Assembly (NCBI GenBank): GCA_051599415.1
Contig: AP039706.1
Span: 124,001-188,000, forward strand
DNA length: 64,000 nucleotides
From: Savitreella phatthalungensis
Taxonomy: Eukaryota
Direction of reading: 5' to 3'
The notes below the pieces were generated by a model, which saw only the letters and a list, made by a program, of their open reading frames with translations, did no database searches and had not been told where the DNA came from. The position numbers and the translations under genes were made by a program. Positions 1 through 64,000 of this stretch are shown piece after piece; position 1 is the stretch's first letter, and each line of letters starts with the position of its first letter.

Positions 1-100
1 AGTGAGTGAATGAGTGAGTGAGATGATGTCGCTCGCTCGCTCGCACCTCACCTTGCTCCACTCCACTCCACTCCACTCCACTCCACTGCACTACACTACA
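1..100. repeat. Compound microsatellite (GAGT)n/(CTCG)n/(CTCCA)n
   Basis: Short tandem repeats visible directly upstream of the first gene. Confidence 0.8.
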
Positions 101-290
101 CACCTGGGGAACACATACTCTATTCTCCTTTCCACTGCAACAACCACCAGCGCTACCACGACCATCATCCTGTTGTGTTCGCGCGCATCCGTACCCAATT
201 GTACACACGCAGACTATTCCTCTGCCTGCAGCTGTTCAGAAGTCGCGTTGCAAGTCCCATTCCTTGTAACACAGACCATCGTACTCTAAC

Positions 291-824
291 ATGGCCAACG
301 CCGCAAATGCCAACTCGTCCTCGAAGGGCAAGCGCACAGACGAAGCGCTCTACGAGAAGTGTGTGGAGGAGATCAAGAACAAGCCGAACAAGGATGGAAG
401 CGGGAAAGGCCAATGGGCTGCATGGAAGTCTGCAGAGGCTGTGAAGCTGTACGAGTCAAAGGGTGGAGGTTACGAGGGCAAGGACGGGAGCAAGAACGAG
501 CCGAAGAAGGGTGCGCCAGAACCGAAGAAGGAAGGATCGTCTGGAGGAAGCAACAAGAAGGCCTCGACCGACGGCAACAAGTCGCCAGCCAAGAAGGACG
601 ACAAGAAGAAGGATGAATCGTCCAACAAGCGTGAAGTCGGAGCAACAGCACAGGCAGACGACAAGAAGGAGACCAAGAAGGCAAAAACAGAGCCAAAGAA
701 GGAGGATGCCAAGTCCTCAAAGCCCAAGTCATCATCATCGTCCTCCTCCGCCGCAAAGACAAAGACGGCAGCAACCCCACAGGGAAAGACCGAGCGCGTC
801 ACACGCTCACAGGACAAGAAGTAG
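291..824 (+). CDS. Small Lys-rich protein with DUF5872-like N-terminal motif
   Basis: ATG-initiated 177-aa ORF. TDEALYEKCVEEIKNKPNKDGSGKGQWAAWKSAEAVKLYESKGGGY resembles the DUF5872 GQW..KA....Y...GGGY motif; a low-complexity K/S/E tail follows. Confidence 0.7.
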   Translation: MANAANANSSSKGKRTDEALYEKCVEEIKNKPNKDGSGKGQWAAWKSAEAVKLYESKGGGYEGKDGSKNEPKKGAPEPKKEGSSGGSNKKASTDGNKSPAKKDDKKKDESSNKREVGATAQADDKKETKKAKTEPKKEDAKSSKPKSSSSSSSAAKTKTAATPQGKTERVTRSQDKK

Positions 825-1326
825 GACAAGAGGTTGGATCGTTCAAACCCTCACTCTCCATTCTCAATCCTGTCAGAGCACCGTCCCGCCTTCCACCCCT
901 TCACTCTTACACACCTCCACACCCACGCACCCACACAGAAACTCTGTCTGTAACGTATCTTCCTCTCGTTGTATCTTGGTAGTGTAGTCAAAGTAAAGTT
1001 AAGTAAAGTAAAGCAATCACTCGGGACTGCGTGCTCGGCTGAGCCGAGTGTACAGCTGGTAACACTCTTTGGATGTTGTTGTTGGGAAGAAGGATATGCC
1101 GAAGAGTTTAAAATGGACTTTCAACTATGATGTCAATTCCCATCCATCTCCACATCAACCCTTGCACATACACAGACACTTACACGCACACCTACACATA
1201 CTCACATACCTTCAAAGACACCCTCTCCCTCAGGGACAGATACTAGACTCTAGTCAGCCAGTCCTCTACCGGCGCTCGCTATCTCTGGCACTCTAGTCAC
1301 ACCAGTCGCCAAAAGCATTGGAAACC

Positions 1327-3129
1327 ATGTCATCGCAAGACAAGCGAGAAGGAAAGCTTCTACAACCTCATCTAGATCCAAACTACTCTGCAAGGCCAGA
1401 GACTATCCTTCCGTCAGATGATCCTCAACGTGACTCATCGCTAAAGCTCAAGGGAGGTGACGTACACAGGGATCTCTACAGGATCGATGCGCGTGCAGCA
1501 CAAGCAAAGCATCGGCGGACTCGATCAGATCCCCAGGTCCCCACAGAGGATACTCTCACTTCCTCCGGCAGCAATACACCAGCCCGTGACGGTACACCCA
1601 CCATCACACTCCCAGATCCATCTACACAGCGGAGACCTGGCGGTTTCAGAAGAGCGTACCTTCAGCAGCAGAACCGCCAAGCTAATCACCGTCGAGGATA
1701 CACTCTAGCTGCCTTGCCAGGTCATGCTTCCTTCGTGCAGTTCCTAGATCTGTATGGTTCCTTCGCAGGAGAAGATCTCGCAGATACGGACGATGATGAT
1801 GACGATGATGACGACGAGAATGACGGTGAAGCAGATAGAGAGGAGGACGGTCGTGACGATGACGACAGGGAAGGTCAGTCTCAGAGACGTGGAGAGAGAA
1901 GACCACTTCTAAATCAGCGTCGATCTACAAAGAAGTCGTCCTCGAAGGAAGAAGCAGGCAGTACAAAGACCTTCTTCCTCCTTCTCAAATCCTTCATTGG
2001 GACAGGTGTCCTATTCCTCCCAAAAGCCTTCCGAAATGGAGGCCTCATCTTCAGTTCTGCTATGCTGCTCTTCGTCTCCTTCATCACCTGCGTCGCATTC
2101 CATCTGCTGCTGCAGTGCCGACGCAAGCACCCAGGTGGATACGGCGATATCGGCCAGGCAGTTGCAGGGCCACGGATGCGCAATATCATTCTCATCTCCG
2201 TCGCCCTGTCCCAGGTCGGATTCGTCTGTGCCGGCGTCATCTTCACTGCAGAAAATATGAGATCTTTCCTTGATGCTGTCACAGGTGGTGGACCACCACT
2301 CAGCACCAACGCTCTCATCGCCATCCAGATCGCACTCCTCCTCCCACTCGCACTCGTCCGCAACATCTCAAAGCTCGGATCAGCCGCGCTTCTCGCAGAC
2401 GTCTTCATCCTAGCAGGTCTGGCCTACATCTGGTACTACGACACCTGGAAGATCGTTCACCAGAAAGGTCTGCAGAAGGGTGTGGTCATGTTCAACCCAT
2501 CTGATTTCGCTCTCACCATCGGATCGACCATCTTCACATTCGAAGGAATAGGATTGATCCTACCGATCCAGCAGTCTATGAAGAAACCTCAGCACTTCTC
2601 CAAGCTTCTCTACGGCGTGATGGCGCTCATCACCGTCGTTTTTGCGGCGGTCGGTTTTCTCTCATACGCAGCCTTTGGCGACACAACAAAAGTCGAGATC
2701 ATCGACAATCTTCCACAGACAAACAAGCTCGTCAACGCCGTCCAGTGCCTTTACTCCCTCGCCATCCTCGTTGGCACGCCAGTCCAATTGTTCCCGGCAG
2801 TGCGTATCCTCGAGGGCTACGTGTTTGGCAGGCGGTCAGGCAAGCGTGACACGACGACCAAGTGGAAGAAGAACGGTTTCCGAGTCCTGGTGACCATCAT
2901 CGCCGGCGTCATCGCCGCTGCAGGCGCTGACGATCTAGACAAGTTCGTCGCTCTCCTCGGCAGTATCGCCTGTGTACCTCTCGTCTACATCTACCCTGCG
3001 TTCCTGCACTACAAGGCGATCGCATCCACAAGGCTCGTACGGCTAGCAGACCTGATCTTCATGATCGCCGGCGTCGCAGCAGCCCTTTTCACAGGCACCG
3101 TTACCATCCAGCGCTGGGTCACCAGCTGA
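1327..3129 (+). CDS. avt3: Vacuolar amino acid transporter, Avt3/Avt4 family (Aa_trans)
   Basis: LKGGDVHRDLY, PGGFRR and FLDLYGSFAGEDL N-terminal motifs; LLLKSFIGTGVLFLPKAFRNGG; multiple TM segments. First ATG is at 1327. Confidence 0.92.
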   Translation: MSSQDKREGKLLQPHLDPNYSARPETILPSDDPQRDSSLKLKGGDVHRDLYRIDARAAQAKHRRTRSDPQVPTEDTLTSSGSNTPARDGTPTITLPDPSTQRRPGGFRRAYLQQQNRQANHRRGYTLAALPGHASFVQFLDLYGSFAGEDLADTDDDDDDDDDENDGEADREEDGRDDDDREGQSQRRGERRPLLNQRRSTKKSSSKEEAGSTKTFFLLLKSFIGTGVLFLPKAFRNGGLIFSSAMLLFVSFITCVAFHLLLQCRRKHPGGYGDIGQAVAGPRMRNIILISVALSQVGFVCAGVIFTAENMRSFLDAVTGGGPPLSTNALIAIQIALLLPLALVRNISKLGSAALLADVFILAGLAYIWYYDTWKIVHQKGLQKGVVMFNPSDFALTIGSTIFTFEGIGLILPIQQSMKKPQHFSKLLYGVMALITVVFAAVGFLSYAAFGDTTKVEIIDNLPQTNKLVNAVQCLYSLAILVGTPVQLFPAVRILEGYVFGRRSGKRDTTTKWKKNGFRVLVTIIAGVIAAAGADDLDKFVALLGSIACVPLVYIYPAFLHYKAIASTRLVRLADLIFMIAGVAAALFTGTVTIQRWVTS

Positions 3130-3497
3130 GTCAAGGTTCCGACTCCTGTAAGCATCAGACTCAGGCTCAGACTCAGAGTCAATGCTAGAGTCCAAAGCCA
3201 GAGTCAGAAGCCAGAGCATGTGTACAAGTAGATAATCAAGCCATCTTGGATAGCCTTTCGAGGCAAAAGAATAACAGGCTTATAACCATTAAATTTTCAC
3301 GTGCCCTCTCTTCTTTCGTCCACAAAATAAATAAATACAGAAACAGAGAACAACAGGGTTACACCATAGTACAGATCGACCGCGCAACGGAATCGTCAAT
3401 CGTCTAGCACATCTCATCAACGTCTTCAAAGACATCTAGCCTCCTTATCTAGCTCTACGTCCGCCACCTTTTTAGTTGTGAGGATCAGTGGAGACCA

Positions 3498-6206
3498 ATG
3501 GCTGACTTTGCGACGCCAAAGGTCATCCGGCGCGTGAAGACCGGCTTAGATCCAACAGGGACGCCTACTCGGTCGACGCCTGGAGGCAGAGGATCGCCCT
3601 TACCTACGCGCAAAGTGCTCGGTGTCCCAGGCTCAGCTTCTCGTCCCATGAGTCCAGCGCCTGGTGTGATTCCGAGGCGACCGCCATCTTCTGCAGCAAG
3701 GCAGTACTCGAACTCACGCACAGCACAGTCACCCATCACTTCACGCCCACCGTCCTCACTCGGTATGGCATACACCACGAGCGATCACTCAAACTACAAC
3801 ACGCGCCCGCCTTCCAGCATGTCCTCGCGCAGCACTGGCGTCAACATCATGACCAACATTGGCGGCACTTCCGCGGACAACGTCGTCGTCTCAGTCAGAC
3901 TCAGGCCACCACTCCAGCAGACCATGAATCGGGCGTGGGAGCACGATGAGAAGACCGTCAGATCGATCGGTAGCCAGACTGGTGGAAGTACAGCAGCAGC
4001 ATCAGCAGGTGGTCTCGACTTCGCCTACGACCATGTCTTTGCTGAAGCGGACAACAACGCCGCGGTGTATGAGCGGTCTGTGCGGAAGCTCGTACGAGGC
4101 GTGGTGGATGGATTCCATGGCACTGTATTTGCATACGGCATGACCGGGACTGGAAAAACGTACTCGATGCTGGGGACCGCGCACGACCAAGGCATCATCC
4201 CGCTAGCGCTCCAGGACGTGTTTGCGGCCATCGCTGCAGACACAGACAATCGATACACCCTCAGAGCATCGTACCTCGAGATCTACAACGAGCGCATCAA
4301 GGACCTCCTCAACACCAAGTCGGCTGACGACGATGAAGAGATCAAATTGCGAGAAGACCCGAAACGCGGTATCTACGCATACCCAGTGACTGAGCTGCCA
4401 GTGACAGATCTCCAGGGATTCCTCGCCATCCTCGAGCAGGGCGACCGGATACGGCATAGTGCAGCCACAGATTTCAACGCCCATTCATCTCGATCGCACG
4501 CCGTCGTCCAGGTCGTCATTGAGAGTCTGCCGGCGGTCATGGACGCATCGCTTTCGAGGCAAGCAGGCACTGCCAAGCTTTCGACCTTGAATCTGATCGA
4601 TCTTGCAGGGTCGGAGAAGGCGGCATCAGACAGCGAACGCCGGAAAGAGGGCGCCTACATCAACAAGTCACTGCTCACCCTCGGTACTGTTATCGCCAGA
4701 CTTACAAGCGGTGCAGCCAACCTCAGCCACGTCCCCTTCCGAGACTCCAAGCTCACACGCCTCCTCCAGAACGCACTTTCGGGGCTCAACCTCGTCTCGA
4801 TCCTAGCAACAGCACATCTGGATCCTCGCTTCGTCGGCGAGACCACGAATACTCTCAAGTTCGCCGCACGAGCCAAGTTCATCCCAGCGCAGCGAGCGAA
4901 AAAGGCAGAACTCTTCGGTGGCGATACAACGCTTCTCGTCGCCAGTCTCAGGTCGGAAATCTCTGTCCTCCGAGTACAGCTGTTCGAAGCACAGACACAG
5001 CTCGCCAAGCACAATGGTCTCCCACCACCCTCGGCGCCGGCGCAGGATCTCATCGCAGATGACCACGCCTCACCATCTACACATCTGCTATCGCGCATCA
5101 CAGCACTCGAAAGAGATCGATCCTCGAGCGAAGACTACATCCGCTCTCTCGAGTCACGTCTAAGCAAGTACGAGACCGTCAAGCGGCCATCTCTTGAAGC
5201 TCTGGCTTCTCACGCTCGCACGGGGTCAGCCAACGGTCTAGTCACGAACGGACCATCCCCGATGAGTCCGACCGGCCACGGAGGCAGAAGCTCCTCTCTG
5301 AGCACGCTCTCGTACGCGGCCTCCCCTCGCAGCCCAGAGAACTTCTCACTGCCGTCGCGTCTATCATCGAGCGGTCAGATTCAGGCGCCCCTCGGCCGCA
5401 GTCTCCTGTCTGCCGTAAGCACCCTGACAGCTTCCGCCACGGAATCGACATCTAATTCAACGGCAACGGAACTCCAGGAGCAAGACCGTCTTCTCGCTCA
5501 GCGCGTCCTGGACGAGTCGCAGCGATCGCGTGATCATATTCGCGATCTGTCTGCCAAACTCGATCGTTTCAAGCGGCGTGAGGAAGAGCGCGCAGTCTTG
5601 ACACCGACAAAGAACGGGCTAGAAGATACATTCACTCAGGCAAGAGCGCTCTCGCCGATCGAAAGTGTTCGCACCGCAAGAGAATCGATCCTCACAGCCG
5701 CTGAGTTCCTCAACAGCTCGAATCTAGTCGATCCGCCGCCAGTCCCTCGAAAGGACCCGCCGTCGCCTGTGAGCGTGGCCACAAGTACTCGGAAACCGAT
5801 CGGGGTCTCCCAGCTGAATGGCCTGTCTGTTGGCAAGGAGAACTCACCACCCGGTACATCTTCCTCCGCCACCGCGTCCACAAGCCTGCTCAACAAAGCC
5901 CTCCCGCCGCCTACAGCAGACTCCAGCCACCATCAGCAGCAGCACGTACCGCTGCCGCTGCCGCCGCCGTTGTCGGCAGGCACAGACCGCAGTTCCAGTC
6001 CATCACCATCAATCTCGACCACATCCTCATCAGCCAACACGACCGGCCCGACAACGGCCAAGAAGTTCAAGATCAAGGCAGGTCATCTGCTCGCCACTTC
6101 GATCAACGGCAATCCCAACACAATCGTCAGTCCCGTACAGAAGAGAGCGCATGTCACAGTCGTATCGCCTAAAATAACACCACCTCGAGACGACACTTTC
6201 ATCTAG
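3498..6206 (+). CDS. Kinesin-7 family motor (Kip2/Tea2/KipA-like)
   Basis: Motor motifs FAYGMTGTGKT, SSRSH, LIDLAGSE and VPFRDSKLTRLLQ, then coiled coil. GMTGTGKT is typical of Tea2/Kip2. Confidence 0.9.
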   Translation: MADFATPKVIRRVKTGLDPTGTPTRSTPGGRGSPLPTRKVLGVPGSASRPMSPAPGVIPRRPPSSAARQYSNSRTAQSPITSRPPSSLGMAYTTSDHSNYNTRPPSSMSSRSTGVNIMTNIGGTSADNVVVSVRLRPPLQQTMNRAWEHDEKTVRSIGSQTGGSTAAASAGGLDFAYDHVFAEADNNAAVYERSVRKLVRGVVDGFHGTVFAYGMTGTGKTYSMLGTAHDQGIIPLALQDVFAAIAADTDNRYTLRASYLEIYNERIKDLLNTKSADDDEEIKLREDPKRGIYAYPVTELPVTDLQGFLAILEQGDRIRHSAATDFNAHSSRSHAVVQVVIESLPAVMDASLSRQAGTAKLSTLNLIDLAGSEKAASDSERRKEGAYINKSLLTLGTVIARLTSGAANLSHVPFRDSKLTRLLQNALSGLNLVSILATAHLDPRFVGETTNTLKFAARAKFIPAQRAKKAELFGGDTTLLVASLRSEISVLRVQLFEAQTQLAKHNGLPPPSAPAQDLIADDHASPSTHLLSRITALERDRSSSEDYIRSLESRLSKYETVKRPSLEALASHARTGSANGLVTNGPSPMSPTGHGGRSSSLSTLSYAASPRSPENFSLPSRLSSSGQIQAPLGRSLLSAVSTLTASATESTSNSTATELQEQDRLLAQRVLDESQRSRDHIRDLSAKLDRFKRREEERAVLTPTKNGLEDTFTQARALSPIESVRTARESILTAAEFLNSSNLVDPPPVPRKDPPSPVSVATSTRKPIGVSQLNGLSVGKENSPPGTSSSATASTSLLNKALPPPTADSSHHQQQHVPLPLPPPLSAGTDRSSSPSPSISTTSSSANTTGPTTAKKFKIKAGHLLATSINGNPNTIVSPVQKRAHVTVVSPKITPPRDDTFI

Positions 6207-6339
6207 GGTGATCAGGAGGTTCCAGAGGAAGTTTGTACTATAGTAGTAGTAGATGAGAATCGCTGTTGCTAGACTGTTTGAAGGTACTGTAGGTTGAACG
6301 GTTTGGACTATTTGGATTGTCACAGATCGGTTCTTTGGT

Positions 6340-6906
6340 TTACAAGAGAACGAGTGCTGCTGTGGTGACTGCTGAGAGTCCCAAGACTGTGTATCCCGTG
6401 CGGTAGACTCCCTTGAGGGTGAGCTCTGAAGCTGTGTCCCAGATCAAGTGTCTGATGCCGTTCCAGGAGTGGAATGCGAACGGTGCAGCGACGACGGTCT
6501 TGATTGCGAGCTTGCTGAACACAGAGAGTGATCCGAATGCGGCGACCAAGGAAGCAGTGTCCAAGTGCCAGCCTAGCACAGGCGCGACCAAGTACGCAGC
6601 ACCAAACACGTACATGCCACCGCTCAGCGTGATACCAGTCAACCGGTTGAACATGGACAAGTACCACGTCAGCTGCGGCTGGTAGATCGACAGGTGAGGC
6701 GAATTAGGGCGCTTCCGCCGCTGAGCACGAAGTAGCGCAAGCGAGTCATCCTGCGACAGCGTCGTCGTCGAAGCAACACGCCGTCCTGAGCCACGCCCAG
6801 TAATAGATGAAGCATTCATCAGTGAAGGCAGGAGCGACACGGCAGGCACCATCCGTGGCGCCAACCGCGCTGCCCGCGCAGCAATCATACTCTGTCTAGC
6901 TAGCAT
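6340..6906 (-). CDS. SDH3: Succinate dehydrogenase cytochrome b560 subunit
   Basis: RPNSPHLSIYQPQLTW and FHSWNGIRHLIWD; Arg-rich mitochondrial presequence from ATG 6906. Confidence 0.95.
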   Translation of the reverse strand: MLARQSMIAARAARLAPRMVPAVSLLPSLMNASSITGRGSGRRVASTTTLSQDDSLALLRAQRRKRPNSPHLSIYQPQLTWYLSMFNRLTGITLSGGMYVFGAAYLVAPVLGWHLDTASLVAAFGSLSVFSKLAIKTVVAAPFAFHSWNGIRHLIWDTASELTLKGVYRTGYTVLGLSAVTTAALVLL

Positions 6907-7856
6907 CGTGAGTCGTGATCTCCTTCTTTCCACCTAGATCTTTCTACGTCGCCTATCAGGAGCTACACCAGAGTATCGTAGTGGACTGGGGTACACTTAG
7001 TCACACATACGATGTTGTCGCGCGCAGTACGATTCATCGAAACCCCGTGATGTTCCGTTCAAAAGCGATCGTGGGAAAACTGATGGTCAAAGTAGTAATA
7101 AAATTGAGGAGTAAACATCGGAAAAGTTGTGGAGTAGAACTTTTACTCGTTTTACACCCTAGCACAAGATATACCTACACGTGCAATACATCAACCTCAA
7201 CCTTAACGACATCATCCTCATCAACCCTCAAGCAAGCAACAGTTAGGCCTATTCAAGAATCTAGGCGCAATAGTCACTCAGTAAAGTGGTCGATAGAGCA
7301 TATACACCTCTTTTCATATGATCAGACATCCCGCATTTCCACAGCACTTTACGCGCAACCCGCCATCATCTCCACATCACCCAAACCTCTCATTTGATCC
7401 TGCCAGACACTCGCCAATTACCTTCGGATACAGGGCGCCACAAGCGACAGACCTACAACCCTGCGCATACATCTTCCCCACCGCTACACCACAGGCAGCA
7501 GCGTCAGGTCGCAATCAACAAGGAAATACGCCCGCCAGACCGCGTCTGTAAGCACTCCATACCTATTCACACTCACTCTCAAGGATCGCGTATACGCACA
7601 CTCTTCCAAAATGATGACAATAACGACTAATGAATGAACAAGTCTGAACTCTACTGTATCTGATCCTATCTCGGTGTGTATACTACGGCGTGATTAACGT
7701 TGACGTCGTTTGTGGCAGGTGGTAGTGCACGTGTCTGACCATCAATTCTTCTTTGAATGCACAACTTGATTTAGAAGGTGCCTACAAGCTTCGACGCCGC
7801 CCTTGCCTCTTGCACCCTCTTGTTCTGTCGCGTAGGTCAAGGGGACATCCCTACCT

Positions 7857-9188
7857 ATGGCAGATGCTCGTGCAGACGAGATGGTGCTGTCGCGCGAGGA
7901 GTATGAGCGGTATGGACGCCAGATGATCCTGCCTGGTTTCGGTGTGCGTGTACAGAGTTACTTGAAGGGCAGCCGTGTGCTAGTTGTGGGATGTGGTGGA
8001 TTAGGCTGCCCTGCGATCGCCTACCTTGCCGGTGCTGGGATTGGCACGCTCGGTCTCTGTGACGGCGACACAGTCGACCTCTCCAACCTCCCACGCCAAT
8101 TCCTCCACACCCTCCCCACCACCCCCGACCCTACACAAAAAACCGCCTCAGCTGCCGCCTTCATCGCTCACAGAAACCCACACGTCAACATCATCCAGTT
8201 CCCAGTCAACCTCACCTTCCAAAACGCACCGCAAATCTTCACAACCGACACCACACAAACCACACCAGCCTGGGACATCGTCCTCGACTGCACGGACACC
8301 CAGCCCGTCAGGTACCTGATCTCCGATCTGTGCGTGGTGTATGGAATACCGCTGGTGAGCGGTGGTGCGCTGGGCTTTGACGGTCAGGTGTGCTTGTACA
8401 ACACGGTTGGTGGAGGTGGCGCATGCTACCGGTGTATGTTTCCTCGTGCTACGCCTGCTGCGGCGTCGCCCAGCTGCGGCGAGGCCGGCGTGCTTGGGTC
8501 AGCCGTTGGCGCGATCGGACTCATGCAGGCGACCGAAATCATCAAGCTCCTGGTCCGTTCCGCAAACGCCCTCCCACCGCCCAAACCGTCCATGCACCTC
8601 TACAGCGCCTTCGCAGACACCCCGTGGCGGACCATCGTCCTCAGGCCACCGCGCAAGGACTGCTTCGCCTGCGCACCCCACAACCGCTCAGGCCTCCGCG
8701 CACGCTTCATGGGAGACCGCACGGACGCAGATGCGGCTGCGTATCACGCACTCTGTGTGCCGCCGGCCGCGGCTTCCGTCGCTGACGAGGACGTTGTGGT
8801 GGCTGGGGAGTGTCGGATGGATGCAGCGTCGCTGGTGGCCGGTGCTGGGCGGAGGTCTGAGTCGCAGGAGCTGTCGCTGGATGGATCGTGGAGTGTGATT
8901 GACGTGCGGCCTGCTGCCGAGTTCGCCGTGTATCACCTTCCGGGTGCCGTCAGTCTACCGCTCGACCTCCTCCGCTCTGCCACCCGGGACACGCTCGACG
9001 CCGTCATCCTAAACCAACACACACCCATCCTGCTCGTCTGCAAGCACGGCAACGACTCACTCAAAGCACAGCGCATCATCCGCAACAGACTCGCAACCGC
9101 AGGAGCAACACACCAGCCAAACATCACCGACCTCGACGGCGGTCTCGACGCCCTCGCTAACCTCATTCATGCAGTCCCAAAATACTGA
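7857..9188 (+). CDS. UBA4: Adenylyltransferase/sulfurtransferase Uba4/MOCS3 (ThiF + rhodanese)
   Basis: RYGRQMIL, VGCGGLG, SNLPRQ, DCTD, CYRC/CFAC zinc sites, and rhodanese IDVRP...CKHGNDS. Confidence 0.93.
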   Translation: MADARADEMVLSREEYERYGRQMILPGFGVRVQSYLKGSRVLVVGCGGLGCPAIAYLAGAGIGTLGLCDGDTVDLSNLPRQFLHTLPTTPDPTQKTASAAAFIAHRNPHVNIIQFPVNLTFQNAPQIFTTDTTQTTPAWDIVLDCTDTQPVRYLISDLCVVYGIPLVSGGALGFDGQVCLYNTVGGGGACYRCMFPRATPAAASPSCGEAGVLGSAVGAIGLMQATEIIKLLVRSANALPPPKPSMHLYSAFADTPWRTIVLRPPRKDCFACAPHNRSGLRARFMGDRTDADAAAYHALCVPPAAASVADEDVVVAGECRMDAASLVAGAGRRSESQELSLDGSWSVIDVRPAAEFAVYHLPGAVSLPLDLLRSATRDTLDAVILNQHTPILLVCKHGNDSLKAQRIIRNRLATAGATHQPNITDLDGGLDALANLIHAVPKY

Positions 9189-9277
9189 ACAAATATGACT
9201 GTCCATTACGCTTACACTACATTACAGTTATCATAAATACACGAAGTCCAGGGGGGGATTCGATGCTCGCTCCCCCC

Positions 9278-12010
9278 TCATCTGGATACCATTGACCGCG
9301 TCGGCGAGCCAAAACCAACATCTGGCGCTTGTTGCTGATGCTGATTAGAAGACGAGGATGGGCGGAGGTTGATCTTAATGGATTTCCGGAGATCAGCGCG
9401 GATCTGAGCGAGGGTTCGGACGTCTGATCTCGATTCCGAGGGACCTGCGACGGCCGCGAAGGCACCTGGGAGGGTTGCGTTGGAATTGAGGGAAGCTCCC
9501 GTGTCGAGACGCGACAGGGATGCAACGTCGTCGTGACGCAGATCGCTTGTCGCCGTTGACGTCCGTCGGAGGCTGTTTCGGTGGTCACCGGCGTAACCCT
9601 GTCCTTCCTCACGCCACCCGCTCACGATCGTCGTCCTCACAAAGCTCGCTTCCCCGTCACCGCCTTTGCCACCGGCCGGAATCGGGCCGGATCCAAGCGT
9701 CGACAGCAGATCGCGTGAGAAGTACGACCTCGTGGTCTCTGTCGTCACGCGGATCATCGTCGGCGGTGTCAGCGGCTCGATCTGCCGCTCATCCTCTTCA
9801 TCCTCGTCGGAAGACTGCCTCCGGACGCTGTCAAAGTCGTCGGAAGGCTCCGAGTACGTCGACTCCCCATCGCTGTGGTCATCTACGGCCTCCACAACTC
9901 CAGCCGCACGGGCCTCTGTCCCTCTCCCGGTCTCAATCTGGGTCTGCCGAGCCGCAGCGCCCTGTGCGTGCAATTCGTAGTCATCAAGCGGAACGCCGAC
10001 CTCGAGCGCGGCCCTGGCGGCCTCCTGCTCTGCTGCGATCCGGCGGAGTCTAGCTGATTCATGAGAGGTGGACGAGGTTGTGGTGTTGCTGCGTGCCCGG
10101 AGTGAGTCGACTCTCGAGATTGCCTCCTCGCTCGGCTGGACCATCGCCAGAGCATCCTCTGGCGCAAACCCTTCTTGTGCCACAAACGGACTTTTGTCGC
10201 CGGCCTCGGCAGCCGCCTCCAGCACCGCCTCATCCACCACAACCTCACTCCTGCCCGAAAGATCCCTGGCAGTCCTGCCAACCGTCGTCGACGCACCTGT
10301 CGATGACGACGAAATCGAACCGGCAACCGCATCCTGCCGCAGCGTCGACGCCCGTCGCGCCTTCGACACAGACTCATTGTCGTAATCCGTCCTCGCCGTC
10401 ACGTTCGACGGTGCGCCGTGGCTGAGTAAGGAGGATGCGTAACCGCCCGCAGACACGCTCTCGGAGTCGTTGCCTGTGGACGAGAGGCGTTTGTCGCTGT
10501 GGAGGGAGCCTGAGGTGGATGGTCGCGAACTGCTGATCAACCTTCGAATCGACTGAGCTGGCGCCTCTTCCACCTCAGCCGTCGTAGAGAGCGTGCGGAG
10601 CTTTGGCGGGACCTGCGGTGTCGCACTCGCACTCGCACCTTCGGTCGCGCGGCGAGCGGCAGCAGCCTGCCGAGCAAAGTATGCCGACGCTGAATGTTGT
10701 GGTGCAGGATCCTGGACGAGTGTGACCTCGGAAGCAAGACTCCCCTTCGCCACAGGCTTCGCCATCATCGAAGCCCTCGAGTAGTACCCCTTGTGGACGA
10801 CGCGCTCACGAAGCGTCCGCCGCCAATCGCGAACCGAGTGCAAGTCGTCGATCCCCTCAGCAATCGTCTCGTCAATGTCGAGCGAGAGCAGCACACCGCC
10901 AAGTGCCTCAGGGTGTTCGACGTCGACCAGCAGATTCTCCGGTCTCCCATGTAGCTGGAACGAGAGCCAGATGGAATTCAGAAATTTTACAATGGTGTGT
11001 GGTGGCTTTGCGCCTCGTAGCATGCCCATGGACTGGCGCTCCGATGGCTCGGGCGGCATCATCATAAAGACGTGGCCATCAGACGACGTGCCTGTTGATT
11101 TGACAGCGACTGTGCCTTCGACCTTGACCAGCCCGCTCTTGATGACAAACTCGGGCTTGTCAGGGTACACGGCGTATGCGGCAAATGCATAGATGACTGC
11201 GAATGGCTCCTTCAGATCCTTTCGCGACTTGTACAGTGCAATCTCGGCTGGCGTCGACGGCGTCACAGTCTTCGATTTCCGACCAAACAGCCCTTTCTTC
11301 TGACCGCCCACAGTCGCCTGCCGCACGATACAGAACACCTGTTCGTACTCCCTGATACTCAAAGCATCAGATGCGATCCTCACCTCGACCGTTCCACGCC
11401 ACTTCTCCTCTCCTGGCGGGTGATCAAACATGTCGCTCGTCCTGAACTTGTTGACTAGCCAAGCGGTGTAGAGCTCCTGGAGCCTCGCACGCTCGAAGAG
11501 TGCGTGGTGGATGGCTGTGTACCACCTACGGATGTCGAGCGGTTCGGCCTCCGGGTCTACTGACCTGAAGACAATGCGCTGGCCGTTTGCACCTACGGTG
11601 ATCTCGGTGTAGTCGTGGTCGACCTTGACCCTTGCGTCCGACAGGTTCAGGTGGCTTGGCGGTGTGACCCTGTGGTTCATCGTCAGCACGTGTCCGCGCA
11701 GCTGCACAAAGCACTCCTCAAACTCCAACTCGACAGGCCGACCATCCGTCGAAGCCTCCAGCTTCAGCAGCACACCAGCACGGTACTTGCGCGTCCGTCG
11801 AGACGCAAAAGCCTCCAGCATATTCGAGAACTGAGCCTCGAGGTCGTCCGTGATGTCGGCCGTCGTGTACGCGTTCAGCGCCAACGGTCGCATCGGCAAC
11901 CCGGCGATCGACTCTGTCGCAAACCGCTTGCTCCCAGGCCGACCGTCCATCTCTGGCGATGGCGGCGCATTAAAGCCTAGACCGCGTGCCGTCGTCGGTG
12001 CCACCAGCAT
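9278..12010 (-). CDS. PH-domain protein, Skg3/Caf120-like
   Basis: ECFVQLRGHVLT, LNLSDA, WYTAIHHALFERARLQELYT, AYAVYP and GLVKVEG match the Skg3/Caf120 PH-like region; long disordered C-terminus. First ATG is at 12010. Confidence 0.8.
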   Translation of the reverse strand: MLVAPTTARGLGFNAPPSPEMDGRPGSKRFATESIAGLPMRPLALNAYTTADITDDLEAQFSNMLEAFASRRTRKYRAGVLLKLEASTDGRPVELEFEECFVQLRGHVLTMNHRVTPPSHLNLSDARVKVDHDYTEITVGANGQRIVFRSVDPEAEPLDIRRWYTAIHHALFERARLQELYTAWLVNKFRTSDMFDHPPGEEKWRGTVEVRIASDALSIREYEQVFCIVRQATVGGQKKGLFGRKSKTVTPSTPAEIALYKSRKDLKEPFAVIYAFAAYAVYPDKPEFVIKSGLVKVEGTVAVKSTGTSSDGHVFMMMPPEPSERQSMGMLRGAKPPHTIVKFLNSIWLSFQLHGRPENLLVDVEHPEALGGVLLSLDIDETIAEGIDDLHSVRDWRRTLRERVVHKGYYSRASMMAKPVAKGSLASEVTLVQDPAPQHSASAYFARQAAAARRATEGASASATPQVPPKLRTLSTTAEVEEAPAQSIRRLISSSRPSTSGSLHSDKRLSSTGNDSESVSAGGYASSLLSHGAPSNVTARTDYDNESVSKARRASTLRQDAVAGSISSSSTGASTTVGRTARDLSGRSEVVVDEAVLEAAAEAGDKSPFVAQEGFAPEDALAMVQPSEEAISRVDSLRARSNTTTSSTSHESARLRRIAAEQEAARAALEVGVPLDDYELHAQGAAARQTQIETGRGTEARAAGVVEAVDDHSDGESTYSEPSDDFDSVRRQSSDEDEEDERQIEPLTPPTMIRVTTETTRSYFSRDLLSTLGSGPIPAGGKGGDGEASFVRTTIVSGWREEGQGYAGDHRNSLRRTSTATSDLRHDDVASLSRLDTGASLNSNATLPGAFAAVAGPSESRSDVRTLAQIRADLRKSIKINLRPSSSSNQHQQQAPDVGFGSPTRSMVSR

Positions 12011-12962
12011 CGTTGTGCAAGAGGTCGGTCGATGGGACGGATAGGGGGACCCTTTTGTGATGCGTTGTCTGTGTGTGTGTCTGGCGATGAGGTTCTGCCT
12101 TTCAAAAGAGACGCGATCGATCTCGTGTAGGTACCTACACGCCCATTGAACAGGCGACACGCTCGCTCACTCATCCGCCCACCCACGGCTCAACCTTCTT
12201 TTTTTTCCAACCGTTCCCGTTCAATCACTTTCCCGAAGCCCGCTAACCCACACCCGAAGAAGCCGCCAGGACCCAGTAGCTGCCAATACCCAATAGCTGC
12301 CAGTACCCAGCTCCCTCCACCCTCAATCTGCGGATAACGTACCAAGCCCGCTTAACCCAGTGGCCTTCTCAGCTTAGCCAACCACAAGGTCAAATCCAAA
12401 TCAGGTCGAGGGACCCCCAAGTCAAACGTATTTCGCCCCTCCAAGGTCCAAATGAATGCCTTGGATGACACCTGGCTCGACCGTCCATGGCCTGCCTCTT
12501 CCGCTTTTTTTTTGGACCGCATCAGTGGCTGCTTCCTACATAGAGGGCGTGTCCAAGCGCCCTTGTCAGATACCATGCTCTTCAATGCTGCTCGCCTGAA
12601 CAGGTCATCCGACAGACTCTGTGAGGATTCTGATTGTGCGAGGGTATGAGTGATTGTCCTTGCTCAGATGAATTCGCCTCTTTTGCGACGCCATCCGAAT
12701 TTCGAAAGGACATATCGACCACCCTGAGATTACAAAGTCTTTCCCAAGCCGGTGAAGGTACATGATTTTTTTACCCCTCATTGGAGCCGATCGCACCCTG
12801 CACACCTCTACGAGGATAGGTCACTTCGATCGCTGTGGCTTTAGAGCTTGTGCGTACCCCGCTTTAGTAGGCTTTTTTTTTCCCGATCGACCTACTGCCG
12901 GTGGGCTGACAAGGACTAAGAGTTGTGGAAGCGGCTGCGACGATGCATGACCACGATCGTAG

Positions 12963-12976
<14 letters not shown>

Positions 12977-13014
<38 letters not shown>
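12977..13014 (+). repeat. Poly-G homopolymer (38 nt) preceded by (GT)n
   Basis: Directly visible in the sequence. Confidence 0.9.
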
Positions 13015-13016
<2 letters not shown>

Positions 13017-13075
13017 GATCGCCTGTTGATTTACCGAGAGATCGCGATGTTCCTGAGACAACGCTAGAGGAAAAG

Positions 13076-13798
13076 ATGAAGGTGGTGCTTCTTGGCGCTC
13101 CGCTCGATCACCATCTGACCTCCGGCCGTACCAATCCCCCATTGTCGCCACGCTGGAAATCCATACCCCTAACTCCATCCACCCACGAGCTAGACACACA
13201 CGTCCTCGGCCGAGGGATTCCTAATCTAGTCCACCTCGATCACACAGGTCTAGCACACATCCATCCCCACACAGTACTGTCGGTCGTTGGGGTGGTCGAA
13301 GGTGGTGACGATGGGTATCGACGTGTGAGAACGCGTGCTGGTGGGATGGCTTGCGTGATGACGGTTTTGGTGCGGTGTGGGAAGGTGGATGGGTCGGTGG
13401 TTGTGGAAGTGACAGTGTGGGGAGGGATGGCTGAAGGGTTGAAGGTGAGGGTCGGGGATGTGGTGGTGTGGGTGGATGTCAGGGTGGGTGTGCATGGCGG
13501 GAGGAAGGGGTTGGTGTCTGTGGATGGGAGATCGAGATACAGGGTACTGTGTCGGCGTGGGGATGAGGTTCGAGCGGAGATGCAGGCACACAAGTCGATC
13601 GTCCAGGCCACGAGAGAGACGGTCGAGGTCGCGAGACTGTGGTCTGTCGGTAGCGGGAACGACCCACCTAGCTTCACATCGATCCAACAGGTCGGCAGCC
13701 ACGAACGGCACCACGATGACGGGAATGATGATGATGATGATGTAAGCAGGTCACGTTCGACGCTGACGCCGACACAGATGCACTCTATCGATGATTGA
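13076..13798 (+). CDS. OB-fold nucleic-acid-binding protein, fungal SHLD2/FAM35A-like
   Basis: N-terminal MKVVLLGAP, then an OB-fold pattern: LSVVGVV...RRVRTRAG...VEVTVWG..AE...VGDVVVWVDVRVGVHGGRKGLVS. Confidence 0.6.
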   Translation: MKVVLLGAPLDHHLTSGRTNPPLSPRWKSIPLTPSTHELDTHVLGRGIPNLVHLDHTGLAHIHPHTVLSVVGVVEGGDDGYRRVRTRAGGMACVMTVLVRCGKVDGSVVVEVTVWGGMAEGLKVRVGDVVVWVDVRVGVHGGRKGLVSVDGRSRYRVLCRRGDEVRAEMQAHKSIVQATRETVEVARLWSVGSGNDPPSFTSIQQVGSHERHHDDGNDDDDDVSRSRSTLTPTQMHSIDD

Positions 13799-13875
13799 AA
13801 TTAGGAGGGGGAACTACAAGGTTGTATGAAGATGACTCTTATAATGATGATGACGATGATAGTACAAGGATGAGC

Positions 13876-16800
13876 TCATGCAGTTTTGTGTTTGAGGGAT
13901 AGTGCTCGGATGTCGTCTAGGACGTCTAGGAGTGTTGATGCTGACCATGCTTGTGTTGGTGATGAGTCGTTGCAGAGCTGGCCATCTTTGTTGGTGAGTT
14001 CGGCAAGACCTGCCCAGGGTGTCCGATCGATCTCGAGCTTGTGCTCGGCCAGACGTTGATGGACTTGGCGGACCGCCTGCTCAGGTGACATCGCTTGGGC
14101 GGCGATCTGGAAGTGGAGGTACGCTCGGAGGAAGTAGCCCATGGGGAAGACCCATTCTGGACCCTGGTGGTAGTTTCGGCCCTTGGACGTGTGCTCGTCA
14201 GTGCTGTCCTCCGAGTTGTTGTAGTAGGGCCGGTAGTCCCAGTCGGACGGGTCCAGTGTGGCGATACCAAGCGGTCCCCGGATATGAGCGTCTGCAACGT
14301 TCAGGTGTGAGACTGCGTGAGCTGGATCGAATAGGTCTGGAGCGACGGTCATGGCCATGGGCACATTTGCACGCAGCTGGTAGTCCTCGAATGGCTTTCC
14401 AGACTTGTAGAGATCCTTGTAGATGCCACGGCGGTTGATGACTTTCGGGTCGACGTCGTATTTGTTGTCTTGTTCAGGTGACTCTGGAACGTAGTAGCAT
14501 CGCTCAAAGTTGTCCTTGAGGAGTGACGCCCATTGTTTATAGGAGACCTCCTTGTTGTCTGCGGTCTTGACACCTGTGTGCGGGAAGAGGTTCTTCTCAT
14601 TCAGGGTGATGAGGAAGCGGATAGCGGAGTAAAGGAGACCAGTGATCTCGACTGCTGCACCGTCTCGAGGAGTTCCTGGCTTACCTTTGGAGCCGGCTCG
14701 CTCACTTTCTCCCATCTTGTCCATCCAGGTGCCACAGTTGTACTGGCTGCCGCCGTGGATGATGCCGGTGGTCCAGTCGACTTCGACGTGGATGTCGAAT
14801 CCCTTGTCGGACATCTGCATGTCGAGATTTGGGCCGGCGTTGGCTTCGCGGAAGTGGAGACCTGTGGCGTGGCGCTGCATGATCTCCTGCATCACTTCTA
14901 AGACCGTGGACTCGTGCTTGTAGGCTTCGGGAGCGTCCCACTCGAAGTACGTGTCATCGTACGGGGTGAATCGACGCTTGACGCGCTCGCTCAAGATTGA
15001 TTGACCATCGGGTACCATGGTGACGTAGTCCTGGATCGCCTGCATGTAGAACCACACAGAGTCACGCGAGTTGTAGCGGGGCGTGCGGATGGAGTCTAAA
15101 AGGTTGGGAATCATGCCATGCTTGATGGTCGTCGCGAATGCGAGGATGTGCTCTCGCGCTTCGTCATGGCGGCCCGTGGCGAGGAGGAGTCCTCGCAGGG
15201 AGATGAAAATGTCGCGACCCCAACATCGCGCCCAAGAGACGGCAAAGTGCGGCAGACCTGCGGCCAGAGAGGCCTTGCTCTGGCTGGGGTCGAGCGATGC
15301 GCTCTTCACGATACCCTGCATCTGCAGGGAGACGAGAGCGAGCGATTGTGAGAACCGGGTACCCTTGCGGACGGTGTCGCTCAGAAGTGAAATGGCGCGT
15401 CGACGGGCGGCCGTATAAAGCGTGTGGAGTGCGATGCAGAAGTAGCGTGGGCGGAGGAAGGATGGGACTTTCTCCTTGAATGCGCCGAAGCGGGACTCGA
15501 GCCACTTGGTGACAGGAGCTAGACCGTCAAAGCCGCCAAGGTCGGTGTACTTCTTCTGCCTGGCGAGGAGGTAGTCGAGTGGCCAGGTACCATCTCGGAG
15601 ATGGTTGGCGAGTGCGTGGCCAAGGTCGTTCTTCGAGATGACTTCCTTGACAGGCGCCATCCAGCCCTGTAGACCACAGTAAACGAGCGAGCCGTACTTC
15701 GGGATTTCATACGCACCGTCGCCGACAGTGTCCTGTTCTTCGGCCGCACAGCGGTAGAGCAGCACATTGAGATCAATCAAGTTGCAGTTGGAGACTGCCT
15801 CGTCTGCGCCTGAACGGACGTATTCGTCGAGGTCGTCTTCTTTCGAGGCGCCAAACATGCTCGGCACGGACGTCTTGATGATTGAGATAGCGCCCGGTGG
15901 GAAGTACTCTGGAACGACGATCTTGCATCCCTCACCGGTAGACTCGATCCGAGGAGGATCGATATCCTTGACTGACGATTTCAGGCCGAGCAGCTCTTCC
16001 TTAGTGGATCTATCCTGGATGGATTCGACGACGAGCAGCTTTGTGAGGAGGTGTTCTGCCTTTGTACCGCCGAGGACGACATCGTTGAAGCTGCCACGAC
16101 CGTCATGCTTGCTGAAGGCCGTGTGAGCGATCAGGAAGACGCCCTCCAGGGTTTTTGGGTTGACGCGATGGACTGTGATGTACTCACCTTCGTGGTGGAC
16201 GTGCATCTCCGAGTAGCCGTTGCTGCCGAGGTCGGTGTGAATTGTGTTGAGCTGACCCCGGACGTCACAAATGCCGTTCGGTTCTGCAGAATAGTGACGG
16301 TCTTCCGCGACGATGTCCAGAATGTGTGGGTAGACCTCATCGTATCCCATGACGGAGCCGACAGATGAGCCTGAGAAGGCGACAAGAGCGGCGTTTGGCA
16401 GAGTGTCTTCAGCACATCGCTTCTGATTCGGGGTCTCGTTGTCATGCGTGCAATCCATGAATAGGGCGCCTAGAGGAGAACTCTGAACTAGGACGACCTT
16501 TTCGCCGCGCTCGTCTAGCTGTGGGACGTCAGTGGCGTTGATCGATCCCACAGGTCTGCCGCCATGAATATGGACGAGACGTGAAAGCTCTCCAGTGGAG
16601 TTGCACTGCATGGCTTCACGAATGAGGGCGGAGAGACCGAGCTTCTGCATGAAGATGACATCCATGGTCTCTGAGCCAGTGAACAGCTCTGCGACGATGT
16701 AGAGGTCAGGACGAACTTCCCTGGCCTTGTCGAGCAGGTAGGAGGCGACTGGGATCGGTGTGGAGTGACAGTTATCGATCCGAACGCCTTGGAAGACTCT

Positions 16801-18363
16801 CGCCATGTCGACGGTGTACTTTTCCATGTGCTGCCAGAGCCACGGGTTGTCGCTCGGCTGCTTGCCATAGCGAAGCTTGACACAGTCGCTCCACACAATC
16901 ACCTCACGCTTCAGGTAGGCTTTGGATGTGCGCGCGGCAAAGTCGTTGAGCGGGTCGGCCGCCCACATCCAGCCGTTACATGCGAGTGCGAGACTTCCTT
17001 TGCTTTGCTTTGCGGTGCGTTCGTTTTCTGGCAGCCGCACAAAGTACGTCTCGATGAGCGGGGATGAGGATGAGATAGGGCCTGACTTGGGTCCGTGAGC
17101 GTCGATGCGGACGTACTTGATGCGGTTGTAGAGCTGCTCAAGCAAGGTTTTCTGATCGGCGTCGTGTTCTTGATAGAAACGAAGGTTGATCTCGTCAAGG
17201 AGACGCTTTGCCTCGTTCTGGAAATCTGCCTCAGACGAAAGGGCCGAAACGAAGGCTGAGAATAGCTGAAGGTCAACCTTCTTCGCGAATCGATCATTGA
17301 GATACTCGTGATCTGGTACGCAGCCAAGCTCGAGCGCTTTGTCTGCCTTCTGCTTGAGTGAAGAGGAAGCAGAGACATCACCGAGGTCGATCTGGCTTTG
17401 TCCGTACTTGAGACCTTCGATTGACTTTGTGTCGATGACGTAGAACTCCCATAGTTTGATGGCAGACAGCACGTGCTCCTTGATCCCTGCCATGACCTTG
17501 TCGAGATCTGCAGTTGAGGTGAGGTCGTTCGGGATGCTGTATTCCTGAAGCTTGTTGCCGAACTCTAGGAGTGCGGTGTCGAGGGCATACGCGGCGCAGA
17601 GATGAGGACTATTCTCCAGGTTGTAGCCCGCTTCCGGGTGGTCCTGTAGCCAAAGACTGTTGTTGGCTGTATGGTTCCAGACGACATCTGTGAGCCCCAG
17701 CAGACCGTGCTCGTCTTCCATTTGTCGGACGTGCTTGGCGAGGAGATCAAGACGCTGCTGTGCGTCCAAGGACTCGCTTCCTTCGAACAGATCATCGGCA
17801 AGGAGGTTCTGGTCGTAGAGCGAGTAGCTGGAGTTTGACTGACCACGCTGCTGGAGCGGGGTGAAGTGGAGCATGTTGTACTTCTTTGTGCCGCTCAGGT
17901 AACGGAGCCTTGGTTCCCACTGCTGTACGGGACCCATCCACTTGCTGACGACGGAGGAGAGGCAGAGGCCAGAGAGGGGCAGCTTCTTGCCGTGTACCTG
18001 GAGCGCAGGCTCGACATCGAAGAAGTATTCTTGCGTGCGCGTCGGCTCTGACTCTCCTTCATGCTGCTGCTCGATGAACCAGGAGAATGCGCCTGCACGG
18101 TGAATAGGGACGTCGACTTGGATGCTCCTGTTCCAGTCTGGGTTTAGGTCGATCGATCTGTACTGTGATCGGACGAATTTGTCCTGCTTTGAGAGTGGAG
18201 CATTTGTCTTGAAGACGTTGGAGGTACCGCTGCAGAGGGTAGATGTACCTTCAAGCTCGAATCTGAGCGTGTACGGTTGGAAGGGAGGTGGGAGCTTGAT
18301 GTAGCTGCCATCGATCCGGGGTGATCCCTTGTCATCCAGCCTGATCAGATAGACGTCACCCAT
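13876..18363 (-). CDS. GDB1: Glycogen debranching enzyme (4-alpha-glucanotransferase/amylo-1,6-glucosidase)
   Basis: 1495 aa; DVVWNHTA, GVRIDNCHSTP, AGLPHF...RCWGRD, GTWMDKMGES, NYHQGPEW, QAWS. Confidence 0.97.
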   Translation of the reverse strand: MGDVYLIRLDDKGSPRIDGSYIKLPPPFQPYTLRFELEGTSTLCSGTSNVFKTNAPLSKQDKFVRSQYRSIDLNPDWNRSIQVDVPIHRAGAFSWFIEQQHEGESEPTRTQEYFFDVEPALQVHGKKLPLSGLCLSSVVSKWMGPVQQWEPRLRYLSGTKKYNMLHFTPLQQRGQSNSSYSLYDQNLLADDLFEGSESLDAQQRLDLLAKHVRQMEDEHGLLGLTDVVWNHTANNSLWLQDHPEAGYNLENSPHLCAAYALDTALLEFGNKLQEYSIPNDLTSTADLDKVMAGIKEHVLSAIKLWEFYVIDTKSIEGLKYGQSQIDLGDVSASSSLKQKADKALELGCVPDHEYLNDRFAKKVDLQLFSAFVSALSSEADFQNEAKRLLDEINLRFYQEHDADQKTLLEQLYNRIKYVRIDAHGPKSGPISSSSPLIETYFVRLPENERTAKQSKGSLALACNGWMWAADPLNDFAARTSKAYLKREVIVWSDCVKLRYGKQPSDNPWLWQHMEKYTVDMARVFQGVRIDNCHSTPIPVASYLLDKAREVRPDLYIVAELFTGSETMDVIFMQKLGLSALIREAMQCNSTGELSRLVHIHGGRPVGSINATDVPQLDERGEKVVLVQSSPLGALFMDCTHDNETPNQKRCAEDTLPNAALVAFSGSSVGSVMGYDEVYPHILDIVAEDRHYSAEPNGICDVRGQLNTIHTDLGSNGYSEMHVHHEGEYITVHRVNPKTLEGVFLIAHTAFSKHDGRGSFNDVVLGGTKAEHLLTKLLVVESIQDRSTKEELLGLKSSVKDIDPPRIESTGEGCKIVVPEYFPPGAISIIKTSVPSMFGASKEDDLDEYVRSGADEAVSNCNLIDLNVLLYRCAAEEQDTVGDGAYEIPKYGSLVYCGLQGWMAPVKEVISKNDLGHALANHLRDGTWPLDYLLARQKKYTDLGGFDGLAPVTKWLESRFGAFKEKVPSFLRPRYFCIALHTLYTAARRRAISLLSDTVRKGTRFSQSLALVSLQMQGIVKSASLDPSQSKASLAAGLPHFAVSWARCWGRDIFISLRGLLLATGRHDEAREHILAFATTIKHGMIPNLLDSIRTPRYNSRDSVWFYMQAIQDYVTMVPDGQSILSERVKRRFTPYDDTYFEWDAPEAYKHESTVLEVMQEIMQRHATGLHFREANAGPNLDMQMSDKGFDIHVEVDWTTGIIHGGSQYNCGTWMDKMGESERAGSKGKPGTPRDGAAVEITGLLYSAIRFLITLNEKNLFPHTGVKTADNKEVSYKQWASLLKDNFERCYYVPESPEQDNKYDVDPKVINRRGIYKDLYKSGKPFEDYQLRANVPMAMTVAPDLFDPAHAVSHLNVADAHIRGPLGIATLDPSDWDYRPYYNNSEDSTDEHTSKGRNYHQGPEWVFPMGYFLRAYLHFQIAAQAMSPEQAVRQVHQRLAEHKLEIDRTPWAGLAELTNKDGQLCNDSSPTQAWSASTLLDVLDDIRALSLKHKTA

Positions 18364-19006
18364 GGAGAGGATGTATGTATGAGACAGAAGCTTATGAGAG
18401 GGTGCGGTGTGTGTATAGAGAGTGGAAGAGGAAGGAGACGGAGAAGGGAATTGTCTATAAAGCGAGTGACGAAGCTGATAAGATGAAGCGAATCCTTTGC
18501 TTGACTAGTGAGAGAATAGGAGATCCCTGAATCTATATGTGAAGGTACGTGGGTGCGTGTACGTGTATAGAGAGAGAGAGAGAGGAGGAGGATGAGGTTG
18601 GGTAGTCGTAGAAGAGTGGTGCCCTGTGTCAGGGTTACTGTTCGTCTAGAGTCTGTGGGTAGAGGATATGACTAGGTCTGTGGGATGGGGATCTAGCTAG
18701 ATAGGGATGGGATGTGAAGGAGACGTATACGCTGTCTATCATTCTTTCTTTCTTTCGTTTTTAAGTATTTTGTGTGCGTCATTTCCGTTGAAGGCTGAAT
18801 CGTATATTTTTCCTTCCCTTGAGGATGATGATATCTACACTTTAGCAATCCTCCTACTGTCTACACGACAGGTTACTCTCTTCACACGTAACTCATACTT
18901 GTTCGATTGATCGAGTGAATGCTCAACAGAGTTCATAGAGGGAGATCCATATTTGACGTCAACGAAATACTACGGCTGCCGCGTTGACAGGAGGACTCGT
19001 CCCCAT

Positions 19007-19746
19007 ATGTCAGGATATGGTCAAAGGGACGAACGACCTACAGCTGCTGCAATACCCTTGTACGCGCGACACGCTCAGACGTCCTTGAATTACTTGTGCA
19101 ATACCACCATCTTCTACATCTACCTACTCGAGTATGCTGATCCCCTAACCCCCGCTTTAACTTGCTCGCTTCATGTCCATACATGTACTGACTCACTCCT
19201 GTAAAAAGTCTATCATTCTTCCGCGCCTTGTTGCGCCTGTGGCTACAGAGTCAGTTACTCTGGCATGGAAATGTCAATGGACAAACTGGTGGATCTGCAT
19301 CTGGATCTGGATCTGGATCTGGTGCTGAGAATGGGATTCAGCGTGGCGGTGTGCTGATGCTGGTACTCTCATTTGTCTGGTGTGCACTGGTCCACTTGGT
19401 CTATGGATCACCGAATGATCCTGCTAGACTCGTGCACGGGTATAACCACGGTGGCGTGCTGATTGACTTTGTGGGTTCGCTGCCTGGCTCCCGGATGAGG
19501 CTGGTACTGCTGGACGGTGCGTTGTTGCTGATGCACATGCTCCAGCTCGATCTGATCTGCGCTCGATCGCGAAGACTAGCCCGAGCTTCTGGACAAGTGA
19601 ATGGTCGTCATGATGACCAGCAGATTGACGATGAGGAGCAGGGTCAGTTCTCTGCTGAAGTCACGGGCCTGGTACTCCATCTGACCGAAGGATTTGTTCA
19701 CTATCTGAAACCGCGAGATGAGGAATCACCATCATCGGATGAATGA
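19007..19746 (+). CDS. DUF1746 / Dsc4-like membrane protein (Golgi Dsc E3 ligase complex), two exons: 19007-19131 and 19209-19746
   Basis: Intron GTATGC...TACTGAC...AAG (19132-19208) joins the exons in frame to give YIYLLDLSFFRALLR; GYNHGGVLIDFVG is the DUF1746 signature. Confidence 0.8.
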
Positions 19747-19896
19747 AGGTGCCAGGTACAGTACACGACAATCATGATAATGACTTATAGGGAGATGGCA
19801 ATGCATGACGAGCAAGAGCAAGTGCAAGAGAGCAAGATATCCAGTGAGAATGGGTAATGATATGACGGAGATGAGATATGATGAAGATGTTGATGT

Positions 19897-20562
19897 TTAT
19901 GGCTTGAGGTCTCCCTTTGCACCTCCCCAGTTGGCTTTGCGATTATAGGCTCTGCAGTCTCTTAGCCACCTTCTGTAGTCTTTGATGGATCCGATCTTCT
20001 CTGCGTAGTGGTCTGGTACTGGGTTGTTGAATGACTGCTTTGATGGGTCGACTCTATTGCGTTTCACGTGCTCATAGAATTCTCTCTCCCGTGCTTCGAT
20101 CAGATGCTGCTTCTTCCTGTGAGCTAGCTTCCACATCGTTCCACCCACGGTTGGTCCAAGCAACCAGCCGAGTCCACCACATGCCACTGTTGCGCCTCCG
20201 TACACGATCAAGGGGTCCAGTCCGAGGACAAGCTGGGAAGGATCAATCTCTAGCGTTGCAAAGTATCCAAAGCCAGAGAGGAAGCCAAGTGCGGCTGTTG
20301 GGACACTTGCTACCAGTTCAGCTCTGTGTCTCTGCTTCCGTAGGTGGAGAAAGTCATTCCATGGCAATTTCGTCGTGTCCGGGATGTTGCGTACCTCTGA
20401 ATCCGAGGGAGAGTCTGAAAGGGTAGTCTTTGATGCAGCGGCAGAAGTATCTGTGGTGGTCGATGTGGATACAGGCCTTGTAGGTGTTGTCTGTGTGGAT
20501 GCCTGGCGGAGTGATATGCTCGCAGGCAATCCCAGCAACCTGGCTCTCGTGGTATGCAGCAT
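19897..20562 (-). CDS. PAM17: Mitochondrial presequence translocase-associated motor subunit Pam17
   Basis: LPWNDFLHLRK, GLDP, GWLLGP, NRVDPSKQSFNNPVPDHYAEKIGS..YRRWLRD. Confidence 0.94.
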   Translation of the reverse strand: MLHTTRARLLGLPASISLRQASTQTTPTRPVSTSTTTDTSAAASKTTLSDSPSDSEVRNIPDTTKLPWNDFLHLRKQRHRAELVASVPTAALGFLSGFGYFATLEIDPSQLVLGLDPLIVYGGATVACGGLGWLLGPTVGGTMWKLAHRKKQHLIEAREREFYEHVKRNRVDPSKQSFNNPVPDHYAEKIGSIKDYRRWLRDCRAYNRKANWGGAKGDLKP

Positions 20563-20944
20563 TCTCTCGAAGAGCTATTGAGGCTTTCTTCAATGTCAGG
20601 AGCGTCTGCTGATGACAGTAGCCCGTTGAAGGTGGTGAAGTGAATGCGTGGATGAAGAGGTGAGTGAGTGAATGAGTGAGTGACGTGCAATTCGGCCTCT
20701 GAAGAATTCTGATGGTAGCACGTGTATGTGGCTGACAAAGTGGCCGTGCTCTTCAACCCGTGCCCGTGCTTGTGCATCTGGATTTGCATGTGCATTTGTG
20801 CATGTTTAGGTGGGCTAGCCAACAATCTCGATCTCGACCATATCCCACAGTAATTCTACGCTCTCGATCGACCTTACTCTACGCATTCCTCTGCTCTGCT
20901 CCTCAACCCAAAAACTCAGGTGAAATTGTCCTGTACGCAGCTGA

Positions 20945-22072
<1,128 letters not shown>

Positions 22073-22845
22073 TAGATGCCTCATTGTGAGGAAAGAAAAG
22101 AAAAGAGAAATTAGGAGGATTCGGGTGTGAATGCATGTTTGATGTGTGATAACATGGAGAGGGGGTGGAATACCTACTGAGCGAGGGAATCTTGCATCCA
22201 TGCCATGACTCATGGCGCTGGATATGACACTGCATCTGTTGTTGCGAGGTATGTTTACTCTGCCATCAGAGAGATAACGATATATGTGTATATAGTGTAT
22301 GACAATGGAGAAGAGACCATCTATCGAAGTCTGAGGTGGAAATCACGTGCATCTAGTTGAGCGCTGCAGATGTTCTATGCCTTGTATCTTTAACATTGTA
22401 TCTTTGACACAGACAGAATATGCTCATTAGCATTGAGAATTAGGAGGTATTCATGAAGCTCTGTCGCGGTAGTGGATGGCCTCGGTGCCGTGCTGATGAA
22501 TAGCTTCTGCTGCTGCTGCTGCTGCTCCGTCAAGACGAGACGCTAGATCCCATTTCGAGGCTGACACTTTTTTTTAGTGACTCGACTGCTGGACTCCCAT
22601 GAGGAGTCGGTGTTGGATTCCGGCTAAGAGGCTAGGGTAGTGCTGATAGTACCTAGGTAGAGCGAGCGAGTATATAGGATATGACGAGTAGTAGCCGTTG
22701 ACGGAAGCGCTTTTGATTGTCATTAGATCTGATTCCTGTAAATTCTCTCTTGCCGCGGTCCAAAATGAATATAAACTTTATTGAATTTGAGTAAAACCAT
22801 GGATCTCATTGGTTCATCACACCAAAGATAGTGCACAAGAGGATG

Positions 22846-22925
22846 AGGAGGAGCAGGAGGAGGAGGAGGAGGAGGAGGAGGAGGAGCAGTAGAAGCAGCA
22901 GGAGGAGGAGGAGCGGCAGTAGCAG
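22846..22925. repeat. (GGA)n/(GCA)n microsatellite
   Basis: Trinucleotide repeat visible in intergenic DNA. Confidence 0.8.
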
Positions 22926-23865
22926 TCCTCAAGGGCAAAGCTGATGCAGTATTCAACCAGACAACCGTTCCAATACACTCGCTTCTACACTCAGGTCACC
23001 TGCTCACTCACTCATGGTCAGTGCTCGAGTCAGTCGAGTCAGTCGAGTCAGTCCGGTGGACCCAGAGACCGAACGAGATAATAAAATATGATGATAGATG
23101 AGTGGACAGACGGTTGAATATTCTTGCTCATAGACACACACTCACACACACGATCTTTGTCGACTCTAGTGGGATTCATCTTTTTTTAGTAGATTATCGA
23201 TTGATTTTAATAAATTTATACTCCGAACCCAACCTCAACTCTATTTGACCCTCTATACTCAACCCTTTATCAAATGCCTTTGATCTGACATAGAATCAAT
23301 CTACTGTGCAATCTATAGCAATTCAACCACTTCTACTGCAGTCAACCTATTCTATCATCATCGTCACCATCATTACCATCCATCACCTTACCACCTCAGG
23401 ATCATCTACACAAGTTGTTCCGTCTTTCGTCAAGTAGTAAACCTCTTTGACAACATTCAAGTCTAGATCAAGTTGGTGCGCAGCCCTTTTGATCGCAAGT
23501 TGGGTCACTCAAATCACTCAGGTCACTAAGCGCAACCACCGTCTAGGTCAATTCTGTTTAGACCATCACTTGACCCCTGCATCACGCGCATAAAGCATAC
23601 TCCCTCCTCCTCGTCTATTCCTGCTCTCCACCGGTCATCTTCGCCTAATCAGCCGACTGATCATTCAAGCGCTACAGCTTCACTCAACCCCTTACCTGCC
23701 TCTGCGCTGTCCATCCTGATTCCTCAGAGAACCCTCACAGGGATCACTATCGCCAGATCCTCATCCAGAGCTCTCTTTTGTCAATCAGCATCACATCGGC
23801 GTCTCCACAGTCCACGAAAACAATATCGTCTCGTACATCCCCTCTCCCCTACCTTTCTGCCCAAG

Positions 23866-25083
23866 ATGAACACGGGCGGCGTTCTATCAAATATTGAGCA
23901 AGCAGCAAGAGCTTTCACTTCTTCAATCACCGGCATCGACTTTGCATCCGCACCTCGTCCACCTCTCAAGGTAGCTGTCATCGGCAGCGGCAACTGGGGA
24001 ACAGCAGTGGCCAAGATTGTCGCAGAAAATTGTCTGCGCTCAGATCTCAGGGACCGCTTCTCAGAGGAGGTCAAGATGTGGATGTATGAAGAGGAGATTG
24101 AACATGCTGGCGCCAAGCGCAAACTCACAGAAGTCTTCAACGAGCATCACGAGAATGTGAAATATCTGAAAGGAGTCACGTGCCCACCAAATCTCAGAGC
24201 TGTTCCGGTCGTGCGGGAAGCAGCCAGGGATGCAGACGTCCTCGTCGTCGTCATCCCTCACCAGTTTGTCGACAACGTCTGCACAGACCTGAAGGGATTC
24301 ATCAAGCCTGGCGCAGTCGCCATCTCCGGCATAAAGGGCGTCGCAGTCTCTAAAGAAGGTGTCAAGCTCTTCTCCCAGGTCATCTCAGACAGGCTCAGTA
24401 TCTACTGTGGAGCGTTCTCAGGCGCCAACATCGCACTCGAGGTAGCTCAGGAGAAATTCTCAGAGACAACCATCGCCTGGTCAGCTGCAAAATACCCAGG
24501 CGCAAACCCACTCGCCACCACAGACACCCTCAGGCTCCTGTTCGAGCGGCCATACTTCCGCATCGGCCTTACAGATGACGTCGCAGGCGTCTCATTGGCA
24601 GGAGCGTTGAAGAATGTCGTTGCTGTCGCTGCAGGGCTTGTCGACGGTCTTGGTGATGGTGACAATGCGAAAGCAGCAATCATGCGGATCGGACTCGGAG
24701 AGATGGTTCGCTTCGGCCAGATGTTCTTCGGCGCAAGTTGCCGGGCAGACACGTTCCTGGAGCACTCGTGCGGCGTTGCAGATCTCATCACCTCCTGTGC
24801 AGGTGGACGAAACAGAAAATGTGCAGTCGAATTCGTGCGGACGGGCAAATCGATGGACCAGCTCGAGCGAGAACTCCTCAAAGGTCAAAAACTGCAAGGT
24901 GCAGCCACCGCACTCGAAGTCCACGAGCTCCTCACCCACACTGACCGCATCGACGACTTCCCACTCTTCACAGCGGTCTACGATATTGTCTACGGCGGCG
25001 TGCCTCCTCAACAGCTCTTCAAGCTTCTGGTGTCGCCAGACGAGCGGAAGAAGGTTCTTCTGGATGTCAAGCCCAGACTGTAG
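23866..25083 (+). CDS. GPD1: NAD-dependent glycerol-3-phosphate dehydrogenase
   Basis: VIGSGNWGT, ENVKYL, PHQF, GANIA.EVA, GALKNVVA, GVADLITSC.GGRN, GQKLQG; C-terminus is KPRL. Confidence 0.96.
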   Translation: MNTGGVLSNIEQAARAFTSSITGIDFASAPRPPLKVAVIGSGNWGTAVAKIVAENCLRSDLRDRFSEEVKMWMYEEEIEHAGAKRKLTEVFNEHHENVKYLKGVTCPPNLRAVPVVREAARDADVLVVVIPHQFVDNVCTDLKGFIKPGAVAISGIKGVAVSKEGVKLFSQVISDRLSIYCGAFSGANIALEVAQEKFSETTIAWSAAKYPGANPLATTDTLRLLFERPYFRIGLTDDVAGVSLAGALKNVVAVAAGLVDGLGDGDNAKAAIMRIGLGEMVRFGQMFFGASCRADTFLEHSCGVADLITSCAGGRNRKCAVEFVRTGKSMDQLERELLKGQKLQGAATALEVHELLTHTDRIDDFPLFTAVYDIVYGGVPPQQLFKLLVSPDERKKVLLDVKPRL

Positions 25084-25320
25084 CCTTCGAATCACCTCGC
25101 CTTCTCCATCTTTACCAGCCTATAGACTTTATCCCTTCAAACGGAAGCTTTCATCTCCAAAACTCTTTCACTTCCACATTCACATCACACTAATGACGAT
25201 CAAATGGACTCCCACTCTCGAGCGAGCGCCGTGCAGTATCATATCTCTTTTTTCCCTCTGCCCTGTACAATGATTGAATGCAACGCTATGCTGTGACTGA
25301 CGTTCGTGTTGCTCTTCCCC

Positions 25321-26007
25321 TTACTTCTTGCCTTTCTTGTCCTTGATCCGGATGGTCTCTCCGTCGACAAAGATTCCCTTGCCCTTGTAAGGCTCGGGTG
25401 GTCTGAAGCTCCTGCACTTTGCCGCGAACTGCTTCACCTGGCGCTTGTCCACACCAGTGATGATGACGGTCGTCGGCACGGGACACCTGACGCTAAGTCC
25501 CACAGGCACCGGTACCTGTACCGGCTTTGCATACCCTACCCTGAGTGTGACCTCGTCACCCGTGAACGCGAGCTGCCGCTTTCCCTCGACCACAAACGCC
25601 CCACGCTCGCTAGGACCGACAGCAGCCCTGTACCCTACGCCGACGACCTTCAGGGACGCGGTGTGACCATCAGTGACGCCATCGACGGCGTTTGCTACCA
25701 ACGCTCTCGACGTTCCCCACATCGCTCTCTGGTGACGGATCGTCGGATCGTCCACGCCGACACTCACAGCGTCCTCCTCGTCACCGGCGTCCCGTTTCAG
25801 CCGGACAAAGTTAGGCAGCCGGACCTCCACCTCACCTAGAGGACCCCGAACCGTCACCGCCCTCCCAGCAAACACATCCCGACCTCCAACAGCACCAGCA
25901 CCAGCATCAGCCACCGTCACCGATCGCGGCACGACCACCGGCCGCAATCCAATGTACGATCGCGCGACAGAGCAGGCGTGCAGACACCGCCGATGGATGA
26001 GCGACAT
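25321..26007 (-). CDS. MRPL6: Mitochondrial ribosomal protein uL6m
   Basis: SYIG..PV, VRGPLG, AMWGTSRALVAN, VGVGYRA, RPPEPYKGKGI. Confidence 0.93.
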   Translation of the reverse strand: MSLIHRRCLHACSVARSYIGLRPVVVPRSVTVADAGAGAVGGRDVFAGRAVTVRGPLGEVEVRLPNFVRLKRDAGDEEDAVSVGVDDPTIRHQRAMWGTSRALVANAVDGVTDGHTASLKVVGVGYRAAVGPSERGAFVVEGKRQLAFTGDEVTLRVGYAKPVQVPVPVGLSVRCPVPTTVIITGVDKRQVKQFAAKCRSFRPPEPYKGKGIFVDGETIRIKDKKGKK

Positions 26008-26246
26008 TAGGAGAATAGGGGGACCTCTGGTTGATATGGTAAGGGTAGGTTGTCTTTAGAGGTTGTAGGAGTGACTTACTGGATTGTATGCATGCGCGCG
26101 TGATGAATCAATCACCTGTTAGTACCAAGGGAAAAAAAAATCTTTCAGAAGCACGCAGATTTCGATCGACTATGCATACATCATTGAAATCTTCACTTTT
26201 CCACAGGACCCCTCTAGACCTTAAGAGCTTAGCGTTAGAGCAGAGG

Positions 26247-27053
26247 ATGTCGTGGGACGACGAGGAATTCGAGGTTGATACGGGTGCTGGTGCGCCCGTA
26301 GGTGTGTCCCGTGGGACGACGTCTGCGGTCGGTGGTGGTGGGAGGGGTCGATTTGAGGATGAGGAGCAGGAGGATGTGGCTGATGCGTGGGACGCTTCTA
26401 GCGGAGACGAGGGTGGAGCGGGCGCCGTTGGCGGCGCGTACCCTGCAAAGAAGAAGGGGACGCTGAAGGAGGCGCTGGCGCGGCGGCAGGAGCAGGAGGC
26501 TGCAGCTGCGGCCGCCAGGTCGGAGGCGATGAGGAATGCAGGGCCTGCCGAGAGTGCGAGCGAGAGGGCGGAGCGGCAGCGGGCGCAGGAGCTCGCGGCC
26601 GACTTGAACAACGCGGCAGACCTGTTCGGGGAGGTGCATATCACGGAAGAGGACAAGACGCTGCTGAAGGCGCAGACCGGTGGAGGCACGTTGTCTGACT
26701 TGCTCGAGCCAACGCCGACCACGAAAGAGGCGTTTGATGATGTCGGGCTACAACTCGCGCACGCGCTCAAGGTCCTGGGTAAGTCTAGGCACTACCCGGC
26801 ATTCGTCCTCGACCTCGTCAAGGCGCTCGCCCAGCCACTCTCCGCAGAGGACACCAAGAAGATTCAGACCGCCCTCAACGTCGCCGTCAACGCCAAAAAC
26901 ACAGCAGAGAAGGGAGGACCAAAGAAGCAGAACAAGAAGGCAGTAGCAAAGCCAGTCGTCGGCAACATGGGCAATGCCAAATCAGCCTACACAAAGTCAT
27001 TAGACTCTTCCAGGCTCGATGACGACTATGACGACTTTGATGACTTTATGTAG
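26247..27053 (+). CDS. HCR1: Translation initiation factor eIF3 subunit j
   Basis: MSWDDEEF acidic N-terminus, DVADAWD, ADLNNAADLFG, C-terminal DDFDDFM. Confidence 0.9.
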   Translation: MSWDDEEFEVDTGAGAPVGVSRGTTSAVGGGGRGRFEDEEQEDVADAWDASSGDEGGAGAVGGAYPAKKKGTLKEALARRQEQEAAAAAARSEAMRNAGPAESASERAERQRAQELAADLNNAADLFGEVHITEEDKTLLKAQTGGGTLSDLLEPTPTTKEAFDDVGLQLAHALKVLGKSRHYPAFVLDLVKALAQPLSAEDTKKIQTALNVAVNAKNTAEKGGPKKQNKKAVAKPVVGNMGNAKSAYTKSLDSSRLDDDYDDFDDFM

Positions 27054-28472
27054 GTGAAGGTGGAGAGCAGGCGGAAAGAAGATAGAGAGATATGGAGTCA
27101 GAGAGATTCTTGCAGCTGCATATGAGATCGTCAACGTGCATGCACATGCAGATGGAATTCACGTGTTTCTACAGTCAACTCTCGTTCAGTGCCACCTTAT
27201 GCTGGGTGTAGATAGACAGTCTCAATGGGCATTGGGCTTCTTTGTTGAGGTCGGCGATAAGTAAAGCCCGACACGGATAGATGGTCGTTATTGACAGGTC
27301 AAGGTCGAGCAGAGCTGACTTGAGATAGTATGGCTGGCCCAGTTCTTGAGTGATTGACCAACTGACCAACCACACCAGACACTTTTCAGTAACGATGTAC
27401 GTGTACGTACAGTCTACGTATCATGATCCTTTTGACTCCTGGCTAAGCATTCCCGTGGATGACTCCTGTCCGGGGATTTCTGTCACGCGTGAGACGGAAG
27501 ATGACCTTTTCTGTGTATATAGCTTCCAATTAGGCAGTATGATTCTCTACAGACTCTGATCATGTGGATTTGATTTACTCTGGATGTCCATGTCATGTCA
27601 ATCTAATGTCTGATTCCAAGTCTGAACAGGGCTGGAAGTATGAAACGCAGCGATGCATCAGATTGATTGGCTGCAGTTTCAGGTTGTTTACTTGTGAATC
27701 TGGTGCCCGTTGTCAATAAATTCCCTTGTAAATTTGAAACGAAGGCTGAATCAATCTGAAGACTGTCAAAGATGAGTTTTGAATTTGAAGAGGAGAGATT
27801 AAGTTTCAAATTTAGAAGGATAGAAATAGGCCGAGTATTTTGATTGGTCAAAAGCCTCTTCTTCCACATGACCAAAGATTGATTGAGTAGCAGTCTATCT
27901 GAAGACCAATCAGGCTGGAATGTTAAATCTAAAGTTCCAGGTTGACAATGACATATACTCCATATCACACTCAGCTACAGCAGTATACGTTCATTGCGCA
28001 TGCACATTCAACAGCACAGCAAAGTTGACAGCACAGGTAACAACAGTACGCATCACAAACACACACAAACAGCCACGCGGTTGACTCTAGGAATGTTATG
28101 AGGATGATGGGACAACTTGGATAGGACTCACCTGCTCAATCAAGTCGAAACATTTTGACAGCCTGGGGTAGGTCTCACTGGAACTCTATCATTCAGAGCA
28201 ACTCTAGCCGATGAACATCCTCTCTCGCCCTCTTTCGAAGTCTGACCTCCTCCACAATACAGTCGTCATGACGGCGCAGCCCAGGAATGCATCTCCGAGA
28301 ATTGACTACCAGGGCAACAAACACCAACACCTGTGTCACCCTCATGTAGGAATACTATAATAGCAACGGCTCTCCCACAAGCACCCAACTCCTCATCGAC
28401 ACCGGCCACCACCACACACTCTTTTGGACACCAACTTCGACACACTCTCTTTAAACCTCGCTCAGCCCAACA

Positions 28473-29411
28473 ATGAAGACCTTTGTCGCGACAACTCTCC
28501 TTGCTCTCGCCTCGGCTGCGCCTTCGAAGCGCCAGGCGGCAACCCCGCCTGCTGGCATCAACGACGGCACGATCCTCAACTACGCGCTCACGCTCGAGCA
28601 CCTGGAGAACACGTTCTACCGGCAGGGTCTGGCGCGATTCAGCGCGGCTGACTTCACGGCTGCTGGCTTCCCTGCCAGCTTCCACCGGAACCTGCGGGAG
28701 ATTGCGTCGGACGAGCGCTCCCACGTGGCATTCCTGACGGCTGGCCTGCAGCAGGCCGGTGCTCTGCCTGTGGCCGAGTGCTCGTACAAGTTCCCGTACA
28801 CGGACGTGCGAAGCTTCGTGACGCTGTCGTCCGTGCTCGAGGGTGTGGGCGTGTCTGCGTACCTGGGTGCCGCCCAGTTCATCGCCGACCCGAACTACCT
28901 GACTGCGGCAGGATCGATCCTGACTGTGGAGTCCCGCCACTCGGCCTTCATCCGCGGCTCGCTCGGCCAGTCGCCGTTCCCAACCCCGTTCGACACACCG
29001 CTCGACTTCAACGAGGTCTACACGCTCGCTGCGCCCTTTATCACCTCCTGCCCGCCAGCGAACGCCACCGTCGCCTCGTCCACCGCCCTCGGCCTGAAGG
29101 CCTTCCCGTCGCTGACCGTGCTGGCTAGCAACCCTGCGGACGCACCTGCAGGCTCGCTCTGCTTTGCCGCCCCGACCTCCGTCGCTCTCGCCCCAAACAC
29201 CCCGTACTACCTCCACTTCCTCAACATGCTCATGGACCTGCCTGTCAAGGCGTACATGTCAGCAGCAGTGCCAGGCGTCGCATGCGCAAACGTCCCATCC
29301 GTCGTCAAGGGACAGGCCTACGTCATCCTCTCCGCAACCCAGAACCCAGTCACAGACAACACAGTCCTCGCTGGACCGGCCATCATCGAGGTCAACGACT
29401 GCCGTTGCTAG
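28473..29411 (+). CDS. rds1: Secreted ferritin-like (Ferritin_2) stress protein, Rds1-like
   Basis: Signal peptide plus KR site; ILNYALTLEHLE..FY, DERSHV, LEGVGVSAYLGAA, ILTVESRH. Confidence 0.88.
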   Translation: MKTFVATTLLALASAAPSKRQAATPPAGINDGTILNYALTLEHLENTFYRQGLARFSAADFTAAGFPASFHRNLREIASDERSHVAFLTAGLQQAGALPVAECSYKFPYTDVRSFVTLSSVLEGVGVSAYLGAAQFIADPNYLTAAGSILTVESRHSAFIRGSLGQSPFPTPFDTPLDFNEVYTLAAPFITSCPPANATVASSTALGLKAFPSLTVLASNPADAPAGSLCFAAPTSVALAPNTPYYLHFLNMLMDLPVKAYMSAAVPGVACANVPSVVKGQAYVILSATQNPVTDNTVLAGPAIIEVNDCRC

Positions 29412-29659
29412 ACCCCGAGAACTCCCCCACAGACACCAATACTACCCACTAATCTATCCTGTACATGCGCACCCAGTGCAGACTTCAAGTTTCTTTGATT
29501 TGTGTGAATGTCACGTTCGATTGTGTGTGTGTCTATGTGTAAGTGTCTACAAGTACAGAAGGCGCGAGTGTGGGATGTCCAGCATCCTGTGTGTGGGCGC
29601 GCGCGTGGGTGGTCGTCAGCGTGGTTGCGTCTTTTGTCATTATCGTTTGTGTGGCATTT

Positions 29660-30595
29660 TTACAGACGTGGTGCTGCAAGGGGTGCGTCTGTGATTGAGG
29701 CTGCCATCCTGGCGATCGCCAGGTCGACGTTGGATTTGTGGACGTCGTTGTGGCATGCCCTTGCAAGGGACTCGACGCCGTCGGTCGTGTCGGCGAATCG
29801 GAGTCCCTCGCCTGCGAGAGCAGCATCGACATCGGCGTGCGCCCGCGCCAGTAACACCATCTCCCTCACAAACCTGGCGCTCTGGACGTGGACGCCGACG
29901 TTCCGAGGCACACGGTGGCCCTCGTAGTGGCGGCCGTGGCAGACGTTGCGCAGGATCGCGTGCAGGTCGAAGGTGTAGCCCTGCGGGATGATCTTGTCCT
30001 CGGGCCAGTACCAGTTCATCGTTGGTGTGGAGACGCCAGCGCCAGCGCGAGAGAACAGCTTCTCGCTCTGCTCAGCAGAAGAGGGAACCCGGCAGCCAGA
30101 GAACAGCAGCTGGAACTTGAACGCAGGGTGGTCGATCGGTTTGTATCCGGGGTACACCTCCACCCCAGACTCCAGCAGCGATGACAGCGGGGTTGCGTAC
30201 GCGGCACCCTGGGAAAAGCCACAGACGCCATCGAATGGCGTGCCAGACCGGGTGGCAGCCTCGAGCAGTGGTCGGATGTACTCGACAAAGCCGTCGAAGC
30301 TCACCAGTTGGCATGTCCAGTCGGTGTAGGTCGGGTTCCAGCCGTAGAGTCTCGGCGCCTGGAGCTCGATGGTCGACAGAGGCTTTGCAGGGTTCGCTGT
30401 CTGTTGTAGCTTTGCTGGAATCCGAGCGAGGTCTGGTGAGTTCTCCTTGGTGAGGAGGAGGGAGCCGTTGGGGAAGACCAGCTCGACTGGCTCATTGCCA
30501 AATGAGAGTTCGAGCTGACGGCGGAGCTCCTTGCACCACAGGTTGAGAACTGCACCGGACTGGGCGAACCCGTGAAGGCAGAGAATGCGAACCAT
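29660..30595 (-). CDS. FSH1/OVCA2-family serine hydrolase
   Basis: MVRILCLHGFAQSG, FDGVCGFSQGAA nucleophile elbow, EDKII and EGH for catalytic Asp/His; ends in APRL. Confidence 0.88.
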   Translation of the reverse strand: MVRILCLHGFAQSGAVLNLWCKELRRQLELSFGNEPVELVFPNGSLLLTKENSPDLARIPAKLQQTANPAKPLSTIELQAPRLYGWNPTYTDWTCQLVSFDGFVEYIRPLLEAATRSGTPFDGVCGFSQGAAYATPLSSLLESGVEVYPGYKPIDHPAFKFQLLFSGCRVPSSAEQSEKLFSRAGAGVSTPTMNWYWPEDKIIPQGYTFDLHAILRNVCHGRHYEGHRVPRNVGVHVQSARFVREMVLLARAHADVDAALAGEGLRFADTTDGVESLARACHNDVHKSNVDLAIARMAASITDAPLAAPRL

Positions 30596-33500
30596 GGAGT
30601 AGTAGTAGTAGTTGTTGTAAGGTAGAGAGAAGGTAGAAGAAGGGCTAGGAGTGACTTGAGAAGGTCCTTCGCTTGAGAGCGGTATGAAGAACAATGGGTG
30701 GGGCAGACGATTCTCTTATACCTTCTATTCGCATTGTGTACGAACGACACGCAGGAGTGACCCACCGAAGAGGTCTCCCTTGTCTTTAGCCGGACGGTGT
30801 ATGGCGTTTTGACCTCGCCTGTCTTTAGCACGAGCTTCCAGACCGCCGCTGTATCGGGCTTTGTTGAGCGGACAAAGTGATACAGATCACGTTGGCGTCT
30901 GCATCGGTGGTGGTGGTGGTGGTGGTGGCCATCCGACTTTGTCTCACCCGTGTGTGGCGTCCACAAGATCTCTTTACTAGAGCACGTCAAGGGTGAAAGG
31001 ATTCAAGGTCAAGTGGGACCAAACCTACCTGCTGAAGAATGTTGTATGGTCTAGCTTTGGTGAGGTGACGCACAGACCGGAGGGTCCAACAGGATTCAGG
31101 ATCGAGATCGTTTCCGATGTCTCACCTTGGCAAGTGCTCCGATGTTGGACCACCCCATACAGATACACACTCTCTTTCCTCCGAAGGTCTGGGTCTAGTC
31201 CTGAATGAGGAAAGATACTTGATCGATCGATCGACACAGACTTACATCTGCGGTCATGGCTTATGGTTGACCCGGTTGATAGCCTTAGCTCTTTGAGACA
31301 AATGGTCGACGGCGGAGATCCTTTTGACCTGGACAGTGACTTGACTTTCCACTCCTTCTGGATATGTGTGGCTGTTGAGGCTGTTCGTGGCTCATTCACT
31401 CAACTAATCCTACAGTGCTGTGATATAGTTCTTTGACTCAACGGGGATTTCTGGCGTTGTCTCTGAATCCTCATTTCTAGGCTTCTGGCCCGGCGGGGGA
31501 GAAGTTTTTGATTCTTTCTCGCTTCTTGAAAATTTGATAAATTACCAGATGCGGATTCCATTCACCACTCCAACAGTTCCTTTAACCGACATCAAATACA
31601 AGAAGTCTAGAAGGGCATTTATGAGAGGTGAGAAGCCCAAAGAAGAAGTCTTTTTCATAGGCCATGACTGAGGATCTCAAATTCATTGGTGAAGATACCG
31701 AGATGAAAGGCACTGAGAGCCTTTTTGTCTTCGGAGCTCACTTTCCAACGATGGAATTCTACGGTGGTCAGGTGGTCTCAGCTTGATGACCCAGATTTAG
31801 ATTTCCAGTATACTCTACTCAGCAAGGTCAGACTAACTAGTCAGACTGTTGCTCAGAGAGAGGTCAAAAGAGTTGAGGGTGATGAGGAGGAGATTGAACA
31901 CGTTGGATTGAAACTACCGCATTCGCAATCTATTCGAATGGTCTAGCTCGACCACGAGGAAGAAACTCCTGTAAATCTCACAACCATCGTCGTCATCGTC
32001 ATGCACCTCTGTATCATCCGATGCATCGCTAAATGTCCTGCTCCGGCTGCACTACTACGATCTATTCAACGCGGGAGATCGGCCGGCTGTATCACTGACC
32101 CTCCTACAAATATGCAAGCGAGCTTCCACGCGAGTCACCGTTTGCGTTTCTTCTATTTGAGCTTGGTTTTGTTTGAAGGCTCAGAAGTGGAAAAGCTATT
32201 TAGACGACTCGCCAGACCACGCGAGCATAAACCTTATCTAGTCTTTGCTTGGAGTATTAAAGAACGAAACGACAAAGCCTCTGTCGATTCAGGCATTAAG
32301 CAACTAAATGCATACGATGCCATGCTTCAGCTTCCTTCTTCCATATGCACTGTATGCTAAACTCTACTACGCGCGCGAGCTAGCTATAGATAGCTATTCG
32401 ATGTATTGTTCTGAAACTGTGCATGCACATGTATCTGGACGAATGAGATCTCGAGCATTTGGGACAAGACTACGGGAGCCTCCTCACGCGAATGCGAGAC
32501 TCATCTATTCGGAGCATTTTATCTCATCTCACAATTGATAAATCTCAATATCTAGATTTCCTCACTCGGGGGGGAAGTATCCTCACAGGGGTCTACATAG
32601 CCTTGCTTTCTGCTTCACGCTCCGTCTGAGATGGAATCACATTCTCTGCCACCTCGATCGGTTCAGGAAGCGGGAAGGCCGCAAAGAGGGGCCCGAACGA
32701 GGACGCAGAGGGGCAAGCAAAGCCACGCCTTTATCTGTCCAGCAAGACCCGTTCCGTGTATGAGATAGACAGAAGCTTGACGATCGTTTCCTGTAATGAC
32801 TTCTCCGCTGTATCTATGAAAGGATGTCCGTGCGAGTACGACAACAGGAGTGATGGGAAGGGCAGCAGTACTGTTAGACAGGTTTCTCTTCATCGTTGAT
32901 GCTTCGGCCAGAGAGCCAAAAGGGAGAGGCACAAAAGAACGGATCCAAAGTGGATTCCTCCGACATGCACAGTGACAGGCTAGCCGCCCAGCTGTGCCGT
33001 GCCGCACCGCACCGTGCCGTACCGCGCCACCCGTGAAAACTGATGCAGGCCTGACGCTGTGCTGATGCCGACGCGGTGCGACGAGGTCTAAGAGAAAGGT
33101 AAGGTCTAGATGGACTTGACTAGACTACTCACAAGTGTACTGTTCAGGACGTGTGCCGTGCATCCGCCGGAGGAATGATGGTCACTTGGCTGGTATGACG
33201 TTGACGTGCTGTTGGTGATGCAGCATTTCGCAGGCCGTGGGATTATGTGGGACATCGCTGAACTCTGCCGAGTGGATCGGACTCGTTGTGCCGTGCTATG
33301 ACATGCCGTGTTGTGTGCCGTTCGGATGGCGGCCAGCTTGACTTGAGGAGACCTGGTGGAGATCTGATCAGGTGCTGACCTGACTTAAAAAAAGTGCCGT
33401 GATGAAATGCATATTTGGTATGCATATTTTGTTTGTGCATATTAACGGCGCTCGATCGGGTCAATCGCCCGTATCTCACTTGCCAACAGACATTTAACAT

Positions 33501-34214
33501 GGGGTTCGCAATGTTGTGCATCTGAATACATGTCTGACTTGTCAATGCCAGCCTGGTAAACCGATCGATGAGTGCACGTGCTGTGGGTTCATAATGACGA
33601 CATATAAGCTGTGATATAACGTATGCCTCCAGGAGAGATGAATCTATAGGCTGCTGTGTTCAAGGTCTGAACCCTGGGCGGTAGATTCACTGAGTATTCG
33701 GGAATGGCAGATCAGCCTGTGCCACATCTACCTTGGCCACAAATACGACCGTTGTCTGAGATCACTTGCATGCTCATGTCTCCAAGCCTTTGGAAATGCC
33801 CAGATCTGGCATCTTTAGATGGAGATCGATCGTCGATCATTCACCAAGCGTCACTCACGCCTCAGTCACAAATCTCGTGCACGCATATGACCGTCTTTGC
33901 CACTACCACAAGATCATCGACTACACAGATGCAGCGCTCACAAACATCTCGCCGTCTGCGATGACGTCAACTGCGACTACAACATGATTCATGACCGTTC
34001 CTGTGACACTAGGCCAGCAATCTGCCATCGCGACCTCGCCGTGATATCTTCTGAGCCTATTGAACACGTGCTCGTTTGTCATCTCCGTACACGTGTTTGG
34101 CTCGAAAGTTAAAAATAGAATCAGCCTTTCTCCCTTGACTCATCACTCGACGCGTCTGCTGCCTCACCTCCGCAAGTCTATCGGCTTGGACTTCTCCACA
34201 TCTTGAGCCTTCTT

Positions 34215-35738
34215 ATGCCCGCACGGCACTCCGCGTCGACACATGTTCTGACAGAGTCGCGGGCGACGTCGCTACGGTCTAGCCTACTCTCATGGTATGT
34301 TGAGCACAAGCGCGACTTGCCCTGGCGTCTCCCAGCTGCGTCGTTCCCGGAGGTGGATGACACGTCAGCGAGCGGCGATGACGCTTTCTCACGAGGATAC
34401 GACGCGTACATCGACCGCGTGTACCGCTGCCTGATCTCGGAGACGATGCTGCAGCAGACGCAGGTTGCGACGGTGGTTGCGTACTACAACAAATGGCTTA
34501 CGTTGTTTCCGACGCTCGGTTCCCTTGCCGGGGCTGGATCTGACTCTGTGATGAGCGCGTGGGCTGGGCTGGGGTACTATTCTCGCGCGACGCGCCTCCA
34601 GAAGGCTGCCGCGTACCTGGACGGCGAGTTTGTGAGCGGACGGAAGCAGCTGCCAGAGGATCCTGCCTTCTGGGCAAAGCACGTCCCCGGCGTCGGACCC
34701 TACACCGCAGGCGCAATCCTCTCAATCGCTCTAGACATCCCAGTCCCACTCGTCGACGGAAACGTGTCCCGCGTCGCATCCCGCATCCTCGCCATCCACG
34801 GCGACGTCACCACACCCAAATCCCCTGGAGCCAGTGCCGTCTGGGCGTTTGCGAAGGAGGTCGTCACTGCGGGTGGTGGGAGGTCGGCAGGGGATGTGAA
34901 TCAGAGTCTGATGGAGTTGGGTGCGACGGTGTGCACGCCTGTTGGCCCTGCGTGCGAGAGGTGCCCTGTGTCCGGGGACTGCTCCGCGTACCGCGGCAGA
35001 GTGCGTCACACAAAGAGCGGCGGGAAGTCTGCCGATAAGGCACAAGCGTTCTTCTCCAAGCGCAGGGCCCCCAGCAAGGTCGCAGAGCCAATCACCCAGG
35101 ACACCGATCTGAGCGACATCGAGGACCTATGTACCATCTGTCCGACCCACATCGACCCAGACGTCCTCCCTCCCGGCAAATCATCAACCGACTACATCGC
35201 TTTGTACTACCCCTTCAAGGTCGAGAGGAAGAAGGCGCGTGAGGAGGTGGCTGACGTGTTGGTGTGTGTGCGCGAGGGTGATGGGAAGGTGCTGCTGGAG
35301 AAGAAGGGGGGTGGTGTTGGTGGTGGGTTGCTTGCTGGGTTATGGGATTTTCCAACCGTCCTACGGACTACAGAAACTCCTGCCATCCCAACAGACCTCC
35401 ACGCACACACTGCAGGCCAGACTGTGCATTTGTTCACCCACATCCGGAGGACCTCCATCGTCCATGTGACCACATCCGCTGACGCCGACGGCGATCGGGT
35501 AGTTTGGGGTTGTGGTGGTGGGGAGCGAGAGTGGGCGGATTTGCGGGTAGACAAGTCGGAGATCGGTGTGGCTGTGAGCGAGCTGTGTCTGCGGAACTGG
35601 CGGTGCGCCGCAGCGTTTATCGACGGCGACATGAAGCTCTCACAGACGTCGGGCAAGAAGCGAGCTCCGACAGCCACGCCCGCAGCACGAGCTCACAAGA
35701 AACAAAAGCCGTCAGGCCAATCGACTCTCAAGTTCTAA
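34215..35738 (+). CDS. myh1: A/G-specific adenine DNA glycosylase MutY
   Basis: RDLPWR, SETMLQQTQV, WAGLGYYSRA, HhH PGVGPYTAGAI, VDGNVSRV, Fe-S motif CTPVGPACERCPVSGDC, NUDIX-like GLLAGLWDFP. Confidence 0.95.
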   Translation: MPARHSASTHVLTESRATSLRSSLLSWYVEHKRDLPWRLPAASFPEVDDTSASGDDAFSRGYDAYIDRVYRCLISETMLQQTQVATVVAYYNKWLTLFPTLGSLAGAGSDSVMSAWAGLGYYSRATRLQKAAAYLDGEFVSGRKQLPEDPAFWAKHVPGVGPYTAGAILSIALDIPVPLVDGNVSRVASRILAIHGDVTTPKSPGASAVWAFAKEVVTAGGGRSAGDVNQSLMELGATVCTPVGPACERCPVSGDCSAYRGRVRHTKSGGKSADKAQAFFSKRRAPSKVAEPITQDTDLSDIEDLCTICPTHIDPDVLPPGKSSTDYIALYYPFKVERKKAREEVADVLVCVREGDGKVLLEKKGGGVGGGLLAGLWDFPTVLRTTETPAIPTDLHAHTAGQTVHLFTHIRRTSIVHVTTSADADGDRVVWGCGGGEREWADLRVDKSEIGVAVSELCLRNWRCAAAFIDGDMKLSQTSGKKRAPTATPAARAHKKQKPSGQSTLKF

Positions 35739-35850
35739 TCCTGGAGATTTAAAGTAGACACAGACACGGATCGTTAATGAATGACTTTACGCATGAAGGC
35801 CTGTTCGTCTGTTGGAAGGTTTGTCGGAGGATTTGGAAAGGGGGGAGGTT

Positions 35851-36336
35851 CTACATCTCGTCTAGCTGTCTATGGATGTCTTCGAGTTCCTTTGTGGCCT
35901 TTGCTAGTTTTTCAGCTAGTTCCTCGTTCTTTGACTCGAGCGCTGCGGATTCCTTCTGGGCGATGTCGAGTTGTTTCTGGAGGTGCTCGTTGGTGACGTC
36001 CATCTGCCTGAGCTTGTCGGTCGTCTCTCTGAGTGTGAGGTCGTTCTTCTCTGCGTCTGCCTCGAGTGCGTCCACTTTCCGCTGGAGCGCTTCAGCGTTC
36101 CCGACAGCGCCGTGGGAGCCTTCGGCCGCAGACTTGAGCTCTTTCACCTGCGACTCAAGCTTCTCCACCTCTTCTTCCAGGAGCGTGTTCCTGTGAGTGA
36201 GCGAGGTGACCTCACGCTCGCGAGACGTCGCCTCCTGCTCCAGTGTCTTCACTTTCGATTGCGACTCCTCGTACTTCGAGTGGTTGTCGTCGGCCTCGGT
36301 GCGCAGGTTTGCTAGCTTCTCCTTGAGCTTGTCCAT
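35851..36336 (-). CDS. cdc8: Tropomyosin (161 aa, intronless)
   Basis: MDKLKEKLANLRTEAD N-terminus, continuous heptad coiled coil, length typical of fungal tropomyosin. Confidence 0.92.
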   Translation of the reverse strand: MDKLKEKLANLRTEADDNHSKYEESQSKVKTLEQEATSREREVTSLTHRNTLLEEEVEKLESQVKELKSAAEGSHGAVGNAEALQRKVDALEADAEKNDLTLRETTDKLRQMDVTNEHLQKQLDIAQKESAALESKNEELAEKLAKATKELEDIHRQLDEM

Positions 36337-36825
36337 CTTGAGAGCTATCTGTATAGTGGAAACAAAGCCAGGGTTTCTTTGTTAAGTCTTGTGGTTCTGT
36401 GTGTGTGTGGGAGAGGTAGAGGTTAGGTGTCGCGTCACCGTTGATTGTTCGTTGCCCGTGCGCGTAACCTTGCTTTGCTTGATAGATTCAGGATTCGCGC
36501 TGCCAGTATACACTAGATTCACGTACACGTGCACAGACGCCGATTCACGCTATTTATAGCAGCAACACAAAGCACCACACAGTCAGGTCGATTTTGGAAA
36601 GAGGATAAAGGTCCGTGGTTAGGTGAGAGACATTACATATGACTAGCGAGTGTAGAAAGAGGTGTATAGGCGTGAAAGTGAAGAAATAGAGAGGATAGAG
36701 TGTGAATGTATGTGGTTTGGGGGAGGTTTAGGCGGGTGTGGTCATCGATAGGTCGTAATGTGATATTTGTTCCATAGGTCCGTGAGCTGGGATACGCTTT
36801 GGCAGCGGCATCATTCCGCAAGGTC

Positions 36826-36922
36826 CTACCGATGCGGTGGAGACTTGAGTATGCGTGAGCCGCTAGAGATGCGTTTCTGTAGTCGATGTGCGCCGTTGGC
36901 GAGTATGCTCGATGTCGTTTGG

Positions 36923-36953
<31 letters not shown>

Positions 36954-39900
36954 ATTGGATCGATGAAGGTGGAGCGGTGCTCGAGGCTGATCGATTCAAG
37001 GTCGTTTGGGGCGGCATTGGACCGTTCGGATTCGTAGCTGCATCGAATGATGGCGGTGGCTCGCGCGGGTACGATGTTCCTGTGGCGCTCGCTGGCTGCA
37101 CCTGCTGCTGCTGCTGCTGTTGAGATGCAAGCAGAGCAGCTGCTGAAGTGGTCGTGATGCCCGGGGTGGCTGCGGTGAATGCAGCTGAAAGTGTCGTCGG
37201 ACTGCCTAGCGGAGGGGCTAGTGAGTTCGCTGGGGGCGAGGATGACTGTGGTAGTGGCAGGGTTTGCAGCGGGACATGACCTCGCTGAATCTTGCCTACG
37301 AGCCAGTGCCTGCCTGGTACTGTGATACCTTGAAGATCTGACGAGGGGAGTTCTGCACCGTTGAGGTAAAGGAGTTCGGCAAGTGGGAAGACCTCAGCTT
37401 CCTCTGCTAATGCCAGGGCAAGGACTGGGGTGTTTGTCCGATCGTCGATGACATTGGCGTCTGCGCGGGAAGCTAGGGCACCGTAAGCGGCAGCGATGTT
37501 TCCAGATGTGACGCTCTGTAAGAGGACGTCGTTCGGCGACAGAGACGGATACTCGACGAACGCGCGATCGACGTACTTGGCCGTGATGTAGCGGACGCGG
37601 TGATCGCGTGATGACTTCTCTGACGGCCGGTCTTGCGGCGCGAGGATGTGGGCATTGGCATCGAAGATTTGGTTGGCGACGCGGTTGCCGGTGAGGACGA
37701 GAAGCTCGACGAGGTCGCGATTGAAGGAGTTGGTGTCGAGCAGCAGAGAACGAACTTTAGAGATATGACTGCCGAGGGAGCGGTGGACGCCAGAGCACTC
37801 GATGCACAGGATCGCGCACAGGTTGATGGAGACCCACTCGACTTTGGCTGATGAACCACAGTCTGCACATCGTGAGTTCTCAGGAGCAGCCTCGCGAATC
37901 GTCGATAGGAGTTTACGTGGCTCGTCGCTGCCAACGAATGGTCGACTTGAGGCACTGCCGGTGGACGTGTTGAGCGCTGTGGTCAGCGTAGATGATCTGC
38001 GGCTGAGTTTGCCGCCGAAGAGTGCTTCGGCGTTACCGCCAGATTGCTTAACTTCGCGGTTGTGTTGATGAAGTGAGACTTGGGAAGCACTGCCATCGAG
38101 AATGCCTGCGATGGCTGCTGTGATGTGCTTGATCCAGGACTCGAGTTCTTCCTCGCCGGTTGTCTGGTAGACGCGCTTCGAATTCGGTGTCAGGACCTCG
38201 AAACAGAATCGCCGGTCTGTGTTGCGCGCAGGACGGACGGTAGCCATGCGGAGGTCGATCGGATCGCCGCTGTGGTCGATCGCCTCTTTCCAGTCTCTGT
38301 ACTCTGAGATCTGACCTCCAGCAAGTACTACCCAGAACTTGTGCCAGTTGAGCTTTTGTACGCCCGGGGCCATCTTGGGATCGCCTTGGCGGGCGAGTGC
38401 CCAAAGGATACCTTCTTTCCGACGCGGATCCTGCTCCTGCACGTTGAGCGGCGGTACATCTTGCAAGATGGCTTCATCGAGGACCTGCATGGCGCGCTGG
38501 CTGCCTGATCGCGAGAGTGTCGGGTGAATCGTCTCGCCTGAACTTTCATCCTTCGGCAGATTGCTCTTCTCGATATGCCGTCGCCGCTCTTCTCGCTCGG
38601 ATCGCACGAGCTTGAAATCATTGCCTGCGGATTCCAGGCCTCGTGACAGGGTCTCGAGCGCAGGTCGTAGCTCTCGAACAACATTTGCGACGCCCAGGAT
38701 CTTTTGTGATTGCGTCATTGCATACAGGGTGAGCTGCTTGAGGACTTCGTGTTCCTTTCTGCCGCCATGGAGATCTTGAACGTAGCAGAAGTAGTCGAAT
38801 CGTTTGAGTTCGAAATTTCGCTTCTTCGAGTTGTACTTGGAGTCCTTGTCCATGAGCTTCTTTTCGTCTGCGTCGTTGCGCTTGCTGAGGTAGCGGGAAA
38901 CGAAGCCGTAGAAGTCCTTTGATTCGTCCTCAAACTCGCGCTTCTTGCCTTCGGCAGCCTTGATGTCGACGTCGTAGATTCGGCGGAGCGGAGCGATGAT
39001 GGCTGTGTGGAGGAGAGCGTCGTCGTCGTGTCTGAATTGCTGAAGCTGCGCGGATGCCTGGTCGAAGTACGCATCCCACACAGGTCGGCAGGCAGATGGA
39101 TTGCTCTCTGCGATCAGCCGCATCGTCTCAAAAAGCTTCTCGTACGCTTCCGAGTATGCGACGTAGAGTGTGCGAACGGCGTTCGCCCGCTTCATCAGTT
39201 TCTTGATCCGTAGCCGGAATGCTTCAGTCTTGCTCTCGAGACCAGCCAAGGTCGCCCTGAACACAGGTCCGTCGTCTAGATCGGCGGATGTCTCTGGCGG
39301 CGAGAGGAGGGCTGTGATGCTTGACTGCTGCGCAGAGTCGAAGTACGGCGATGTGTCGACGTTGATGGGCGTCATGATTTCCGGGGAGTCTGGGCGTGGG
39401 AGAGGTGGCTCGACTCTGGGAGACTCGATGGAGGAGTATGAAGGGATGTGCAGCCGCGTGGGACGAGCCTGCTGTTGGTAGTGGGGAGAGGAGATGGGGA
39501 TCGGCACCACGTCTTCGACGACGAACAAGGCGAAGCGAGCGAGGACGACGAATCGGTTGTCGCTCTTGGAGAATTCTGCAAAGGCGCAGACGACTCTGCC
39601 ACGAGAAGGTGGCTGGACTTGCCAGACGTGATCTACCTGGGTGTCTTGGCGGTCACCGATCAGGGCTGCGTGTGGGTGTTTGTGGATGTTGGAGTCTGCA
39701 GCGTAGGTCGATGTCAGTAGGCGGTCGACGTCCGCAGCGGTTGCGCCATGAACGAACGTCAGCCCTGAGATCGCACCACGCACCGCCAAGCTAAAATGCA
39801 GACTCGAGCCTGAACGCGCTTGGATGGTGAACGTCTGCGCTTCTGCATCCCCGACGTATTCCACAGGAGCGCCATCGTCGCGTGTTGCACCGTACCTCCC

Positions 39901-40188
39901 GGTCTTCTCTCGCCGTGTGATGGTGACTGCTTTGGAAGGTGCACCTGGCGCATGTATACGGAGAGACGTTAGGAGTAAGCGATCAGGCCTTGCAAGGTAG
40001 ATAAGCGCGTCTGTGTGGGGTGCCGCAGCAGGTGGATTAAGCGTGGGCGTGTGGGAAGTGGATGCAGTCGTAGGCGCTGGCGCTGATGCCGAAGCTATAG
40101 AAGCTACCTGTACGGTATTCATGGTCGGCTGCGACGTCCCAGGTGGTGAGCCCGGTGGTGAACCAGGTAGGTGACCTGCAGACGTCAT
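36826..40188 (-). CDS. BAR-PH-ArfGAP protein (Csx2/Cnt/Age1-like)
   Basis: DDGPVFRA BAR start, FELKRFDY, PH domain WHKFWVVL...RRFCFEV, ArfGAP CADC...WVSINL..LCIECSGVHRSLG; poly-Q tail. Confidence 0.9.
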
Positions 40189-40683
40189 ATGGACATTGTC
40201 CCGATGAGCTGGTCCTTGACGGAACTTATGAGGAAACTATCGCTCTGCTGTAGATAGAAATAGGAGCATAAGCTGAATGCGCGATGAAGTCTGTTCGCTC
40301 AAGACCAGCACTCTAGAGGACGAGCTTCTCTCTGATACCCACGTATCGCTGCCTTGATTTGCTTTACGTTGGTTTAATTGCGTCGCGTACGTGCGGACGT
40401 TTGTGTAACGCCGTACATCTCATGAATCACGTGTTTTCTTTGTCTGCTCTATAGATATCTGATTATTTGGGTTGCACGTGAATACGCTCTGCTCGACCTC
40501 GAAGGCGATGAAGCAGAGTATATCACTCATCGACGCGCTATAGACTTTGGACTTGAGACGGCTGAGGCTGAATCATGTTCGAGAAGAGATTCCTGGCTGA
40601 TCTTTTCGCATGTTGACTGACTTGCTTGTCTACGTATCTCACTAACTCTCTCTCTGTGTTCCTCACTCTTCCACTTTCCCTAC

Positions 40684-43600
40684 CTAGTAACCATACATCT
40701 GACCACCGTTGAGGCCACCACCGTAACCTGTAGGTTGTCCAGGCATACCCATCATGCCTGATGCTGGTGCTGCAGTGATCATGAGCGGGTTTCCAATCAT
40801 TGGCGTTGTGTCGTCCTTTTGCTGAAGGTCTTGATCACGCTTTTTGCGGTCTTCGTTGTCCTGGAAGAGCTGCTGCAGCTTCTGCTGTTGCTCGTGCTGG
40901 TGGTTGATGAGGTATGGCATGGTGAAGTCCTGAAGGCCGTATCGCCACGACAGCTCCATGACGAGGTCGAGTGAAACGAGGTGGTAGCAGGTGAAGAGGA
41001 GGGCTGCAAACACTTCCTTGTTGCCGACCTCGACAAAGTAGCGAGCGAGTTCCTCGACAACCTCAGGCTTGCTAGATGCCGCTGAAATCTCCACAGCGTC
41101 CTTCCACAGTCGATCGCCCTTCGACAGGTCGATTGCGTGCTGCCACCGCTTCATCTTGCGGTACAGGTGTGCGGCGATCCGCCGGAACTCTAATAGCTCG
41201 TGCTTCTCCAGCTTCTGTGCAAGAGCGAGTGTCTCGAACCGGTCATACGAGTCGACAGAGTGACGAAGAGACTTGTAGTCTTCCTCCTCGATCAGCAACT
41301 CGTTGTAGGCAGTGTTGACTGCCTCGATGTTCTTCTCCTGGACAGCGGCCAGGTATGATCTGATGAGCGGCACATTGTCAGACTTCTCGAACATACGGAC
41401 GACGCGTGTGTGATCGATGCGCGGGGTGAGAGCTTGGAGAAGGTCGGTGAGGAGCATTGGCTGTTCCTGCAGATAGAAGTTCAGAGCCTTGTAATAGATC
41501 TCGAGGTTGGCAACCTTCACGATGATCTCCTTGAACTTGGCGTGCTCCCAAGCGTCCGCCGAACGCTCCATGATGGTCAGGGCGGCGTTGTCAAACTCGT
41601 CGTAGTGCTCGTATAGGAAGACGAGTTCTGGCCAGAGGTGCGCCTGCTCGCATGCACGGATCGTCTTTGGCATCTGGATGCGTCCCCAGAAGAGCTTGAT
41701 GTGAGACATCACAGCCTCTGTGCGGTACTTGGTGTAGAGGATTGCGAGCTCTGTGAACATGCCCATGTGAGCACGCTCGAGAGAGAGACCTGCCTCCATG
41801 AGCGTCATCAACTCCTCGAAGAAGCCGTTGTACTCGTACTGGCGCACGAGCGCAGATAGCTCCTCTGCATGAACGATCAGGTTCAGTCCACAGATCTGCG
41901 CCAGACGGAACTCGCGCTGGTCGATGCAGACCTGGTTCACTTCCTTCCAGACCTTGATCGAGTTGGCCTTGCGTGCACAGTCGACGGCGTTTTGGTATTC
42001 GCCCAGGTGGACGAGTGTGGACGCGAGACGAGCCCAATTGGAGACGCCTGTGAAGAGCACCTTGGCTGCCTGGTACTGCTGCGCATCATAGCAGTCGTCT
42101 CCTGCCTTGTTGACGTCTGCCACGTTTGTTCCCTGGAGGAAGTCCTCGAGGTCGTGTAGTCGGTCAGTCTTGGCAAAAGCGAGGAGAAGAGCGGTGTCAA
42201 CGACAGGCTCGCGCACGGTCTTGCGTGCCATCTGCAGGTAGCGGATCAGATCCTCAGACTTGCCAGCTCTGTCGGCAATTTCGACGACCTCTGCATAGTT
42301 GCTCGGATCCTTCGCCTTGAGGTAAGAGTCGATCGAGTCAGTGACGCGGAGACCGTCGAGCTGGGCCTTGGCCAGACGCGACCACACCTCTGGTGTGTCG
42401 ACCTTGTCGGCGTATTCCTGTGCACGGTCGATCGAGACTACATGTTCGACGAGGACGTTGACGGCGTCGGCGTGGGAACCCTGCTTCTGGTAGATGTCGA
42501 ATGCTTCCTCGTGCAGACCGGACTGTAGGGCGATCTGAGCGATGTCGGGCGCATCGTAGTTGTCCAGCTTGGTGACGTAGCCACGGACACGTGCCTTGTC
42601 TGACTTAATGGCAGTGAGGATGAGCAGGTTTTGGAGGTTCTGATTGTCACTGAAGGCGGAGGGCTCTAGGATGATCTTTTCGAGCAGGTCGATGAGCTCG
42701 ATCGGCAAGTCGGCCTGCATGAAGGCCTTGACGGCGACCGAGACATCCTCCGGAGAAGAGGACTCGGGCACGGCTGTGGCGATGACCTGGTCAACGAGCT
42801 GTCGGCGGAACGAATTGTCGGAGGAGAGAACTGCCTCCCAGAGTCCAGGTTCGCGACGGCTGAGCACATACCTTGCCTGCTGCTTAAACATCTGGTTCTC
42901 GTTCGTGATGCGGACGAGTTCGAGGTCATTCTGTCCCTTGGAGTAGGCGATGAAAGCGAGAGATGGATCACGCTTCTCGCAGTACTTTCCGACGACGAGG
43001 GTGTCGTAATCCTGCTCCTTCAGGAATCGTTCAGGGTTGTTGTTGGAGTCGATGTAGATCTTTGCGAGGGCATTTGTCACCTCACGGTCAGGCTGCGAGG
43101 CCTCAAGGAAAGGCAGCAGCATCTTGAGACGGTTGCGACGCTCGACCTCGGCGACGAGATCGGCCACAGGCACCTGATTGACAACCGACATGAGCAGACC
43201 CTTGATGATGTTCTCGTCGCAATCGACGTCGAGCAGACCTCCGACAACAGCCGGAGCACGCTGCGGGTTAACGCGCTGGACATAGACCTCGATGAACTTG
43301 AAGAGCTGGTTCTGGTAGAGATAGAGAACGAGGTCGTGGACAAAGTCGAAACGGTCGCAAACGATGATGAGTGGAAGCTGGTCTGGCAATCTGGCCTCTT
43401 TGAGGAAGTTCTTGACCTTGTCCGGGTTGTACGCGTTGGACTCACGGCACACGCGCTCGACTTCCTTGAGCTGACCAATGGATGCGGCTGCCTGGATGTA
43501 CTTGAACACGACTTCCTGCTCCTCGGTGAGGTTGACGATGGAGCCAAGGTAGTAGTAGAGACCTTCAGGAGTCTTATACTTCTCGAAGAGCTGGATGAGC

Positions 43601-45693
43601 TGGTGGGAGCCGATGAGGTCACTGTACTTAGTGGCGATCTGAACGACGACCTGAAGATTCTGACGGATGTTCTGCTTGAGCATCTCGTTCAGGCAGTCAA
43701 GCGATTGCTCAACCGACAAGGTGCCGAAGAAGCCAACCAGCCACTCCGTGTTGAGGACCTGTGTGTGGACGACGACGCGCTTGATGTCCGCAGGAGTATC
43801 GTAGAGCTCGAGTGCGCGCTGATAGAGGCCTGCCTTCTCGCAGAGCGAGGCGATGGACGGCTTGTCGAAGTGAGAGAACATCTCGTTACCGAGAATAGCG
43901 TCAGCGACTTGAGGTGCGTTGAGGAGGTTCATCTCGAGCAAACGGGTTTGCAGGCGGCCTTGGTCTGGGCGGTTGTCCTTGAGTGCGTCGAGGAGGAAGG
44001 CTGTGGCTTGCTGAATCATGTTCTGTGAGAGGAAGACATCGACGACGCGCTCGACATCGACGAGAGAGCCGCCCTCGGTATTGGCAAGCTGAGTAGCGAA
44101 TTCTGCGCCGCGCTCGGGATTCACACGGACGATGTGCTGCAACAGGGCTGCGTAGTCTGGCGAGTAGCCTGTCTGCGCAGCGTAGGGCACGATCTGGTCG
44201 AATTGACCGAGCTCTGCGAAGCATGCAACGACCTTGGGTGGGACATTTGCCTTCTGGTAGATCTGCAGGGCGAGTGCCAGGTTGGAGGAGCGAACAAGGT
44301 CTCCGAGCTGCTCGGAGCAGCCAAGCTTGTCCTCGCCTAGCCACTTCTCGAGCAGCTGCACGCGTCCCTGCTGAATGACGGGACGCGAGAGTTCGAGGGT
44401 CTCGTGCTCGTTGAGAGCACCGCGGTCAAGCAAGGAGCCAAAGTACTGCAGGATTGGGGACAGTCCACCAGTAGCAGGAGCGTTCTTGAAGCGCTGGATG
44501 GTGTCTGGAGTACGAAGGATGCCGCGAGGTGAGCTTGCAGCGACCTTGGCAGCTTCTGCGAGGTTGCCAGAGTTGAAAAGTTGCTGGAAGCGCTGAACGT
44601 AAATATCGTCTGCACCTGGCAGATCTCCACGACCTGCAAGCTTGACTGCGAGCGTTGCGTCACTCAGCGTGTTCATGATGTAAGGTATCACGTTCTGCTC
44701 GTCGACGCTGACGGAAAGTACCTGACCTTTGCGGTTGATTGCGAGGATACCAGCGGTGGCGTCGTGGTCAGCGGTGACAAAGACGGTCTCACCGGAGATA
44801 CGGTTCATGTAGATGCAGACGCCGCTCTCCAGATCGTACAGGTGGATAAACCCATACTTTGTGACGAGATAGATGATGCCGTAACGCTTTGAGACCTGCA
44901 TTGAGACTGGGAAGTCATTAACTGCCTCGGGGGGAAAGAACACATCGACTTGCTTCTTCTGGAAGACTGGGTTTTGTGCATTGTGGTCGATTTCAACCAC
45001 GTGAAGCTTTGCACCCTGGGGCTGGCGGACTGCGAAAGTGAAGAGCTGCGTGTCTGCCGGGTGATCTTCGAGACGGATCTGAGCGAATGCGGCAGCGTGA
45101 CCTTCAATCGGTTGAGACTGTCCACGCTCGACAGAGTAGAGCTGCATGGCTCCCGCGACTCGACCTTCAACGGACTTGATGCCGACGACGATGCACCACT
45201 TCTCCTGCGCATTGACCTTGTAGCCAATGATCTGTGCGTCTGCAAGATTCTGGCTGCGGTCAAAGATCTTTCGAGGTGCTTCTTCACCGGAAAGTGCCCA
45301 GTGGTAGACACTTGTTGGTGTGACCATGCCGATCTTGGAGGGTGAGATCCATGACCAGAACTTGATATCTTCGTTCATCATGTGGGATTTGAGCTTCTGC
45401 TTTGCATCGAGGTTGAACACTTGGAGCTGCCTGCCTGCCTTGAGTGCGATGATGTTCTGGGATGGGTGCATGATGGCGTGCTCTGCCTGGATGTTGCGCC
45501 GCATGACACCGGATCCGAGGTTGTGAAGGTCGATGACGACGAGCTGGTTTGAGTCTGCTTCACGAACGCACACATATCGGTCAGAGGTGAGGGTGAGTGT
45601 GTTGAATCCGATGGCTGATTGAGGGATGTTGTAAGGTGCAGAGGTGAGCTGAAGTACCTCTGAGAATTTGATGGGGAGTGCAGCGGCCGCCAT
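40684..45693 (-). CDS. CHC1: Clathrin heavy chain
   Basis: 1669 aa; [31 protein letters not shown] repeats, [16 protein letters not shown]. Confidence 0.98.
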
Positions 45694-46019
45694 GATGGAA
45701 TGAGACCGTCCGACTGACTTGGCTGATGTGGATTGTGAGAGGAGTGTTCACAGGGGTCAATGGATAGAGCTTAAAGGAGGTGAGGGTGAAGAAGTAGGTG
45801 AGGTATGTTAGGACAGAGAGTCAACTGTACGTCAAAGTCGATCTCTGTGCCACTAGCTCACCCAGGGAATCCTGTTTCAATTGGGGGGGCAGGGATGGGG
45901 AACTTCTGAGGTTAGGTCTAGTTTGAGTCAGAGATCACTTCTCCCTCTAGTGTATTTTCAGATGGGTGAGGTTGTTGACAGAGATGTAGTATATTGGGTG
46001 ATGTTGGAGAGGGTAGAGT

Positions 46020-46110
46020 GATGGTTAGGTGGTTGATGGTTAGGTGGTTGATGGTGGTGGTTGATGGTGGTGGTGGTGGTGGTGGTGGTGGTGGTGATGG
46101 TGGTCGTCGT
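46020..46110. repeat. (GGT)n / GGTTGAT low-complexity repeat
   Basis: Directly visible in the sequence. Confidence 0.8.
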
Positions 46111-46312
46111 CATTGTGTTGGTTGCGCGAATGCGGGTACTGGAGCGTGTATGTGGGTGTGTATGTGTGTAAGTGTGTGGGTGGGTAGAGAGAGTGGTATG
46201 GGTATGGGTGAGGGTGAATGAGTACAGCAGCTGTGATTCAGGAAGGTGAATATTCAAATTTAGATCAATTAAAATTAATTTAGAATGAATGCACGAATTA
46301 CTCTGCGTAGTC

Positions 46313-46438
46313 CAGTACAGTATACAGTATACAGTATACAGTATACAGTAGAGTATACAGTATAGAGTACAAAATAGTACAGTATACAGTACAGTATACA
46401 GTACAATATACAATAGAGTACAAAACAGTACAGTACAA
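46313..46438. repeat. Degenerate TATACAG / AGTAC minisatellite
   Basis: Tandem 7-mer and 5-mer units visible in the sequence. Confidence 0.85.
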
Positions 46439-46926
46439 TGGATTTCCAGTATCAAACACGTGCACATGCACATAAACATCACTGAACTATAGAAGCGCTG
46501 CATACATATACTGTATATATGTGGATAGGTGTACATATGGATGTCAAAGTTGATCATGTATTCAGTTGGACTTACAGTAGCCAACAGCTTGAAGAGGAAA
46601 TTGTGATATAATATTAGGGTTAAATAGTGGCTGATGGATTGAAGTTAGGGTGATATCGTGGCTGAGTTGGATCAATTTGTATATCAATCATCACGTGCTT
46701 GAGTAGGCAGGTTGATGGGCTGAGAATCAGGCACCCCATATGAGTACTGTACTTCGAGGTTACATCCTACTACCATATCACTCGGCTGCCCACTACCTAC
46801 CGCTGCGCCCATCTTCGACTTGAAGCTCAGCATCCACCGCTTGAGCAGTACCCGATTGACGACCAGGTCTTCTCACTGAAAGTGCCGCGTGCTCTACTCA
46901 CATACACTCTCCTCACATAAATAGCC

Positions 46927-47832
46927 ATGGTCAAGCGCAAGGCATCTGATCTACAGGGAAAGCGAGCTTCCGCCACCGCCAGCGCCTCCGCACCAAAGGC
47001 CAAGGCTTCTAGGACTTCCACCACTGTAGCTCCTGCACAATCCGCACAGTCCCTGGACGACGACTTTACGGCGTTTGATGCAGCGGATGACAGTTCTGAC
47101 GAGGAATCTGCCTCGAGCGAAGACGACTCCAGCGACAACAACGTCGGTGATGCTGACGATGATGCTGACGAGAGCGGTGTCGAGGTTGATGCGGATGAAG
47201 GGATTGACTCTGAGGAGGAGGACGACTCGGTTGCGGAGGATGCAGAAGAATCTGATGATTCCGACGACGAAGCTGCCCAAGATGACCGGATCGTCAGACT
47301 TTCAGACCTCACCCCAAACATCAACGACGCTCTCACCTCCGCTCGCCAACGTAAATCCAAATCAGCATCGTCGCAGCCGGGGGTCGTCTACATCGGTCGC
47401 GTCCCTCACGGTTTCTATGAGGATGAGATGCGCGGGTACTTTGCCCAGTTTGGCGAGGTTCTGAGAGTGCGTGTGTCGCGGAGCAAGAAGAGTGGTCGAT
47501 CGAAGGGTTACGCGTTTGTAGAGTTTGGTGAACGGGATGTTGCGACGGTTGTTGCGAGATCGATGCACAACTACCTGCTTGGTGGCAAGTTGCTACAGGT
47601 GAAGGTGCTGTCTGGGGAGGAGGTAAAGGCGAAGGGCGGCCAGGACCAGATCTTCAAGGGTGCAGGCAGAAAGTTCAAGCACGTGCCTTGGGCAGCGATC
47701 GAACGGTCAAGGCTCGACAAACCTAGAACAAAGCAGCAGTGGGACAAGCTCCAACAGCGAGAAGACAGGCGGAGAAAAGACGCAAACAAGCGCATCAAGG
47801 CCGCAGGAATCGACTACGAGTATTCCCGGTGA
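46927..47832 (+). CDS. NOP15: Nucleolar RRM protein Nop15/NIFK
   Basis: Acidic N-terminus; GVVYIGRVPHGFYEDEMRGYFAQFG, SRSKKSGRSKGYAFVEF, MHNYLL, GIDYEY. Confidence 0.92.
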   Translation: MVKRKASDLQGKRASATASASAPKAKASRTSTTVAPAQSAQSLDDDFTAFDAADDSSDEESASSEDDSSDNNVGDADDDADESGVEVDADEGIDSEEEDDSVAEDAEESDDSDDEAAQDDRIVRLSDLTPNINDALTSARQRKSKSASSQPGVVYIGRVPHGFYEDEMRGYFAQFGEVLRVRVSRSKKSGRSKGYAFVEFGERDVATVVARSMHNYLLGGKLLQVKVLSGEEVKAKGGQDQIFKGAGRKFKHVPWAAIERSRLDKPRTKQQWDKLQQREDRRRKDANKRIKAAGIDYEYSR

Positions 47833-48017
47833 GATTCCGCATCAGAGTGGGTCACGGGTCTGGAAAGACGGTGCGTGCTGTCAATGGTCTGTCCATAATG
47901 CCGTATGTATGTACATGGAAAAAGAGGAAACACCTATGCGAGTGTGCGAATGATGATAGATGAGTTCGTGATGCCGCCGTCGTGTCGTCGTGTGCGTTTG
48001 TCGCTTGAAGAGAATCG

Positions 48018-49001
48018 TCACTCTGTGATGGTATTCTCAGTCTGTCCTGAGGTGGAGTGTGAGAGATCTGGCATGAGTGTCGGTGTAGATGAGGTTCGCT
48101 GATGGAGGGGCACCAGGTCGTCGGTGTCGGCTGTTGTGCGAACGACTTCGAAATGGTGTCTCCAGGCGTCTAGCATCCAGGCGAATGCTGCGTGCAACTG
48201 GACAAACACATCCTCCATTCCCGTCAACTCTGCCAATCCTTTCTCCTGCGCCCGCCCTTTCGGTCTCAGGAATGAGCGGTCTGAGAGCTCGTCGCTCGTC
48301 CGCACGCCATTCTTCCCGCTGCCAGCAGGCGCATGCAGCCGTTCGGCAAGCTCGCTGTTGGCGGAGACAAGTCTCGTCGACAGCGTTTTGAATCGCTCTG
48401 TCACAAACGTCCACGACTGCAGGAGGTTGTGCTCGTCTGTGGTGGTGCACATGAGTGCGTACTGCCTGCGCGCGGATGACGGGGCTCCGATGGCGGAAGC
48501 GGTGGATGATGTCGCTGAAGCACCCTTCGCGTGCTGCGGATCTGTCAGGCGGAAGATGTATGCAATCGTGTACCCAATTGTCGGGTCGCCGAAGAAGACT
48601 GGACCTGATCTGCCTGGCACGGCTTCCGAAGACAGCGCGCGGATGCATGCTGATCTGAGCGCTTTGTAGCGGTCACCGTTGCTGGGGTGCCGTTTGCTCG
48701 AATACACTGTGCCGCCGGAGGTCATGTCATCCGCATTCGCATTGCTGGTCGTCTGCATGTGTGGCGGCACCCCAGGCGTACGCAAATGTGCCGGCAGCGA
48801 CATCAGACAAGATGCGCACCCGCCTTTACTCGATGAGGACGGCGCAGAACCCGGAGAGGAAGAAGTGCCGCCAGAGGATGTGGCTGTGACAGGACTGCCG
48901 ACAGGAGGGACTGCACGGGCGGGGAACGCCTGTGTACAGAAGATGTTGACGGGACCATGTAACTCACACCAGACCGCGCAGCTCAAGATTGTATTTGCCA
49001 T
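48018..49001 (-). CDS. LST7: Folliculin/Lst7 (Bhd1) longin-domain protein
   Basis: WCELHGP..IFCTQ, CASC, ACIRALSSE, GPVFFGD...GYTIAYIFRLTD, LAELTG...FVQLHA.F. Confidence 0.9.
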   Translation of the reverse strand: MANTILSCAVWCELHGPVNIFCTQAFPARAVPPVGSPVTATSSGGTSSSPGSAPSSSSKGGCASCLMSLPAHLRTPGVPPHMQTTSNANADDMTSGGTVYSSKRHPSNGDRYKALRSACIRALSSEAVPGRSGPVFFGDPTIGYTIAYIFRLTDPQHAKGASATSSTASAIGAPSSARRQYALMCTTTDEHNLLQSWTFVTERFKTLSTRLVSANSELAERLHAPAGSGKNGVRTSDELSDRSFLRPKGRAQEKGLAELTGMEDVFVQLHAAFAWMLDAWRHHFEVVRTTADTDDLVPLHQRTSSTPTLMPDLSHSTSGQTENTITE

Positions 49002-49347
49002 GTCGTCAAGATGTGAGAAAGTGCGTTAAATGAATAAAGCGTCCGTGGAGCGCGTACTCGTCACTCTATTCAGAGGACAGAGGACAGAGAGAACGTACGC
49101 GCTGCGTCCTTGTCAAGGAAGGCTGTCCTTGACGTTGTTGAGGCAGTCAGGAAGATGTGATAAGCAAGCAAAGTACTGTTACGATCAAAATCCTGTTCCG
49201 GAATTTTGTGGAGCCTGAGGATACGCGACTCCAGTGGACTGGACGCCTGGAGACTAGACCTAGATACGTCTGACATTAACAAGAACGGGAGGAAGAAGAC
49301 GGAACAACGGAACTTACGCAGCAGATGCGACTACAGACAGCTCGTGA

Positions 49348-51120
49348 ATGAGTGAAGTGTCAATGTCGTCGCGGCTGGCGGTGCTGCCTCGTGCAGGTCA
49401 GACGATCGCTAGGAATGTAAAGCAGCTGCTGGTACTCGACTCGTCCTTTAATCCACCTCATCTAGCTCACTTCTCTCTCTTGAAGCGCGCTCTCGAGCAT
49501 GCGCCGCTGGAATCTCCGTCCGCGGTACTGCTGATGTATGCTACGCGGAATGCCGACAAGGGGTCGAAGGGTCAGGAGGACACGGACAATAGGCTTGCCC
49601 TCATCCAGGCGTTCTCGACATCGGTCGCGAGAGATCTGCACGAGCAGACGTACATCTGCCTGACGCAGGAGCCCTTCTTCAAGGATAAATTTGAAGCTCT
49701 GCGCGAATACCTCCCTCAGGCCAGTCAGACTTACATCGTCGGGTACGACACGTTCGTCCGCATACTCGACGGCAAGTATTACCCGGATCGTGACCTCAAG
49801 GCTGCTTTGTCTGGATTCTTTGCCAAGGGACGACTTGTGTGCGCGCTCCGACAGGGAGACAGCTGGGGCGACTATGATGCTCAGCGACAGCACGTCGAGC
49901 GGATACGGTCTGGAAAGGAAGGTGGCATTCCTGCTGGATGGGGAGACGCGATCGAGGTTATGACGCTGGCGAATGATGAAGGAATGGGCGTGTCGTCGAC
50001 GGCCGTGCGCGAGGCTGTGAAGACTGGAGATACAGGGACGTTGGAACGCTTGGTATTGCCTGAAGTCAGAGAGGTCATTGCTACTCGTGGGCTATATACA
50101 CCGCAGTTCCCACCACTCCTGCGATCACACGTTCTGGCGTGCTCGTACTCCGCATGGCATCCGCTATTCCGGCACATCTCCCCGCGCGTCCGCATCATCC
50201 GCAACCTCCCGCGAGCTTTCATTGGCTACCTGGACGAGGACGGGCTTATGCTGCCGCAGGACAAACCTCGACCGCCACCGAGACTACAAGAGATCTCGTC
50301 GGAGAGCTCGTTCGAGGACGAGGGGTTTTCGGAGGTCGATCCTACAGAAGCTTTCGCTGAGCTGCATCAGGAGATCACTTCGCTCATTGGCGAACTCGGT
50401 GGCAGTGTGGTGCCGAAGCTGAACTGGTCGTCGCCAAGAGATGCCGTTTGGATCTCGGCGGACCGCACACTCCGGTGTAGAGACCCCTCAGACATTTACC
50501 TGCTTCTAAAGTCGTCGGATTTCATCAACCACGACCTCGGCGGGCATGCGTTTGAGAATTGCGTAGACGACAGGTCGGCGTTGCGACCTGAGGAGGTGGA
50601 GCTGGTGCTTAAGAAGTGGTTTGACGTTCGGCCTTCGCTTGAATTCCGCTGCTTCGTCTTGGACAAGCGCCTGAAGGCCATCTCGCAACGTGATCCGAAT
50701 CCCTATGATTTTTTAGGAGCCCGTCGCGGGGAGATCGTTGGCCTCGCAAAACGCTTATTCGAGGATGAACTCGTGCCGAAGCTATCTCTGGACAATTTCG
50801 CCTTCGACATCTATGTCTCCCCGGCATTCGACAAGGTATGGCTCATGGATATCTCCCCGTGCGCCCGATCGACGGACGGACTGCTGTTCAGCTGGCCGGA
50901 ACTATTGACTCTGCAAGGAGACGATGTCGAGCTGAGACTGGTCGATGAGCACGCAGTCATGGCCTCGCATCCACAGTTCTCAGCTCATCAGGTGCCTTAT
51001 GATCTTGTCGACGGTAGTGACGGTCGCACGGTTGCCGAATTCGCTGAGGAATTCCAGAGACGTCTGGCGTCTGCCGCCATCGACGATGCCCACGACGACG
51101 AGAGTCGCGGCCAATCATAG
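49348..51120 (+). CDS. CDC123: Fusion protein: Pof1-like nucleotidyltransferase (NMNAT/cytidylyltransferase fold, ~aa 1-250) + Cdc123/D123 ATP-grasp eIF2 assembly factor (~aa 254-590)
   Basis: N-half: LLVLDSSFNPPHLAH, NADK, VGYDTFVRILDGKYY, VSST.VR, GLY. C-half: FPP...HVLACSYSAW, PKLNWSSPRDA, LLLKSS, EFRCFV, ISQRD, DGLLFSW. One uninterrupted ORF. Confidence 0.88.
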   Translation: MSEVSMSSRLAVLPRAGQTIARNVKQLLVLDSSFNPPHLAHFSLLKRALEHAPLESPSAVLLMYATRNADKGSKGQEDTDNRLALIQAFSTSVARDLHEQTYICLTQEPFFKDKFEALREYLPQASQTYIVGYDTFVRILDGKYYPDRDLKAALSGFFAKGRLVCALRQGDSWGDYDAQRQHVERIRSGKEGGIPAGWGDAIEVMTLANDEGMGVSSTAVREAVKTGDTGTLERLVLPEVREVIATRGLYTPQFPPLLRSHVLACSYSAWHPLFRHISPRVRIIRNLPRAFIGYLDEDGLMLPQDKPRPPPRLQEISSESSFEDEGFSEVDPTEAFAELHQEITSLIGELGGSVVPKLNWSSPRDAVWISADRTLRCRDPSDIYLLLKSSDFINHDLGGHAFENCVDDRSALRPEEVELVLKKWFDVRPSLEFRCFVLDKRLKAISQRDPNPYDFLGARRGEIVGLAKRLFEDELVPKLSLDNFAFDIYVSPAFDKVWLMDISPCARSTDGLLFSWPELLTLQGDDVELRLVDEHAVMASHPQFSAHQVPYDLVDGSDGRTVAEFAEEFQRRLASAAIDDAHDDESRGQS

Positions 51121-51220
51121 GAGGATGCGCACATCGCGAAGCTGCCGCGCGCTTCATGATCATGAATGATATTGGATGCATATGAACTGGATAGACTTGA
51201 AGTTGTGGGAGTGACGGTAC

Positions 51221-52213
51221 TTATGGTCTGATCTGCCCAAAGGCCGTAGGGACGCGGATCGGTAGTTGTCCCGTAGGTGTGTGCGATCGTGGCCTTAGCA
51301 GCGATTCACGTGGCTTGTCTCCTGCACTCTTGGGTCGCAGAGCATCGATCTGAGCGTCGAACGGCAGGAGGCTCGAGGCAGGGTTTTGCCAAAGCGATTC
51401 GTAAAGCAGAGGCAAATAATTCGAGGAACGGATCTTTCGTCCGACTGTGATCCAACCACGTCGAGGTCGGTCACCAAACACTTCAAGCCGGCGTTTGCCC
51501 AAACAAAAGTTCTCAATGACGGTGTAAAGCTCTTCCGGTTTCTGATGGTGTCCTGATTCATTCAGCTCTTCACTAATGATGACGTCTGAGTCCACATTGC
51601 AATGGATGATGTGACCATCAGTTGACCTCCTGACTGTGCCGCGGATTCCCATCAGACAATGTTCTTTGACATCATGTAAGAAAGTGCCAGAGTCTCTCGA
51701 AGCTCGACCGCAGAAATCAGATTTGATCCAGACGACGTCCTCTGCACGGCGGTATCCCCAAGCTCGCATCAACTCTCTAGCTGAATCGAGGTTGACAGGG
51801 GTACTCTCGCGAACCATGATCCACAGGAAGCTGGCTTCCGGCACTGCAGCAGCCAACTGGTCAAGCCGCAGGTCATACAGATCCATCGGATGGGTATCGC
51901 GCGGGATATTGAGCAGCAGAGTGTCAAAGCTGTTGGGTGACATGATGAGCGGCAGCGATGGTGCAGAGCCTGGGCCACGCCACACCCAGTGGAGATGAAT
52001 CGGTTCGTGCGCAAGAGATGCTACTTGAGCTCGCTTGAGTCTGTCAAGAACGAGCAGCTTAGGAAGACCGGGGAAACGCCTGATTGGAGAAGTTTCCGGT
52101 GGTTGAGCTGTGTGTTGAAAGTTGCCGGGACTCATACCGGTGAGAACAGCCCGAGTTGTATAAGAGACATTCCTGCCAAATGGGGGAGCATGAAGTAGAC
52201 TCAAATCATCCAT
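51221..52213 (-). CDS. KAR4: MT-A70 family METTL14/Kar4-like protein (non-catalytic m6A writer subunit)
   Basis: SFLWIMV, WGYRRAEDVVWIKS, KEHCLMGIRGTVRRSTDGHIIHCNVDSDVII, KPEELY.VIENFCLGKRRLE; no DPPW motif. Confidence 0.88.
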   Translation of the reverse strand: MDDLSLLHAPPFGRNVSYTTRAVLTGMSPGNFQHTAQPPETSPIRRFPGLPKLLVLDRLKRAQVASLAHEPIHLHWVWRGPGSAPSLPLIMSPNSFDTLLLNIPRDTHPMDLYDLRLDQLAAAVPEASFLWIMVRESTPVNLDSARELMRAWGYRRAEDVVWIKSDFCGRASRDSGTFLHDVKEHCLMGIRGTVRRSTDGHIIHCNVDSDVIISEELNESGHHQKPEELYTVIENFCLGKRRLEVFGDRPRRGWITVGRKIRSSNYLPLLYESLWQNPASSLLPFDAQIDALRPKSAGDKPRESLLRPRSHTPTGQLPIRVPTAFGQIRP

Positions 52214-52623
52214 GAGCGATCGATCATCCAGCAGTTGGAATATCAGACGTGATGATTGACTGGATGAAGAGCAGACGATGTAGTTGTGAGGCTGTTGGAC
52301 ACAATGTCCTGAGCTGATGTTGAATGCGTGGGCAGTCGTGTGTACAATATAGATCACTTCCTAACACGTGCTTAGTAGAGGCAAAACTGTTCAAATTTCA
52401 TCGGTCAGGTCACGTGCTGAATTAGATGTTCAAAATATTCACCACCCTGACATACTCTTCAAATTTTACAGGATTGATCAGTCACGTGTATAGACTTCAT
52501 CAATCGAATCAAGACGTCACAGGCACGAAAGGACGCGTCAGGCTTAAAGTGGACCCGTCCAAAGTAACTGTGCTCATCCTTCAGAGCATCGCGAGGGAAG
52601 TGTGAGGATATTTAAGATTGAGA

Positions 52624-55600
52624 ATGAGCGATGCGCTCAAACCAGATGCACCAATGTTTGTGCCGCGCACGGTTGCAGGCACGTCAGAGCCAGAGAGAAC
52701 ACATGCCGCACCGAGGAATGGCAGACGGAAATCAAAGAAGCCTGCAGCTCAGCCACAACAAGAACACGAGCAGCAGCAGCAGAGACAGCATCTACAGACG
52801 GCGCAGCTGCCCGTAGCGCGCAGGCATGTTAGAGCATCACAGCCTGCAAGCTCAGCGGACACGAGCGATGCAGAAGCAAAGGGCCGCAGACGAAGACTGC
52901 GCAAGCCAAAGGCAGCATCCACCTCGACTAATGCGCCAAGTAAAGCTGCGGACAAGGGGCGTGTATCAGCTGCTGAGTCCTTGTCAAATGGGACACTAGC
53001 GATCAAGCTGCGCGAAGCAGAAACGATTCTAGAACGCCTCCAGATCGCGCTGGCAAAGAACGACTACGAATGCAACATTTGTCTCGACACTGTCCGTCAC
53101 AATCAGCAGACTTGGGCAGATCGTGATCATTGCTGGGCAGTTTTCCATCTCAAGTGTATTCGGCAATGGGCTGAACACAACAAGCAGGGAGATACGGCGA
53201 CGTGGCGCTGCCCTGCATGCCAGGGAGCAAATACGGAGGTACCGGAAGAATACACTTGCTTCTGCGGGCGCGAGATCCAGCCTGAGCACTCGCGTCTCCA
53301 TCCTCACAGCTGTGGCTCTACCTGCGGACGCGATCGCAGCTGTCCTCACCCGTGTCCATTGCAGTGTCATCCCGGACCGTGCCCACCATGCACAAACATG
53401 GCTGCAGCGAGTGCCTGCTGGTGCGGTCGATCAGAGGCTGCACGTCGATGTGTGGACACCGACTATGCGGCAGGAGGCTGGTCGTGCGGTAAGCCGTGTG
53501 AGGAGCCGATGCCTTGTGATCGAGATGGGCATGTCTGTCAGCAGCCTTGCCACCCCGGTCTCTGTGGCGCATGCGAGGTGCTCGAAGACTGGTCATGCTA
53601 TTGTGGGAGGGAGAGAAAAGAGCTGAAGTGCGCCTCACTGGGCGAGATCCAGCACGGCTGGTATGAAGACGAAGGTGTCGAGGTCGATGGCGCTTGGCAG
53701 TGCGCTCATACTTGTGATGCTCCATTTGCCTGCGGCAAGCATTCATGCAAAAGAAACTGCCATTCCAGAGACAAGCAACCATCTGCTTGTCCTCGGGAGC
53801 CTCGTCCAGACGAAGCATGTCCGTGCGGCAAGACCCAGCTCAAGGAACCTCGGACGACCTGCGAAGATGCCATCCCGTCGTGCGACATTCCATGTGCCAA
53901 GCAACTGGCTTGCGGTCACACATGCGAGCAGATCTGCTGTCCCGAGAACGAGGTCTGCCCGCCGTGCAAAGTCGAGGTTGAGCTTCCATGTGCCTGCGAG
54001 TCGCAGATGGTGAAATCGACTTGCCAGGATGCGCAGCTCGGCCTGCAGCCGGCGTGCGAGAGAGTATGTCGCACACAGCTGACATGTAAACGTCATGTTT
54101 GCAGCAATACTTGCTGCTCCGGGTTGCCGGCCGCGAAGGAGAGACTTGCTCGACTACCGAAGTCGCGCAAGCAGCGACAGCAACAACAAACCAACCTTCA
54201 AGCACTCTTCGAAATCGAGTCTGAGCACATCTGCACGCGGACGTGCGGCAGGACTCTCTCGTGCGGACAGCACGCGTGCGGTGTCAGCTGTCACGAAGGT
54301 CCATGCCCGTCGTGCCTGGTGGCCAGCTTCGACGACGTCACTTGCCACTGCGGGCGCACTCGGATCACAGCGCCAGTTCGTTGCGGAACTCCCCTTCCGA
54401 GCTGCACGTTCCAGTGCAATCGTCCTACACCATGCGGTCATCCCCGGGTCCAGCACCACTGCCACCCTGATCCAGACGGCTGTCCACGCTGCGTGTACCT
54501 GACCGACAAGGTGTGTGTGTGCGGCCAGCGTACCGTCCGGAATGTTCCGTGCTGGCGCGGAGAAGTTTCGTGCGGGTCGATCTGCCGAGAGCCCATGGGG
54601 TGTGGTCACCTGTGCCGGAAAGTATGTCATGCGCCTGGCGACCACGAAGACTGCAAGCAGGCGTGCGGTAAGCCAAAGGAGTGTGGACACCCCTGCACAG
54701 CTGTCTGCCACCCAGGCATCGACTGTCCTACCACCTGTGCAGCTACAGTCCAGGCCACCTGCGAATGTGGACATCTCCAAAAAACCGTGAGGTGTGGTCA
54801 ACCGAAGCTCTTGCCGTGCGACGCCACATGCGAGGTTGATGCTCGGTCGCGTCAGCTTGCAGAGGCGTTTGACGTCCAGGCTTCTGTGTCTTACGAGGAT
54901 GCGACGCTTGATTTCTTTGCCCGCAACCGGGACGTCTGCCTTGTGATTGAGGGCCAGATGAAAGACTTCATGCTGTCTGACGCTCGTGAGCACATCTTCA
55001 AGCCGATGCGCGCAGAACTCCGATCGTTCATCCACCAGCTCGCAGACGTGTGGCGCTGTCACGCAAGCCTCTCAGACGCCATCGCCACCTCCACATCCCA
55101 GAAATCAGTACAGCTCCTCAAGTGGAACGCCCGGCCGATGCCCATCCCAAGCAAACTCCTAGACCAAGCACTCGCAGACCGCACGCAGCCCAAACTCAAG
55201 CAACTCGATCGTCACAAGGGTCGCGGCTACAACGCTCTCGTCCTCCCGGGTATCAGATTCGGCGCGACGCGGGAGGATCTGGTGGCTGTGGTTGGTGAAT
55301 GGATGTCTCACCTGACGCCCAAGTGGGGTGGCAGTGGTGATGACGAGTGGGTGGCGCTCGTGCAAGTAGAGTCACCGACAGTCGATATCGATGCTACCTC
55401 TTCTTCAACAGCATTCGCGGCAGTCGCCTCACAGCCAGCATTGGATCCTCAGCAGCTCGAAGTCGAGCTCGCCAAGCGCAGACCAACCATCTCAGAAGCC
55501 CTTAGAAAAGCAGATCTCGCAGAAGGAGCTGCACTCGCCTGGATCGATCCTAGGTCCAACATCCTCAAGTACAGGGACGATGTCGATACAGCACGTCGGG

Positions 55601-55668
55601 TCAAGGCAGGCTGGACACCGGTAACGCTAAAGACGAGGACGAGTAATCCGTTCGATGCACTCGCATAG
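52624..55668 (+). CDS. FAP1: NF-X1/Fap1 (shuttle craft) RING E3 ligase with NF-X1 zinc fingers and R3H domain
   Basis: YECNIC...CWAVFHLKCIRQW...WRCPAC; repeated C-H-C...CHPGPC fingers; FKPMRAELRSFIHQLA (R3H); NPF tail. Confidence 0.92.
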   Translation: MSDALKPDAPMFVPRTVAGTSEPERTHAAPRNGRRKSKKPAAQPQQEHEQQQQRQHLQTAQLPVARRHVRASQPASSADTSDAEAKGRRRRLRKPKAASTSTNAPSKAADKGRVSAAESLSNGTLAIKLREAETILERLQIALAKNDYECNICLDTVRHNQQTWADRDHCWAVFHLKCIRQWAEHNKQGDTATWRCPACQGANTEVPEEYTCFCGREIQPEHSRLHPHSCGSTCGRDRSCPHPCPLQCHPGPCPPCTNMAAASACWCGRSEAARRCVDTDYAAGGWSCGKPCEEPMPCDRDGHVCQQPCHPGLCGACEVLEDWSCYCGRERKELKCASLGEIQHGWYEDEGVEVDGAWQCAHTCDAPFACGKHSCKRNCHSRDKQPSACPREPRPDEACPCGKTQLKEPRTTCEDAIPSCDIPCAKQLACGHTCEQICCPENEVCPPCKVEVELPCACESQMVKSTCQDAQLGLQPACERVCRTQLTCKRHVCSNTCCSGLPAAKERLARLPKSRKQRQQQQTNLQALFEIESEHICTRTCGRTLSCGQHACGVSCHEGPCPSCLVASFDDVTCHCGRTRITAPVRCGTPLPSCTFQCNRPTPCGHPRVQHHCHPDPDGCPRCVYLTDKVCVCGQRTVRNVPCWRGEVSCGSICREPMGCGHLCRKVCHAPGDHEDCKQACGKPKECGHPCTAVCHPGIDCPTTCAATVQATCECGHLQKTVRCGQPKLLPCDATCEVDARSRQLAEAFDVQASVSYEDATLDFFARNRDVCLVIEGQMKDFMLSDAREHIFKPMRAELRSFIHQLADVWRCHASLSDAIATSTSQKSVQLLKWNARPMPIPSKLLDQALADRTQPKLKQLDRHKGRGYNALVLPGIRFGATREDLVAVVGEWMSHLTPKWGGSGDDEWVALVQVESPTVDIDATSSSTAFAAVASQPALDPQQLEVELAKRRPTISEALRKADLAEGAALAWIDPRSNILKYRDDVDTARRVKAGWTPVTLKTRTSNPFDALA

Positions 55669-55737
55669 GTGGTATAATTACATGCATGATGTCATTTCTA
55701 CGTTGTCGCGGGCGGTGGTGATGGTGGTGATGGCGTG

Positions 55738-56787
55738 TTAGATGACGGTGACCATCCAGCCGAAAGTGTCTTGGAGGTCGCCTGTCTGGATACCCCGGAG
55801 GGCCTGCATGAGCTTGAGTGCGCCTGGACCCATCTTGTCCTGCAGCTGGACGAGCTTCTGGCCCTTGTAGGTGACACTGCCAATGGGCGAGAGCACGGCC
55901 GCCGTGCCAGCAGAAAGAATCTCATCAAACGTCGCAATGTCCTCCACCGGAACTGGTCTTAACTCGACAGTCCAACCGAAAGACCGCGCCAGGTCAACCA
56001 CGCTCTTGGTCGTCACGGATTTCAGGATCGATGTGGACTCTGGGACGACGAGGGTTGTGCTGGATCCGTTGTGCTTGAGGGCGAGGAAGTTGGAAGTGCT
56101 GAATTCGTCGACGTGGGTCCGCGTCTTGGAGTCCAGGTGGAGGGTGATTGGGAATCCAGAGGCCTTGGCCTTGGCGGCGTGTGGGAAGACAGGTGCGTAG
56201 TTGCCGCCGAGCTTGGCAGAACCCGTTCCGTAAGGTGCGGCCCGGTCAAAGTCCTCGACGATAATCGCGTCGATCGGTGATGCACCAGAAGCGCTATACA
56301 GGTTGGCGACCGGGGTGACGGCGACGATGAAGTGGAAGCGGCTCGGGGGGATCAGCCCGAGTTGTTCACCGCTACCAATCAGGAGCGGCCGAACGTAGAG
56401 AGACTGACCGAGCTCGTAAGGTGGAACGAATTCTGCATTCTCCAATACCGCCTTCTTGACGCCATCAATGAAAAGAGCTTCGGAGATGGAAGGGATACCG
56501 ATGTAGCTAGCACTGTGGTTCATGCGCTTCGCGTTCTCGTCAGGTCGGAAGACGCGAATGTGACCGTCCTTGCATCTGTAAGCCTTCAACCCTTCAAAGC
56601 ACTGCTCACCGTAGTTGATGGCTGGCGAGAGGACAGGTAAGGTAATCTGGTTGCCGGGAACAGTCTCAAGAGGACCCCATTGACCATCTTGCCAGATACT
56701 CTGAACATAGCTGTTTACCTTGTTTGCGGCGAATGTGAGATTTGGCCAGTCGACTGAAGCTGATGGCTGGGGAATCGAGGACGTCAT
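55738..56787 (-). CDS. Branched-chain amino acid aminotransferase (PLP fold type IV), TOXF-like cytosolic clade
   Basis: NYGEQCFEGLKAYR, FRPDENAKRM, LYVRPLL, GTGSAKLGGNYAP, DEFSTSNF, SILKSVT, AGTAA. Confidence 0.92.
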   Translation of the reverse strand: MTSSIPQPSASVDWPNLTFAANKVNSYVQSIWQDGQWGPLETVPGNQITLPVLSPAINYGEQCFEGLKAYRCKDGHIRVFRPDENAKRMNHSASYIGIPSISEALFIDGVKKAVLENAEFVPPYELGQSLYVRPLLIGSGEQLGLIPPSRFHFIVAVTPVANLYSASGASPIDAIIVEDFDRAAPYGTGSAKLGGNYAPVFPHAAKAKASGFPITLHLDSKTRTHVDEFSTSNFLALKHNGSSTTLVVPESTSILKSVTTKSVVDLARSFGWTVELRPVPVEDIATFDEILSAGTAAVLSPIGSVTYKGQKLVQLQDKMGPGALKLMQALRGIQTGDLQDTFGWMVTVI

Positions 56788-56900
56788 GAGAAGTGGAGAT
56801 GATAGAGATACTATTGTGAATCAGATGGTCGGCTGAGGAAGGTCTTGGAGGTTATAAGGGGTTGTCGAGGTTGTTGATATATATGTATAGGAGGATATGA

Positions 56901-56965
56901 TGACTCTGACGTCGATGCATGCAGACGGTCACGTGACGAGCTCGAGCCAGTATCTCTATCACGTG
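56901..56965. promoter_or_regulatory. Candidate Gcn4/CpcA site (TGACTC, 56901) and E-boxes (GTCACGTGAC 56928-56937; CACGTG 56960) upstream of BCAT
   Basis: Motif matches 115-180 bp upstream of an amino-acid metabolic gene; function is inferred. Confidence 0.35.
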
Positions 56966-57134
56966 TGCAAATGCTGCCGTTGACTGAATTCGAAGATTAT
57001 CGACTCGAGATTTAATAAGATCTTCACCATGAATCAAAGTCCATCGAATTGCGATATGCAGTACGAATATTCTCTCCTGTAAGTATTCATATCTATAAGT
57101 CTACTTCTGACGATATCTAATAGAATCGTGGCCA

Positions 57135-57149
57135 TGAAATAATTTTTCA
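57135..57149. promoter_or_regulatory. RRPE-like element upstream of eIF3b
   Basis: TGAAATAATTTTTCA (reverse complement TGAAAAATTATTTCA) resembles the RRPE consensus TGAAAAWTTTT. Confidence 0.3.
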
Positions 57150-57495
57150 GAAGAGGTATTAGGTATTCTCTTCTGGTGATATAATTGTCTGACTATTGAT
57201 TTTAGTCTGTTCGTGAGAAGTTGATCAATCGTGCATTCATCCCAAGATACACGTGTCCGTATTCACTCCTGCATCGAACAATCCGAAAGAATATTCATCA
57301 TACATTCAGTCAACTCATTCATTCATTCATTCATTCACTCCTGGAGGAAAAGTTACGCGGACAGAGAAGCGCGTCCTGTGTGTCTGACGGAAGTTAGACA
57401 GCGTCTTACAACATAACAGAGCAGAGAGGGTACATATTTGCTTTCAGAGATCGATACCTCCTCTTCTACTGCAATCATCTCATCTCTGTTTCAAG

Positions 57496-59640
57496 ATGAG
57501 CAGCATCGATGAGCAGATCGATTTCCGTGATCTGGAAGACAAGTACAGAGTCGAGCAGGAAGAAGGTTTCGACTGCATCGTCCTAGTCGATGGAATTCCA
57601 GTCATTCCAGAAAGCAAGAAGGCAGCACTCATTCGTGTTCTCACAAAGACGCTCGACAGGTTCGGTAAGCTAAAAGAGGATGGCATTTTCATGCCCTTTG
57701 GTGAAGATGGCCAGAACAAGGGTTTCGCATTCGTCGAGTATGAGACTCCCGCACAGGCAAATCGCTGCGTTCGTGAGCTCAATGGCTACAAGCTCGACAA
57801 GGCGCACACATTCCAGGTGAATCTGATCGGCGATGTTGAGAAATACGCAGAGATGCCTGACGAGTACCGTCCTCCGCGCGAAGAGCAGGCATTCCAGGAG
57901 CACGAGCACTTGCGCTCCTGGCTCGCAGATTACGCTGGCCGCGACCAGTACGTTGTCCTCCGCGGTGACGAGGTTTCTGTAAACTGGAACAACAAGGAGG
58001 ACGGACCTGAGCCGGAAGTCGCTCGCAACAACTGGACAGAGACATACACACAGTGGTCACCACTCGGCTCCTATCTTGCCAGCTTCCACCAGCAGGGTCT
58101 CCAGCTCTGGGGAGGAGCAAGCTGGAAGCGAATTGCTCGATTTGCTCACCCACGTGTCAAGCTTATTGACTTCTCACCTCAGGAGTCCTTCCTCGTTACG
58201 TGGTCGAACGAACCACTGGAACTGCCACCAGCAGGGCATCCAGCACGACTCACAATGCCCTTCACACAGGAAGATGAAGGCAAGCAGGTGTTTGTGTGGG
58301 ACCTGAAGAAGGGTATCCTCCTCCGCAGCTTCCCGGGACAGACGCTCGAGCCCAACAAGAAGATGGTGTGGCCGATGTTCAAGTGGTCGTCCGACGAGAA
58401 ATACCTCGCACGCATGACGCCTGGTCAGATCTGGGTATACGAGACCCCATCGATGGGTCTGCTGGAGAAGAAGTCCATCAAGATCGAAGGTGTCGTTGAC
58501 TTTGAGTGGTCGCCTGCCCAGCCCCTTCTGTCATACTGGACTCCTGAAGTCGGCAATCAGCCTGCTCGTGTCTCCGTCATGGCCATCCCGTCAAAGGAAA
58601 TCGTCCGCACAAAGAACCTGTATTCCGTTAGCGACTGCAAAATGCACTGGCAGTCTGCGGGCGACTACCTCTGCATCAAGGTCGACCGTCACACAAAGTC
58701 GAAGAAGGGTTCGTTCACCAACCTCGAGATCTTCCGCGTGTGCGAGAAGAACATCCCTGTGGAGGTGATCGAGATCAAGGACACGGTGATCAACTTTGCA
58801 TGGGAGCCAAAGGGTGCTCGCTTTGCCTTGATCCAGACAAACGACCCGAACCTTGGCACACCGCTCGGCGTCACACTTAAGACGACGCTGGCCTTCTACG
58901 CACTCGAAGCCGCCAAGCAGAAGCACGAGTCGAACTTCAAGCTGGTGCGAGCAATAGACCGGAAGACCTGCAACTCGCTCGCATGGTCACCGAAGGGACG
59001 ATTCCTCGTCGCTGCCACCCTCGGTTCCACCTCGACCTTTGACCTCGAATTCTGGGATGTGGATTTCGAGGGCGACAAGAAGGAGGACGAGAAGGAGTTT
59101 GCAGCCAACTTGCAGTGTCTCTCGACTGCAGAGCACTACGGCATCACAGACCTCGAGTGGGATCCCTCTGGTCGATATCTTACGACGTCGTCCTCCTTCT
59201 GGAAGCACAAGATGGAGAACGGATTCACGCTGTGGGACTTCAAGGGCCAGCAGATCGCAGAGCAGCCGCTCGAGAACTTCAAGCAGATCATCTGGCGTCC
59301 TCGTCCACCGTCACTCCTCTCCAAGGCCGACCAGAAGCAGATTCGCAAGAACCTGAGAGACTACTCGCGCACATTCGACGACGAGGACAACCTGAAGCAG
59401 AACGAGGCTGCGAGGGAGCTGCTCGAGGAGCGCAGAAGACTTGTTGACGAGTGGAACGAGTGGCGCGAAGGTGTGCTCCGCCGTCTGGCTGAAGACCGCA
59501 AGTATCTCAACAAGCCACAGCACTGGGCAGAGAGGCTACTCTCAAAGCAGCAGGAGACAGAAAAAGTCGAAGAACTCGTCGAGGAAGTCATCTCAGAGCA
59601 CTCCGAAGTCGTCTCAAAGGCAACAGCCACCGCCGCCTGA
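57496..59640 (+). CDS. PRT1: Translation initiation factor eIF3 subunit b
   Basis: N-terminal RRM (VDGIPV, KGFAFVEY, GYKLDKAH), WTETYTQWSPLGSY, WD-like beta-propeller, WDPSGRY, WRPRPPSLL. Confidence 0.97.
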   Translation: MSSIDEQIDFRDLEDKYRVEQEEGFDCIVLVDGIPVIPESKKAALIRVLTKTLDRFGKLKEDGIFMPFGEDGQNKGFAFVEYETPAQANRCVRELNGYKLDKAHTFQVNLIGDVEKYAEMPDEYRPPREEQAFQEHEHLRSWLADYAGRDQYVVLRGDEVSVNWNNKEDGPEPEVARNNWTETYTQWSPLGSYLASFHQQGLQLWGGASWKRIARFAHPRVKLIDFSPQESFLVTWSNEPLELPPAGHPARLTMPFTQEDEGKQVFVWDLKKGILLRSFPGQTLEPNKKMVWPMFKWSSDEKYLARMTPGQIWVYETPSMGLLEKKSIKIEGVVDFEWSPAQPLLSYWTPEVGNQPARVSVMAIPSKEIVRTKNLYSVSDCKMHWQSAGDYLCIKVDRHTKSKKGSFTNLEIFRVCEKNIPVEVIEIKDTVINFAWEPKGARFALIQTNDPNLGTPLGVTLKTTLAFYALEAAKQKHESNFKLVRAIDRKTCNSLAWSPKGRFLVAATLGSTSTFDLEFWDVDFEGDKKEDEKEFAANLQCLSTAEHYGITDLEWDPSGRYLTTSSSFWKHKMENGFTLWDFKGQQIAEQPLENFKQIIWRPRPPSLLSKADQKQIRKNLRDYSRTFDDEDNLKQNEAARELLEERRRLVDEWNEWREGVLRRLAEDRKYLNKPQHWAERLLSKQQETEKVEELVEEVISEHSEVVSKATATAA

Positions 59641-59820
59641 TCTCATCCAACCCTTTCCTCCTTACATAGCTAATCCATCATTCCAAGTCAATAACTCTTC
59701 GTCTTTGTCTTGTTCACGACCACAGCTGGAAGGCGGCCATCGCGATGTATCTGTCAGTGGACTGACCAGGTAGAATCAAGGGTGTCCCACCAACACGTTC
59801 AAGGATGCTCACGTTTGCGT

Positions 59821-59915
59821 TCTCCATGTGTGGCAGAGTGTCTAGGCGACCGGCAACTTCGTCTGGGTCAAAAGACTTGAAACCGAGGATTTTGGAAAGC
59901 GATAACATTCATATC
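59821..59915 (-). pseudogene. Gene-fragment repeat, copy 1 (partner at ~61440-61530)
   Basis: Minus strand gives KILGFKSFDPDEVAGRLDTLPHM, homologous to KILEIKSLDPDEFADRLDTLPDM at ~61440-61515. Confidence 0.65.
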
Positions 59916-60861
59916 CTATCAAGTAGTCGCACTATATTTCTAGAGGAGACTGGGAAAGAAATCTTCGGATGGCAATATGGTGAGCATACATGCTGTCAAA
60001 TGCTGGAACATGAATGAATGTAGCTTTTGGCGATGTGTGATCTTGACTGCCGAAGTTGTTCGTGTTTCAGGCAAGCGAGTTGTGAGAAGGATTATTGGGT
60101 TTATGACGTACGCAGTGGTGGCGTGACCTGCAAGTATTGCACTTTTGGGAGTGAAGAGGGCAAAGAGCTAGAAAGCGATGAATAGCATAGCTGCGAGTGC
60201 TGCAGCTGATACAGCTACTCTCGAATCAGTTCTAGGGATCGCGTGATGATGGATGATCATGTCTGATGATTTTGATTTCCTTCCGCGTGTGAGTATGGAT
60301 GGATGCGAGAAACTGAGCTGACCTTGACTGTAACGATCGACATGAAACGCAAGAATTGTTTCTATTTTTGTTATCTGTGCATGAGGTTGATCAGCCTGGT
60401 GGAATTGTTGTAGCTTCATGTTTCAGAACCAAATGAGATTCAAAATTTAGAGCAAATGACGTAGAGATGGTCGTGTGACGGAGAATTTCCCAGCTTACGG
60501 GTTTTCACATTCGACTAAATGCAGATGAAAGCCGTTAAGCGATCGGTCCTTGCTTGTTGAGACGACCAAACTCGGTAACTCTAATTTTAATTCTCCCCGC
60601 GGAAGTAAATTGCATACATATGAATTTCTCCTTCAACCACAGACAAGTTGTTCTCGTGATTCGTTCCAGCCTCCAGGGTCTGGAAAGTTCTCTTACATAC
60701 AGCTCGAAACATCATAGTTCTGCAGCGATCCACATCCCCAAGGTGTATATATACACCCAAGATGTCGTCGCAGTCGCATGAAGCTTCTAAAGCTCAGAGT
60801 GCTGATTGAAGCTCTGCCACACGACCTCAGCAGGCCTTTCAGTCTGGATCATCGTCCACTC

Positions 60862-61342
60862 GAGTTGGCACGCAGAGGAAACCCTTTTGTAGGTCTGCCC
60901 TGAGCGCAGCCGCTTTGGAGACGTCTCGCGGGAATAGAAGTCCTCAAAGCAAGGGTGCAGACAGACTACCCCAGTCGATGACATTGACCCAATTGCGGAC
61001 GGGCTCGGATCATTTATCGGCGGGTGGCTTGAAGACACTAGGCTTCAGCCGCAAAGGGACTGGGATGTCCTCGTAGGAGACCCTACCCATCTCACGGATA
61101 AGTGATCCGAGCCCGGGTTAGGGACAGGGTTATGTCTACGATGACATCGAAGGTCTTTCGCGGCTGAAATCCAGCGTCTTCAAGCCGCCCGCTGATAAGT
61201 GGTCCAAACCCGTCCTGAATCGGACCAATGTCGTCCACTGGGGCAAGTCTGTGTGCAACTTTGGTACGAGAACTTCTGTTGCCGAGAGGCAGCTCGGAAG
61301 CAGCAGCGCTCATCGCAGACCGACTCCTCTGAGTGCCAACTC
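60862..61342. repeat. Diverged inverted repeat (arms ~60862-61088 and ~61120-61342) made of two pseudogenised paralog fragments
   Basis: Arms align in reverse complement at roughly three-quarters identity by eye; both encode RLK.SVFKPPADK.S.PV...NV..WG. Confidence 0.8.
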
Positions 61343-61439
61343 CATCGAGACTGGCTAATCGGCGCGTTCGAGGTAGACTAACCACGTCGAAGCATAGAAG
61401 TACCGCTTATTCGATACAGCTGGTATACGTACGTCTATT

Positions 61440-61530
61440 CCCCATGTCTGGCAGAGTGTCCAGGCGGTCGGCAAATTCGTCTGGGTCAAGAGACTTGATC
61501 TCGAGGATTTTAAATCCGATAACATGCATA
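61440..61530 (-). pseudogene. Gene-fragment repeat, copy 2
   Basis: Direct repeat of 59821-59915, e.g. tggcagagtgtc.aggcg..cggcaa.ttcgtctgggtcaa.agacttga. Confidence 0.65.
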
Positions 61531-61579
61531 CGGGATCTACGCGGCGCACTATAGACCTCATTCAGCCCATTACGGTCAT

Positions 61580-62482
61580 TTAGCCTGATGAGATTCCTGG
61601 GTCTTCGACTGAAACGAGGCTCTCACCCTCGGTGGCATCTTCATAGTCGTCGATGCTTGTGCGCGTCGACGGGAGGGTTGGCACCCACTCGACGGTTGCG
61701 ACCGCGTCTCCATCGAAAGACAACTCGACCATCGCCCGTGGTCGGAACGTGCGGACCTGCGTCTTGGACTTGTAGACAGGACGGTTGTCAAAACCGTCCC
61801 AGATCAGAAAACCGCTTTTCCATCTCTGCATTAACATGATCGTGATGTTTAAGGGCTTATCGTATTCCTTGACCTCGATATCGAGGTCGAAAGACGCCGA
61901 GATGGTCACGGCACTTGGGATCGGGATCAAGTAGCCTGTAAACTCTGGCAATATCGCCTCGTCAGCACCAATGATTGGGTCCAGCGTTAATGGGTGCTTC
62001 CCCGCCTTTTCTATGTCAAACTTAATTGCACTGGTCACACCACGAGAACGACCGAGTGTGCTGCCCGCCGTGCTGCTCGTTGTTATTCCTGCCTCCTTGA
62101 CGCGGCCTCCGCGTCCCTTCAGAACATGATCTGCACCATCTACTTTGTAGAAAGCGTATAGCTGCTTCAGCATCCCAGTGTCCGGCTGCTGCGGCTTGAG
62201 CGTGACTTCGAGTTGGACGCCCAATTTCGGGTCTCTTCCTTCAGAAGCGTACTGTGACACCGCGAGGTCGAGATGCGGCGGGTGGTTGTCTGACAGATTC
62301 CGTCGTTGCCTACCTCGAGTGCCACGCCGGGTTTCAGTAGAGTCATTAAGCTTCGGCAAGATTTGCATCGACGCCACAACGAGACGCCGGGCAGGAAGAG
62401 TCGAGATCCCTTCAGCAGTCGTGTCTTCTTCTGCCATGGTGACAAAGCCTTTTACTTCAATCGGGACCGCTTTCCTAGTCAT
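61580..62482 (-). CDS. Orphan ~300-aa protein of unknown function
   Basis: Long ATG-initiated ORF with protein-like composition; no motif I recognise. Confidence 0.55.
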   Translation of the reverse strand: MTRKAVPIEVKGFVTMAEEDTTAEGISTLPARRLVVASMQILPKLNDSTETRRGTRGRQRRNLSDNHPPHLDLAVSQYASEGRDPKLGVQLEVTLKPQQPDTGMLKQLYAFYKVDGADHVLKGRGGRVKEAGITTSSTAGSTLGRSRGVTSAIKFDIEKAGKHPLTLDPIIGADEAILPEFTGYLIPIPSAVTISASFDLDIEVKEYDKPLNITIMLMQRWKSGFLIWDGFDNRPVYKSKTQVRTFRPRAMVELSFDGDAVATVEWVPTLPSTRTSIDDYEDATEGESLVSVEDPGISSG

Positions 62483-64000
62483 CTTCTCGCTTTTTGATCT
62501 GCAAAATGGCTCGAGAGGTGACAAGTATTGTATCTGAGATGAGTCTTGTGATTCGCCGTCTAGCGTTGATGTCTGAGCCTAGGTCTGAATCTGTTAGATG
62601 TGTCCACACTTGTGACACAGCGTCACAGATCTTACGCTACTGTCCAGCTGACGGATGAGGAAGGTTCGCGGATATTCTGAAGCCGACTTCAGAATTGGTC
62701 GCTGGTGGCAGCAGTGTCGATGTACAGTATAGAGCCCCATGGGACACGGAAAAGCATCAAATGCGTATACTAACTCAGTAACTCTCCTGATTGTATTTTC
62801 AAGAATTCACCAATTTAGATTTAATGAATCAATTGAGCATTGTGCTCTTAGGTCGTTCATTCAATACTACACTTCAATCGGAGACGGGGGAATTGATCAA
62901 AACTCATTTGAAAAATAGAGCGCATGACGTCAGTGCTCCAGATTATGAATGTTTTTATGTCCCATGTGGCGCATCAAACCTACAGTAGTCTCTTGCCAGT
63001 CCTCGGACATCTTAGAATGGTAGCCACATCGAGTACCTACGCAAGCTGAAGGGTCAATCTAGCCCTCTTTTAGTTTGCGTGCAGTTCATTGCCAGCAGGC
63101 ATCTGTGTAGTCAACTGCAAAGAGAGTCTAAGACACACGCACCGACTGCAGGACCTGCTAGCGTCCAAAGAGAGCTCGGCCTATGCTCTGATGCACGCAG
63201 GACTTTCGCTAGATCGGGTTTTTGTCATTGCGTCATTCAAGGTCATTCAGGATCAATCTTATAAAGCTATGGACACCATATAGCCTATGCTTCATGGTGA
63301 TAGCCGAGTAGAATCGCCTGAATGATGTTTGCACGCCTCAGAGGCCCAGATAAGTAAGAGGACTGAAAAGTTGAGAAAGTGCTCATACAGGCACGCAGCG
63401 GATACGCAGGCTACCGTCTCCCAGATTCCAATCTCTCCTGACCTGAGCCGATCGCCTTGATGCCCTACAAAGCACAGACACACGTTTGCCGAGACTGCAA
63501 GCAACTTAGTTTCATGCTTTCACTCTCCCCAGTTTGGGGATCATGCGCCTCGTGCTGTGTTGTTCGCTGTATGTACATGGCAAATAATCAGAGGCCTCCA
63601 GCGAGGCGGTGAAGCTTGCAACCAAACTTCTGGCAGCCATAGGACTGCTGCCAGCTATACTTGCATCCAGATGACTCATCAAAGCTCTAGGCTAAGGGAC
63701 TCTGAGACCGTTCTGAAAGCTGCCCTCCTCGCAGATAAGGCGCGCAGATCAGTGCCATCTCAAATAAATGTAACATATGCTATAGCTGCCTTCTACAGCA
63801 AACCGATATGGCAACGTCTCCCCTGTCGGCGTGCCCTCTGCATGAATTGACTTGGATTGCCTCTCCCGTGCTTTGCTTCTGCTTGCCGTACAGTTCGCCA
63901 ATGGAGATACGCCGACGTCGATTGCTGCGCCGTGCAGAAGATCACTCAAGCTTCTCATTGCTCCTGCCGGTCATCGTGGTCTGCTGATTCAGATGGATCT

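What the first reader, a model, noticed from the sequence alone, without database searches (positions are those of the whole stretch)
49348..51120. In-frame fusion of a Pof1-like NMN adenylyltransferase to the eIF2-assembly factor Cdc123
Seen: one stop-free 590-aa ORF carries a complete HxxH nucleotidyltransferase domain (LDSSFNPPHLAH...GYDT..RI....YY...VSST...GLY, ending ~50097). A 3-residue linker (TPQ) joins it to a complete Cdc123/D123 domain starting FPP at 50107. There is no Met at the junction, so Cdc123 has no start codon of its own. Known: budding and fission yeast encode Pof1 (NMNAT activity) and Cdc123 (ATP-grasp protein assembling eIF2 alpha/gamma) as separate genes, and I know of no described fusion. 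Inference: the fusion may physically couple NAD+ salvage or nucleotide status to eIF2 biogenesis, a Rosetta-stone hint of a functional link.
Basis: partly seen in the sequence, partly recalled or inferred. Interest (0 to 1): 0.85.

Follow-up and report, generated by a model that had tools for sequence, protein, structure and literature searches.

The report
Conserved Pof1-like NMNAT–Cdc123 fusion gene
One uninterrupted fungal gene joins a whole NAD-synthesis enzyme (Pof1-like NMN adenylyltransferase) end to start with the whole eIF2-assembly factor Cdc123, and the same fusion is kept in Taphrina deformans and several unnamed relatives, so it is real, though no functional link between the two halves is shown.

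Summary
Window 49348..51120 (+) is one stop-free 590-aa ORF. Residues 31-222 match Pfam CTP_transf_like and residues 270-555 match D123, both above the curated cut-offs.

- **N half:** it folds confidently as a NadD/NMNAT-type enzyme. It keeps H38xxH41 and S216xxxxR221.
- **C half:** it aligns end to end with solved S. pombe Cdc123.
- **Junction:** a whole protein is joined to a whole protein.

The fusion is not an assembly accident. Eight protein clusters at 90% identity carry both halves in one frame. They are the window, Taphrina deformans CCG80865.1 (annotated only as "Cdc123") and six unnamed ones. In separate trees, the N halves and the C halves each form one group with support 100. Outside this clade I found no fusion and no adjacency: 258 Cdc123-only proteins and 0 of 80 metagenome Cdc123 loci.

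My reading is a single-origin, lineage-restricted bifunctional fusion with both halves intact. Functional coupling of NAD+ salvage to eIF2 assembly stays speculation. No RNA runs were listed, no whole genome is held, and the docking test gave no verdict. Seven literature searches found no paper describing the fusion. Interest is moderate.

The parts
49348..51120 (+). Whole fusion ORF, 590 aa plus stop codon (51118-51120)
   Evidence: A TGA lies directly upstream of the ATG.
49348..50097 (+). Pof1-like NMN/NaMN adenylyltransferase-type domain (aa 1-250)
   Evidence: Pfam PF01467, aa 31-222, E 1.4e-7. NCBIfam TIGR00482 E 1e-11, below its cut-off. AF2 pLDDT 93.3, pTM 0.90. All listed Foldseek PDB top hits are NadD/NMNAT, best 8aih E 1.9e-10.
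49459..49470 (+). T/HxxH nucleotidyltransferase motif, H38-L-A-H41
   Evidence: The same motif is seen in P0003. The motif is defined for Pof1 in PMC13191266, section 9.
49993..50010 (+). SxxxxR motif, S216-S-T-A-V-R221
   Evidence: S217 and R221 are invariant in 43 of 43 rows of alignment A3. S216, S217 and R221 are invariant in all 10 fused rows of A5.
50098..50106 (+). Three-residue linker T251-P252-Q253
   Evidence: In the relatives this stretch is about 0 to 21 residues long.
50107..51117 (+). Complete Cdc123/D123 ATP-grasp protein (aa 254-590)
   Evidence: Pfam PF07065, aa 270-555, E 1.9e-94, profile positions 1-298 of 300. phmmer to S. pombe Cdc123 4zgn: E 1.1e-64, aa 257-570 against chain residues 24-330 of 338. 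Human 8phd: E 1e-55.
50416..50418 (+). K357, the conserved ATP-grasp lysine (PKLNW)
   Evidence: Invariant in A4 and A5. Corresponds to human K104 as named in PMC4431377, section 5.
50806..50808 (+). D487 (FDIY), the ATP-grasp acidic residue
   Evidence: Invariant in A4 as D234 of the C half. Corresponds to human D233 per PMC4431377.
50848..50856 (+). D501-I-S503, where the usual DxN motif reads DxS
   Evidence: Of the 146 D123 proteins held that match the motif pattern, 8 have S and 135 have N. P0003 has the same S. Human D246xN248 per PMC4431377.

Best explanation
This is a genuine gene fusion that arose once and is restricted to one lineage. It encodes a single 590-aa polypeptide. A complete Pof1-like NMN/NaMN adenylyltransferase-type enzyme (aa 1-250) is tethered by a very short linker to a complete Cdc123, the ATP-grasp factor that assembles eIF2 alpha onto eIF2 gamma (aa 254-590).

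The join runs from the last residues of one protein to the first residues of the other. The likely origin is therefore loss of the upstream stop codon and of the spacer between two co-oriented genes in an ancestor of the Taphrina-related fungi (inferred).

Both halves have kept their family-defining residues, and the two halves are conserved to a similar degree among the fused proteins. Most likely each half still does its ancestral job: NAD+ synthesis or NMN handling, and eIF2 assembly. In that case the fusion mainly forces co-expression at a 1:1 ratio (inferred). Shown here: the ORF, the two domains, the motifs, and the conservation and single grouping of the fused forms. Inferred: translation as one chain, retained enzymatic and chaperone activities, and the mode of origin.
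For: - **ORF and domains:**
- **N half:** the AF2 model has pLDDT 93.3 and pTM 0.90. All listed Foldseek PDB hits are NaMN/NMN adenylyltransferases. H38xxH41 and S216xxxxR221 are present. Nine residues (G132, D134, T135, R138, Y144, Y145, R168, S217, R221) are invariant across all 43 rows of A3, 7 fused and 36 stand-alone.
- **C half:** it aligns to solved S. pombe Cdc123 over aa 257-570 with E 1.1e-64. K357, D487 and D501 are conserved.
- **Fusion conserved:** of 347 proteins held, 17 match both halves at E<=1e-5. They fall into 8 clusters at 90% identity (the window, P0003, P0004 = T. deformans, P0005-P0008, P0194). A further 258 match only Cdc123 and 72 only the N half.
- **Frame open in relatives:** all fused relatives read through the junction in one frame.
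- **Similar conservation:** identity to the window is 40-59% in the N half and 49-66% in the C half.
- **Single grouping:** the 8 N halves form one group (SH-aLRT 100) among 27 stand-alone homologues. The 8 C halves form one group (100) among 30 stand-alone Cdc123.
- **End-to-start join:** 36 of 36 stand-alone Pof1-like rows end 0-11 residues after the Y250 column. The 47 stand-alone Cdc123 rows start 0-49 residues before the F254 column.
- **No free start for Cdc123:** the first Met after the junction is M301.
- **Not seen elsewhere:** in the exhaustive representative search, only self, P0006 and P0194 among the best 150 reach into the N half. None of 80 metagenome Cdc123 loci has an N-half match at E<=1e-3 in the gene or the held flanks. 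Of these loci, 54 hold at least 1 kb upstream and 37 at least 3.5 kb.
Against: - There is no transcript or peptide evidence. No RNA run could be listed, so translation as one chain is inferred from frame conservation only.
- No whole genome is held for the window. Free-standing second copies of either gene cannot be excluded. Only the 64-kb window was checked, and it has none.
- A CAG lies directly before the F254 codon. It could in principle serve as a splice acceptor for a separate Cdc123 transcript.
- One relative (P0007) has an in-frame Met three residues before its Cdc123 start.
- The Mg-site Asn of the DxN motif is Ser in the window and in P0003, so full ATP-grasp competence is assumed, not shown.
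- HxxH could be seen in only 2 of the 8 fused clusters. The other ORF calls are cut short at the N-terminus, probably at introns.
- Taxon names are known for only one relative. The trees are quick searches without bootstraps, rooted at the midpoint, and the clade needs a root outside it.
- The N half does not reach the curated cut-off of the bacterial NadD equivalog model: 45.2 against 112.45 bits.
Confidence: 0.8

Rival explanations
1. Functional coupling. The NMNAT-type domain acts in cis on Cdc123. It could sense or consume ATP/NMN next to the ATP-dependent assembly step. Or it could act as a chaperone-type or ATPase module that helps load eIF2 gamma and alpha. Either way eIF2 biogenesis would be tied to NAD+/nucleotide status.
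For: - The fusion has been kept in 8 clusters with both halves intact.
- The linker is very short in the window (3 aa) and about 0 in P0194, which forces the domains close together.
- Literature: Pof1 was reported as an ATPase tied to protein quality control (PMC3282682, abstract read). [quoted passage not shown] Cdc123 is an ATP-binding ATPase whose ATP pocket matters for eIF2 assembly (PMC12860950, passages). An NMNAT chaperone structure (5z9r) is among the fold matches.
Against: - No result here shows any contact or joint function.
- Linker length and sequence vary widely, from 0 to 21 aa, as expected for a passive tether.
- The fusion is confined to one small clade. 258 Cdc123 proteins and 80 loci elsewhere show neither fusion nor adjacency, so there is no wider genomic association.
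- The Pof1 paper has no occurrence of eIF2 or Cdc123. No paper links the two proteins.
Confidence: 0.12
2. The two halves are made as separate proteins despite the shared frame. This could happen through an internal promoter with splicing onto the CAG acceptor at 50104-50106, through internal initiation, or through cleavage in the linker. Alternatively, the junction could be an assembly error.
For: A CAG lies immediately before F254. P0007 has a Met just before its Cdc123 part. No RNA data are available.
Against: - Independent assemblies of 7 other clusters keep the frame open across the junction, which rules out a local assembly error.
- 7 of the 8 clusters have no Met at the junction.
- The window's first downstream Met (M301) would remove 47 residues of the conserved Cdc123 N-terminal region.
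- Base composition is continuous across the junction.
Confidence: 0.05
3. The N half is a decayed pseudo-enzyme retained only as an N-terminal extension of the essential Cdc123.
For: The Pfam score is modest at 32.2 bits. The N half is below the NadD equivalog cut-off. The stem branch of the fused N halves is long at 1.15.
Against: - Both ATP motifs are intact, and all nine residues invariant in the family are kept in the fused rows.
- The AF2 model is very confident.
- Stand-alone family members also mostly lack a Pfam call.
- Stems of other fungal groups in the same tree are similarly long, 0.93-1.01.
Confidence: 0.03

Closest known systems
Cdc123 / D123 (Pfam PF07065; solved S. pombe 4zgn/4zgo/4zgp, human 8phd)
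   Same: The C half matches over the full length. It has the same ATP-grasp core residues (K357, D487, D501) and the same C-terminal region.
   Different: It has no initiator Met of its own and carries a 253-residue enzyme on its N-terminus. The DxN motif reads DxS. The 258 other Cdc123 proteins held show no match to this N half.
Fungal Pof1-like NMN adenylyltransferases (S. cerevisiae Pof1/YCL047C; stand-alone proteins of 220-330 aa in Neolecta, Lipomyces, Candida, Pezizomycetes and others)
   Same: It has the same size and the same T/HxxH and SxxxxR motifs. Their spacing is about 180 residues, against H43 and R227 in Pof1 (PMC13191266). It shares a NadD/NMNAT fold. BLAST identity to the stand-alone fungal homologues is at most 42%.
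   Different: It lacks a stop codon and continues into Cdc123. No enzymatic assay exists for it. No call compared it directly with the S. cerevisiae protein.
Taphrina deformans CCG80865.1 / UniProt R4XBZ7, annotated 'Cell division cycle protein 123' (525 aa)
   Same: It is the same fusion, 54-56% identical and covering 88% of the window's protein.
   Different: The gene model starts inside the NMNAT domain, so Pfam does not call that domain. Its linker is 9 residues long, and it keeps DxN.
Bacterial NadD (NCBIfam TIGR00482) and NMNAT structures (8aih, 3e27, 1kaq, 1nup, 5z9r)
   Same: The fold and the ATP-binding motifs.
   Different: Sequence identity is only 12-20%. The score is below the equivalog cut-off (45.2 against 112.45 bits). 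The N half is about 60 residues longer than NadD: TM-score is 0.55-0.63 normalised to the query and 0.68-0.81 normalised to the target.

Membership tests
Cdc123 / D123 (PF07065) | Profile match above Pfam's gathering score over the whole model | tested here: met
   316.7 bits against a cut-off of 24, profile positions 1-298 of 300
Cdc123 / D123 (PF07065) | Full-length likeness to Cdc123 of solved structure | tested here: met
   4zgn E 1.1e-64, aa 257-570 against chain residues 24-330 of 338. Human 8phd E 1e-55
Cdc123 / D123 (PF07065) | R2K ATP-grasp residues: strand-2 Lys, strand-4 Asp and the DxN motif (human K104, D233, D246xN248; PMC4431377 section 5) | tested here: inconclusive
   K357, D487 and D501 are present. 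The Asn is Ser503, as in P0003 and in 8 of the 146 D123 proteins held that match the pattern. The paper notes that this N is occasionally replaced by other polar residues.
Cdc123 / D123 (PF07065) | Binds eIF2 gamma domain III and promotes alpha-gamma assembly | not testable with these tools
   Needs pull-down or complementation experiments
Pof1-like NMNAT (nucleotidyltransferase superfamily, PF01467) | Profile match above Pfam's gathering score | tested here: met
   32.2 bits against a cut-off of 21, aa 31-222
Pof1-like NMNAT (nucleotidyltransferase superfamily, PF01467) | T/HxxH and SxxxxR ATP-binding motifs (PMC13191266 section 9) | tested here: met
   H38-L-A-H41 and S216...R221. S217 and R221 are invariant in A3.
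Pof1-like NMNAT (nucleotidyltransferase superfamily, PF01467) | Rossmann-type NadD/NMNAT fold | tested here: met
   AF2 pLDDT 93.3. All listed Foldseek hits are NaMN/NMN adenylyltransferases, E down to 1.9e-10.
Pof1-like NMNAT (nucleotidyltransferase superfamily, PF01467) | Orthology to S. cerevisiae Pof1 rather than to Nma1/Nma2 | not tested
   No S. cerevisiae sequence was returned by any search. Support is indirect: size, motif spacing, and nearest homologues that are stand-alone fungal proteins of 220-330 aa, some named nicotinamide-nucleotide adenylyltransferase by their sources.
Pof1-like NMNAT (nucleotidyltransferase superfamily, PF01467) | NMN adenylyltransferase activity | not testable with these tools
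   Needs an enzyme assay
Bacterial NadD equivalog (TIGR00482) | Score at or above the curated cut-off | tested here: not met
   45.2 bits against 112.45. It is related in fold and motifs but is not a member of this equivalog.

The most novel reading that the evidence does not exclude
The fusion is selected rather than neutral. In these fungi the Pof1-type domain would be a working part of the eIF2-assembly machine. It could be an ATP/NMN-binding or chaperone-like module that gates Cdc123's ATP-dependent joining of eIF2 alpha to eIF2 gamma according to NAD+/nucleotide state. That would imply that free Pof1 and Cdc123 also cooperate in other fungi. It would give Pof1's 'non-canonical' role and Cdc123's unexplained ATP-grasp chemistry a common, testable context.
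Probability: 0.12. Interest if true: 0.75.

Novelty: new variant of a known kind. Interest (0 to 1): 0.4.

Why it matters
Cdc123 is essential for making eIF2, yet what its ATP-grasp site actually does is still debated. Pof1 is an NMNAT whose main cellular role is described as non-canonical, with links to ATPase activity and protein turnover. A natural end-to-end fusion kept over a whole fungal lineage offers three things:

- It gives a cheap hypothesis that the two proteins work together. This can be tested by yeast complementation with full-length, split and motif-mutant versions.
- It shows that Cdc123 tolerates a large N-terminal domain with almost no linker.
- It corrects an annotation: the T. 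deformans protein is labelled only as Cdc123.

If the two halves simply work side by side, this is an ordinary lineage-specific fusion of modest interest.

Tried and rejected
- **RNA evidence:** The look-up of sequencing runs (kind rna) on 49300-51200 listed no RNA holder. This is no evidence either way, and read laying was therefore not used.
- **Whole-genome search:** the search for free-standing copies was not possible because no genome is held for this window.
- **Complex prediction, N half against C half:** no verdict, ipSAE 0.00 and 0.01, and the alignments were not used by the tool. It is not evidence for or against contact.
- **AF2 of the whole fusion:** the run used the 10-row alignment A5 and gave a poor model (mean pLDDT 50.1, pTM 0.48, C half below 50). 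It is useless for judging domain packing.
- **Alignment A2:** this alignment of 70 mixed rows put the stand-alone Pof1-like proteins onto the Cdc123 half, so I discarded it and built A3 and A4 instead.
- **The search of earlier findings:** searches by place, sequence and words returned nothing.
- **Long Cdc123 hits with N-terminal extensions:** P0208 and P0276 have no likeness to the N half. P0202, P0317 and P0234 carry other domains: SDR, bromodomain and ABC.
- **ESM Atlas on the N half:** it returned only generic 'cytidylyltransferase-like' fungal clusters.
- **NCBIfam on the C half:** no family matched. That library is built for prokaryotes.
- **Ancestral adjacency of POF1 and CDC123:** I considered this as the source of the fusion. 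No adjacency appeared in 80 metagenome loci, but close outgroups (Saitoella, Neolecta, Schizosaccharomyces, Pneumocystis) could not be examined.
- **Supplements:** no supplementary files of any paper were opened. Additional File 1 of PMC4431377, which may list Cdc123 domain architectures, was not seen.
Full report
**Observation.** Window 49348..51120 (+) is a single 590-aa ORF without stops. A TGA lies directly in front of its ATG. Pfam places CTP_transf_like (PF01467) at residues 31-222 (E 1.4e-7; 32.2 bits, cut-off 21). It places D123 (PF07065) at residues 270-555 (E 1.9e-94; profile positions 1-298 of 300). Y250 ends at 50097, T-P-Q fills 50098-50106 and F254 starts at 50107. The nearest in-frame Met codons are M213 upstream and M301 downstream, so a free Cdc123 has no start codon at the junction. 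GC content runs smoothly across the junction.

**The N half.** NCBIfam's best match is the NadD/NMNAT model TIGR00482 (E 1e-11), but at 45.2 bits it is far below that bacterial equivalog's cut-off of 112.45.
- An AlphaFold2 model built on a 43-row alignment (A3) is confident, with mean pLDDT 93.3 and pTM 0.90.
- All Foldseek PDB matches listed are NaMN/NMN adenylyltransferases. The best is 8aih at E 1.9e-10, and human NMNAT 1nup and the NMNAT chaperone entry 5z9r are also listed.
- The two ATP motifs that define NMNATs, and that were mutated in yeast Pof1 (H43 and R227; PMC13191266 section 9), are present as H38-L-A-H41 and S216...R221. Their spacing is nearly the same as in Pof1.
- In A3, nine residues are invariant in all 43 rows, 7 fused and 36 stand-alone: G132, D134, T135, R138, Y144, Y145, R168, S217 and R221.
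- The closest stand-alone homologues are fungal proteins of 220-330 aa, at most 42% identical. They come from Trichophaea, Tricharina, Lipomyces, Neolecta irregularis, Candida and others, and several are named nicotinamide-nucleotide adenylyltransferase by their sources.
- No call returned S. cerevisiae Pof1 itself, so 'Pof1-like' is an indirect assignment.

**The C half.** phmmer aligns residues 257-570 to residues 24-330 of the 338-residue S. pombe Cdc123 chain 4zgn (E 1.1e-64), and also to human Cdc123 8phd (E 1e-55). Burroughs et al. name K104, D233 and D246xN248 of human CDC123 as the ATP-grasp residues (PMC4431377 section 5). Here they correspond to K357, D487 and D501-I-S503. The Asn is therefore a Ser in the window and in P0003. 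Among the 146 D123 proteins held that match the motif pattern, 135 have N and 8 have S. The paper notes that this N is occasionally replaced by polar residues.

**Conservation of the fusion.** A word-indexed search with the whole protein listed several fused relatives:
- a 585-aa model of the window's own gene;
- P0003 (636 aa, both Pfam domains, 58-63% identical);
- Taphrina deformans CCG80865.1/R4XBZ7, annotated only as 'Cell division cycle protein 123' (525 aa, 88% of the query covered);
- four unnamed ORFs, P0005-P0008, which all run from the NMNAT domain through the junction into Cdc123.

The exhaustive HMMER search of 1.84 billion representatives gave 2939 hits at E<=0.001. Among the best 150, only the self hit, P0006 and P0194 reach into the N half. 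BLASTP shows that P0194 covers query residues 44-552 at 40% identity.

Seventeen match both, and they fall into 8 clusters at 90% identity. Identity of the fused relatives to the window is similar in the two halves: 40-59% in the N half and 49-66% in the C half.

Several unnamed ORFs are cut short at the same alignment places, for example after 'FPDPN' and within the NMNAT domain. I read these as introns met by an ORF caller; that is an inference. As a result, the HxxH motif could be inspected in only 2 of the 8 clusters.

**Single origin and shape of the join.** In quick IQ-TREE trees the eight N halves form one group (SH-aLRT 100) among 27 stand-alone homologues. The eight C halves form one group (100) among 30 stand-alone Cdc123 proteins, with the window and P0003 as sisters (100). 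These trees are midpoint-rooted and have no bootstraps.

Stand-alone Pof1-like rows end 0-11 residues after the Y250 column (36 of 36). Stand-alone Cdc123 rows start 0-49 residues before the F254 column (47 rows). The fusion therefore joins a whole protein to a whole protein. This is what loss of a stop codon and an intergenic spacer between tandem genes would give (inferred). The stretch between 'LY' and 'FP' is 3 residues in the window, 21 in P0003, 9 in T. deformans, 8 in P0005-P0008 and about 0 in P0194.

**Distribution outside the clade.** I found no other NMNAT-Cdc123 fusion.
- 258 held proteins match only Cdc123.
- A search with residues 1-262 among proteins of 324-1033 aa gave 9 hits. 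Only the self hit and P0003 carry both domains, and that word-limited search missed P0004 and P0005.
- A metagenome scan returned 80 Cdc123 loci. None has an N-half match at E<=1e-3 in the gene or its flanks. Only three chance-level hits appeared, at E 2.6-3.1. Of these loci, 54 hold at least 1 kb upstream and 37 at least 3.5 kb.
- Neolecta irregularis has a stand-alone Pof1-like protein, and S. pombe Cdc123 is solved as a stand-alone protein.
- The window itself has no second copy of either half.

**Literature.** Seven searches of the held library found no description of this fusion. The term sets were Cdc123+Pof1; Cdc123+ATP-grasp+domain architecture; POF1+NMNAT+YCL047C; Taphrina+Cdc123; Cdc123+gene fusion+adenylyltransferase; Cdc123+NMNAT; and D123+cytidylyltransferase+fusion. 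Papers that hold both names are unrelated lists.
- In Burroughs et al. 2015 I read passages and section 5. The terms nucleotidyltransferase and Taphrina do not occur. Its additional files were not seen.
- The 2026 Pof1 paper (abstract, passages and section 9 read) does not mention eIF2 or Cdc123.

**Interpretation.** The fusion is real, and both halves have been maintained since a single origin in a Taphrina-related lineage. The most economical mechanism is a bifunctional protein whose halves keep their ancestral jobs, co-expressed at a 1:1 ratio (confidence 0.8 for the real, intact, conserved fusion).

Pof1 has been called an ATPase linked to protein quality control (PMC3282682, abstract). 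NMNATs have chaperone activity tied to SxxxxR. Cdc123 is an ATPase whose ATP pocket matters for eIF2 assembly (PMC12860950, passages). But nothing here shows contact or joint action, and the variable linker fits a passive tether.

Separate expression of the halves is unlikely (about 0.05) but cannot be excluded without RNA. A CAG lies directly before F254, and P0007 has a Met just before its Cdc123 part. A decayed N half is unlikely (about 0.03) because all family-invariant residues are kept.

**Limits.**
- No RNA run was listed and no whole genome is held.
- The docking test gave no verdict, and the full-length fold was poor.
- Only one fused relative carries an organism name.
- The window's organism was not identified beyond its nearest named relative.

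Noticed in passing
window 50848-50856 (aa 501-503): The Mg-site DxN motif of the Cdc123 ATP-grasp reads D-I-S in the window and in its sister P0003. The Taphrina-like fused proteins keep D-x-N. Among the 146 D123 proteins held that match the pattern, 8 have S and 135 have N.
   Followed up: partly
proteins P0021, P0036, P0037, P0054, P0077, P0202: A different recurring architecture appears in Mucorales gene models (Gongronella, Halteromyces, Cunninghamella, Hesseltinella, Lichtheimia hyalospora): a short-chain dehydrogenase (PF00106/PF13561) in front of D123. It could be another conserved fusion or a repeated merge of neighbouring gene models. Single cases of bromodomain-D123 (P0317) and D123-ABC_tran (P0234) were also seen.
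   Followed up: no
window 51221-52213 (-): This 330-aa ORF with an MT-A70 methyltransferase-family domain (E 3.9e-29) is convergent with the fusion gene, only 100 bp beyond its stop. I see no DPPW-type motif in its printed translation, so it may be a non-catalytic family member.
   Followed up: no
window 57388-59640 (+): This 750-aa ORF combines an RRM with an eIF2A-type beta-propeller (PF08662, E 5.8e-38). From recall, that architecture is that of eIF3b. It is a second translation-initiation gene about 6 kb from the Cdc123 fusion, probably by coincidence.
   Followed up: no
window 48018-49001 (-): A folliculin-N-like ORF (PF11704, E 2e-42) is transcribed divergently from the fusion gene. Only about 346 bp separate the two start codons, so they probably share a promoter region.
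   Followed up: no
P0194, P0340, P0341: The most divergent fused lineage lacks the acidic low-complexity insert of Cdc123 (window aa about 305-335) and the 'FPxL' start. Its NMNAT end runs almost directly into the conserved Cdc123 core. In both trees it sits on a long branch among the Taphrina-like rows.
   Followed up: partly
window 36826-45747 (-): Large intron-free ORFs encode an ArfGAP/BAR/PH protein (1136 aa) and clathrin heavy chain (1687 aa). The region is gene-dense with long uninterrupted ORFs.
   Followed up: no
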